From the NCBI RefSeq assembly GCF_009914755.1, contig NC_060935.1: a stretch of DNA of 64,000 nucleotides; one strand, written 5' to 3'. The translations under genes and the position numbers were made by a program. Under the pieces are notes generated by a model. That model was not told the DNA's origin. It saw only the letters and a program-made list of their open reading frames with translations, and did not search any database. The stretch's first letter is position 1; every line of letters begins with the position of its first letter. This document shows, one piece after another, positions 1-64,000 of the stretch. The stretch comes from the human T2T-CHM13v2.0 reference genome, Homo sapiens.

Positions 1-169
1 GTCTAATGTTTCCTTTGGTACAGAAATTGCACATACAGCTGAGATGTGCACGATTCTGTTCTCTCATGTTAGTTGGGAAGAATAATTTATGAGAAATTGG
101 GGGAAATTTCTGTACTTTTGATTATAATGCGTGAGCATTCCAATTATTTTATTTCAAAAAGTGTACCTT

Positions 170-690
170 CAATAGGTGCCTACCTTTTGACCATTCAATT
201 CTGTTTCTGCATTTTTACCCCAAGGAAATAACCAGAAATATATGTGTACATAGACGCATATGTACACACAAATACACAGAAATAAACACACACATACAAA
301 TATATTTGTTAGGGCATTATTAAATTTAAAAATTCGAAGCAATCTAATGGTATAATAAGACTCTAGTAAAGTAAGTTATGATACAACTCCTCAATAAAAT
401 AACATGTAGCCACAAAAATTGCCTAGAAAATAATATTCAATGATGATGACTACTCATATTTTAAGTAAAAATACAATTTGGTTTCAAAATAGTTTATAAA
501 AATTTGGTTGTGTGTTTCTGAATATATCTGTACATAGAAAAATATAGAATGGCACACAGCAAGCTATTAATAGATGCTATCCTTGATTGGTGGGGATATT
601 AATAATGTTTATTTTATTCTTGTTTTTTCACCTATTTCTATTTTTTCAAACCTCCCTAATTAAAATGTCTTAATTAGATAACTAAAAACA
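170..690 (+). mobile_element. Old L1 (L1M/L1ME-type) 3' end fragment
   Basis: TACCTTTTGACCATTCAATTCTGTTTCTGCATTTTTACCCCAAGGAAAT resembles the L1 ORF2 end (CCATATGACCCAGCAATTCCACTTCTGGGTATATACCCAAAAGAA), followed by an L1ME-like 3' UTR; boundaries approximate. Confidence 0.55.
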
Positions 691-1739
691 TAAGTCTATA
701 TTTTATCAAAAATAATAAAGTATTTAAAGTATTACTCAATCTAATACTAACACAAATAATAGCTAATACTGATGGCTTACTATGTACCTATTGCTGCCCT
801 AACATCTCTATCTACATTAACTCATATAACTCTAAAAATCTAAATGAACCCTCCATCGTGATTTTTCTTGTTTCTTAAAAACAATAAAAATGAAAGCAAT
901 AACAAAATAATTTTTCTACAGTTATTGTTTGTCTATTGTCAACTATACATCAGCTATGTTACAACAATATTAAATTATGGAACAGAAAAATACTTTTATA
1001 ATCAAGGAAAATATATTAAAGAGTGAGACATTTATTCAGGTATATACATGATGAAGAAAGGCTGAAGGAAACAGAAATGAAAACATGAGAGCAGATGACG
1101 GACTCTTAGGCCTGTTTGTCAGGCTTTGGAGAGTTAATCTAGTCTTTTCTTAGATATGAAGAGAAACTTCCTCGAGGGAAAAATGAATATGCTAAGGGCA
1201 TCCAGGTTTGGAACTAGAACTCAGGTCTCTACTCTCAGTTGACTGATTTTCCATTATATCAAACTACTTTTCATAATAGATCTACCCACTTAGGATTATT
1301 CATGCATGGAACATAACATTAGTCCATCTGAATTTTAAGTTATCTTCTAGATTACAAAATTCCATAAGTCTTATCATTTCAAAAGTTCTTTCACAACGTA
1401 TTGGCTTATAGGCTGGCCTTTTAGTCAGTGTTGATTCTCCTTAACCACCATATCAAAATTTAAGCAATGCCAGATTTTCATATTTAATCCTGTAGGGTAG
1501 GTATTACTTCTTTTGCTAATTAAAAATATGAAGATTGAGGCTAATTTAAAAAAAATCTTGTCTAATGGTATACACATATTAAAAACTTGCTAAGGTGGGT
1601 GATATTGGAAAGTACAGCCATTTTACTGGAAAACTTTTTCTTTTTGTTTTATAGCGAATCCTCTCTCTTTCTTTACTGGAATGCTTTGTCACAGAGAAAA
1701 ATCACATAAAGAGCTGCAAACTAAAAAACATAAAAATAT

Positions 1740-2021
1740 GGCCAGCTGCAGTGGCTCATGCCTGTAATCCCAGCACTTTGGGAGGCCGAGGTGCGTGGAT
1801 CACTTGAGGTCAGGAGTTTGAGACGAGCCTGGCCAACATGGTGAAACCCTGTCTCTACTAAAATACAAAAATTAGCTGGGCGTGGTGGTGCGTGCCTGTA
1901 ATCTCAGCTACGCAGGAGGCTGAGGCAGAAGAATCGCTTGAACCCAGGTGGCAGAGGTTGCAGTGTAGCCGAGATCGCGCTGCTGCACTCCAGCCTGGGT
2001 GACAGAGCAAGATTGCATCTC

Positions 2022-2059
<38 letters not shown>
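1740..2059 (+). mobile_element. AluS (AluSx-like), full length, with (AAT)n tail
   Basis: GGCCAGCTGCAGTGGCTCATGCCTGTAATCCCAGCACTTTGGGAGG start, central TACTAAAATACAAAAATTAG linker, right monomer, (AAT)n tail ~2022-2059. Confidence 0.97.
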
Positions 2060-2060
<1 letters not shown>

Positions 2061-3519
2061 TGTTAATATAGAAGCATGTTCAAATTTGTAAAATTTTCTT
2101 CTAAAATATTACTACTGTAAATGAAAAAAAGATGGGCATTTTGATGTAGACACAGATCTGAAATAGGATCCATGAATAGCAGATGCAAATATTAGCTTCA
2201 GTATTTAATTAACTTATTTATTTACTTTGCAATACAATGTATTTAGAAGACTCAGGTTCACATTGTTGTAAATAGTATCTGCTATTTTAAAGTATTCCAC
2301 CTTGTAATTTCAGGATACTTTTCAGTTAAATAAAAATGGAAGGAAAAATGTATTTGAAGGGTTGCATTAAATAATAATGACAATAATAATTATTAATAAT
2401 AACAAAATGGAAGCCTCTTTTGTCAGTGCTTTCTCATATATTTACTATTGTATCTCCAAGGTCTAGAAAAGCATCTGGCACATAGCAGGAGATAAATAAA
2501 CTTATTGGGAATATGATAATAAAGAACCCACAGAGACTTGATCTTGCTCTTTGATTTCTGCACCTTCCTCTCAATCAGTGATAGGTTAATTATCAAAAAT
2601 AGGTTAGAGAAGAATTAACCATTTTGAATGTACTACTTCTACTACTAGGAATGAATAAGCGCATGTGAAACTTTTCTAATAAACGGGGTTAGAGGAGTAG
2701 TGTAATGCACTTTTTCCTTTCTTCCTTCCTTCCATCTGCTACTTCCTCTGTTTTAATACCCTGAGGTTAAGAGTGCTCAATTTAATAATGTTCCTTACAA
2801 GAAATGAACTAAAAACTAGCACTGAAAATTCTAACTTTTCTCTCTCCTCAAGCATAAATGGGGTTGGACATTCCATTTTGTGACCATAGGCAATTTTACA
2901 TATCTCTAACCCCAGCTGGACCTTTGCTTCTGGGCACTGATATCTTGGACATTCCTGTTAGATCTGTTTGTGGTTGCATGACCTACAACAAGATTCGTAT
3001 ATATTGGGTTTGACTATATGACCTTTGTAATGAATATTCTCCATGGACACAAAGCTTATCCTGATAGTCACCAGAATCCTACAGATTTTATATCTGAAAA
3101 TAGTCATTCTTCATTATTAAATTTTCTAAACTAAAGCTCTCAGTTGACACTCCCTTTACACTAATCCCTCGATTTCCAATAAAAAGTTAGAATAGAAAAT
3201 TCCATGTTTAAAACTGCTTGCTAATAAATTACTAGCCATTAATTCTTCAGGGATTAATATCTTGTTCTCAAATGCCAGTGAGGATATTAGAAAGGAAATA
3301 CACACACAAGTTGCTGGCTTTGCAAGAAGGCTTCTTGAGGTCACAGTGCTAGCAAGCACTGTTAGCTTACGTGCTTAACTCTATACCAGGTGAGGGGTCT
3401 AGGCCAGACGTAGAGAGCAGGAGAGAACACAAACAGCCATCAATGTCAAGGCCTTAGCAAAAATGTAACACTAGTCTTTCAAATTGTACCCATTGGGCAG
3501 TGGAAAACACTAAGTATCA

Positions 3520-3760
3520 TAAAATAATAATGAGTTTTTTATTGAGCACTTAATTTGTGACACGTGAATCTGAGTGTTTCACATGTTTTAATCATTTACT
3601 CCTAAGAGCAATTTTATGCTGTAGGGTAACAATATAAAAGTCAAAACACAGATAATTTTAATATTCTGGCTAAGTCCTCACTCCTATAAACTGGCAGTGT
3701 TGAGATTCTCATCCCGAAAGAATAGTTCTAGGCTCAGTTGCTCATTTACTTAAATATCAT
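3520..3760 (-). mobile_element. MIR fragment
   Basis: AATAATAATGAGTTTTTTATTGAGCACTTAATTTGTG...TCATTTACTCCTAAGAGCAA pattern typical of antisense MIR; approximate. Confidence 0.55.
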
Positions 3761-5459
3761 GTTCCTTTAATAATATGACGTGTGTGTGAGTGTGTGTCGG
3801 GGGGGTGTGTGTTATCCTAGCTCTACCAGTTTAATACATTTTATAATATTGGACATGATACCCCTCTGAATTGGCTTTTGTTTTTATCTAAATGTTAATA
3901 AAAATAATAAATTTGAAGAAATGCAAACACACAAACATGTCTATTTTGACTATCCCATTGTATTAGGAACTCAATAAATGTTCATTTTAATATCTCTAGT
4001 TCTAGGTTTCTAGTAAATCTTGTTGAATCAATGAATACTAAATAAAATGTACAAAAGAACAAAATCATTTCTAAATTATATATATGGGGTAATATTAAAA
4101 ATCATATCACCTACAAATTCATTTATAGTTCTCAAAGTTTAAAATATTTGCAACCAAGTATATATTTACTATGGGTTAGGACTACACATTTAAAAATATA
4201 GCTTATTTAATTGTAAAAGCGATTTGATGTACAACCAGAATCATTCAATCTTCACCACCTTTCTTTTGTTATTTAATAGCCCTTTTCACATTATCAAATA
4301 GAACATTATTATAACAATAAATTCCCCCAGACAAGCAAATCAGCTTCCAAAGGACTATCAAAAACATTGTTTTATTGAATATTTAAAAAATTCCTATGTG
4401 TAACAAGTGAAAAGCAAGTAAAATCACAATTAACTGAAGTATAATCCTAAATCCTGTCTTCAACAGAATTAATCCACCCTAAATTCTCTCTAGCAAACAT
4501 TAGTCCAAAACACTTTTTAAGAGTCCTGGTTTACAAAGATATAGGCATTTTGTCTTATTAGATGTTACTAGAAACATGCCTTTTCAATCTGCTATGCAAA
4601 AAAAGAAAAAAAATGCACATTTTTCTTCAAAGTCCAAGGAAACTGAATTTATGTGCCTTACCTTTTTACTTACGTAACACAGATTATTATATTCTAATGA
4701 GCTTTTCTTAATGCTACTTAAAAATGGAATTCAAATGTTTTATTTTTTTCTCCAGTATAATGAACTCTAGCAAGAAAATACAATTTATCAAATAATTTAT
4801 TGAGTAACTGTATAAGACAGGAACCTTCCTAGATTCTCAGAAAAGGTGAAAAATGTAATTTTAGATTGATGATAATAAAATTTATCATTTATCAAGGACT
4901 TTAGACAATGTTAAATGTGATAATGGGGTATATGAAGACATGTCAAGCAAGCAGAAGAGAAAGCGAATAGCTGCCTATTTGCTGGTGATAGGGACAGGAG
5001 GTCTTGACCGGAGCAGAGCAGAGGAAATTCCCCACTGGGCCTTGCCCCAGTACGTGGCCATGCTGTTTCATATTCTCAGCAGACCAGGTGAGGTCACCAC
5101 TAAACACCGAAACACAGGTTGTTCCCAAGCTGCTTTCCCACCATATGTGGGACATTTATACAGCTAGGATTGATAACCTAAGCGAGTATGGAAGCCAATT
5201 TAGAATCTGGGTATTTTTACCTGGGCAATTTCTTTACTCATTTACTCATTCTTGTTATTCCTGAGACACACACACACAAAATTGCTAAATTCAAAATCTA
5301 TCGGAATCCTAATAACCTATTTTCTATGCTAATTCTGTTTCTGAGGACACCAAAATAACTAGATTGACATGAGATTTTCTCACTATAGTGATAATCAAAT
5401 GGAATATTCATTTATTATCTACTTGCCTGCTCTGTAGTCAAGAGTGCAACATATTTTCT

Positions 5460-5612
5460 TTTATTTATTATTATTATACTTTAAGTTTTAGGGTACATGT
5501 GCACAATGTGCAGGTTATATATGTATACATGTGCCATGCTGGTGCGCTGCACCCACTAACTCGTCATCTAGCATTAGGTATATCTCCCAACGCTATCCCT
5601 CCCCCCTCCCCC
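5460..5612 (-). mobile_element. Young L1 (L1PA2/L1PA3-like) ~150-bp 3' end, severely 5'-truncated
   Basis: TTATTATACTTTAAGTTTTAGGGTACATGTGCAC...CCCACTAACTCGTCATCTAGCATTAGG (GAG-type, not L1HS-Ta ACA); 7-bp TSD ATTTTCT at 5453-5459 and 5613-5619; EN site TTCT/AA. Confidence 0.93.
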
Positions 5613-5886
5613 ATTTTCTAATAGTACATTTGGACCTGTGATAAAATGGCCTTAAGAATGATATTCATGAAGGTAGTGAATGAAATTTTGAAACATATTA
5701 TTTCAAAAATATTCTCCCAGACATTCACAACTTGTCTACTAACTGTATAGCATTTCTTTTATAAAATAGCAACAATGGAACCATTTATTACAATTTACCT
5801 AAAAAGAACCCTATTTAATATGCTAAACTTTCACAGGCAGTTTCTCTTTCAAAATAAAATTTTATCTTCAAAAATAAATAATTTAA

Positions 5887-6196
<310 letters not shown>

Positions 6197-6719
6197 CAGC
6201 TTATAGGCAGCCAATGATTCTAAATGGGTCACTGGATTTAGACATAAGTGACACATAAATTGGATGTGCTAAGCTTGACAGTTTTAAGAATTATTGGTCT
6301 GACATGCAGAACCTTCCTATCATCCGAATTTCACAATTCAGCATTTCAAAGTCTCCTAGTTTTAATAAAAGTAAGCTACTTTTTGGTAAGGAACAATGAT
6401 AAGTTTAAATGAAAAAAATGAATGGCATCTGTTATAATCAAGGACAATTGGCAGACACAGTATAGAGCAGATATTTTCAAATTTGTGGTCACTTTCCATA
6501 TGTCTTTCCATGAGAAGTAGAAAGCATTCAGATACTTCAACAAATTTTGTCTCTAAAATTTTTTTTTCAGTGTAGGATCATTGTAGATTTTTTTTTAACA
6601 GTAGATATCCGGTTTTGCCAACAGAGTTTAAAAAATGTTTAGTTGCATGTTAACATCAAAAAATAAAGTGAAAGTATTTTTAAAATTAGGAATAAAGTAA
6701 TGAAGCAATGGGGAAAGGC

Positions 6720-8400
6720 TATTTATTCATAATTTTGACAAATACTATTTGAGAGACTACTATATTCAAAGCATAGTTTTAGGCACTGGGAATGCACATG
6801 TAAGTAAGACAGAACCTACTTTCTAATGAAAGAGACATCCACAAAACAAACAAATAATATGACTTATAATAATAAAGTTTTTGTTCACTTATCCCGTATT
6901 TGCTGAGCATCTACTATGTGTCACAGATACTAGTGGGTTCTAGGCATTTTTCAGTGAATAAAACTAACAATCCCTGCCCTTATGAGGCATGCAAATTAAT
7001 TTTATGAAGAAAATAAAGCAGGATGTGGCGGGACTAACGGACTTGTTTTTTATGTTGGAGGAAACAAAGCCCAAGGGAATGATATATTAATAGATAATAG
7101 AATGATAGGAAAGAGTAAGACATGGAGAAGTGGGAGGATACAATTCCAGGCAGATAAAACAGTAATTTAAAAGGCTTTGAAACAGACAAGAGCTTGGAGG
7201 ATTCTAAGAATAACAAAAGCTTTGTTGCTGGAAGAGAGGTGGCGTGGAAGTGAGTGGTATAAGGTAAGATTTCAGGGAGATAAATAGGGACCAGCAAATG
7301 TAGAGCCTTCGAGACCACAGTAAAATGTCTGGATTTTGATCCCAGGATGATGGGAAGTCAGTAGCAGGTCTGAAGCTCATGAATGACATATCATTTACCT
7401 TTTAAAAACACCCTTCTCAGGAATATATAGGCATTAAAGGGGGCAAGCATGGAAACAGACAATTAAAAGGGCTATTGAATTAGAAAAAGAAAGAGGCATT
7501 GATGGCTTCTTTAACATCATGCTTAGAAAAGAGTGCTGGTTTTGAATCTGGTTAGAAGTGGTTAGATTGATATGTATTCTGAAATTAGATGACAAAAATA
7601 TGTGCTGATGAATTTGAGGTTGGTTGTTACGGAAAGCAAAGATATAAGAATGCCACCTAGGTTTTTGGTCTGATCAATTGGGTAAACTAAGATGCCCTTT
7701 ACAGAGGCAGAGAATAAGAGACGAGTGGGTTATTGATCATGGAATGGGACATCATAAGTGTATTTTTTTGCACATGATAAATTAGAGATGCCTATTGTAT
7801 AATGAGATGCCAAAAAGGTCATGATATGTTCAAGTCCATGGCTTTTGTAAGAGTTTGGGGCTGGAGATAAATTTGGAAGTCATTAGCATTGATATGAAAT
7901 TCAAAGCTATAAAACTGAGAAAAAAATCAGCTAAGGAGAGAAGCAGGATGGAAAAGGTAAGAGAACCAAAGATCGAGCCATAGGCCTCCTCAGAATTTAC
8001 AAGTGGAAAGAAGAAAAAGAGTTAGCAAAAAATTTCAGGAGGGAGCATTTAGTGATGTGTACATGGATTCTAAAGTAGGTGTTAGCAGTGGAAGGAAAAA
8101 CAGAGGAGCTGGATGGAAGCTCAGAGGGGAGAAAAAGCATGATCCAATGAAGGGAGCAAGGATTTCTCTATGGAAGGAAAACTGAATTCAAGGTAGAGAG
8201 AGGCTAGAATTGACCTTTGAATGGGAAGGAACAATAGTGGAAGAAAGTTGTTATAGTAATTAAAGCATGCAATCGTGATGGCTTGCTCCATGATGGTGGC
8301 GGGAGGAGAGGAACTTGACAGACAAATTAGAGATCTGTCTGAGGAAGGAGTGTCTACATTTAATGATGGTTTCATACTGGGAGAGAAGAGAGGGCGGAGT
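6720..8400 (-). mobile_element. L2 fragments (antisense)
   Basis: TATTTGCTGAGCATCTACTATGTG...CTAGGCATT...TCCCTGCCCTTATGAG L2 3' end followed by purine-rich antisense L2 body (GGGCTGGAGATAAATTTGGAAGTCATTAGCAT); approximate. Confidence 0.75.
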
Positions 8401-8419
8401 CAAACGTGAATTTTGCGTT

Positions 8420-9060
8420 TTTAGAGTAATTGTAATGTAGATTATTATCCTATGTATTGTACTACGTTTTAAATATTCTATAATAATTATTACTATGACT
8501 GTTAGGAAAAAAATTACCTATACCTTCAACTACTTTACCAGAAGTAATAATATTCTTTCCACATTTTAACAGTATACTTGTATATCATTATGCATGTGGC
8601 AATCCTAATATACATAAACACCTTCGTTTTTTTTTAAATTTACATCAAATCATAAACATTTCTATTCTGCTTCATGCATCTATAATTATCATTTAAGTGA
8701 AAACATATTATTTCATACACTAGAAATAATAATTTACTTTACCACTTTTCCATTTTTGAATGCTGTGATTACCTTCAGTTTCTAAGCACTGAAGCCAGCA
8801 ATGCATGCTCATGAACACGGATGGACATTTTCTATTTTTCATTACATTTACAGAATATGTTTGAAGATGTTGTAAACAAACAAATATTACCAATTGCTCT
8901 CCAAAACTGTTTTGCCAGTAAGTAATTCTCTCAAGAATATACCAGTGTTCTAAGTTCACCACAATCACAATAACATTAAATAGTTTTCTTAAAGCTATCT
9001 TCGGATATAATAAGCATGAATTTTTATTTTACTGTTATTTTAAATAGTATGTTTCACTTC
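8420..9060 (-). mobile_element. Old L1 (L1ME-type) 3' region
   Basis: Antisense L1 motifs such as ATTACCAATTGCTCTCCAAAACTGTTTTGCCAG; approximate. Confidence 0.5.
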
Positions 9061-9109
9061 TAGCAAGATCATTTAGTTTATTAAATGCTCTCTTTGTTGC
9101 TAAGCATTT

Positions 9110-9322
9110 ATTTTTTAAATTTACTTTTAATTTTTATGTATATATCATCGTTATACACATTTATTAGATATATGATGTGATATTTTGACACACACATGGA
9201 ATGTGTAATGGTCAAATTGACATAATTGGAATATCCATGACCTCAAGCACTTATAATTTCTTTGAATTAAGAACATTCCACTCTTTTACTTATTTTGAAA
9301 TAAAGAATAAATTAATGGTTAT
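9110..9322 (-). mobile_element. L1MA-type 3' end
   Basis: TGTGATATTTTGACACACACATGGAATGTGTAATGGTCAAAT...ATATCCATGACCTCAAGCACTTATAATTTCTTTG matches an L1MA 3' terminus. Confidence 0.8.
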
Positions 9323-11721
9323 ATTAAGCCCTTTAACTCATTTAAAATGTGTATTTCCTCAACCAGTTGTATGGGTTCTTTGTATAATAAAGTCATTAAT
9401 CATAACGAATTCCCCTGAAGAACTTTCATGTAATTTAAAATTAAAAAAAAAATATATGGAATGATAAGATGAAAGTTTCTGTCTTGTTTCAGCTTTTACT
9501 AGTTAGATTTGAATCCTGGTTCTCTGGTTAATGAATTGTGCTTTAGAGCTTACTTGGGTTGAATTCCTTCCTTTCTCTGAGTCTGGTAAGGTAAATAATA
9601 ATATTTTATATTTTGGCTTTTGGATTCAAATAAGTTAACACAGGTGTAAATGCCTTATTAAGTGAAAACTCATATACATTTTTAGAAATATTATTAAAAC
9701 TAATAGGAATTTTGAGCATTTCAGCTGAGCACTTGGGAGGCAAGCAGTGCAATTCTTACATCATGGAAGCCATAACAGGCAGTGGCTGCCCCTTCTGGTA
9801 TAAATACCAGGTCAGTCTTGTTTTAAGTGAAAAATAAAATTCATGAAATATTGATGCCATTAAATAAGTATACATAAGGATATTTAATTTTAATTGTCAA
9901 CTTAGCCACCTGAAGAAAATATATCAAAAATAACAATTTTGAAACTTGGAAATTAGATGAGAATTCTCTGAAATGTGGGATACATATCTTAGATTTTCAT
10001 ACAATATAATGTAAGAGACAGAGGAAAATGTAAAATGTTTATAGCACTAAGTCATCTAGTATGTAAAAGATACTCAGGATTTTTGATGGCATTTTAATAA
10101 TGAAAAGTAATATACAGTAATTTTTATGCTAGATTAATAACTTAATAATGAGCAAATTGGACCTTCATGACTATAATTAATTTTTAAACTATAATCTGAA
10201 AGATGTTAGATTTCACAGTTACTTAAAGACTTGATTCCAGGTAATTCAATAAGTTATTAATAAAAAATAAGAGTTTCTAACTCAGTTGATGATATAACAA
10301 ACATAACAAAATATTATATTTTATAGAAAGAAATATTTCTTCACTAATAATTTTTACAATGCATGTACTCATGTTAGTTCTTAAATATTTGAAACATTTT
10401 AAAATTGCAGAAGATAAACTCAAAACTCAAATTAATTCATAGAGGTGTAATTATTATTTTCTCCTTTCTTAAGTGTGATAGCTCCCTTTTCCCAAGTATT
10501 TGTTAAATTCAGATGCTGAATTTATGAAAACTACAAGCTAGGAAATGGCTTTAGCCAAAGCAGAGAAAAATACTTTTCTGATGGTTTTACTTCCACTACG
10601 TCTCCTCTGCTTTGAAGTCTTTTATCCTTTGTTCCTCCCTTACACAAAGAATAATTCTAAACTCTGGCATGGCCAAGAAAATGTTTACAGTTACTTTTGT
10701 CATCTTAAAATTTTATAGTTACTATTATAACTTTGATAATTTAAAAACAATTAAGGAAATATAAACTATTCTCACCTCTGTTTTTCATTTAAATATAGAT
10801 ATTAGGTACGCAATGGGACAAATAAATTCATCTAAGTTATTTGATAGATGCTACTCAAGGGCTGTATTTTGCTATGACCTTGGAAATCTTATCTGACAAA
10901 TTTAAACTAAGGGCCACTTTTGCAGCAGTGACTTTAATGGTTTGCACCTGTATTGAGAATATCATATTTCTTGTGGACTATCTAGAGCTTCATCTTCCTG
11001 TAAAACTTTTCCATTCTCTGAAATGTACATGAGCCCTAATTTCTCTTAAATCTGTGCTTCTGTCTCAGGATATGTATCACACATGTGTGCTCCTAGAGTC
11101 CGCACTTTTAGCGGTGCAAAGTTAAACAGCAAAACCAAAATCACTACATGAAATAAACGTTTCTGCTCATTGTTAATCATGAGTTTAGAATGAAAATGGT
11201 CAAAAGAGAAATATATCATTTTCTTTGACAAAATCAGCTGTAAAAAAAAAACCTATTTCAGGTAATGACATCACTCTCTATTCAGTATTCTGGAACCCAG
11301 GCATGATCTTTCCCTCCTTCCCCTCCCTGTCATTTATATAGCCAAAGTATTCCTTAAAATCTGGTTCTCTTTCTCTTTGCCTTCTGCCAGTCTTCTAGTT
11401 GAATTCCAATCACAACTCTTCAGCACTAGTGAAATAGACCCCTAAGGTGTTATCCTGCCCTTATCTTGTCCATCTCAAATCCATGTTACTGACAAATAGA
11501 TTCATATAGTTTGGATTCTTTTATTTTAAAATATTAAATACTTCAAGGTTATAGGAAACTAAAGATACTATTGCAAACACTGTGTACTCATCCCTCAGAC
11601 ATTGTGTTTTATGGCTTCAGATCATTTGAAGTCATGGCTACTGCTTATGAAACACTTTTATGACAGTGTTAGAAGTGTTACTATTTTCATGAGAAAGGTG
11701 CTTTTGCACTTTTATTATTCC

Positions 11722-11904
11722 TGCATTAGTCCACTTGGGCTGCTGTAACAAAATACCATAGACGGGGTGGTTTAAACAACAGACATTTATTTTCTCACAG
11801 TTCTGGAGACTTAGAGCCCAAGATCAGGGTGTAAGCATGGTTGGGTTCTGGTGAGGGCTCTCTTCTTAGCTTGCCTTCTCACTGTGTCCTCACATGGCAG
11901 AGAA

Positions 11905-11936
<32 letters not shown>

Positions 11937-12116
11937 CCCCCTCTTGTCACTTCTTTTGAGGATACTAATCCCATCTTGAAGGCCCTATCTTCATGCACGC
12001 ATATAAGCCCAATTATGTCCTAAAGGCCCTGTCTTCAAATACTATCACGTTTGTGGTTAGGACTTCAACATATAAACTTTGGGGTGGGTGGCAGGGACAT
12101 AATTCACTCTATAACA
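11722..12116 (-). mobile_element. MLT1A/MLT1A0 solo LTR (MaLR) with internal (GA)n
   Basis: TG...CA termini; GGGCTGCTGTAACAAAATACCATAGAC...ATTTATTTTCTCACAGTTCTGGAG; perfect 5-bp TSD ATTCC at 11717-11721 and 12117-12121. Confidence 0.9.
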
Positions 12117-12399
12117 ATTCCTATTTTAGAGAAATAGGAAACGAAGGTACGGAATACTTTAGGAAAAATGATATAGACAGAGAGGTTAAATAATTAGCCT
12201 AAAAGTAATAAGTCGTAGAACTGGATTTTGAACTCAGTGACTCTAGCTCTGAAGTTTACATTCTTAGCCACCATGGTATTCCCTCGTACAGAAAAATACA
12301 ATATTACGACTATTACCAAAGTTAAAGGGTTTTTTTTCCTTTTCCAGAGGCAAGCACTATTTTGAAGCTCGTATTTTCATGTTATTCTCATTTTATATT

Positions 12400-12792
12400 T
12401 ATGTATACACACAGATATGTATATAAACATATACATGTATATATAGTATAGATATGCATGTATGTGTATATAGTATGATATACACATACACATATATTAA
12501 ATCTATAATATATTATCTATATTTTTATTACATATGTCTATAACATATTTTTCAGTATATATACATATATACACATATATGTATATATGTATATATACAC
12601 ATATATGTACATATATACATATACATATATGTATATATGTATATACGTACATATACATATATGTATGTATATATGTATATACGTACATATACATATATGT
12701 GTGTATATAGACACATATATACACATATATGTACATGTGTATATATATACACATGTACATATATATGTGTGTGTATATATACACACATATAC

Positions 12793-12830
<38 letters not shown>
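12400..12830. repeat. Compound (TA)/(CA)/(TG) low-complexity microsatellite
   Basis: Directly visible; abuts the T-tail of the downstream antisense Alu. Confidence 0.95.
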
Positions 12831-13140
<310 letters not shown>

Positions 13141-13199
13141 TAACATATGTGGAATCAAATTGTATGTATATTTACTACCCTTTTTCTCATTTAATATCT

Positions 13200-15680
13200 T
13201 GTTTTGAGCCTATCCTTATTGATGATTATTTACCTCATCTACTTCATCAATGTTTCTCATCCTCACCATTTTGTAATTTCCTCCATACCCAGCTTACATT
13301 CCATGACCCAGCATTGTGATCACTCCCTCTCATATATGCTCAACCTCCTTGCCCTTCTTCTGTCCCATCATACTTGCCTCTCATAATCACAAAACTGGTT
13401 CCATCCATCTGTCAATCTATTCTGCATATATCCCTGCACAAATGAACAGGGCTAGAAAAGATCACATATCTCACTTTTTGTTATTATATCAATTTTATAT
13501 ATAAATTGAGATACAACTGTAAATTTATGATTATGTAACCTCAAGTGGACCATTACTTGTAGCTTAAGAAAATGTTAGAGTTCCATACTCCATTGATTCT
13601 CCCATGTTATTCTATGACTGTTTACTATCCTCCCTCTCTTCTCAATGCTCCATTGTCCTAATTCTCAGCTAGTGATGTTGCTTCCTGTTTCCCTGAGAAA
13701 ATGAAAGCAATTTACAAAAGAGGTTGCACACATTTCCATGATAGCATCTGCCCACATACCTGCACCTGTGCCAGAAACACTACTCTACCTCCTCTTCTCT
13801 TAAATAAATAAAATGCCTGTGTTTCTACCCAAGTCTAACCTCTTGGCCCATATACAAGGTTTCAAACTAGGGCATTACTGTAGCAATTCTTCCTCTCTCT
13901 TTTGCCTTTTCAATTTTCCTCCTACTGATCATTTCTTTCATCAATACAAACATTCTGTAATTTAAAAGAAACCCCAAAATACAAACCTCTCTTGAGCCCA
14001 CATTTTCCTTCATTCACTACCCTGTTAGTATGTTTACTCTTGTAACAAAATGATCTGATTTCTTTTTACTTTTTTTTTGGACTCACACTGAACCAGGTTT
14101 TCATACATAGTACTCTCGTCCAATTTAGTTCCTGTCAATGTCTACAATGACTTCACATTTATAAATACAAAGGTCAATCCTCAGCCCTCTTCTTGTTTAA
14201 CTTAAGTTTTAGCACAGTTGAGGACTCTCTCCTTTTGGAAGCACTTTGATTAAGTGGATTCTAGGATAGCATATTTTCATGGTTTTATTCCCATTTTATG
14301 GCAGCTCCTCAGTCTCTTGCTCATTGCTTTTCATCTGATTCTGAAATGTTAGAGTGCCCTCAGATCAATTCTACCTATACTCATTCCTTTGGTAGACTTC
14401 TATAGTTAAAACTATATGGATTTAAACCATATGGCTAAATAACTTGGACTTATAACAAGCTTTACAAAGTTAACATGCCCAAATACAGTCTGATATTTTA
14501 TTTTTTTCACCAAAAGCTGCTACTTCAAGACTCTATGTATGTTCCATCTTCCAACTGTTCAGGTCTCAATATCCTAAACTCATAGATATCTCTCTTTATT
14601 TCTCCCCCAACAATCAATCCATCAGCAGATGCCGATGGCTCTAGCATCAAGCTACAATGAAACCTGATCTAATAGGATAAGATGTATCCCAAAGTATAAA
14701 ATGGGAGTACCTATTATTGTGAAGCTAATGACAATAATGTGTTTTAGTCACCCTCTATTGCCAGAAGAAGCCCAAAGTAAAGGAAGTGAAACTTGCATAG
14801 TCCTGAATTTACCTTGGACCACAAAAGTCACAAATGATCAGGAGGTTGTTGCTTTCTCAGCTCACATCCTTCCTCCTAGCCCCAAGTTTGCCACTTTTGA
14901 ATTCTAATAATTATGCTCCTGGGGTTTTACTGATACACCCAGAATCTGCCTGCTTTTTGCCTTCCCACTACCACCACCTAAGTTCAAGCCACAAAATCTC
15001 TCACAATCTCTCCGCCACCTATCTCCCAAATTCCACTCTTGTCCCTCCTCCTCTATTCTCAACAGAGTAGACAGAATCATCCTTTTAACTTCAAGTAACT
15101 CAGGTACTCTTTTCTCAAAACCTTCTCACTCTGAAAAAAGGCCAAGTCCTTGATTTAGACTATATAAAACTGTGTTCTGAATAACGGATGGCACAGCAAC
15201 CCCACCCTGACCCTCAGTTCCTTCACCACTGTTATTTGTTCTCACTCCACTCTAGCAATATCCTAGCTCCCATGTATTTCTCACACCTTATAAGGGCTCT
15301 TTATCTTTACTAGTCCCTTGACATAGCATGATCTTTCCCCCAAATATGCACACAACTGGTTCCTTCAACCTCCTTTAGGTTTTTGCTTAAATGTCGCCTT
15401 TTCAGTGCAGCTTTCTCTAACCACCCTCTTTAAAATTACAGTCAGCTGACCACTAGTCTCTATTGCCCTCCCTTACTTTGCCTTACTCCAAAGAACACTG
15501 TATCATCTAGTAAGGTTTATATTTTAGTTATTTATTTCCCTCTTCCCCATTAAAAGGTAAGCTCAATGAAGTGAGCAATATTTATTAATTTTGTCCACTT
15601 CTTTATTCCTAGTATGTAAAAACAGTTTCTGGCACATAATATTAGAAGCTCAAGAAACTTTGATCAGTGCATAAATTTAA
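13200..15680 (+). mobile_element. L2 (L2a-like) long fragment(s)
   Basis: Pyrimidine-rich L2 body (CAATGACTTCACATTTATAAATACAAAGGTCAATCCTCAGCCCTC) ending in the L2 3' terminus (GTAAGCTCAATGAAG...AACAGTTTCTGGCACATA); approximate. Confidence 0.75.
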
Positions 15681-15689
15681 TTGACCTGC

Positions 15690-17400
15690 TATATAGTACC
15701 CCATGATACAACTATGTCCCAATATATTTATATATTTTCTTTTCTTGGACTATATCTAAGCTGTCACGTTTTTTTCTATGATTAACAATGGAAATGCATG
15801 TACTCCTCCTTGTATCATAGTGCCCGTGTATGAGAATTGCAGTAGAGCATATACCAACGACTGAGACATCTGGGTATTAGAGCAAGTATATTGTTAGCTT
15901 TACTAGACATATATCCTGAAATCATTTCAACAAAAACTCTTTACTTGTTTCCACCAATTTCCATGCATCCCTGCTGCGTATGAATATTTTGATTTCCTTG
16001 CCAACACTGGGTTGCTATCTCTTAAAATGATTGCAGGCATTATGACTATGAAATGATCTCATTTCTTTAATTTACATTTTTCTAATTATCCAGTGTAGTT
16101 GATCGTTTTCATATTTTTTAGGGCATTCAAATTGCCTGTTTTATGTATTCTATGTTCACATCCTTGGTCCTCATTTTCATTAAGCTGTGACTTTTTTACA
16201 TTTTATTTTTATAGGATTTGAAAAATATAGATTGCAAATGCAAGTATGCAGGTAGTTCTTTTTTCTTTTAATATTTTTAATTTTTTTGTTTTGTTTTAAA
16301 TATTATACTTTGAAGTATTCTAAATTTTTGGTCATATTCTTCGTGATTTATATTTATCAAGAGGCTTGTTTAACTCCTCACTTCTCACATACCCTAAATC
16401 ATTACTTGTATTTTTATATGAAAATATTACAATTTTTATGAAAAGAGAAACAAATTTATGAAGTAAAAAACAAATGTTTTCAACGTAATCTATGTAATAA
16501 TTCAGCGTTTTGCTGTTGACTTGTAATGCACCCTAGAACACTTATCAAGCTTCTGCATGCCATGGGTCTGCTGCTGAACTTTCCAGTCTTGGTCTATGTT
16601 TCTCTGTCTGTGCCAATGCCTATTTTGTTTATATTACTACTGCTTCATCATCATAATTGACACCTGGTGAAGTAATGTCAAAATATCTGCAATTTGAGGA
16701 CACACACTTTTTCATATACATTTTAGTGATTTGTTAGAAAGTTACGTAAACGTCCTGCTGAAATTTTTCATCAGATTTGATTAAATCAAATTAGATTTTG
16801 ATTATCTGCATGCCCTTATGATTTTGATTTCTTCAACAGTTATTATATGCCCTTCTACTCATTCCAGTCTTCTTTTATGATTTTTAATACATTTAAATAA
16901 TTTCTCCATATATGTCTTGCACATCTTTTATTAATTTTTTGTACTTTATAGTCAATGAGTTTTGTAAATACAATTCTAATTTCTTATATCTAATATATAG
17001 GATGACTATTTTTTTAATGTAGTCTTATTTCAGCAATCTTGAACTCTCTTCTTTTATATTTTTTAGATATTGTTATATCCCCCTTGCATCCACTACTATT
17101 GATAAAATTGTATTGTCTGATGATAACACTTTTTTCTTTTCTATCCAATTTCCTCATTTCTTGTTCTTGACTAATTTTGTTATATCATTCTTATATGCCT
17201 AGAATAACATTTTCAATATCATGCTTTTTAAATGCTGTTACATTCCTTTTATTATCTTTTATTGTTTTAAAAACTATGTTTATTTAATGAAAACAGACTA
17301 AAATTTTATTTTTGTTTCAGGAAGTTGCATAGTGTCTTTGCCCAAACTTACCTCTGCCATATTACTTTAAATTTAGATTCGTGTTTTTAAAGTGAGAGTG
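15690..17400 (-). mobile_element. Old L1M antisense fragments
   Basis: T-rich antisense L1 ORF2/3' motifs (TTTCTCTGTCTGTGCCAATGCC...TTACTACTGCTTC); approximate. Confidence 0.55.
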
Positions 17401-17789
17401 TGTGTGTCTGTATTCAAACACGAACTAGTCGATCTTTCATTTCTTCTATGGCAGACAATTAATTGGCACTCAATATCCATTCTCCCTTCTTTATACTAAT
17501 AATATATATGTGTCTATTACCATAAAATATTATATATGTGTATGAATATATATAACATATACATATTAAAATGTTTATACACAAAAACACACATAAATAT
17601 ATATACTGAGGTATCTAGAATAAACAATACATGTTTTTTCAGATTCTCTTGTAGATAAGTGCGCACAATTGACTAAATTTTGGCCAAATGAAAGTGGAAG
17701 TGATGTGTGCAACTCCTAGGAAGTTTAAGTATGTGTCTTACCTTACCTTCCTTTCTTATCCTTGTGGACTTTAACAGTCATTATATCTG

Positions 17790-18400
17790 TTTGTTCTCTA
17801 ATTACTTAGAGAGCAGTGTTGTAATTCCTAACTTATTGGATTTGCTCATTTCCCCCTTAAGTACCATCAATTTCTGGGTTATATACATAAAGCTTTGCTA
17901 TAGATACATACACATTTTAGAATTATTATGATGTGATGAGTTGACATTTAACATTAAGCAGTTAAGTGAAAGTTGCAAGCTGATACAATATAATGACATT
18001 TAGCATCATGAAACAACCCTCTTTATCTCTGGTAATAGTCCTTGTATTGAGATCTATTTGGTCTTCTATTAACATAGTTATATTTACCTTCATATGCTCA
18101 GTATTCGCAAGGTATATAGTTTTCCATCTTTTTATTGTCCTTTGGGTGTCTTTATATATAAAAGCCATTTCATGTGAACAGTACATATTTGGCTCTTTTA
18201 TAGATTTTTTTAGATTTTTACATGCAGTATGAGCCTACCATCCTATTTAATTATTGATTTGTTTGAGTTTTATTCTATAATATGTCTACTTGTCCCCTAT
18301 TTTCTTTGTTCTTTTATTTCTCCTTTCCTGTGTTCTTCAGGTTTATAAATTATTTTTTAGGATTTCATTTATTTTTTGGTCTTCTCTTTGGTTTTTAGCA
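17790..18400 (-). mobile_element. Old L1 ORF2 endonuclease N-terminal remnant
   Basis: ORF 17962-18186(-) KRWKTIYLANTEHMKVNITMLIEDQIDLNTRTITRDKEGCFMM aligns to L1 ORF2p EN (KGWRKIYQANGKQKKAGVAILVSDKTDFKPTKIKRDKEGHYIM). Confidence 0.85.
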
Positions 18401-18420
18401 CACATTTCCTCTCTTTACCC

Positions 18421-18469
18421 TGTGTGTGTGTGTGTGTGTGTGTGTGCACGCGCACACACACGTGTGTGT
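18421..18469. repeat. (TG)n/(CA)n alternating purine-pyrimidine tract
   Basis: Directly visible. Confidence 0.9.
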
Positions 18470-18774
18470 TGGTGGTATGGTCCATTTCTCAGTTAGATTG
18501 AGTCAGGGTGCTCTCCTTGGCAGCATTTTCTCTAGTGGTACCCAGGAATATGGGTTCCTTCTGTCTTGTAACATTGCCATTTTTAACACAAGATCATACA
18601 GGACATTTTATGGCCTGGCTTGGAGTTGGCAAACTCCTTCCCCATATTTCATTTCCAAAGTCATATGTCCCAATATAACTAAGCAGGAGGCTAAGAAACG
18701 CTGAGTGAAATTTAGATAAGGTAGGAAAGAAAGAAAAAACTAAAGAAAGAACAAAATAATGAAAGAATAAAAGA

Positions 18775-18806
18775 GGAAGGAAGGAAGGAAGGAAGGAAGG
18801 AAGGAA
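18775..18806 (+). repeat. (GGAA)8 microsatellite
   Basis: Eight perfect GGAA units. Confidence 0.95.
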
Positions 18807-18999
18807 AGAAAGAAAATATCCCAGGTAAAGAAAACAGCATGAGCAATAAACAGTAGATAATAATGTGGTATTGGCTGAGCATATAGATTATTAGTGGCAA
18901 CTAATGTTGAGTTGATAGGGTATAGCCAGATTATAAAGGTTTTCAAATTCAGTCAGAAACACTGGAACTTAGCTATGCCTTTGGGAATCAGGTAGATTA

Positions 19000-19410
19000 C
19001 ATAGTTCACAGCTATCTACTCCCTTACCTGTTAACAAAATCATCTGCGCACCCTGTCACAAGTGACTTGCCATGCCTTCCAGCAAGTAAAGCATACTTCC
19101 CTGACCCCTGTATGCCATGACCATGTGATTTTCATTGGTCAATGTAATCTGAGGATTTTTTACATTTGATCTTAAATTTGATTGTATGGCTGTGTTAGGC
19201 CTCTTGAGCCTCTAACATCTGTCATGAGTAAATCACTCTCCCATTAGACTCTCTTCCTTATTCTGGGTCCTAGAATAAGAATCCACTGGCAGAAGGTCAC
19301 CACAATCCAGGGCAGAGTTGCAGCCAGTCTTTAAAGCGCATGCAATGAGGGTGATACAAAAGTGCTAACGTTTTGGGCAGAAGCTTATTGGTATAGTAAA
19401 TACAAAATAT
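19000..19410 (+). mobile_element. Old MaLR LTR (MLT1H/I/J-like)
   Basis: CATACTTCCCTGACCCC...GACCATGTGATTTTCATTGGTCAATG and TTCTGGGTCCTAGAATAAGA motifs; approximate. Confidence 0.5.
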
Positions 19411-21399
19411 AGTTTCTAACGTAGGACAGGGGAGATAGATAGCAGAACATAACTAGCAGTGGCATAGTATTGTAGATTAGTATATGGGCTTCAGAAATAG
19501 ATAGATGTTAATACTACCATTCTATTCTCCCACCTGCCATTTAGCTAACCACAGCCTTAGGTTTTGTATGTCTAAAATTGGCATAATAATCCATATTCCA
19601 TAGGGTTTTAGTGAAATATAAAATAAATGTATGCATGGTTCTTAGTACTTAAAATGTGTATAAAAGTTGCTGCTGCTAATATATAAAAATTACAGATATA
19701 TATTAAGCCAGGTTCCTGATCCATGCCATATGCTTGAGACTGAAATGTGGCCTGATAGAAAGCTTGCAAGTATGCCCATCCTAAAGATGGGGTTTACATT
19801 GGTAACGCTTTGCCACTCTGGCTTCCTTTTGCAAATTGTTTAAGTCTTAGTTTCCTTGCCTCCAAAATGGAAGAAAATCATACCTACTTCTCATAGCTAT
19901 AAGACATAATGTGAATCACGTGCCCAAAAATCCTATTTAATTCAGGGCAAAGAATGTAGTAGATGCTCCAAAGTGCATTTGCCCCTATGAAGAAAGTCAC
20001 AGGGGAACAAAGTATAGAAATTAAAACACCGGATGAGAGTCATTTAATCACCTTGGGATGCAGAGATCTCAACTGGAAAACTGTGATGCTACTTCAAAAG
20101 TATTTTATGAGTTGACTAATTTATGATCAGGAGGCACTATAAAACACCAGGCATTCAGCTTCATAATAGCATATTAATAGCAATAAAAACTAGCATGCTA
20201 TGCAAATTCTAAGTCTAAAACACATTCTGTATAAACTCCCTTGGCAGATGCGTTCGGCCATCATAGAATCGTTCATTTTCCATCTTAAGATGCAGTTCAG
20301 TGTCACTCTGGCTTATCATGTAACTATTTTATTCTCCATCAGGGGAGAACACTTGAGTTAAATGAAATGATCCCTCTGTGAGGTTACTGTATGTTTCTTA
20401 GTTAAACTGGTAGGCATGGAAAGGTTTAATTAACAACTTCAAAGCACTTTGAAGATCTTCAGATAGACATTTATAGGAATATTAACTTGTACTATGATGT
20501 TTGAAATTTAATATTTACTTATTAACGGTATAAGAACCTTCCCTTTTTGAGAATTTCTGCTTTTAGTCACCTAGAGAGGAAAGTGAAGATGGGTATCTCT
20601 GAAGGAAAAAAATATTCTAACGTCATCATGTCCTGTTTGATTATTTTAATGTGTATATGTTTTTATACAGATAAGACATAAACATGTTACAATAAACAAA
20701 AGATACATGAGATTATTAAAAGGTAAAGAGAAATGTGAAATAATATACATCTGTTTGTTAATAAAAAGTGCAAAGGCTGAAAGTTTTGTGGACAGAGAGA
20801 GTAACGGTGTGAAAAGAAAGAGACAACCAACATTGAAATAAAAACTGCATTAAAAAAAACTCTGAATGTGGGATATGATAGTTGCTATATAAAATTAAAT
20901 ATATACTTACCTATTAATAGAAACAAATTAGAAAAAGTTTTATATCTATTGATTTGTACAGAACATATATCACTCAAAAAATATGAAACCAAATCAAATG
21001 TATATAGTATGATTTCACTTAGGTGTAAACAAAAGAAATAACAATAATATCTTATCTATATGAGTATATATACTGGCATACATCTGTATGAATGAGGGAA
21101 AGTATGCATACCAACCTTTGAAAAGTGGCTTGGGTAGATGAGGGTGTGTAAAGATAGAGGGCAAATAGGAGATAACCAGCCTTTTTCATTGTTTCGTTGT
21201 GCTGCTTTGTTTGTCGCAAGTAGGTGCAGATTGAATTTGTGGTATGTAAAATACCAAATGATAAAACATTTAAAGCATTCCAGTATTTGCCTTCTTAATA
21301 AAGCCTTCTCTTCATCAATGAGCGCTCTTCAACAACTACCCTATTCTTTAATCTTCTGCACAACCAAGATTTTCAAACAATGTTTCTGTATGTGCTGCT

Positions 21400-23120
<1,721 letters not shown>

Positions 23121-23208
23121 TCTCTGCCAGCCACAATCACCTCACAGATAAAATTGTCTACCAGAATATCTCAGAACACCGAAGCAGTATTCTCTTAGAA
23201 CTTTGCTT

Positions 23209-23321
23209 TCCCTGGCTGACTCTCTTTTTGGACTTAGCCCGCCTGCACCCAGGTGAAATAAACAGCCTTGTTGCTCACACAAAGCCTGCTTGGTGGTCTC
23301 TTCACACGGACTCGCATGAAA
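23209..23321 (+). repeat. 5' LTR7 remnant: R-U5 only
   Basis: GCTGACTCTCTTTT...CCCAGGTGAAATAAACAGCC...GGTGGTCTCTTCACACGGACTCGCATGAAA; upstream sequence has no match to the U3 at 27913-28214. Confidence 0.93.
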
Positions 23322-23323
23322 TT

Positions 23324-23341
23324 TGGTGCCGTGACTCGGAT
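23324..23341 (+). other. Primer-binding site complementary to the tRNA-His 3' end
   Basis: TGGTGCCGTGACTCGGAT, 18 nt, immediately after U5. Confidence 0.95.
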
Positions 23342-23872
23342 CGGGGGACCTCCCTTGGGAGATCAATCCCCTGTCCTCCTGCTCTTTGCTCCATGAGAAA
23401 GATCAACCTACGACCTCAGGTCCTCAGACCAACCAGCCCAAGGAACATCTCACCAATTTCAAATCCAGTAAGCGACCTCTTTTTACTCTCTTCTCCAGCC
23501 TCCCTCACTATCCCTCAACCTCTTTCTCCTTTCAATCTTGGCACCACACTTCAATCTCTCCCTTCTCTTAATTTCGATTCCTTTCATTTTCTGGTAGAGA
23601 CAAAGGAGACACATTTTATCCGTAGACCCAAAACTCTGGTGCTGGTCACGGACTCTGGAAGGCGGCCTTCCCTTGGTGTTTAATCATTGTGGGGACGCCT
23701 CTCTGATTATTAACCCACGTTCCATTGGTGTCTGATCTTCGTGGGGATGCCTGTCTTGATCATTCACCCACGTTCCCTTGGTGGCAAGTCAATTGCGGGG
23801 ATGCCTGCTTTGGCTGTTCCCCACCCCCTTCTCCGTGTCTCTACCCTTCTCTTCAAACTTGTCCCCTTCCCT

Positions 23873-25105
23873 ATAGGCAACCTTCCACCCTCCATTCCTC
23901 CTTCTTCTCCCTTAGCCTGTGTTCTTAAGAACTTAAAACCTCTTCAACTCTCGCCTGACCTAAAATCTAAGAGTCTTATTTTCTTCTGCAACACTGCTTG
24001 GCCCCAATACAAACTTGACAATGGCTCTAAATGGCCAGAAAACGGCACTTTCGATTTCTCCATCCTACAAGACCTAAATAATTTTTGTCGAAAAACGGGC
24101 AAATGGTCTGAGATGCCTGACATCCAGGCATTCTTTTATACATTGTTCCATTCCCTAGTCTCTGTTCCCAATGCGAATCATCCCAAATCCTCCTTCTTTC
24201 CCTCCCGCCTGTTCCCTCAGTCCCAACCCTAAGCATCACTGAGTCTTTCTAATCTTCCTTTTCTACAGACCCATCTGACCTCTCCCCTCCTCCCCAGGCT
24301 GCTCCTCGCCAGGCCAAGCTAGGTCCCAATTCTTCCTCAGCCTCCGCTCCTCCAACCTATAATCTTTTTATCACCTCCCCTCCTCACACCCCGTCTGGCT
24401 TACAGTTTCATTCTGCGACTAGCCCTCCCCCACCTGCCCAGCAATTTCCTCTTAAAAAGGTGGCTGGAGCTAAAGGCATAGTCAAGGTTAATGCTCCTTT
24501 TTCTTTATCCGACCTCTCCCAAATCAGTTAACGTTTAGGCTCTTTTTCATTAAATATGAAAAACCCAGCCCAGTTCATGGTTCGTTTGGCAGCAACCTGA
24601 GACGCTTTACAGCCCTAGACCCTAAAAGGTCAAAAGGCCGTCTTATTCTCAATCTACATTTTATTACCCAATCCGCTCCCAACTTTAAATAAAGCTCCAA
24701 AAATTAAATTCCAGCCCTCAAACCCCACAACAGGACTTAATTAACCTTGCCTTCAAGGTGTACAATAATAGAAAAACTTGCAATTCCTTGCCTCCACTGT
24801 GAGACAAACCCCAGCCACATCCCCAGCACACAAGAACTTCCAAACGCCTGAACCGCAGTGGCCAGGCGTTCCTCCAGAACCTCATCATCCAGGAGCTTGC
24901 TACAAGTGCCGGAAATCTGGCCACCAGGCCAAGGAATGCCCGCAGCCCGGGATTCCTCCTAAGCCACATCCCATCTGTGCAGGACCCCACTGAAAATCAG
25001 ACTGTTCAACTCACCTGGCAGCCACTCCCAGAGCCCCTGGAACGCTGGCCCAAGGCTGTCTTGACTGACTCCCTCCCAGATCTCGGCTTAGCAGCTGAAG
25101 ACTGA
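23873..25105 (+). pseudogene. gag: HERV-H gag (disrupted)
   Basis: Start decayed to ATA-GGC-AAC ([M]GNLPPS); matrix motif LIFFCNTAWPQYKLDNGSKWPENGTFDF; CCHC knuckle CYKCRKSGHQAKEC at 24898-24939; second knuckle broken by a stop; frameshifts. Confidence 0.9.
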
Positions 25106-25440
25106 TGCTGCCCGATCGCCTCGGAAGCCTACAGGACCATCACAGACACTTTAGGTAACTCTCACAGTGGAGGGTAAGTCCGTCCCCTTCTTAATCAATA
25201 TGGAGGCTACCCACTCCACATTACCTTCTTTTCAAGGGCCTGTTTCCCTTGCCTCCATAACTGTTGTGGGTACTGACGGCCAGGCTTCTAAACCCCTTAA
25301 AACTCCCCAACTATGGTGGCAACTTAGACAATACTCTATTAAGCACTCCTTTTTAGTTATCCCCACCTGCCCAGTTCCCTTATTAGGCTGAGACACTTTA
25401 ACTAAATTATCTGCTTCCCTGACTATTCCTGGGCTACAGC
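25106..25440 (+). pseudogene. pro: HERV-H protease (inactive)
   Basis: VEGKSVPFLINMEATHSTL (catalytic DTG replaced by NME) ... FLVIPTCPVPLLG*D. Confidence 0.85.
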
Positions 25441-25547
25441 CACACCTCATTGCCGCCTTTTCCCCCAGTGCAAAGCCTCCTTCACATCCTCCCCTTGTAT
25501 CTCCCAACCTTAACCCACAAGTATAGGACACCTCTACTCCCTCCTTA

Positions 25548-27330
25548 GTGACCGATCATGCACCCCTTACCATCCCATTAAAACCTAATCACCCTTACCC
25601 CGATCAATGCCAATATCCCATCCCACGGCAGGCTTTAAAAGGATTAAAGTCTGTTATCACTTGCCTGCTGCAGCATGGCTTTTTAAAGCCTGTAAACTCC
25701 CCTTACAATTCCCCCATTTTACCTGTCCTAAAACCAGACAAGCCTTACAGGTTAGTGCAGGATCTGCACCTTATCAACCAAATTGTTTTGCCTATCCACC
25801 CCATGGTGCCAAACCCATATACTTTTCTATCCTCAGTACCTCCCTCCACAACCCATTATTCTGTTCTGGATCTCAAACATGCTTTCTTTACTATTCCTTT
25901 GCACCCTTCATCCCAGCCTCTCTTTGCTTTCACTTGGACTGACCCGGACACCCATCAGGCTAAGCAAACTAACTAAGCTGTACTGCCACAAGGCTTCACA
26001 GACAGCCCTCATTACTTCAGTCAAGCCCAAATTTCTTCCCCATCTGTTACCTATCTTGTCATAATTCTCATAAAAACACACATGCTCTCTCTGCTGATCA
26101 TGTCCGGCTAATCTCCCAAACCCCAATCCCTTCTACAAAACAACTCCTTTCCTTCCTAGGCATGGTTAGTAAGGTCAAAATTCTTACACAAGGGCCAGGA
26201 CCGCGTCCTGTAGCCTTTCTGTGCAAACAAGTTGACCTTACTGTTTTAGCCTAGCCCTCATGTCTGCGTGCAGCGGCTGCTGCTGCTTTAATACTTTTAG
26301 AGGCCCCAAAAAGTCACAAACTGTGCTCAACTCACTCTCTTCAGTTCTCATAACTTCCAAAATCTATTTTCTTTCTCCCACCTGACGCATATACTTTCTG
26401 CTCCCCGGCTCCTTCAGCTGTACTCACTCTTTGTTGAGTCTCCCATAATTACCATTGCTCCTGGACCAGACTTCAATCCGGCCTCCCACAGTATTCCTGA
26501 TACCACACCTGACCCCTATGACTGTATCTCTCTGATCCACCTGACATTCACCCCATTTCCCCATATTTCCTTCTTTCCTGTTCCTCACCCTGAACACACT
26601 TGATAGTAGTTCCACCAGACCTAATCGCCACACACCAGCAAAGGCAGGCTATGCTATAGTACAAGCCACAAGCCCACCTCTTAGAACCTCTCATTTCCTT
26701 TCCATCCTGGAAATCTGTCCTCAAGGAAATCACTTCTCAGTGTTCCATCTGCTATTCTACTACTCCTCAGGTATTATTCAGGCCCCCTCGCTTCCCTACA
26801 CATCAAGCTCAGGGATTTGCCCCTGCCCAGGACTGGCGAATTGACTTTACTCACATGCCCTGAGTCAGAAAACTAAAATATCTCTTAGTCTGAGTAGACA
26901 CTTTCACTGGATGGGTAGAGGCCTTTCCCACAGGGTCTGAGAAGGCCACTGCGGTCATTTCTTCCCTTCTGTCAGACATAATTCCTCGGTTTGGCCTTCC
27001 CACCTCTATACAGTCTGATAATGGACCAGCCTTTACTAGTCAAATCAGCCATGCATTTTTTCAGGCTCTTGGTATTCAGTGAAACCTTTATATCCCTAAC
27101 GGTCCTCAGTCTTCAGGAAAGGTAGAACGGACTAATGGTCTTTTAAAAACACACCTCACCAAGCTCAGCCACCAACTTAAAAAGGACTGGACAATATTTT
27201 TACCACTTTCCCTTCTCAGAATTCAGGCCTGTCCTCGGAATGCTATAGGGTACAGCCCATTTGAGCTCCTGTATAGATGCTCCTTTTTATTAGGCCCCAG
27301 TCTCATTCCAGACACCAGACCAACTTGGAC
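25548..27330 (+). pseudogene. pol: HERV-H pol (deleted RT/RNase H, integrase with stops)
   Basis: RT motifs YRLVQDL, YSVLDLKHAFF and LPQGFTDSPHYF join directly to AQISSPSVTYL, so YxDD is deleted; integrase CSIC (26741) and in-frame D(26843), D(27017), X35, E(27125) with several in-frame TGA. Confidence 0.9.
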
Positions 27331-27898
27331 TGTGCCCCAAAAAACTTGTCATCCCTACTATCTTCTGTCTAGTCACACTCCTATTCGCCGTTCTCAACTA
27401 CTCATACATGCCCTGCTCTTGTTTACACTGCTGGTTTTCAGTTTCTCCAAGCCATCACAGCTGATATCTCCTGGTGCTATCCCCAAACTGCCACTCTTAA
27501 CTCTTGAAGTAAATAAATAATCTTTGCTGGCAGGACTACGCTGAATCTCCTTAGGCACTCTCTAATTAGATGTCCTGGGTCCTCCCAATTCTTAGACCTT
27601 TAATACCTGTTTTTCTCCTTCTCTTATTCCGTTTAGTTTTCCAATTCATACAAAACCGTATCCAGGCCATCACCAATAATTCTAAATGACAAATGTTTCT
27701 TCTAACAACCCCGCAATATCACCCCTTACCACAAAATTTTCCTTCAGCTTAATCTCTCCCACTCCAGGTTCGATGCCACCCCTAATCCTGCTCGAAGCAG
27801 CCCTGAGAAACATCGCCCATTTTCTCTCCATACCACCCCCAAAAATTTTCGCCGTTCCAACACTTTACCACTATTTCGTTTTATTTTTCTTATTAATA

Positions 27899-27912
27899 TA
27901 AGAAGACAGGAA
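27899..27912 (+). other. Polypurine tract
   Basis: AAGAAGACAGGAA directly before the 3' LTR. Confidence 0.8.
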
Positions 27913-28285
27913 CGTCAGGCCTCTGAGCCCAAGCTAAGCCATCGTATCCCCTGTGACCTGCACGTACACATCCAGATGGCAGGTTCCTGCCTTAACTGAT
28001 GACATTCCACCACAAAAGAAGTGAAAATGGCCTGTTCCTGCCTTAACTGATGACATTATCTTGTGAAATTCCTTCTCCTGGCTCATCCTGGCTCAAAAGC
28101 TCCCCTACTGAACACCTTGTGACCCCCCCACTCCTGCCCACCAGAGAACAACCCCCCTTTGACTGTAATTTTCCTTTACCTACCCAATTCTTATAAAACG
28201 GCCCCACCCCTGTCTCCCTTCGCTGACTCTCTTTTCAGATTCAGCCCACCTGCACCCAGGTGAAATAAACAGCCATGTTGCTCAC
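27913..28285 (+). promoter_or_regulatory. 3' LTR7: U3-R only (TATA 28192-28198, GC/GT box, AATAAA 28264-28269)
   Basis: (C)GTCAGGCCTCTGAGCCCAAGCTAAGCC start; two CCTGCCTTAACTGATGACATT repeats; TATAAAACGGCCCCACCCC; ends at GTTGCTCAC followed by an A-run. Confidence 0.93.
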
Positions 28286-29019
28286 AAAAAAAAAAAAAAA
28301 AGAAGAAGAAGAACTTTTCTTCTTTCCCTTCTGTGTTACTGATTCATACACCTGAGTGTGTAAAGTTACACTCATAGAATATAAGCATATTCTTTATGGT
28401 CAGTTTATGATACTACAGGGCCTGCCATGAATACTTATCCGTAAAATGGAATGGTGCTGATTCTTGAACAGGACTATTAAATGGATTCAATAAGTTAATA
28501 TTTGTAAAATTCATTTCAGTATCTTTGCAATTTGTGATATTTATTCACTATTTTCCAGAGGGCCTTAGCGTCTTTATGCATGAAATAGTGGAGTTTGCAA
28601 TGGGAATCATGGCTGCACTGGTTACCAGATGTGCAATCCTGGAAAAACCATTCCCTTTTCTAAACGTTTGTTGCTCTCTTTAAAATGTTTGTGATAGTAA
28701 CATCTAACTCTCCAGGCTTAAGGAACGAAGGAGACAGTTTGCGTCAAAGTGCTTCAGTGAGGCAAAAAGGTCATAAAATAGTAAATGTTATAATTTATCT
28801 ACATATCATAGAAAAATATTATGATGTAATTCACACTAAGGAACATAAATAACTGAGAAAGCTTAAGAAAGTTTCCATTGGTACATGCATTTAGTAGTAA
28901 TCAAAACCCATTTTTGTTCTATTGCACACTAGGTTGAAGGGATGTTAATATTGTTAACATATTATTTGACAAGAAACTCTAAAGTTAAATATATCTGGAC
29001 TACAAATTCTGATAAAATA

Positions 29020-29540
29020 CTCATCTTTTGCTCCCAATTATGCTTATTCTGAAGATACAAGAATGAACAAAAATGACATGGGTCTTATAGAGCTTGCATC
29101 TTACAGAGCTTGCATGCTCATGTAAGAGACAAAAGATTAGAAAGCCAACAAACAAAAATAATTGTAGCTTGTGATAAGAGCTCATAAATAAAGTGCTTTG
29201 GCAGCAAATAACCAAGGACAGTGGGCTACTTCAGATGAGGTGGTAGGAAAGAGGTCTCTGAGATGTCAGATGAACCGAGGCCCAAAGACTGTAAAGGAAG
29301 TGGTCATATGTGGAACCAAGTGAAATTTATTTGAGATGGATGGAAAAGCAACTATAAGCGAAAGCAACCTGAGGGAGAAAACGCCTGGGTCTTCTGGCGG
29401 CATGAGAAGATCAATGTGGCTGAAGCATGGTGAGCCAATGGGGAGAGGAAAAGAGCTTAGGTGTAAGGGCTGCTTAAGGCCAAATGTATATTCTAGGCTT
29501 AGAAAATCTTGGTAAGGCATTTGAAGTTTATTAAACAATC
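29020..29540 (-). mobile_element. L2 fragment
   Basis: ATGAACAAAATGACATGGGTCTTATAGAGCTTGCATC...GAAGATCAATGTGGCTGAAGCATGGTGAG antisense L2 3' motifs; approximate. Confidence 0.65.
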
Positions 29541-29544
29541 CAAT

Positions 29545-30100
29545 GGAAACAACTATATGGATAAATCTTAAAAATATTGTGGCAAAAATAAAAAAACCTT
29601 AAATACATAAAACATAAACACTACTATAAAAATCCTAGAACAGGCAAAACTGATGGAAAAAATATCACATCAGCAGTCACCTCTGATGGAGTAGGGATGG
29701 AATATTTGTGAAGAGACAAAAATGACTCTTTAGAGTGATGTTCTGTTTCTTGACAGATGATTGGGTTATATAGACCTATGCAAGTCTAACTCATTGAATA
29801 CACACTTAAAAGTTGTTCATTTCCTTATATGTAAAATGCACCTCAAAGGAAGAAAAAAAAATCCTAAGCAAATGTTGAATTGCATGCATGATATTTGGGG
29901 ATATATGTATGTATGCCTGCAACTTACTTAAAATATAAAAGAACAAAGAAGGCCATGGAATGATGGGTAGCTGAAAGTTTGGGAAGACATATAATAAAGC
30001 AACTATGATAAAATGTTATTGGTGTAATCTAGATGGTGGTTATATGGGGATTCTTTATAAAATTATTTCAACTTTTCTGAATGTTTAACATTTTTCATTA
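29545..30100 (+). mobile_element. Old L1 (L1MC/ME) 3' end
   Basis: TATGGATAAATCTTAAAAATATTGTG...AACAGGCAAAACT...ATCTAGATGGTGGTTATATGGG; approximate. Confidence 0.6.
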
Positions 30101-33100
30101 GAGGAGAAAGAGACATACAGAATACAGTGGAAAACCATTGAAAGTAAAAATTTCTAGACTGAAGGACTTCTAGAGCTCTTCAAAAATGAACATGAAGTTT
30201 GAGTCTTTCTTGGGGGATAGAGATGCAGTCATCCAATTGCTAAGTATTTATCTGAGTAGCAACCATAGTTTCTGTTACTGAGAAGCTTTAAATTTGTTGA
30301 AGAACTATTTATAAGAGAGATAAGCATGCTTATGAAGACTTATAGCACACTATTATAAAGCACTATTTATTATGGCATACAACTTTATAATGTTATAGAC
30401 CTTATTATAGCGCTGGAAATACAACATTTGGATACAGGCATAGTGCTCCAATCACTGTAATGTAGTAAGTAGCCACCAGCCCTTAACACAGAGGTGGTGA
30501 TTTTCTCTGCTCATGCTCATGTGTCAGACATCCCTGTTGGGGTTATTTCCTTGTTTCTCCAAAGTTGAAATAAACTAGTATCTTTGAAAAATGAATTCCC
30601 AAAGGTTGTAAACAAGTCCAATAAAGGTTATTCAGATGAAGACAGACGTAGGTGAAGTGAAAAGCAATCCGTCTTTGAAAGAGGAACAGATGAAGGTTAA
30701 TGTAAATGTTAATGGCAGAGCTGCTGGTGAAGGTTATCTGACAGCTTACAGATGAAAAGCCAGAGCGAGAGCCTGAGAATCTGAAATTACACCTTGCATT
30801 ACATGTCAGAGAATTTCAAAATTATGATTATAGGAATTAGAGATAGTTGGGGAAACCCAAATCCTTGAAATTTCTACCCAGAATATTCTACCTTATAAAG
30901 ACGGTATATGAAACATTTGGTATTAATATGAGGGCAGCTGGTGAAAATGTGGTTAGTCAATTCTACCTAATGTGAGATAGATATACATTTTTCAGAGAAA
31001 TTTTTTAATATATATTAAACTTTTAGGACCTAAAAATTGAAACCTCAATCACCTCATCTAAAAATTTAGGTTAGTATCATTCTACCTCCCAAAGTTGATT
31101 TGAGTATCAAGTTGATGAACACATATTAGTATATTTAAAATGCAAGATATAATTTTTATAAGATGCATTAATTTCTGCCTCTTTTTACATCTTTTCACAT
31201 TTGCCTACTTTTCACATGTTGATTAGGGAAGTAAAAGATTAATTCCTTTTCACATTCAATAAGAACTATTAACTATATTCTAGTTCAATCTATAATTGTC
31301 ATTGTGGGTGAAAGTCACTTTGAACTGTATTTCCATCCTGCACCCAGAAGTTACTTTACCTATCTTCTAAGCTCTTTATTCCTCACCCCAGCCCCTACCC
31401 CACTGGTTAGCATGAGTACCAAACAGGATAAAGGAAGCACTGCCATTTTGACTTGCAGGTCTGAAAATGCAGTAACCTATACATACCATGAAATGGTTAT
31501 GGGAGGGAGATAAGGGATTTAAGAATTGCTCCAGGTTCTTCAGAGAGAACTGAGCCTCTGTTGTCTTTACTCAAGAGTTGATCTCTAGTTAGAGAATGGC
31601 ATTCATTCATACTTTCATTCATTCAGTTATTCATTCCTTCAACAACTTTTGGAAGGTACTTTCTGTGTGACAAACACATCACAAACAACTGTAATATAGG
31701 CTGCAGATACGAAAACATATTTGCTGCCATGATGTAGAAAAAATCACTGCAAACATTTTAAAAGTTTGGAAAATATAGCTCAGATTGAATTTTTGCCCTA
31801 AGATAAAAAAAATCATTGGGAGATAAAAGCAATATATGAACATGGAGTTAATAGATTTTTTCCCTTTTAACATAGATAACAGTACATAGTGATTCATTTG
31901 TCCTCTGTCATTTGGTCTTGAGGAACACTAATGCCCTAATATGTGTAATGTTCAGTAACAAATGCTAAATAAAAATACAGGAATAAAAATCCATTAAGCA
32001 TGTATTTAATACTGTGTAACACTTACTGTATCAGGTCCTGGGAATGCAGAGATGAAGACCTTTGGCATCAACGAAATCATGATTTTATAAAGGAGCAAGG
32101 AATGAACTATTTTTAATACAGATTTTCAGGGATTGTAGAGATTTGTGCTAGTTACAATGTTGGGCAAAAGTAGACAAATAATGTTGGGATGTGATGGTCA
32201 GGAAAGGCTTCGCTTAGAAAACAATAGTCTAACTAGATCATGAAGGATGATGACAATGATAATAGTAGCATCAAAAATTTGCTATTTGCCAGGGACAATT
32301 CTAAATGCTTTATCATAAATGACTTAATCTTCATATAAACCTGCAAGGTAGGTACTATTTATAATTCTACTTTATAGAGAAGGAAACCAAGGCAAAGGGA
32401 GGTTAAGTAGGTTTACTAAAGTTTTACAGTAGGTGCTGGACCCAGCATAAAAACACAGGTACAGAGAAAAAAAACATTGCTCTGGATGTTACTATACAGA
32501 CGTGAATAAAGTTGGCCAAGAGCAGAAAGGTTTGTTAAACTATTGTAGTAACTTAGGCATTATAAAATACAGCTTGGGCCAGAAGGAGAAAGCAACAATG
32601 TGACGTTTATTGTACCATGTAGATGTATTTTCATTTGTTTTCCTGGACATCTAGTGATCCCGTTTAATCAAAAAGCAAATATTTTTCTGACATAAAAAAT
32701 ATCTTAAAGAAACCTATTAAAAATCCCATCTCCCATTTCTTTTCATCTTAATTTTTCTGGTTGTGGTGTTCTGAAACTCCTAATATTTGATGTAACTGTC
32801 TTCTAATTTTCATACATATTCCTTTTAATTTGTGTTCCCTTTATTTTGTGTTCTACTTTCAGAGATTTGTTTTCCAAATTTATATTTGAACTTTTATTGA
32901 ATTTTGACCTTAGAAATTATAATATAGTTGTGTTTATATCTACAGCCATAAAGATGTATGCTATTATATGAAACAAAAATCATCATGATTTATATAAATA
33001 TAAAAGGCCCACATATAGTTATTAAGAGTTCTTTGTTTCCTAAATGTAACTTTTTATTGCATCCTATTGTGTAATAGACTCAGTATCTTCTCTTAGTCCT

Positions 33101-36100
33101 CTGAGGCTGTCAATAAACATTTTTACCTTTTAAATATTTTTCATAATTTTAATTTATTTGGAAGTATTTTTGCTTTCTGTTTGTTCTTGATTCTTTAGTT
33201 GCTTGTGACTTTTGGTTATCTGTTTAAGAGTTGGAAATTAAAAGGTATTTGGAAGTTTTGAGCCAATGTGTGTGACTTGTAGGTTATAACTTGTAAAGTT
33301 ATTTACCTATTTTTCTTATTTTATGACTTTCCTTATGGATTAGCCAGCTTCCCCTGAGAGGGAATTTCCAAATTTTTTCTTGAAGCATACCTGGAAGTTA
33401 CTTGAGAGAAGAGGGCTGCATGTCTCAAAATTTTTTGGGTAAACACACCCTTAACCTCTCTGTTTTCAGTATGGTACCCCTCCAATAGCTAAGGCTGTTG
33501 ACTTCTGTCCAAAAAGCCCTGCTTTTTTTCTCTTTAGTCTTTTGGTAGTCATAAGACAGAGTGGGGGAAGTTACATCAGGATATAACTGCTTCTCATATT
33601 GATTGTCAAGAAGTCCTTTTTTTTTTTTTTAACCATTTTCCATTCCCAAAAAGTACCTAATAGCAAATTCCTATACTGTTTGTTGTTGTTGGAAAGGGTT
33701 TAATATGCATTATATATTCAATTGCTTTTTAGCTTTTCTCACCACCAGTTTAGTATTCCCTTTCCTAGGCCTGTTGCCTGTCAATTTCTCAGCTCCCAGC
33801 ACTTACTGCTTTTATCTCCTCTCTTTATCTTATTTCCTCTGTGGGTTTGTGCAATTTAACACATCTTTCATTTTCACTTTAGGAATAAAGGTAAAAGTGC
33901 TTTTACTCTACCATCTCTACCCAGAGTTCATTAAAATTAGGTTAAAGTTAAGCTCAGCAAATGTAAGTAGTTGTTTTATATTCTCAAGGCTAATAATTGT
34001 CAGTCAGGATTCTTATCCAGTTTAGGATGACTCCAAATTTGTGGCTTTTCCTGCTCAAAGTTGCTGCCTCAGTTTTCACCCTTGTTTACAGTGGACCAAA
34101 TGCAAAACTACTGTTCTCTTGCCGGGAATGCTTAGTGGCTTATCACGGTCCCTCATGTCCTGCACACATCCTATTGACTCTGTCTTCTCACCCTTACAAG
34201 CAGACAAGTCTGCAAATCTCCACTTTCCAATTAGTCAAGTTAATGAAGCTCTTTAAAGAAATCCATAAAGCCTGCCTCCATGGCCCTGACATTTAGTAAC
34301 TTCTGGATAATGCTCTCTAGGCCCTTCTCCATTAAAATATTGTATTGTGAGCCCTGAAGTGCTGACTCTGAGAGTTCCTTAGAATAAAATGAAGAGGGCT
34401 TCTCTTTGAGCCTTCCAAAACCCCAGGATAAACACAGAAATGGCACTTTTAATACTCAAGCTAACAGAAAGGCCACCTTAATGCAGTTGCCTCCTTTCAG
34501 GAAATCTATGACATTTTTAGTGAGGTGGATTGCCTGGTGGCAGGAACAAAGAGGAAAGAGAATGAGTCTGGAACTGTGCGTTTTGATAGACAATACAGGC
34601 CTGCACTCAAAAGATGCTTCAATATAGTAAAAAGCACATGGGGTAGGAGCTGAACTCCTCAAACCCCAGGGCAATAAAACCTCTTGGTACCTCAGTTTTC
34701 TCTCCTGTGTAACAAGGATAATAATGTCTTGCTCTTAATTCAGTCTTGTGCTAATATCCATACATGAGCTAGGGTGGGAACATGCTATCCTTATAGAAGA
34801 ATTAAAAATTGACACAGCGATGTTCAACCCAGATAGTATTTGATAGGTAAGATGAACCTCAGGTTTCTAATACTTTCTTCACAATTTGTTCCCTCAGCCC
34901 TTAGCCCTTTCTATGATATACCCTGCCCAAAATGTACAGCTTGCAGAAAATGTGCTTTGATTTTTTCTTATTGATTACTCATTTTGCTTACTTAATACAC
35001 TTATCTATCTGGCTTGTATTATATTCATCTAAAGCTAATTAAATGGTGTATTAAGCATAAACTATGTTCAGCTATCTTCTGACTACATGTATGATTTGCT
35101 TTTCTTTACTTTATCAGAAGAAATGGCAAGTCAGTGGCTATGTCACCTCCTGCCATTTAATACCTATGCTGATGCTACATATTTCCATTCATTTCTTCAT
35201 GTTAATATTTCCTGATCCCTTCTAATGTTCTAGACACTGGATTAGGTGCAAGGGGAAGAAGGAAAACATGATGCTAAATTGATATATTATTGAGAGGGAG
35301 AGTCTCAAATTACTTCTGTATTCTGTGACCTGTGGACATATGTACCACAGTGGGATTAGAAATAAAATATATCTCTGACCTCAAGGAACATTTTCCCTAT
35401 AGAGCAGAAGCAGAGGCACATGTTATCATTTGCAACATAATGTGATTTGTTGAAAGTTGGAGGTAGTCTTAGGAGACCCGTGAACACAGGGGAGGAGCTT
35501 CTGCATGTTAGTTTCCAGCAGTAAGTCGCCTTGAGCAAATGATAGCAGCACAGGGTGGAGACATTTAGTCAATGTTCCTGGCTGAGTATGGCTGCTATCA
35601 CCCCTTGTACCTTCATTGATGCTGGCATTTAAACTAATTCCTTCTGCACTTACAAGTTGCTGAATCACTATCTATGGCCTTCAGAAATCTACTCTAGAAA
35701 GTTAATTCCTTTACCTCTTCTTTGCTACTAGCACAGTGGAGCTAAGATGCATCTGGTTTGAAGTATATAGTATTAATCTTCCTTTGAATACACAATTGTA
35801 TTGTCTATTATGTGCTAGGCATTTTTCTAAGTTTTTTTTTTAGTGGTGAACAAGACAGACAAGCTTCATAGTCCTCACTGAATTTATATTTTAACTGGAA
35901 GTGGTATGCAAAGGGGGAAAAATTTTTAATAGAAAAATTTTTTAAAACATAAGATATTGAAAAGTATACTCAGATAACTTTTAAAATGGTGGTATGATCA
36001 AAAGTGAATGGGGCTAGTTTTGACTGGGTGGTCAGCAAAGCTGCACTCATCAAGAGAGTGGTTTATGCGATGTTACAGTAACAAAATTCCAGCCACATAA

Positions 36101-36649
36101 CACTAAAGGTCTATGTGTACCTCACAGGACCTATCTCCTCAAGAATCAGGGATGCAGGCAGTCTGAGTGTCCTTCATTTTTTATGTCCAATGTCTGGAAC
36201 AAAAGCAGCCTCATGGTTTGTCATGTCAGGGGAAGAAAGGGACCAACTGCAAACAGGCAACTACATCGCTTCAGCCTCGAGGTAATACAGATCATTCCCA
36301 CTCACATTTTTTGGTCAGAAGTTGTCATTTGCCCTGGTTAACTTGTAGGGCCTGGAAAAGGTGGGGAATAAACTGGAATAATGAAGCACATTTCTGTCCC
36401 TGCTATGGGAGTCCTTTCGTGGTGATGGGATGTAAATTGAGCTCTGAATAACGAGAAGGAATCAGTCAAGTGATAATGAAGGTAAACGGTATCCCAGACA
36501 TAGAATATAGCTTTTGAAGAAGTCTAAGGCTGAGAAAGACCTTGACGTGTTCAGGAAAGAGAAGAGGCCAGTGTTGAGGAAGTACGAATGGATGATTTGG
36601 AAGAGGAAGAGATAGAACTACAGAGGTCGGTAGAAATAAGGTCTCTTAG

Positions 36650-37980
36650 TTTTGTTTTTAATAAGCATTCTATTTTAGTTTACAGACAATTTGTGAAGAT
36701 AGGATACAGAGTTTTCATAACCCACACTTAGTTTTCTAGTACTATCTTACATTAACATGGTATACTTGTCACAGTTAATGAGCCACTATTGATACATTAT
36801 TATTAACTGCAGTCCATGTTTTATTCAGATTTTCTTAGTTTTCACCAAGCGTCTTTTTTTTTTTTTGCATGTTTCAGAATCACTTCCAGGATATCATATT
36901 AAATTTAGAGATAAGGCCTCCTTAGGCTTCTTTTGGCTATGACAGTTTCTCAGACTTTCCTTGTTTTTGATGATTTTGACAGTTTTGAGAAGTACTAGTC
37001 AGGCATTTTGTAGAATATCCTCAACTGGGATTTGTCTGATATATTTCTCATAATTACATTGGGCTTATGGGTTTTAGGAAGGAAGATCACAGAGGTAAAG
37101 TGCCATTCTTATCAAGGGTATATGTTATCAACATGACTTATGATGTTAATATCGATCACTTGTCTGGGTAGTGTTTTTCAGGATTCTCCACTGTAAAATT
37201 CTTCTTTTTCCTCTCTTCCACACTGCACTCTTTGGAAGGACATCACTATGCACAAAGATCGCTCGGGGAATGGGAGATTATGCTCCACCTCCTTGAGGAT
37301 GGTGTATCTATATAAATTACTTGACATTCTTCTGCGAGGAAGATTTGTCTGTTCTCCCTCATGTCTTTATTCAATTACTTATTTATACTAATATTATCTT
37401 ATGATGTTTTATTTTGTACTTTGGGTTATAATTCAGTAATGGTTTTTCCTTTCATATTTTTCTAGGTTTGGCCATTAGGAGCTCTTTCATTTGGATCCTG
37501 TGTCCCTTTTATATACTCTCTCATTGTGATTTTTGAGAACCTCCTAATTTTCTGGTACTACAAGATGTTCCAGGGTCATCTTTAAAATTTCCTGTCCCAA
37601 TTCAAGAATGAGCCATTTCTCTAAGCAGTCTTGGTTTGTTTTATTGGAGAATAGTATTAGAAACCATGTTCTAAATGCTAGGTATGCTCATTGCTACTAG
37701 AATGTGGTTGCTTCTAGGCCCTCTCATCTCATAGAGCAAAAGAATATATGTGTGTAAACTACCTATGCAGTATGTATACACACTTCTATAAATGTTTCTA
37801 TATGTTTTCATCCATGTCTATTTTAAACTAAATATGAGTTCATACTGATCCATACATTTATGAGGCTTTCCATCCTTCTCCCCTTATTTGTAACCCCCAT
37901 TCCAAAAGTGTGATCTCTGAGTTTCAGCATCTATCACCCATTTACTTAATTATTCAATTCTAGTACAATATAGTGCTTTT
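36650..37980 (-). mobile_element. L1MC-family 3' end, interrupting an L2
   Basis: TTTTAGTTTACAGAC...AATGAGCCACTATTGATACATTATTATTAACT...GACAGTTTCTCAGACTTTCCTTGTTTTTGATG; approximate. Confidence 0.75.
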
Positions 37981-38501
37981 AGAAAGTGGTTCAGGAAGGA
38001 GGGAGTGTCCTCTAGGTCAACTAAGGTAACGCTAGAGGACACATTTGAATTGACAACATGGCAGGAGAAATCTCAGTGAAGTGTTGAGAATGGAATCTAA
38101 ACTGGAGTGGATTGAGAATAAAATTGGAGTTGAGAAGTGAGAGATACTGAATATAGCAAACTATTTCAAAGAGATTTACTATGAAAGATGGAGCAATAAA
38201 TGGAGGGGAATATGGATAAATGTGGAGGACTCTGGAAGAGTATAAGGTGCTTTCTTGGCATCTTAATGAATGTAGAAATTCCTCCTACAATATCTCTTAG
38301 AGATATTCATCTGAAGGATCAGTTATCCTCAGTAACAAAAAGCTAACTCCCCCTAAGACAGAACATTCCCTGGTGTTGTAACTCTTGTTAGTTGAAAATT
38401 TGTTTGAAATACTAAACTAACATGTACCACTGTACTAGTTTCACCTATTGGCTCTTATTTTGGTTTCTCAAGCAACCTAAAATGGTCTTTTGCCCAAGAC
38501 C

Positions 38502-38779
38502 TTTTTCTTCTTTTTTTTTTATACTTTAAGTTCTGGGGTACCTGTGCAGAACGTGCAGTTTTCTTACATAGGTATACACGTACCATGGTGGTTTGCTGCA
38601 CCCATTAACCCGTCACCTATATCAGGTATTTCCCCTAATGTTATCCCTCCCCTAGCCCTCCACCCACCTACCGGCCCGGTATGTGATGTTCCCCTCTCTA
38701 TGTCCATGTCTTCTCATTGTTCAACTCCCACTTATGAGTGAGAACATGCAGTGTTTGGTTTTCTGTTCTTGTGATAGTT
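38502..38779 (-). mobile_element. L1PA (L1PA7/8-like) 3' end, ~280 bp
   Basis: T-tail, ATACTTTAAGTTCTGGGGTAC...GGTGGTTTGCTGCACCC...CCCACTTATGAGTGAGAACATGCAGTGTTTGG. Confidence 0.92.
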
Positions 38780-38795
38780 AAAGCACATGAGATTT

Positions 38796-39153
<358 letters not shown>

Positions 39154-40006
39154 TTAGGGATATAAAGGATATTTCTTCTCATTATCAATTTTGTATTACA
39201 TACTAATTTCTTTCTGTTGCATCACTCTTCATAAGTCTGACCCTAAGAAAAGGGGGATGACCATAAAATTATTCTGGACCAATAAACAAAGTTGAAATGC
39301 ATGGCATCAGAATTTTAAAACACAAGCTATGAAGCCTTACTCTTTGCGATGCCCAGGCTGCCATACTAGATGAGGAAGACTCACATTTACTGGGTGTACA
39401 CTGATCTAGTTTCTCATATCCAGATCATATTTGATACTCATCTCAGCCCTATTGAGCAATGAGTGTTATACCTATCTTTCAAATAAGTAAATTGAGGCTC
39501 AAAAACATTTAATACATTCCAAAAACTTACTCAGCTCATCAGTCACAAAACTTGGATTTACACCTCTGACAAACCTTTAAGCTTATATTCTTTTTATCAT
39601 ATCATGCTTTTGTCTTTTCTATTAAAATATACTCAGAAAAATTTATCTCCTTATTATCCACTTAAATATTCTCATCCCCAAAGCCTCAGTCTATGTTAGC
39701 TATAGTCTATATTTTTGACTACCTCAAAATAAATGATGACACATGCCTTTCATGTTCAATTGGAAATTCTACATATGATGGAAAATATATATGATTGAAC
39801 AAGTTTGCAGATACATAGGTGCATCTGCAAGTACTTTGTAATATTTGTGCTTGCTTCCATCTCAATGATCTGCATTTAATCTATGCTCCAATGGGTTGTT
39901 TCACTTACACTCTGATTTTTTGAATTTTCTGCATCATTATTTCAAAAGCTTCCATTACATACAGAATAAAGTCCAATTCCAATTACTATGTTATATATAA
40001 CATATA

Positions 40007-40388
40007 TAACATATTGTTTCCAACTAATCATTCCAAAGCCATCCCCAGCTGCTGACACCAAACTTACTCTCATGGCAAATATAACAATCTACACCTAGCA
40101 CCTTATCATTCCTCGTGTCCCATGTGGTTCCCATAAACAACCTTCTCTGTCTTGCTCATATAAGAACTGTACTTCTCCTTTTTCCACCTGTTTTAGGTAA
40201 CACATTGTTTCCAACTAATCATTCCAAAGCCATCCCCAGCTGCTTACACCAAACTTACTCTCATGGCAAGCTGTACAATCTACACATATCACCTTATCAT
40301 TCCTGGTGTCCTATGTGGTTCCCATCAACAACTTTCTCTCTCTTGCTCATGTAAGAACTGTACTTCTCCTTTTTCCACCTGTTTTAAG
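40007..40388. repeat. Tandem duplication, 2 x 191 bp, ~92% identical
   Basis: Copy 1 40007-40197, copy 2 40198-40388; about 16 mismatches by manual alignment. Confidence 0.95.
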
Positions 40389-41719
40389 TACTACTTATGC
40401 ATGAAAACTCAGATGGGGAGGAAACTCTCTTCTTGTCCCAGGGTAGAGGAAATAGTTAGCTTGGTGTATGTCCACCACACTGTGAACAGCCACTGAACTT
40501 AATTATTTTTATCCCACTAACCTGGAAGCTACTTGAGAGCAGAAACACCATCAAATATATCTTTGGTCCTTCTGTCCATCACCTAACACAGTACTTAGCC
40601 TATAGTTGGCACTCAAAAATATGTGTCATGAAGAAGCATCTGCTAACACTCATTTCCACAGAAAACTGAAATTAAAATTTACTAGAGAATGTCATTCTCT
40701 TGATAAGATGTAATTCATATTCTCAATCCATTATTATCTATGTAATCTGGCCCCCAAACACTTCTGCAGTTTTATTTTTTATCTCTCTGCCTCTCACTCA
40801 CTGTTTTCCAACAACTTTGTGAGGTAGGTACAGTTATTTTTCTATTCTATAAACACAGGAACTGAACCTCAAGCGAAGTATTTTATTTGATTATATGCAT
40901 CCCTTTGGGCAGCAACAGAATGATTTGCACCCGACTTTTCTGCCTTTAAATCTGGTGAACTTCCCACTAGATTGTGGCCCCTGTTGACACTCACTTTAAT
41001 CTGTTAAAAGCCTGTGCAGCATTTAAAAGTTAATTGAGGTCTCCCTTAAATCATGGAGTTTTATAACAGCACTCCAGTCACAGAGACGACTCTGTATTCT
41101 GAAATAATCAACAATCAACTAGATCACTGTACATCACCTACTACTCATGGAGCCTCTCCTATGTTTACATATATTGTTAAATAAAACTATGGTTAAGTAA
41201 CCTCTCATAAGGTTATATCGTTTCTCTCCTATTACTTTCTCTAAAAATTGATAGGAGTCTATATGTAGAAATTAGCCCATTATTTTGAACTTAGTGGGTG
41301 CTGATCTGAGACTATTTCCTCAGGTACCAATCTTCTATTTACAATGGGCTTACAAGATATAGTTGGGATCCTGAAGACTTGTGAAGTGATATCTGAATGA
41401 CACATAATTAATGAGATTCAGGAAGGAGAATTGGGTGAGGTGAAAAGGCCCAGAAACACTGATATTAACATTCCCCTGTGTTTATTAATATATCTATTTT
41501 CAGTCCAATTAATCCTCCATGCCAGAGGTTAAAGAGAAATATTTTCTTTTATTGAAGAATTCTGGAATGATAGTTAAACATAGCCCACATTTATACTTAG
41601 GGAAAGTTCTTCCTTTGTTTCTATTCCCTTGTACTGGGCTATAAACACAGTAACAAGGAGGAGTCCCTCCCTCTCATTCTTACATTCATATTATCAAAAT
41701 ATGTCTCATGTATAACAAG

Positions 41720-43780
41720 TTTTTCATTACAAAAATTAATGTTCACTTTAAGTATTGAAAAACAAAGAGAAGCCATAAGGTGAGAATGAAAACTGTCTCC
41801 TAGTCACACCATTCAGAAATAATCACGGTTCACATTTGACTGTAGCATTTGTACGAAGCCCATGTGTAACTCTTTTGTTCATTTTATGAAATTGTAAAGT
41901 TTATTCTATTGGGAAACAACTTGTTTCATTTAACAATGTACCATGAACATTTTTCCATGTAATTAAGCATTCTACAGTATCATTTTAATGATTACATGAA
42001 TACTGTTTTATGTATTGCAGGAGTATAATAAGCCAATTCATTATTATTAGATATTTAGGCTCTAATATTTTGTTTTGCCATTACAACCAAGGTGAAACCT
42101 TTAGCAGGTTTTTTGACTTCTCTGTCTCTCAGTTTTTCACATTTAAAAAAATGAGAACAATAATGGCGCCGACTCCAAAGGTTGTGTGGTGGATTAAATG
42201 AACTAATTTAAAGCAAATCACGAGTCCAGTGAGTATTGCCATCATTCTTATGTTGCAATAAACATCTTACAGATCATTTTTTGTACATTTTTGTACACTC
42301 TGATTTCTTTGGAATTTTTAAATTAATGATGTTATATTTTATGCCCTTTGATATATAGTGGAAAACTCACTCTCCAAAAATTTTACTAATGTATATACCT
42401 ATTAACAAGGTGTAAAGTATTCATTTCTTTACATCTTTTGGGACTTGGCTCTTATAGCTATTTAGTCTTTTCTAGCATGATGGATATAAAACTGTTATCT
42501 CTTGGCTATTTTAATTCACAATCCTTGGTAGCTTAACATGTTTATCTAGGTTTATTGATCATTCCTAAGTCTTTTTTCACGAATACCAGTTACTGTCTTT
42601 TACCCCGTTTAATGAAGAGCTTTTCATCATTGTTTTTATTGAGTTGCAAAATATGTTTATATATTCAAGGTAACAACTTGTTTTTCTTACATATCATTTT
42701 AAAACTTTTATTGTGTATATTCTTTTACATTCATGCAGAAGGTGTACAATTTTATTTAACTATAGTCATAAATCTTTTTTCCTTCTCAGTCAAGTTTATA
42801 AAGTTCTCAAACATTCTAAGACAAGGTAAATACTCAAGAATACATTTTCTTCTAGAACTAGTATTGATTACATTTTCATTTAGCCTTTTAATTAGAGCTT
42901 ATGGTACAACACAGAAATCTGTCTTTATGTATTATTTTTCACAAATGATAAGCTAATAAGTTTAATAGACTGGGTTTTTATTAGAAATTATGCTTTTATC
43001 ATATATTTTCTGTCCAGTCATTACTGGTAATATACTCCTAAATGTTTTAAAGCTGGTAATGCATTAATAAAATGTTTCTTTTCAATACAGTTTAAAACAA
43101 TTTTCCAATTGTACTTTGAAAAGTAAAATGGTATTAGTATTTTTGCACTGCATTAAAGTTTTAATTGATAATGTAAATGTGAAGTCTTGTGTCAAGTTTC
43201 CCAGTTAAACTATGTTAAATATATCTCTTCATGGAGTCTTTCAGTAGTATTTTAGAGTTTTTCTTGGTATTGACACTAAATATTTCATAGGTTTAGTCAT
43301 ATTTTATGAATTTTTGAAATTAATAGCATTTTTTCTTCATATTGATACAAGCAATAACCAGTGACTACATGTATAATCTTTCTTTTGTAATCTTCTAGTT
43401 GACTGTAATTTTTTTTCTTCAGAAACACTGGGAAAGTTTTATTGAAATGTTTTGTGTTCTCTTTTAGCCAACATCAAAAGGAGAGAAATATTTTGCTGTT
43501 CCACACAAACGAGTTGTTTCATGGAGGAGCTGTGATGCATATTTGGAGCTGGGAAGTGGATATCCCACCAGACACATCTTTTCTTCTTGTTTCTTAAAAC
43601 CTCCTAGTTAAATTTCTTGGCCATTTCAGGAAGAAATCACATAAATTATCATTTTTTAAATTTTAGCATTCATAAATTCAAATTTTTCTTATTTTATCGC
43701 ATTGGATAGAAAGTCCATTCTTTTTATTCATTGGAAGTTCCTGTCACCCTACATGCTGAAAATATTTATATAGTTAGGAA
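41720..43780 (-). mobile_element. Old L1M antisense fragments (with a MIR at ~42090-42245)
   Basis: T-rich antisense L1 3'/ORF2 motifs (CATGAACATTTTTCCATG...; GAAAACTCACTCTCCAAAAATTTTACTAATGTATA); approximate. Confidence 0.55.
43409..43630 (-). pseudogene. Candidate 5'-truncated processed retrocopy (parent unidentified)
   Basis: On the minus strand: ~46-codon open frame ending ...GTAKYFSPFDVG* (stop 43464-43466), AATAAA at 43438-43443, then an A-tract at 43409-43416; composition differs from the flanking L1. Confidence 0.45.
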
Positions 43781-44432
43781 TTCTCTGGAACTACAATACT
43801 ACTGGCTCACATTTACATAGCTTCTTTCAGTTCTCAAAAATCCATTAACATGTCTTACCTCATTTTTTTCTAACAAGTCTGTGATACAGGAAGGTTTTAT
43901 TTTTTCCTCATTTAAAATTTGGAAAAAATAGATTTTAAATAATTCCTACAAGGTACTGAAGCTAGTAATTAAACAAACAGAACAGACTATAATTCAGATT
44001 TTCAGTTTCTAGGCCAGAGTCTAATACAGCAGATCAGCTAGCTTCCTCCTATTATAAAAATCTTTTGGAAAATACTCACATTTTGGGTATACTAAAATAT
44101 TTCTCATAGACAATTGCCTTATATGAGATGTTATTAGGAAACTATTACTCGTTAAATATCATGCACATCTGTTTCATTGGACAGTATGTAAAATAACTAA
44201 ATTACTGCAAGTTGACATCAATTCAGAAATTACAATTACAGACCAAAGACTGAGGTACTGGGATATAAGAATGTGCAAGACACAAGCAATGCATTAGTGA
44301 GAATAGGTTAGATTTTGCTGCTTTTAAGACCCCACATTCTTGTGGCTTAAAATTTTACCTCTCTATAAAACAGCATGACCCATTTTGGTGAACGGGGGTG
44401 TGTTGTGTTCATTATAGTAACTTAGAAATCTC

Positions 44433-44478
44433 TGTGTGTGTGCGCGCGCGCGTGTGTGTGTGTGTGTGTGTGTGTGTA
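44433..44478. repeat. (TG)5(CG)5(TG)12 alternating purine-pyrimidine tract
   Basis: Directly visible. Confidence 0.92.
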
Positions 44479-44590
44479 TTTCAACGTACATTTTAGATAC
44501 GGGGTAGATGTGCAAGTTTGTTACATGAGAATATTGTGTGATGCTGGGGTTTGGAGTTCAGATCCTGTCTCCCTGGTAGTGAGCACAATT
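44478..44590 (-). mobile_element. L1PA15/16- or L1PB-like 3' end fragment
   Basis: ATTTCAACGTACATTTTAGATACGGGGTAGATGTGCAAGTTTGTTACATGAGAATATTGTGTGATGCTGGGGTTTGG. Confidence 0.75.
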
Positions 44591-45040
44591 AACATTTTTA
44601 CTTGTTTTTTCAACAATCTGTGTGGCAGAGGAAAGGAATATAACATATTAACCTCTGGTTCTTAAAGTCTCAGGATATAAATAGCACAGATCTCAATGCT
44701 ATACCTAATTTGAAAAGGGGTAGAGAAGTGCAATTCTACCATGTGCTTGGGAGGAGGGGGCCAGAATATTTATAAAGAGCCCTAATGATTCTCAAAATCT
44801 TTGTCCTCAGCTATATATAATATGTTGAAGAAGCTAGAAAAAGTAAATATATAATTGTAGTAATTACAATATAATATGATATATTGAACAAAATAAATGT
44901 GGGGACAAAGCATTTTGGAGGAACAGAATGCAATAACTAAGTGTGCTTGGAGAAGATAGAAAATACTTTTTTAGGAGAAAATGCCATGTGAATTGACCTA
45001 TAAAGATAAATTTACTGGATAGAAAAAACAGGAGAGTGGT

Positions 45041-45088
45041 GCTGTTACTTTCAATGGCAAAAACCACAGTTACTTTTGCACCAACCTA
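45041..45088. mobile_element. MADE1 (Hsmar1-derived MITE), single arm
   Basis: TTACTTTCAATGGCAAAAACCACAGTTACTTTTGCACCAACCTA equals the spacer plus one TIR of MADE1. Confidence 0.88.
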
Positions 45089-46704
45089 GCTTATAAACCT
45101 TGTATTAAGTTCCTTAGAGAAATAGTCACTTAAACAGGCATAAAGGTGGGGAGTTTCAGTGGGCTAATCACATTAAGTTACATGACTTTAGATAAATTAT
45201 TTTACCTCTCTATACTTCAAGTTTCATGACAATTTAAGGGAATTGGATTAAGATTCTCTTAAGCTCTAATAGTCTATATTTGAATTATTTATTTTGGAAA
45301 CTTATTGGTAATTTGCAGTTCTAATACTTTGTCAAGCATTCCATGTCAAAGAAGAGCAGATGGCAGGGATGGCAAATGGTTTTTCACTTTGCATACCAAC
45401 TCTGATTTTTTAGAAGGGCCTCTCTAGAGCAATCTGCTGAGTGAGAGACAGTCTGAGAAAGAATTATTATGAAATTTGCATTTTAGATTGAAATATATAG
45501 GTAAAATAAGATCCCAGTATAAAAATTTTTTGCATCTGTCCAGTGGAAAATTCCTTTTCAGAAGTAAGCTACCATGCAAATGTATTTTTCTGAAACATTT
45601 TTTCACCTTAATGTTTATAACCATCTACTCTTACCAAGTCCTTAGAAATTCAAGACTTGTGTTGTTGATTACAACTAAATCAACTGTGGAGGGAAATAAG
45701 TGAAAAAAAAAACTGGGATGAGACGTGAAATAGGTGGCTAAAAATAGTATATAACAGTGGAATATTGGAATATCTAGTTTTAATTGCCTCAGCCTAATAC
45801 TAATTATTTCAATCTAGTTTGTGACAGAAATCTAATAAAGGATACAGAATATTTTAATTAACCTATCAGAGTAAAAACTTGCTTAAATTATTCTTCAAGT
45901 ATTGGCTATAAATAGATAATGTTTAGTTATGTTGACATAGGTGAGATAGCTATATCTAGAAATGATTGAACATAATTAATAATTATATGCCATAATTATA
46001 TCCAACTTGATTTTACATTTTTCAAGACTTTGCATTCTCTTCTGCTCTTTATACTTAACATAATCACCATACCTGATTCCTACACAGCTTAGGAAAATTA
46101 ATCAGCATACTCTCTATCATTATATGAAAGTAAAATGCATTTGGATGTTTGTTATTGTTTTATTTTCTTATTGTTTACCTGGATTCTTTGTTTGTTCTGC
46201 CATTTTATGGTATCTACCAATACCTCCATAACCACTTGTATTTAAGGATAACCCTTCTTGACACCAATGTATTTAGATTTATGCAGTAAATCACTGTGAT
46301 ATATCATTTATACATATTACTTCTCCAATTCTCCTAACAATTTTTTTGCTGTTAATCTGTGAGGAATAAAAAGGATTTTTATTATTATTATTATTGTTCT
46401 TGTAAAAATGAGAAAACTAAAGCTTAGATAAATTAAATAAATAATTTAGTGTTATCCAGTTTATGTGATTTTGGATTTAAAACAAGGTTTACCAACTTAT
46501 ATGACATTCATTCTTAATATAGGAGAAAGTTATTGCAAGTACACTCATAGAGAAAAATATGGTAGACAGAGTAAATCAGTGTAAAAATGAAGAAACTTTA
46601 AATGGCTATTGGAGATGTTTGCCATTAAATTAGGATGTCTAAACTATTCCCAACTGCCTCACAAGAAATCTACTCATTTTTAGTACTTTTAAACTATTGC
46701 TATG

Positions 46705-46906
46705 GACCAGCATGATTCAATATAATAGCCACCAGCCACAGGTAGCTATTTAAATATAAATGTAAGAATTGACATAAAATAAACTTAAAAATTTATATCT
46801 CAGTTGCACTAACTACATTTCAAATGCTCACGTGCTCAGTAGCTATATGTGGCTGGTGCTTGTCACATTGGACAGCACAGATATGTCCATTATTACAAAG
46901 GTTCTT
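46705..46906 (-). mobile_element. MER3-like hAT-Charlie MITE
   Basis: TAGCCACCAGCCACAGGTAGCTATTTAAAT...ACATTTCAAATGCTCA...ATGTGGCTGGTG...ATTGGACAGCACAG. Confidence 0.8.
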
Positions 46907-47218
46907 AGCATTTATCTAGAGAAATATGTGAGTGAATACTTATTGGTCATCACATATATAACTTTATGATGTTTCATAAGATACATCTACATTTTCTACT
47001 TCTCACATATGAGATTATGGTTGATTGGTGTACACTAGTCATGGGTTCTAATATTACACAGAGTAGGGTACAATATAGGCCTTTAATAGACATTTGTTGT
47101 CACATAATCAATTAAGACTCCATAAAGTAGTTGACAGCTTTTTTATTTTTAATTCATGGGACCTGGATTTAAATCCAAGCTATTGCACTTAGTATCACAC
47201 AGCCTTTAACGGTTATGC

Positions 47219-47248
47219 ATGTGTGTGTGTGTGTGTGTCTGTGTGTGT
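47219..47248. repeat. (TG)n microsatellite
   Basis: Directly visible. Confidence 0.9.
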
Positions 47249-49487
47249 TTAAAAGTGCTTGAGAGAGTGGCCAATAATGCTTAGAAAACAAAACATAAAA
47301 GCCAGTAATTTTGGATCAAGGGTACAATGATAACCCTTTTTTACATTATATAACTCATAACCTCATAACTCTCAATAACTTAATGAAGGTTACTTGAAAC
47401 ACGAATTCAAAGTTCTTCAAGTTAAATACATAGAAATTCTAAGTTAAGGAAGCTAATTCTTTACCAATATATTTACTAATTTCTCTGCTAACAAATTTTT
47501 TAAATTCAACTCCTTTCTTGTGGGTTTAATATTTTTCTTCCTTAAGAAATCAGTTAATGGATCTTTTTAATGTCAAAGATAAATTCACTCTCTCAATCTT
47601 TTCTAGTCTTAAAATGGCCTTAAGTATTACATTATTGACTAATACCTTATTGTAACAATCTCAGTTGACCATTATTTTCCTCCAGTACTTTGGATATATC
47701 AATCAATAGTCTTGTACCATATATTATTGCTTAAGAGAAGCCTATTATCAAATCTATTTCCTTATTATTAGTACTGTGAATTAGTCTTAATAGTTAAAAT
47801 GTTCTATTTTTTGACATTACACATTTTTACTATGAGGCATCTGGTGTGAATTTGTTTTTTTTCTTCTCGGAATTCAATGTAATTCTTTTATATTAGGAAT
47901 TATGTCTTGTTCAATTTTGAGAATTCTTAGGCATTCTATATTCAAATATATAGGGACTTTTCATTATATCTTTGGTGCCTCATAATTTTATTCACATTTT
48001 CTATTTTTTTATTTCTCTGAATTACATTCTGATCCATTTCTTCAGTTTTAACATTTGTTTCAGTTAATACTTCTAGATCTATATACGGTTCATCCTTTAA
48101 ATGACTAATTTAGGCTATTATTTTTTTCAAAAACTATTCATCTTAAAGTTCCACTTGATTACTGCTCATATTTCCTGACTGTTTTTCATTCTATTCTTGC
48201 TTGTTTCTATTTTTTCTTTAGCTATTTGAGCACTTTCAACTATCTTTTACAGTTTATTAGTTTTACTTATATTGTAAATTCCCCTCTTTATACAATTGAC
48301 TGATTCTCTCTCATTGTGGGTTGTTGCACAGTATATTTGTAACTTTTTACTGTGGTCTCATCTTCAGAAGATTTTCTTCTATTGTTATGTGTTTGTGCAT
48401 GCATGTGTATACACTTTCTACCCAGGATTACTGAAGGAGAGTTTTTGATTTGCCTCAGTTCAGGGCCCAAAGTCTTCATTAGTTCTTGATCACTGTTTAT
48501 GTTGACTTTTTATCTAGTGACTATGTATAGAATGATCTAAAAATTTATTAACCAAGCAGTACACTTCTGAAAGTAAACATGGCTTTATAGCAGACATAAA
48601 CCAAGATTGGCTTACATCAGCTAGGACATATAATTTTATTCATGCACCATGAAAACAATGGGAGTATGAATATTATAACCATTTGTGAAACATGCATAGT
48701 ATAGTGATTTTTGTTCCCTTAGGTGATAAACGCTGGGACAATGGAAAGTTCCCATGAAGGTATCTTCAGCCACTGAGAAGTTTTCAAATCCAGTTACATG
48801 GACTAGACAAGTTCTAGTCCATTGACAAGTATCTTTTGGTTTCATGCAGGTAGTTCATTTCCTGTTACCAGGATTTGTTATACATTCTGAGATTTACATC
48901 CCTAGCTTCAGTTCTTAAAAGGCTTACGTCTATCTCTTATCAGCAAATGAATGATTCTGCTTCACATTCAACTCATGTCTCTGCCCCTGGTTATTGTCCT
49001 TATTTGGAATTTGTAGTTATATGAAACATAAAGTTCCATTTAAAATTTTTAAAACTAATTGTTATTCATCATTATTATATATTTGCTTGGAATAGAAGTA
49101 GGCCTGTTTTGTATCAACTTAGTTCATTATATTTGTAGTATCATTTTAGGTAGATTTTTAAATCTAAAAATATAACAAAAATATAAATAAATGTCTAAAA
49201 ATCTAAATATCTAAAATATCTAAAAATCTAAATATAACAACTATAGATAAGTATTCTATTTTTAATACACATTTATTTCTATTTGTGTTCTCGTCAAATA
49301 ATTCCAATAATTTTTTGTAATGTATTAACTAGTTCTCCATCTCTGTCATCTACATTCTTCCCCTTTCTTGATTTATGCTTTTCCTCAATATGGTGCCATT
49401 TCAGATATAAACCAATAATGGCAGATTCTTTACATAAATAGAGGTCTATGATATTGCTAAACATCTGAAAGAGAGGATGACCCATAT

Positions 49488-49970
49488 CAGAAGTTAGCAC
49501 ACTAATGCCTGTGCACTAAATCCAGTTCGTTTATTGATTTTGTGTACCCTGTGATCTAAGAATTATTTTTACCTTTTTAAATAATTTAAAAAATCAAAAG
49601 AATAATTTTTTGACCCATTAATAAAATATGAAATTCAAATTTTATTGTTTATTTTAAAGTTGAATTAAGCTAAGCCACACACATTCATTTATGTATTGTC
49701 GGGGTTTTGTGGTTGTTGCTGTTTTTTAATAGAGACAGGGTCTCACTATTTTACCCAGGCTGGTCTTGAACTCCTGAGCTCAAGCAATTCTCCCACCTCA
49801 TTCCCCCAAAGTGTTGGGATTATAGGTGTGGGCCACCGCACCCAGCCAATTTATGTATTGTCTATTGCTGCTTTCACATTACAATGGCAGAGCTGAGTAT
49901 TTGTAACAAACATCAGATCCATACGTTTAAAATAATGTCTTTACTTCACAAAAATCTTGCTGAACCCCTG
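49488..49970 (+). mobile_element. MER58B hAT-Charlie element, interrupted by an Alu monomer
   Basis: Decayed TIRs CAGAAGTTAGCACACT ... TTGCTGAACCCCTG; internal CTAAGAATTATTTTTACCTTTTTAAA, TATGAAATTCAAATTT, GCTGCTTTCACATTACAATGGCAGAG. Confidence 0.82.
49701..49848 (-). mobile_element. FLAM-type free left Alu monomer
   Basis: Single monomer AGAGACAGGGTCTCACT...CTCCTGAGCTCAAGCAAT...CACCCAGCC; 14-bp TSD ATTTATGTATTGTC at 49687-49700 and 49849-49862. Confidence 0.9.
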
Positions 49971-51339
49971 GCCTCTATAATTAAATAAACAAGGTAATGA
50001 CATATTCATTTTAATCATTTCAGAATTTCTGTGATTAACATCAGTGGGTAGATTTTAAAGGAATTAGTAAGATAAATCTAAGTTTATATAACATTTTGCT
50101 TTAGAGATTGGCAGAAGGTAGGTGGTATCAGAGTGATGTTATGTAATTTATCAGAACACAAATATTGGTACTCGCAAAAGGAAAAATAAAAACAGGAAAT
50201 TGCACATAATGAAAGAAAAGTAATGGTAGAAATGTTATATTATACTTGAAAGTTCAGGTTTATTACAGAAGAAGTTTTCTAATAAGAATCAGCCTGTTAG
50301 AGCACAGATATATATAACAACAACAAAAAAGACTGACATTGTGAAAAAAAAATTCACCATGTAAAATCCTGATACTTTGAATCTTGTGACTTCATAAAGT
50401 GCACACAGATGAACAAATTTGAATGTATCAAATACAGTCCAACAATAATAGTTATAACTATCTTACTAAGAGATGTAAGCACCATATGCTCATCTATGGA
50501 AAAGCTAACAGCAATAAAAAATAAAGAGAAAATGGATATTAGCAAAGGCAACTAAAAGTTTTCTCTCCTAAGAGACAGATGAGTTTCTATTACATATCAA
50601 GGTTACTTTTGTATCAGAAAATAACTAATTGAAACAACAACAACAAAAATAAGTATGATATATAACTAATAAATATTGTACATAATTAATATGCATACTT
50701 CTATATCATCATTTAATAGGATACAATTTATGAGCACTAACACATTTCAAATAATGAATTTAAAATTGCTAAGGTAGTTTTTAAAACCATCTTTTATTTA
50801 AAAATCTGAAGAACAAAGCAAAGTGAAAACATATTCTTATTTTATGTGCTCTTGAATTTACAAAGATATTTTTTAAAACATTTATTTATCTATGTTTAAA
50901 TTCCTGAGGAAATGTACTTATTGGCAGGTCCATGGAATCTGAGAAGAAAACTACCTTCCTTGACAAATGTATAGTAAGTGTCCAATGAGCAACTTGTCAT
51001 AATTGGATCCGCAGTTTCAGGCTGGGTTGAGGGAAGTGAAAAAGCCTACAGGGAGTGAGCATTATGTTGTAAACACTGTGTTAAGTGATTTACATGCGTT
51101 ATTTAATGTGATATACACAAGACTTTGACAAGTTACTCTGCTTTATGCATGAAAAAATTGAGATTCACAGTCAATAAGTTATGCGTCTGTTTCCTAGTCA
51201 GTAGAAAGTTGCAGAGTGGAACTTAGGAGCGATACTTGTTTAAACCTAAAACATGCTATTCTCAAGAAACTACTCTATATTTATGTCAGGATAATCCCAG
51301 GACAGGATATAACTTTAAAATATATCTGAAAGGTAAAAA

Positions 51340-51545
51340 GCACAGACTTGGGACTCAGATAGACCTGTATTTCATATTCAACCTGGATAATTTCAAGTGC
51401 TCATTGGGAAAATACAGAACCTTTTAAACATCAGTTTCCTCATATGTGAAATGGGTGTAAACTCACCTATTACGCAGAATTGTTATGAAGGTCAAACAAT
51501 GTAGGTAAGGCACCTAGCACAGTGCCGGGCACTTAGAAAGTGTCC
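51340..51545 (+). mobile_element. MIR
   Basis: CATCAGTTTCCTCATATGTGAAATGGG core ... GTAAGGCACCTAGCACAGTGCCGGGCAC. Confidence 0.8.
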
Positions 51546-51789
51546 CCTATGCAACAACTGCTTTCATTATCAATGTCAACTCTGTCATCATCACCACAGT
51601 TTCTGTGAGGCTCCTTATTCTTTCCACAAGTAGATTCCCCTCTCTTTATGTCGTAAACCTTACCATTATTACAGTATTTATCACACTGACCTTTAATATT
51701 GGTAATAAGCGTAAAATGTAACATTCTAGCAGATCGTAAAGGTAATTACTATAATAGTAACAAATATTATTTCATTTAACAAATATGAT

Positions 51790-52460
51790 TTTATTTCATT
51801 TCATTACTTTATTAACTTGTTCAACAATAAATGAAGAGCTTTGGTTTGCAGCTCTAAAGGTTTCTTCCCCCATGCACACAGATAACACATAATTCACAAA
51901 CAAACAAAACCAAATAATTTCAGGTAATGACAAATATTATATAGAAAAATAAAATAGAGTGAAGGGAGATATTTTAGATAGGCCATTTGAGCATTCGCTC
52001 TTCTGAAGGGACCCTTGAGAAGAGACTTAAATGAAGGCAAAGAATGAGCCAAGCCCATGTCCAGGAAAAGTCTACAATAGGCAGAGGTAACAGGTATAAA
52101 AACCTGGGTGTTGCAAGGGTAGTGAGCCAGAAGGAAGAGAGAAAGAGATGAAATTCAGAAGATGGATGGTAGAGTTCAAACTTAGAAGTTTGGATGGTAA
52201 TCTAAATGTTACGGGCATCTGTTGGGGAATCTTGAGTAGTGAGGAATACAATTTGATTTATATTTTTTAAAGCCCCTTCTGGCTCTTCTTTGAGAGAGAA
52301 GAGGAAGGAAAGAGGTCAGTCATAGAGCAACATGGCTATTTTCCAAGACACATAAAATTATGGCTTTGACTAGGGACTATAAGGGGATGACAAGTACTCA
52401 GATTTGGGAAATATTTTGTAGGTACACATAATGGGACTTGTTGCTGGATTGAACATGAGA
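51790..52460 (-). mobile_element. L2 fragment
   Basis: TTTCAGGTAATGACAAATATTAT...GAGACTTAAATGAAGG...GATTTGGGAAATATTTTGTAGGTA antisense L2; approximate. Confidence 0.6.
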
Positions 52461-52859
52461 TTTCAAACTTATCCTATATTTCTTCATAAAAAGACTGTTG
52501 ATCTCATTGTGTATACAGCAACAAATGAGAAATTTATCAAAGCAACAAACCACTATGACTAAGCAAAAGTTTGTGAAAAAATGTTTTTTGTTAAAACATG
52601 ACCATATAATATATGCAGAACCATATATACTTCTTATAAATAGTTTAAATGATATGCAAAGTTAAAATAGCTTTTGTAAGTTAAGCTCAAGGGGGCCTTG
52701 GCAATATTCATTATGAAATGTTTGATCACCTACCTCCTGCATCTCTTAGCACCAACACCCCCTCTCCTGCTATTCTTTAATACAGACAATTAACATGTTT
52801 TTCTACCTTCTGTAAAATGTTTTACTAATACTGTTTTCAAGGCCCGGTTCTCCTTCTAA

Positions 52860-53207
<348 letters not shown>

Positions 53208-56200
53208 TAAAAATCAACTCAAATATCCATTTGTTTAAAAGACTATTTAAATATTTTTGGTACATAGCATATACTTGCTTGATATTTGGCTAAAGGGATG
53301 TCCACATGAAATCGAGGCTGACGATTATCTTGAGAAGAGCCACTCTTTAAAAGCAATTAAATAGAAAAATGGAAGATAATCATGTGATGCTAGTCAAGCC
53401 CTCTTCCCTTCCTAGATGGCTGCACTGGGTAGACAGAGATTCTTGGTATGTTAGGGCAGTAAATGTGTTCAAGGAGGAAAATAGGTACTAGCCTGTCAGT
53501 CTAGTAGAGGAGATGGCTGAAAGAGATAATACATCTCAGTTCATGGGTCTGCCTTAAATAAGAACTCTGGAGCTATCCCTGTGTCCCAAGGAATTAATCT
53601 CTCTATTTCAGTATGTGTGTTCTGATCAACTCATTGTAGCTATTATTCATCTCCAGCTATCAATTGGATCACTTGAGGTCATCTCTGTATCTGGAATGGT
53701 AAGTCTGGGTAGGCAAAGTGCCTTTAAGTGAATTCTACACTCAGATATGGGTAAAATGATCTAAAGATTCCTAAGTCAGTTTGAAAATAGAGGTTGGGAT
53801 GGAGGGATTTCTGACTCCTTGTAGGATCTGGGGCTCCCTGATGCCAGAAGTATCTCTCTGGTTTTGTGAATTCTGGCTTCTAAAGAGATAGCATCTAAGT
53901 TCCCACTGCAACCTAGCTTCTCCCTTTATCTTAGGTGTCATACAAGAAGGGTCTTGGCGGTGGTCTGACCTGCCGTGGACTGTCCATCTGCCCGGACTAC
54001 AGCGAGGTAAATAGGCTGCCATCTTTCCCTACATGGCCCTCTCCCAAACTTTTCACAGGGTACACAGCCTTGCCCGTGTCCAGGGGCCTCTGAAATACTG
54101 TATTTTCCCAAAATCTATACTCTCCTGATTTCAAACATTTGTCAGAGGTAGCATACGAGAAAAAACAAACAAAAAACTTTGAAGTCAACCTTCCTGCATC
54201 ATGGTCTATACACTCACCAACCGATTTAATTTACCTTAGGTAAGTGACTCAACTCCTGTGATGCTCAATTTCTTTTGAAATAAGGATATTACTATTCTGA
54301 GTTCACAGGACTTTTCTAAAGAGTAATTCTACTTAAGCACATAACCCACTGAGCTCATGCCTAGCACAGTGTTACTGCTCAACAACACTTTTTTTTGTTG
54401 TTCTGTATAAATGACAATGGAGAATAGTCTCCTAAGTAGATTGGGTGGTCTTCATGAAATCATTATACTCATCTGTGTTTATTGGTGGAGCAAACAAATG
54501 AAAAGCAAGCCCTTGGAAACCTTGGGGGAAACTGTCGATAACAACATTTATCTAAATCCTTAGGAAATACACGTAAGAAAAATAAAAAGAAAGATATATT
54601 TACACAAATGTTTCTCCTATTGATGAGGAGCTTTATAAACGAGGATACCATAGCTTATTTGTATTTGAATATACTGAAAACATAGAACCATGTGAAATAC
54701 CCTTCAAGGACTGTATGAGGAAATGAATAAGTGCATTTTTGTTATTTAATGAACTAAGGTCCTATTGAGCAGCAAGGGTAATTTACCAAACAGAGCTAGT
54801 GAATATAGTTTAAAATTCTATTTGGAAGTGTTGCTTGGCACACAGAGGCTCTCAATAAAGGCTCTGCCTAATGATGAATGAGTGTCGTTCCCTAGCTCTC
54901 TTTAAGACATGTCAGATTGTCTGGTCACAGATCAGCAGAGAAAGTGATTTGATCTAACTAACTAATCATCAAAATCTACCTAAAATATGTTTCCAGATTT
55001 TTATTTTGGAAGATGCAACTTTAGTCACTGCAACAGTTTGATACGCTGTAATTAAAATCCTGCTCTCCTTCTTCCCAATGTTGTTCTCGGTGCAGGGTAC
55101 TAAGTAGTATATAACTCTACCATGACTATAGAGTGGGGCAGGGAAGAGCTGAACCATTCGTATTTTCCTTAGGCTAGAAAGAGGATGAAAGTCTGTGGTG
55201 ATCACTCTACACAACTTGTTAAAAACAGTCACAGACAAACAGAATAGCTCAGATGAGAACAAAGGCTGGATGCCTGTAGCTATACTAAAAAAGCAGCTGC
55301 TTAAGGAAAGACAACCCTATATAAGGGTTGCTGCTGACCTAAAAGATACTTTTGTGCATGTTAGAAAAAGGCATCATTTACTGAGGCACACTTTAAGAAT
55401 TTATACTCTTTTTTTTTTTTTTCATTTTTTCAACAGTTCTGTTCAGGAAAATTTTTCAGTGTCCAGTAAGCAGCACACTGACTGTGATTTGAGTATATAT
55501 ACCCAAAATTTAGCCTTCCCATACATACCCTGGATACCATAAGGTCACACATGCCATTAGTACAGAACATGTTCCATGTCCTTCCATTCATCACTCAGGT
55601 GAAGTGACTGACAGATTCAGAATTCGATGAGGGAGAAGAGTCAGGCCTGAGACCAGTGCGAAGGTAAGAGAAAGCCACCTCAGGGTACATCTGAAGCACA
55701 GCTGAGACAAGCGCGGCTGAACATGAATGGCTACAAGCTAAGCTTATGCAGGGATTCTCCCACTGCTCCACAACTTGGCCTGGAAGCTCAGAAACTCCAT
55801 GTCTAAGATATGAATGGCATACCCCTTAGGTGTGCCTTATTTTTATGGCATACAATTTGAATACCCAGGCGCTACAAAAGTGTGTGTGAGAAAGCACAAG
55901 ACATTTGCTCACTTACCTCTGATGTCCCACAGTTTGTGACTATGCCCAGAAACCACCAACTAGCATGGTTCAAGAAAGAAAAAAGGTAATCCAAGATTGT
56001 CCAATAGATGCAAAGTATGCGTTTGAGAAATACATCATCCATTATATAGGGCCATTTTTTTCTTCTGAAACTTTTAAAATTTCCATTTCTATACACTTTC
56101 TATAACTTGGCAAATTATTTTGTCACATACAATGTTGGAACCACACAAAGATTTAGAGATAATGAATTTTTAGTTACTTCATTTAATAGGCGAGCATGAT

Positions 56201-59200
56201 ATTCAGTATGGTTTTCAGTATGAGTCTTTATAGTCATTAAAATTATTTATTAATTTCATGCATGAGTTAAATAAGTATTTTGTTTTTTGCTATTCATGCC
56301 TTTGGTCTTCCTTTTCCACTTTATCTTTTATACTGCTATTGCTATGGTCATTCTAAACTGGAAATAGCAGAAGTAGGATCATGCAAATTGCTTGCCTGGA
56401 ATATTAGTATGTTTCTGCTCTATATGTATTGATTTATCCATTCTTTCAAAATATATACAAGATTCTGGTTACACATTAATGAAGAAGATATGCATGGTCT
56501 CAGATCTCCAGGTATATCTGGTGAGACCTGTACTTTGGCAAAAGAGCAAGATACTATAAAAATTAATACAATTTTAAATTTCATTAGTGATAAGAAAAGT
56601 AGGGGCTTCTAAAGTTGATTGTGCAAGAGACAGAGGGGTTCACTAAAGAGACAGTCATTTAGGTGAGAAGGATGGGCCAACTGCAAAGGTGACAATACCA
56701 ATGCATTCATGAGCTATGGATTCCAACTTCATATTAATTCTCATGCTTGCAATCTGATCCCCTTGTACCTTGTCAGATTCTTCTCCATCTTTTCTCCTTC
56801 TTGCTCCACAAAATGTTTATGCACGCCTACTTAAAATCTTTTTTTGTTTTCTCTTTCTGGCAATATAATTTGGCCTCTAAGATCCAGTTCAAAAAAATTC
56901 CTTCTGCTCTGACAAACCTTTAGTCAGAACGCAATATAGTTTATCGAGTGGTCACACATACTTTGCACAGATTTATCATCGGACACTTTGCAAATGTATT
57001 TGCACTTGTTTTTATCATTAGTCTGTGAACTCGACAAGAATATTAACTATGTTTTATTCATTTTTGCATTCTCTTAGATGATATTTAATATACATTTGTC
57101 GAAATGAACCAATGAATTACTGAGTTACATTCCCCAAGTCATATGGTAACAAATGAGCTGATGACAGAGTCAGTACTACGTCCCAAAACTCCAAATTCCA
57201 AACCCAGACCCACTTGGCATTCTACACATAACAAACTTGGGTTTGACTTTACAACACTGCGTGGTATCAAAAAGACAAAGTCAATGTACAGTGAGTTTGA
57301 AGAGGGAGATAATATTGGTTCTGTCCATGAAAATTCTAGGAAAATGTATTTGGAAAATAACATTCAATTTAGAGCACTACCAAACTGCATAAACATGAGG
57401 ACACAGAAAAGAAAAACAGAATGAAGGTGTTAAGTAAATGAACAAGTTGGCTTATCAAGGAATCACAGAAATTCACACCTGAATTTGCTACTTGACATGA
57501 AGGAAAGGAACAGGGTAGCATATAAACAAGAGAATAAAATACTGGATGTTTTATCAATGGATAAAATAAATTATTAAGCCAAGGTTAATAACAATTAATT
57601 ATCATTGTAATAAATAAGTATATACAATAGGCATAGTTCTCAAAGCATTTTTATATTCACTATCCCATAACTGCATAGTAACATAAGATTAACTTGTGTT
57701 ATCATCTTCATTTAACAGGTTGGGAAAAAGGCTCTGATTCACTAATATGCAGCTAGAGCTAGAGTTAGTACAAATCGTTACGTTCTAGAAGAGTGTGCTC
57801 ACTACTATAACGCTATGGAATCAACTATCTCAGTGGCAGCTTGAGTAGACTAAACATGAGAAAAAAGTCCAGGAGTAAGAGGCCCTGTCCTTGGAATGGG
57901 GTGTGACAGGTCCACTCCATGTCCTGGTGCAAAACATCGGCACATCTTACTTTAGACAAGGATATGTCCTTCAAGAGTTCTGAAGAAATCATATATTTAA
58001 AAAATTATATTATAAATTCTTTGAGATATCTTATTATAAAGAGAAAACCTAAAATATAACCTTCTGCAATATAATTTTTGAAAACCTCTTTATTCATTTT
58101 TATAATCCAACCTCTTTGTCACTTGTACAGTCTACAAAGCAGGTGCACCTTTGATTCACGTAATTTCCTTACGTTTTCTTTGTATAGCACCATTCTGGAG
58201 AAGGTTATTTTATCTCCCTCCTGTGCCCTCTGCCTTGTACCTTCAAGCTCTCTTCCTTTTTGTCTGTTTCTAAATTTTCCCAACTAAGAAACCACACGAT
58301 TCTTATTCTGTCATTAACATACTTTTGAATTCTACTTCTTTTTGAGAAAAACTTTGATAATTTAAAAAACAGATAGGATATCATGGTATCCTCTCTGATT
58401 CTTGATCTTTTGCTCCAAAACAAGACGATAGAGAATGCAGTCCTGATTATTGCAGGGAGGTAGGAAGTGGAATTGTCATGGCTAGTGCTCATGTTGACTA
58501 GTGGCATGACCTTGAGCAAATTCAGTCATGTTTTGTGCCTCTTTAAAGGTGGTTTTCTTAACCTTCCTGTGCTGAAGAAGGTTGAGGTGTTGACATAAAT
58601 AACCTTGAATTAGGTGGCATTTTTCTGATTGATGTTCCCCCACCAAATCCTCCCTCCAGGACAGGACCAGTTCTTTTGGCACTCAGCTGAAGTGATGAAC
58701 AGGAGGTAACAAAGTTGTCATTATTTTGAATTTCTATTACCAGACATAATCTTTTCTGAACCATGCAGCACTGCTGAAATCAAGAGGGTTCTGCTTATCA
58801 GAGCCTTTGATTTGCAGTGACAGCTGTCAAAGCGCTCTGTTCGCGACTGGATTTTACACTACAGGATTGATGAACAGTCTCCCCATTCCTTGTTTGCTTC
58901 TAGTTTTATTTTATTTATTTATTTTCTGATTTTAATTTGAAAATTCTAAATTGCATTTCATGGTTCAGAGAAGATGGAAACAGAGCTCAATTATTCTATG
59001 TTTATTTATCATTTGTACCAATTGGATAAACTGGCATATTCTATACTACTAAACTCACACAGAGATTTTAGGATATTTTGCAATATTTAGTAGACTACAA
59101 CCAAACAAGTTAACTTCAGGTCAGAGGACTCTGTCGCTTTATGGGTAGCTTGGATTCTTTAAATTCCTTATCACCTGACAAAGCTCAAGGGCAGTTTATG

Positions 59201-59659
59201 TATCTTTCTCACTGGAGCCTTGAGATCTGTTATTAGACTTAGAGATTGACATAGTCGGAAGAAAATTCACAGAAATGCAATAGTGAGCAATTAGAAATAC
59301 AGTACTCACCATCATAATCCAGAAAAGGAGCCAAATATAAACTTACTCAAGTGTATGTACAATTATACACTAAATTAATTGATCTAAAGAAAAATATCAG
59401 GTTCTAAGTGAGAGTCTAATATGGAAATCTAATATAGATTGGAAATGTAAAGACTTTTCTCATTGAACAGTCATTTTATCTTAATAACAGTCCAATAGCT
59501 GAATATCATGGCCACATTTTAGGTAAGGAAAAATGGCTTAGAAAAGTTAGGGAAAGTATAATTAGCAAATAAATGTAAGAACTCTTAATCAATCTAAGAT
59601 CTCCCCTCAACTCCCAAATCCAGTGTTGCTTCTAAAATCTGTGCAGATTACAGGTCAAC

Positions 59660-60041
59660 ATGGTAAAGATCTCTTTGGTGTGCCAATCTGACTAAAGTTC
59701 CCAGACATTCAATCAAACACAAGGTGAGGTGCTACTGTGAAGACATTTGATTAAGGTCCATAATCAGTTGGATTTACGTAACACAGATTATCCTAGGTAA
59801 TATAAGTGGGCCCAATTCGATTAAAAAGCCTTAAAAGCAGAGCAGGCCTTGAAGGAAAGGATTCTACCTGTGGACACCAGCTTCAGCTCATGCCCCAGAA
59901 TTCCAACTCAGCCTTCCTGATAATCCATTTTGTGGATTTGGGGTTTGCCTAGCAAGCCTCTTAAATCATATAGCCAGTTCCATGCAGTGCACCTTTAGTA
60001 TCCCCTTACTGATTATTCTCTTGTAGAACTCTAACTGATAT
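59660..60041 (+). mobile_element. MLT2-family (ERVL) solo LTR
   Basis: CCCAGACATTCAATCAAACAC...GCTACTGTGAAG...CATAATCAGTTG...GATTATCCTAGGTAAT...GTAGAACTCTAACTGATATA; approximate. Confidence 0.7.
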
Positions 60042-60424
60042 AAATATTCAAATTTGTACCTGAATCAAGGGCTATGTAGAAAGTTCATCAGGTGTCAGTG
60101 AGTTACATTTGGATAAAATGAGTTTAAATAAATATTTAAACCTTTTTTCCTAAGGAATTTAAAAAATATGTCTATTTTAAGTGTTATTATTTATTTCTTT
60201 TTCAAAGACAATTTTTCCAAGCTTCCAAGGAGCCAAGCTGAAGAAAGAGTGAAACAATGGAGGCGCCTTTCTTTCTTGATCTTGGGAGAAGGTATTAAAC
60301 TAGAACTCAGAAGATCTGGGCTGCTACTTTCTAGTTCGTCACCTCATGCAGGATATGTAGCTTTTGCAAATCTTGACTTTCCAAATTTCAAATGAAGCTC
60401 GTGATTTGTGTCTTGAGTACATAG

Positions 60425-60761
<337 letters not shown>

Positions 60762-62099
60762 TGCTTAGCATTAATGTTTTTAACAAAATAATGAGTAGAG
60801 CTACATGGCAGATTCAATTCTGATTCTGTGTTATATGCTTGATCTGTAGCTATGCCTCAGCAGCTTTGCACAGCATAGGGGCACAGATGCTTTCTTCTTA
60901 TTGTGACTTACATGGATTCAAATTGTAGGTGACAGAAAAATGTTGGTATTACATGTCAAACACAAAGGCAAATAGAATAAAAAGGTTATAATCAAGCTGT
61001 AAGCTGCACGCTCTATTCAGTCTTCTTTCTCTCTGAAATATGTCAACTACTATTTCCTGAGATATGAGGCACTTGATGATTGAGATGATTAAAAAATACA
61101 TCCACCCGAAGTAAGCATCAATTACACAAATTTACTAATAAGAAACAATCAAATATGCCTCCACATGAATGCACACAACACACACACACATAAACAGATT
61201 GTTATGAATTATTCTCCAGATTTCTACTTGTCACTATTTTATTAGGTATACAAAGAATATTTTATATATCACTTTGCTCTGGGATTGAGAAACTTTTGCT
61301 TTAAGGTTTTATTTTATTTTATGGTTAGAAAAGAAGGGTCATTGAACTATTATAAACCAGTGATGTTTCTAGAGTTTTCCTCCAATTTCATCAAAGAAGC
61401 AGAAACAGATATAGTGACCTAACACGTAGTTTTTAGAAACTGTTGTTACAGAGTTAAGAGCTGAAACTTTCACAAGTTTTTAAAACCAACAAACAAGCAC
61501 AAGAAAATATAATATTTTCTATACAAGGTATTCTGATGATATAATAGTTTTATATTCATTCATCTTAATAATCTAAGATGGAAGTAAACAAAAGAGGTCA
61601 TAGATGTTTTTGCTAATAAAAAAGAGAGGGAGTTCCTTACTTTCATTATTTAATGTTAATAATAATCATAATTGGAAAAAAAAAAACCCGTAGATTCGAA
61701 GTTAAGTGGCTTGCCCAAGGTCAGGTTTACCAAAATATCATCTATTCTATATTCAAAGGTCTTTCACTCAAAAGACTCATTACCTGAAGTATTTTAATGA
61801 AAATATTATAGAATTTAATATAAAAATAAACTATTAGAAGATGGAGAGACAAGGCTTCAGGAGTACTCTCAGTGACATACCGAGTAAAACTTTTCTTCTT
61901 TAGAGACAGCCTTGTAAAATGGCATTTTGTTTTACTTAAAATTTTAATCGTCTTTCCGTAAAGTAAACTGTTGAGGACAGATTATACCTATACTGAAGCT
62001 CTTAGTATAAAGTACTTATTTTTTCCTTACCATAGGTTTGTTAATTTTTTAAAACTTTTATGTTAACATTTGTTATTTCTGATCATAAATGTAATGCAA

Positions 62100-62640
62100 A
62101 AAACGTTCCTGAAAACTGAAGTATAAAGTATTTGTTCCCTTAAAGGTCAGGGACAAGATAAAAATATGTGCTATCATTGCAATTGTTCAAAGAGTCCTGG
62201 CTGATATAACCAGATAAGAAAAGAACGTTAATAATCTGAAGATACATGATTATCTACAATGGAACAATTATTAGAAATCATAGTTTCAGAAAGGTTGCCA
62301 GATATAAAGCTAATATTCAAAAAATAAATTACTGGTCCCTTTTCAAAGACAAGTCAAAAACTTAAGAGAAAATAAGATCATTTCCTTTAGCAACAAAACT
62401 GTAATGTGTCTGTAAATTAATCTATCAAGACCTTTATAGAGAAATTTATAAAACATGATGGACATAATAGAAAATATAAATATATGGAAAATTACACCAC
62501 AATCAACATTATGACTTAGTATTATAAAGGTTTCAAAACTATCCTAATTAGTCAATAATTTGAAAATGACTTCAACAAAATTAACAATATATTTATAATA
62601 TTAATAAGCTAACTTAAAATTTTATATAATAAATAATTGG
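62100..62640 (+). mobile_element. Old L1 ORF2 (RT region) remnant
   Basis: TTCCCTTAAAGGTCAGGGACAAGATAAAAATATGTGCTATCA...GTCCTGGCTGATATAACCAGATAAGAAAAGAA resembles DNA encoding GTRQGCPLS...VLARAIRQEKE; approximate. Confidence 0.6.
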
Positions 62641-62939
62641 AAATATTCACTTAAGTATATAACTTCAAAGCATGAGGTTCGATCAAAAGTGCAATCCTAA
62701 AGAATTTTTGAACCCTCTCAACCCTATGTTATAGGAATGCTCTCTGACATTGGGAACTTCAGCCTGTTCCAACCTGTTTGCCTCCCAGATGCACCTTCAA
62801 GACAAACTAATTATCTTGGGGAATTAGATAACAGCCTGATACTTTCATATTCCTGTTTCCAAATTTTGATCAATGTGCAAAATATATTTTTGCCACCACT
62901 TATATAAATCTTAATATTATGGCCTAATGCAGACATGAA

Positions 62940-63170
62940 AGTGTAATGGATTCCTGAATACGACTGCTTATATTCAATCCTCACCACCATTACTTAGTGC
63001 TTGTGCCTTGGACAAATTACCTAACCACACTAGAACTTGTTATTCTTAATTATACTATGAAATTAATGATAGTATCCTCATAAGGGTGGTGGTGAGGATT
63101 CAATAAGATGATTCATACAAATAATTTAGTAAAGGGTCAGGCAGATGGTAAACACTTAATACATGTTAGA
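62940..63170 (+). mobile_element. MIR
   Basis: TTCAATCCTCACCACCATTACTTAGTGCTTGTGCCTTGGACAAATTACCTAACC...GGGTGGTGGTGAGGATTCAATAAGATG. Confidence 0.75.
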
Positions 63171-63589
63171 AATGATGGCAAAGAGAAGGAGAGTGGTGAT
63201 GATGATGAAAGTGATCATAATATTTGACTACTGAGTTGAGCAAATTCTTAGTGTAGGGCTATGTACCTCTTACTAGAGGTATGATACTTTGCACAGCGTA
63301 AGTCTAACAACAAATATATAACATTCATGAACTCACATTTGAACAAGAGTTGGATGTGTTTATGGACTTTATAATTCTTTATATAATGAATAATGTATAG
63401 CAATTTTATATACTTTATATAGATACAGCAGTAGTTTGGGATTGGAACTGTTGCTGATATACTTACTGATTAACTTACTGCTGATTTGGGAATTTTAAGA
63501 CTTGAAGGACACCATCAATGGTTCTTATATACAGAAAGGCTGAAAAAATGTGAAATTACATTTAGTAAAGGAATAGGAAAGTGAGAAGT

Positions 63590-63800
63590 GTCATTTATTA
63601 AAATTCTACTATGTGCAAGGTACTGGACTTGGACAATCTCATGTTTCAAATCACCTAATCTTCACAGTCTACTATTGTCTGTGAGGCAAATATGTTTATT
63701 AACCTCACATGGATGAGAAAATTAGACTGCAGATAAAGGTTTCAAACCTTCTGTAATATCATGTATATATTAAGGATATGGAGAAAAGATTCAACATCAG
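63590..63800 (-). mobile_element. MIR
   Basis: CATTTATTAAAATTCTACTATGTGCAAGGTACTG...AATCTTCACAG...GGATGAGAAAATTAGAC. Confidence 0.65.
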
Positions 63801-64000
63801 ATATCCACTGCAAAGGCAGAACTGATCTCCTTCATTCCCCTACTTGAATTATTGCCTTCACCTAAAGAAGACAGAAACATGAAGAGTTAATAGCAGGTAG
63901 CTTCTCTTTAAGAAAGCTGCTTGTAAGTGACTTGATAATTTCCCAGTGAAAATGACATTTATCTTGGAAAAACGGGGTCCAAACCCAGTGACATTTTAAA

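What the first reader, a model, noticed from the sequence alone, without database searches (positions are those of the whole stretch)
23197..28321. Full-length HERV-H genomic RNA retroposed by LINE-1 rather than integrated as a provirus
Seen in sequence: the element starts at the position equivalent to ~23 nt downstream of the LTR TATA start (start of R, no U3). It ends 16 nt after AATAAA at ...GTTGCTCAC (no U5), followed by A16(GAA)n. It is flanked by AGAACTTTGCTT (23197-23208) and AGAACTTTTCTT (28310-28321), with TCTT|AGAA at the left junction. Established: integrase-made proviruses have two complete U3-R-U5 LTRs and 4-6-bp TSDs, whereas L1 TPRT products copy the RNA, carry an A-tail and a 7-20-bp TSD at TT|AAAA-like sites. 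Such processed copies are common for HERV-W and reported, but uncommon, for HERV-H. Inference: a 5.1-kb replication-dead retroviral RNA was copied end to end by L1 ORF2p. Repeat annotation would probably show it only as a provirus with two truncated LTRs.
Basis: partly seen in the sequence, partly recalled or inferred. Interest (0 to 1): 0.82.

Follow-up and report, generated by a model that had tools for sequence, protein, structure and literature searches.

The report
HERV-H RNA copy made by LINE-1
This 5.1-kb stretch is a dead human endogenous retrovirus (HERV-H) whose RNA was pasted into chromosome 11 by the LINE-1 copying machinery rather than by retroviral integration, and this genome holds at least a dozen more long copies made the same way.

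Summary

**The element.** It is R-U5-PBS-gag/pro/pol remnants-U3-R on the + strand.
- There is no U3 at the 5' end and no U5 at the 3' end.
- It ends 16 nt after AATAAA and carries an A16(GAA)n tail.
- It sits at a TCTT|AGAA nick site.

**Correction 1: the boundaries.**
- The copy most likely starts at 23214, with one untemplated G followed by GCTGACTC.
- The target-site duplication is then 17/20 nt (23197-23213 and 28310-28329), not 12 nt.

**Correction 2: it is not a rarity.**
- The LTR R end is followed directly by an A run at 64 places in this genome; a reversed-pattern control gave 0.
- I examined 50 of the 64. Sixteen start at the same R nucleotide:
  - 12 R-to-R copies of 2.8-5.5 kb
  - one doubly spliced copy
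  - one short, internally deleted copy
  - two R-only copies
- The 15 besides this one have 9-17-nt duplications.
- One further copy has a twin-priming 5' inversion.

**Mechanism and novelty.** The mechanism is textbook LINE-1 target-primed reverse transcription, as known for HERV-W. A 2017 review calls HERV-W the sole HERV group mobilised this way. I found no HERV-H report in the held library, but the key 2002 paper is not held. Ape and monkey orthologues could not be checked.

The parts
23197..23213 (+). 5' copy of the target-site duplication, AGAACTTTGCTTTCCCT (17 nt). The nick site on this strand reads TCTT|AGAA.
Evidence: It matches 28310-28329 apart from G versus TCTT in the middle. Chance estimate.
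23214..23214 (+). Extra G, templated neither by the LTR nor by the target. It is most likely the reverse-transcribed cap.
   Evidence: In LTRs that keep U3 the base at this position is C 29, T 9, G 1 (of 39). An extra G (TG in one) precedes GCTGACTC in 12 of 16 R-start copies; 3 are ambiguous and 1 has none.
23215..23278 (+). 5' R region (64 nt), GCTGACTC...GTTGCTCAC.
   Evidence: Repeat D1. It has the same extent as the 3' R, and as the whole of two R-only copies elsewhere.
23279..23321 (+). U5, ending ...CATGAAA.
   Evidence: It matches the U5 that follows R in 28 of 30 LTR loci.
23324..23341 (+). Primer-binding site TGGTGCCGTGACTCGGAT. That it is complementary to tRNA-His is recalled, not tested.
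   Evidence: The 18-mer occurs in one HERV-H paper and in tRNA / histidyl-tRNA-synthetase papers (search listing only).
23322..27912 (+). Internal region: leader with a 5' splice-site motif near 23466-23473, then broken gag, pro and pol. No env domain was found.
   Evidence: Pfam hits: Gag_MA 23714-24232, zf-CCHC 24772-24993, RVP 25155-25391, RVT_1 25527-25976, rve 26894-27082, all in short stop-to-stop pieces. Colinear with ordinary copies.
27913..28221 (+). U3 of the 3' LTR, complete, with TATAAAA at 28192-28198.
   Evidence: 95-96% identical to 39 other full-length LTR matches in the genome.
28222..28285 (+). 3' R region with AATAAA at 28264-28269. It ends at the poly(A) site.
28286..28309 (+). 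Poly(A) tail remnant: A16 then GAAGAAGA.
28310..28329 (+). 3' copy of the target-site duplication, AGAACTTTTCTTCTTTCCCT (20 nt).

Best explanation
A transcript of a HERV-H provirus was copied into chromosome 11 by LINE-1 target-primed reverse transcription.

The transcript:
- It started at the LTR transcription start, the G of GCTGACTC, 30 nt after the first T of the TATA box.
- It was left unspliced.
- It was polyadenylated at the LTR poly(A) site, 16 nt after AATAAA.

The insertion (inferred steps):
- The L1 endonuclease nicked the bottom strand at a TCTT|AGAA site.
- The A tail annealed there.
- ORF2p copied the whole 5.1-kb RNA through to the cap, leaving one extra G.
- Second-strand nicking 17-20 nt away produced the duplication.

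The result has no promoter at its 5' end, because U3 is missing. It has no intact genes. Its two ends share only a 64-nt R. It is therefore a processed pseudogene, not a provirus.

Shown here: the anatomy, the recurrence of the same anatomy elsewhere in the genome, and the L1 hallmarks. Inferred: that L1 was the enzyme, and the age (tens of millions of years).
For: 1. The 5' end lacks U3 and the 3' end lacks U5. Neither is found in the flanks.

2. There is an A16 tail and a flanking direct repeat abutting both ends. Its 12-nt core alone reaches chance level in only 65 of 20000 random placements.

3. The nick site TCTT|AGAA matches the recalled L1 endonuclease preference TT|AAAA at 5 of 6 positions.

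4. The element is colinear with an ordinary two-LTR copy on C1. The one 560-bp difference is a family variant: 8 ordinary loci have this element's form and 3 have the longer form.

5. Genome-wide, the pattern 'R end + A10' (up to 3 mismatches) has 64 matches, against 0 for the reversed pattern.

6. I extended 13 long loci; 11 are R-to-R copies without a 5' U3. All 11 have duplications of 10-17 nt with at most 1 mismatch.

7. All start at (G)GCTGACTC. An untemplated G is present in 12 of the 16 R-start copies, whereas G is seen at that position in 1 of 39 LTRs that keep U3.

8. One copy on C12 (81.95 Mb) has the inverted-5'-segment structure of twin priming, plus a duplication.

9. One copy on C12 (113.99 Mb) is a doubly spliced RNA copy with an A27 tail and a perfect 15-nt duplication.

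10. Two copies consist of R alone plus a tail.

11. The flanks are AT-rich (28-39% GC), against 44-49% GC in the element.
Against: - No orthologous empty site was seen, so the duplication is inferred from this one genome.
- The two duplication copies differ by one substitution and a 3-nt indel. The target (CTTTCCCT) resembles the LTR just upstream of R (CTCCCTTC), which leaves the exact 5' boundary ambiguous by 5 nt.
- The nick site matches the L1 preference at 5 of 6 positions, not 6.
- L1 is inferred from hallmarks. Nothing in the sequence names the enzyme.
- Nick sites at some sister copies are weaker matches (for example AGAC|AAAT and AGAG|AAAG).
Confidence: 0.93

Rival explanations
1. An ordinary integrase-made provirus that later lost the U3 of its 5' LTR and the U5 of its 3' LTR through two separate deletions.
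For: Terminal deletions of proviruses are common (general knowledge). Repeat annotation would look the same. No tool result here favours this reading.
Against: - Both breakpoints fall exactly on the RNA start and the poly(A) site.
- An A16 tail and a 17/20-nt repeat abut them.
- The same two breakpoints recur at 11 other long loci on other chromosomes, each with its own duplication.
Confidence: 0.02
2. The RNA was reverse-transcribed by some other enzyme (a retroviral RT, or L1 ORF2p acting without its endonuclease) and the cDNA was captured at a chromosome break.
For: Endonuclease-independent L1 insertions and cDNA capture at breaks are described (recalled). The enzyme cannot be read from the sequence.
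Against: - As I recall, such events typically lack target-site duplications and often lack tails.
- This locus has a tail, a long duplication and an A-rich nick site with T just 5' of the nick. T holds that position in 9 of 13 R-start copies tabulated.
- Twin priming is seen at a sister locus.
Confidence: 0.04
3. The structure is an assembly or duplication artefact, or a recombinant between two HERV-H copies.
For: None found.
Against: - Both flanks are unique in the genome.
- The nearest relative, an ordinary provirus at C22:35.29 Mb, is only 91-94% identical.
- The element is colinear from R to R.
Confidence: 0.01

Closest known systems
HERV-W processed pseudogenes made by LINE-1. Pavlicek et al. 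2002 and Costas 2002 are recalled and not held. Grandi et al. 2016 (PMC5016936): passages seen. Grandi & Tramontano 2017 (PMC5537654): abstract and passages seen.
   Same: - R-U5...U3-R structure colinear with the retroviral RNA
- Poly(A) tail
- Long target-site duplication at an L1-type nick site
- No promoter at the 5' end
- Both 5'-truncated and full-length forms exist
   Different: - The retroviral family differs: LTR7/HERV-H with a His-type primer site, not LTR17/HERV-W.
[quoted passage not shown] These copies show that statement is too narrow.
Ordinary processed pseudogenes (retrocopies) of cellular mRNAs (Esnault et al. 2000, recalled).
   Same: Same machinery and same hallmarks: tail, duplication, nick site, an extra G at full-length 5' ends, and twin-priming inversions.
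   Different: The template is an unspliced 5-kb retroviral genomic RNA that keeps its introns. A doubly spliced version of the same RNA was also retroposed at another locus.
Spliced HERV-H elements in genomic DNA (Goodchild, Freeman & Mager 1995). Known to me only through passages of PMC11998498.
   Same: They show that HERV-H RNAs, including spliced ones, were turned back into genomic copies.
   Different: As described, those were found among cloned HERV-H proviruses. Recalled, not seen in any call: they are LTR-flanked copies attributed to retroviral-type retrotransposition. The copies here lack a 5' U3 and a 3' U5 and carry tails and long duplications. Locus L014 (C3:90.16 Mb) may be one of the Goodchild type.
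Ordinary HERV-H provirus, for example C22:35293773-35298836 or C1:231215245-231221183 in this genome.
   Same: Same internal sequence, order and length class (91-94% identity).
   Different: The ordinary copies have U3 before the 5' R and U5 after the 3' R. This locus has neither.

Membership tests
LINE-1-mediated processed pseudogene | Colinear with a mature RNA: starts at the transcription start and ends at the poly(A) site. | tested here: met
   It starts at G+GCTGACTC, 30 nt after the TATA box. It ends 16 nt after AATAAA. No U3 or U5 lies in the flanks. Fifteen other copies share the same start.
LINE-1-mediated processed pseudogene | Poly(A) tail directly after the RNA's 3' end. | tested here: met
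   A16 plus GAAGAAGA at 28286-28309.
LINE-1-mediated processed pseudogene | Target-site duplication of about 7-20 bp abutting both ends. | tested here: met
   17/20 nt with one substitution and one 3-nt indel. Its 12-nt core reaches chance level in 65 of 20000 placements.
LINE-1-mediated processed pseudogene | Insertion at an L1 endonuclease-type site (TT|AAAA on the tail strand; the motif is recalled). | tested here: met
   TCTT|AGAA, 5 of 6 positions. Among 13 R-start copies tabulated, T lies 5' of the nick in 9 and all duplications begin A- or G-rich.
LINE-1-mediated processed pseudogene | Orthologous empty site with a single copy of the duplicated sequence. | not testable with these tools
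   No primate genome is held. Both flanks are unique in this genome, so there is no paralogous empty site either.
Integrase-made provirus | Two complete U3-R-U5 LTRs. | tested here: not met
   The 5' end is R-U5 only and the 3' end is U3-R only.
Integrase-made provirus | 4-6-bp duplication next to the TG...CA LTR ends. | tested here: not met
   Neither the outer end of the 5' LTR nor the outer end of the 3' LTR exists at this locus.
   The 373-nt U3-R has 2913 first-look candidates in the genome. Forty were scored. Besides the locus itself, 39 are full-length matches at 94-96% identity.
HERV-H (LTR7 / HERVH-int) | Primer-binding site complementary to tRNA-His. | tested here: inconclusive
   The 18-mer at 23324-23341 appears in a HERV-H paper and in tRNA / histidyl-tRNA-synthetase papers. 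No tRNA alignment was made.
HERV-H (LTR7 / HERVH-int) | Gammaretrovirus-type gag-pro-pol order, usually with env largely deleted. | tested here: met
   Gag_MA, zf-CCHC, RVP, RVT_1 and rve occur in that order. No env family was hit.

The most novel reading that the evidence does not exclude
HERV-H is a second human endogenous retrovirus group that LINE-1 mobilised repeatedly, not once.
- There are dozens of events from several LTR7 types: U3-R identity among 13 copies is 62-97%.
- They include 12 R-to-R copies of 2.8-5.5 kb, plus spliced, R-only, 5'-truncated and twin-primed forms.
- Nearly all full-length starts carry a cap-derived G.

If this class is not yet in print, it contradicts the statement that HERV-W is the only such group. 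It also means part of the 'provirus' count for HERV-H consists of promoterless pseudogenes.
Probability: 0.5. Interest if true: 0.6.

Novelty: new member of a known kind. Interest (0 to 1): 0.45.

Why it matters
The mechanism itself is textbook. The consequences for how HERV-H is handled are practical.

1. Copies like this one lack a 5' promoter. They should not be counted as proviruses in expression studies or locus lists. Vargiu et al. 2016 state that they did not separate the two classes (passages).

2. LTR-to-LTR divergence dating cannot be applied, because the two ends share only a 64-nt R. Solo-LTR formation by LTR recombination is also hardly possible. Such loci therefore bias the provirus-to-solo ratios used to argue that HERV-H is unusually well preserved. 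That argument is recalled; I did not read it here.

3. The copies act as a natural RACE experiment. Sixteen independent 5' ends place the LTR7 transcription start on one nucleotide. The tails place the poly(A) site on CA(C), with 1-nt wobble.

4. They record that HERV-H RNA and active L1 met in the germ line or early embryo many times. HERV-H is known to be highly transcribed there (recalled).

5. They contradict a review statement that HERV-W alone is mobilised by L1.

Tried and rejected
**Whether the 560-bp difference is a splice.** This element lacks about 560 bp relative to the C1 provirus at window ~26660. It is not a splice. Eight ordinary LTR-bearing loci have this element's form and 3 have the longer form.

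**Paralogous empty site.** None exists. Both flanks are unique in the genome.

**Source element.** The nearest relative is C22:35.29 Mb, at 91% identity over the 5' half and 94% over the 3' half. It is an ordinary provirus. It is too diverged to be named the source.

**Full census of the 64 places.**
Smaller fetches covered 50 of the 64 places.
- Long loci in the second batch (L080, L083, L086, L090) were not extended, so the count of long copies is a lower bound.
- Seven loci with a different U3 type (L033, L034, L036, L039-L041, L048) were not resolved at their 5' ends.

**Literature.**
- Seven word searches and passages of 15 papers gave no description of L1-made HERV-H copies.
- Pavlicek et al. 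2002 and Jern et al. 2005 are not held. An earlier report cannot be excluded.
- Supplements were not consulted.

**Other.**
- A gapped score for the 17/20-nt duplication is not clearly better than the 12-nt ungapped one. This is my own arithmetic, no call. The longer reading rests on the shared start point of the sister copies.
- Complex prediction, structure prediction and Rfam tools were not used. They are not relevant here.


Full report
**What is at the locus**

On the + strand, the 5' side reads in this order:
- unique AT-rich DNA ending ...TATTCTCTT
- AGAACTTTGCTTTCCCT (23197-23213)
- GGCTGACTC..., which opens a 64-nt R region ending GTTGCTCAC (23278)
- U5 (23279-23321)
- an 18-nt primer-binding site (23324-23341)
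- the internal region

The 3' side reads:
- a complete U3 from about 27913, with TATAAAA at 28192-28198
- R from 28222, with AATAAA at 28264-28269
- a stop at GTTGCTCAC (28285)
- A16 and GAAGAAGA
- AGAACTTTTCTTCTTTCCCT (28310-28329)
- unique DNA

The two ends share only a 74-nt stretch, mostly R, at 88% identity. BLAST finds no U3-like sequence upstream (best E 0.23) and no U5-like sequence downstream (best E 0.15).

**Are the boundaries the RNA ends?**

The window's own genome could be searched. I looked at the 30 best matches to the 3' LTR.
- In 28 of them, U5 (ACAAAGCCTGTTTGGTGG...) follows GTTGCTCAC.
- The other 2 run into an A tract. One is this locus and the other lies on C12.

So the 3' end is the R/U5 border, 16 nt after AATAAA. 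That is where a poly(A) site is expected.

The 5' end lies 30 nt after the first T of the TATA box, counted on the intact 3' LTR. That is the expected distance for a start site.

**Is it a full, unspliced RNA copy?**

The element aligns end to end with an ordinary two-LTR copy on C1. One roughly 560-bp piece is absent at about window 26660.

That piece is a family polymorphism. Eight ordinary LTR-bearing loci have this element's form and 3 have the longer form.

The nearest relative genome-wide is C22:35293773-35298836. It is 91% identical over the 5' half and 94% over the 3' half, and colinear throughout. It is an ordinary provirus with U3 and U5 in place.

The two introns removed in a spliced sister copy are both present here. 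The template was therefore unspliced genomic-length RNA.

Pfam finds Gag_MA, zf-CCHC, RVP, RVT_1 and rve in that order, each in short stop-to-stop pieces. No env family was hit. The RNA was non-coding junk when it was copied or soon after.

**The duplication and the exact 5' end**

A repeat of at least 12 nt with at most 1 mismatch near both ends arises by chance in 65 of 20000 random placements in this window.

The repeat is in fact longer. CTTTCCCT (23206-23213) recurs at 28322-28329. This gives 17 nt against 20 nt, differing by one substitution and one 3-nt indel in a CTT-rich run.

The sister copies decide it. They all start at (G)GCTGACTC.

**It belongs to a class**

The pattern 'last 19 nt of R followed by A10', with up to 3 mismatches, matches 64 places in the genome. 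The reversed pattern matches 0. Three of the places, on C9, share one flank and are probably one event that was later duplicated.

I examined 50 of the 64 places. The 20 tails I printed are all A-rich.

Thirteen long loci were extended upstream.
- Eleven are R-to-R copies with no U3 at the 5' end. By my arithmetic from the coordinates, they are about 2.8-5.5 kb long.
- The other two are 5'-truncated.

With this locus, that makes 12 R-to-R copies. Further R-start copies are:
- a doubly spliced copy on C12 (113.99 Mb) with A27 and a perfect 15-nt duplication
- a short, internally deleted copy on C15 (53.52 Mb)
- two copies consisting of R alone plus a tail, on C14 (33.49 Mb) and C11 (5.69 Mb)

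For the 12 other R-start copies tabulated:
- All have duplications of 10-17 nt with at most 1 mismatch.
- The duplications begin with A-rich or GAAA-type sequence.
- T sits just 5' of the nick in 9 of 13 copies, counting this one.

Read by eye, the three later R-start copies have duplications of about 9-13 nt.

A copy on C12 (81.95 Mb) has a direct 3' segment joined to an inverted upstream segment, with a duplication around the whole. That is the signature of twin priming.

**The extra G**

Before GCTGACTC, 12 of the 16 R-start copies carry a G (TG in one) that belongs neither to the duplication nor to the LTR. Three are ambiguous and one has none.

In LTRs that keep U3, the base at that position is C 29, T 9, G 1 (of 39).

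From recalled literature, an untemplated 5' G is what reverse transcription through the cap leaves on full-length L1-made copies.

**Mechanism**

The following features together are the hallmarks of LINE-1 target-primed reverse transcription acting on a capped, polyadenylated RNA:
- tail
- long duplication
- A-rich nick site
- cap G
- 5' truncations
- twin priming
- AT-rich surroundings (28-39% GC in the flanks against 44-49% in the element)

Shown: the anatomy and its recurrence. Inferred: the enzyme, the order of steps and the age.

U3-R identity among 13 retrocopies ranges from 62 to 97%, with a median of 84%. Several LTR types and therefore several source elements were involved. My sample of ordinary LTRs was biased toward this element's type, so I draw no conclusion on clustering.

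**Rivals**

- Two independent deletions of a provirus cannot explain the tail, the duplication or the recurrence.
- cDNA capture without the L1 endonuclease does not predict the duplications or the nick sites.
- An assembly artefact is excluded by the unique flanks.

**Comparison with what is known**

This is the architecture described for HERV-W processed pseudogenes (passages of PMC5016936 and PMC5537654).

[quoted passage not shown] A 2016 HERV classification says processed pseudogenes were not separated from proviruses. A 2018 study excluded such copies for HERV-W only.

Spliced HERV-H copies reported in 1995 are described as found among cloned HERV-H proviruses. As I recall, they are LTR-flanked.

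Seven word searches and passages of 15 papers gave no description of L1-made HERV-H copies. The 2002 paper that defined the HERV-W class is not held, and neither is the main HERV-H survey. I cannot confirm or exclude that.

The names HERV-H and LTR7 are recalled. No tool supplied them. The primer-site 18-mer does occur in a HERV-H paper and in tRNA / histidyl-tRNA-synthetase papers (search listing only).

**Verdict**

The finding is real and correctly interpreted. It is an ordinary product of a known mechanism acting on a template family for which I found no such copies described.

As a single locus it is a modest curiosity. The class behind it, at least 16 R-start copies among 50 junctions examined, is the more useful result. 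It matters for HERV-H annotation, dating and expression work.

Not done:
- orthologous loci, because no primate genome is held
- the 5' ends of several long or divergent-LTR loci

Noticed in passing
L055 / L005 = G000:C12:81954112-81956240 (- strand): A 5'-truncated HERV-H retrocopy with a twin-priming structure. The last 873 nt of the RNA are direct. The 348 nt just upstream are inverted, with 3 nt lost at the joint. It has an A/GAAA tail and a duplication, GAAATCTATTA....
   Followed up: partly
L056 = G000:C12:113998002-114001030, copy at locus 709-1518 (+): A retrocopy of a doubly spliced HERV-H RNA, only about 810 nt long. It has A27 and a perfect 15-nt duplication, and starts GGCTGACTC. 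The joints fall at GTAAG-type donor and AG acceptor motifs that are intact in the window's element (near 23466-23473 and about 24982; near 25153 and about 27905). L084 (C1:25.75 Mb) looks like a second copy of this form.
   Followed up: partly
L045 = G000:C14:33485729-33488757 (-) and L093 = G000:C11:5690895-5692373 (-): Retrocopies consisting of the 64-nt R alone plus a tail and a duplication. A transcript that started in an LTR and was polyadenylated in the same LTR was therefore also copied. This implies the poly(A) signal in a 5' or solo LTR is sometimes used.
   Followed up: partly
L014 = G000:C3:90158056-90161430: An LTR-bearing HERV-H copy (U3 present) in which the stretch equivalent to window ~23341-24982 is missing. 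The gap ends at the same acceptor used in the spliced retrocopy. It may be a spliced provirus of the kind reported in 1995.
   Followed up: no
L039, L040, L041 = G000:C9 at 42.41, 47.59 and 77.28 Mb: Three R-end-plus-tail junctions share the same downstream flank. This is probably one retrocopy carried along by later segmental duplication on chromosome 9.
   Followed up: no
window 23691-23830: About three tandem units of roughly 53 nt lie in the leader (repeat families D6 and D8). Most other HERV-H copies differ in length exactly here: alignments break at element positions about 561-611.
   Followed up: no
window 27976-28057: A 31-nt motif is repeated 51 nt apart inside U3 (94% identical).
   Followed up: no
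window 22941-22958 and 22549-22869: An 18-nt T run lies just downstream of a masked repeat, about 240 nt before the insertion site. It looks like the tail of an older antisense retroposon.
   Followed up: no
L042 / L066 = G000:C10:110452000-110459712: One of the full-length HERV-H retrocopies inserted into an Alu element. Its 16-nt duplication AGAAAGATAAGGTCTC continues into Alu-like sequence.
   Followed up: no
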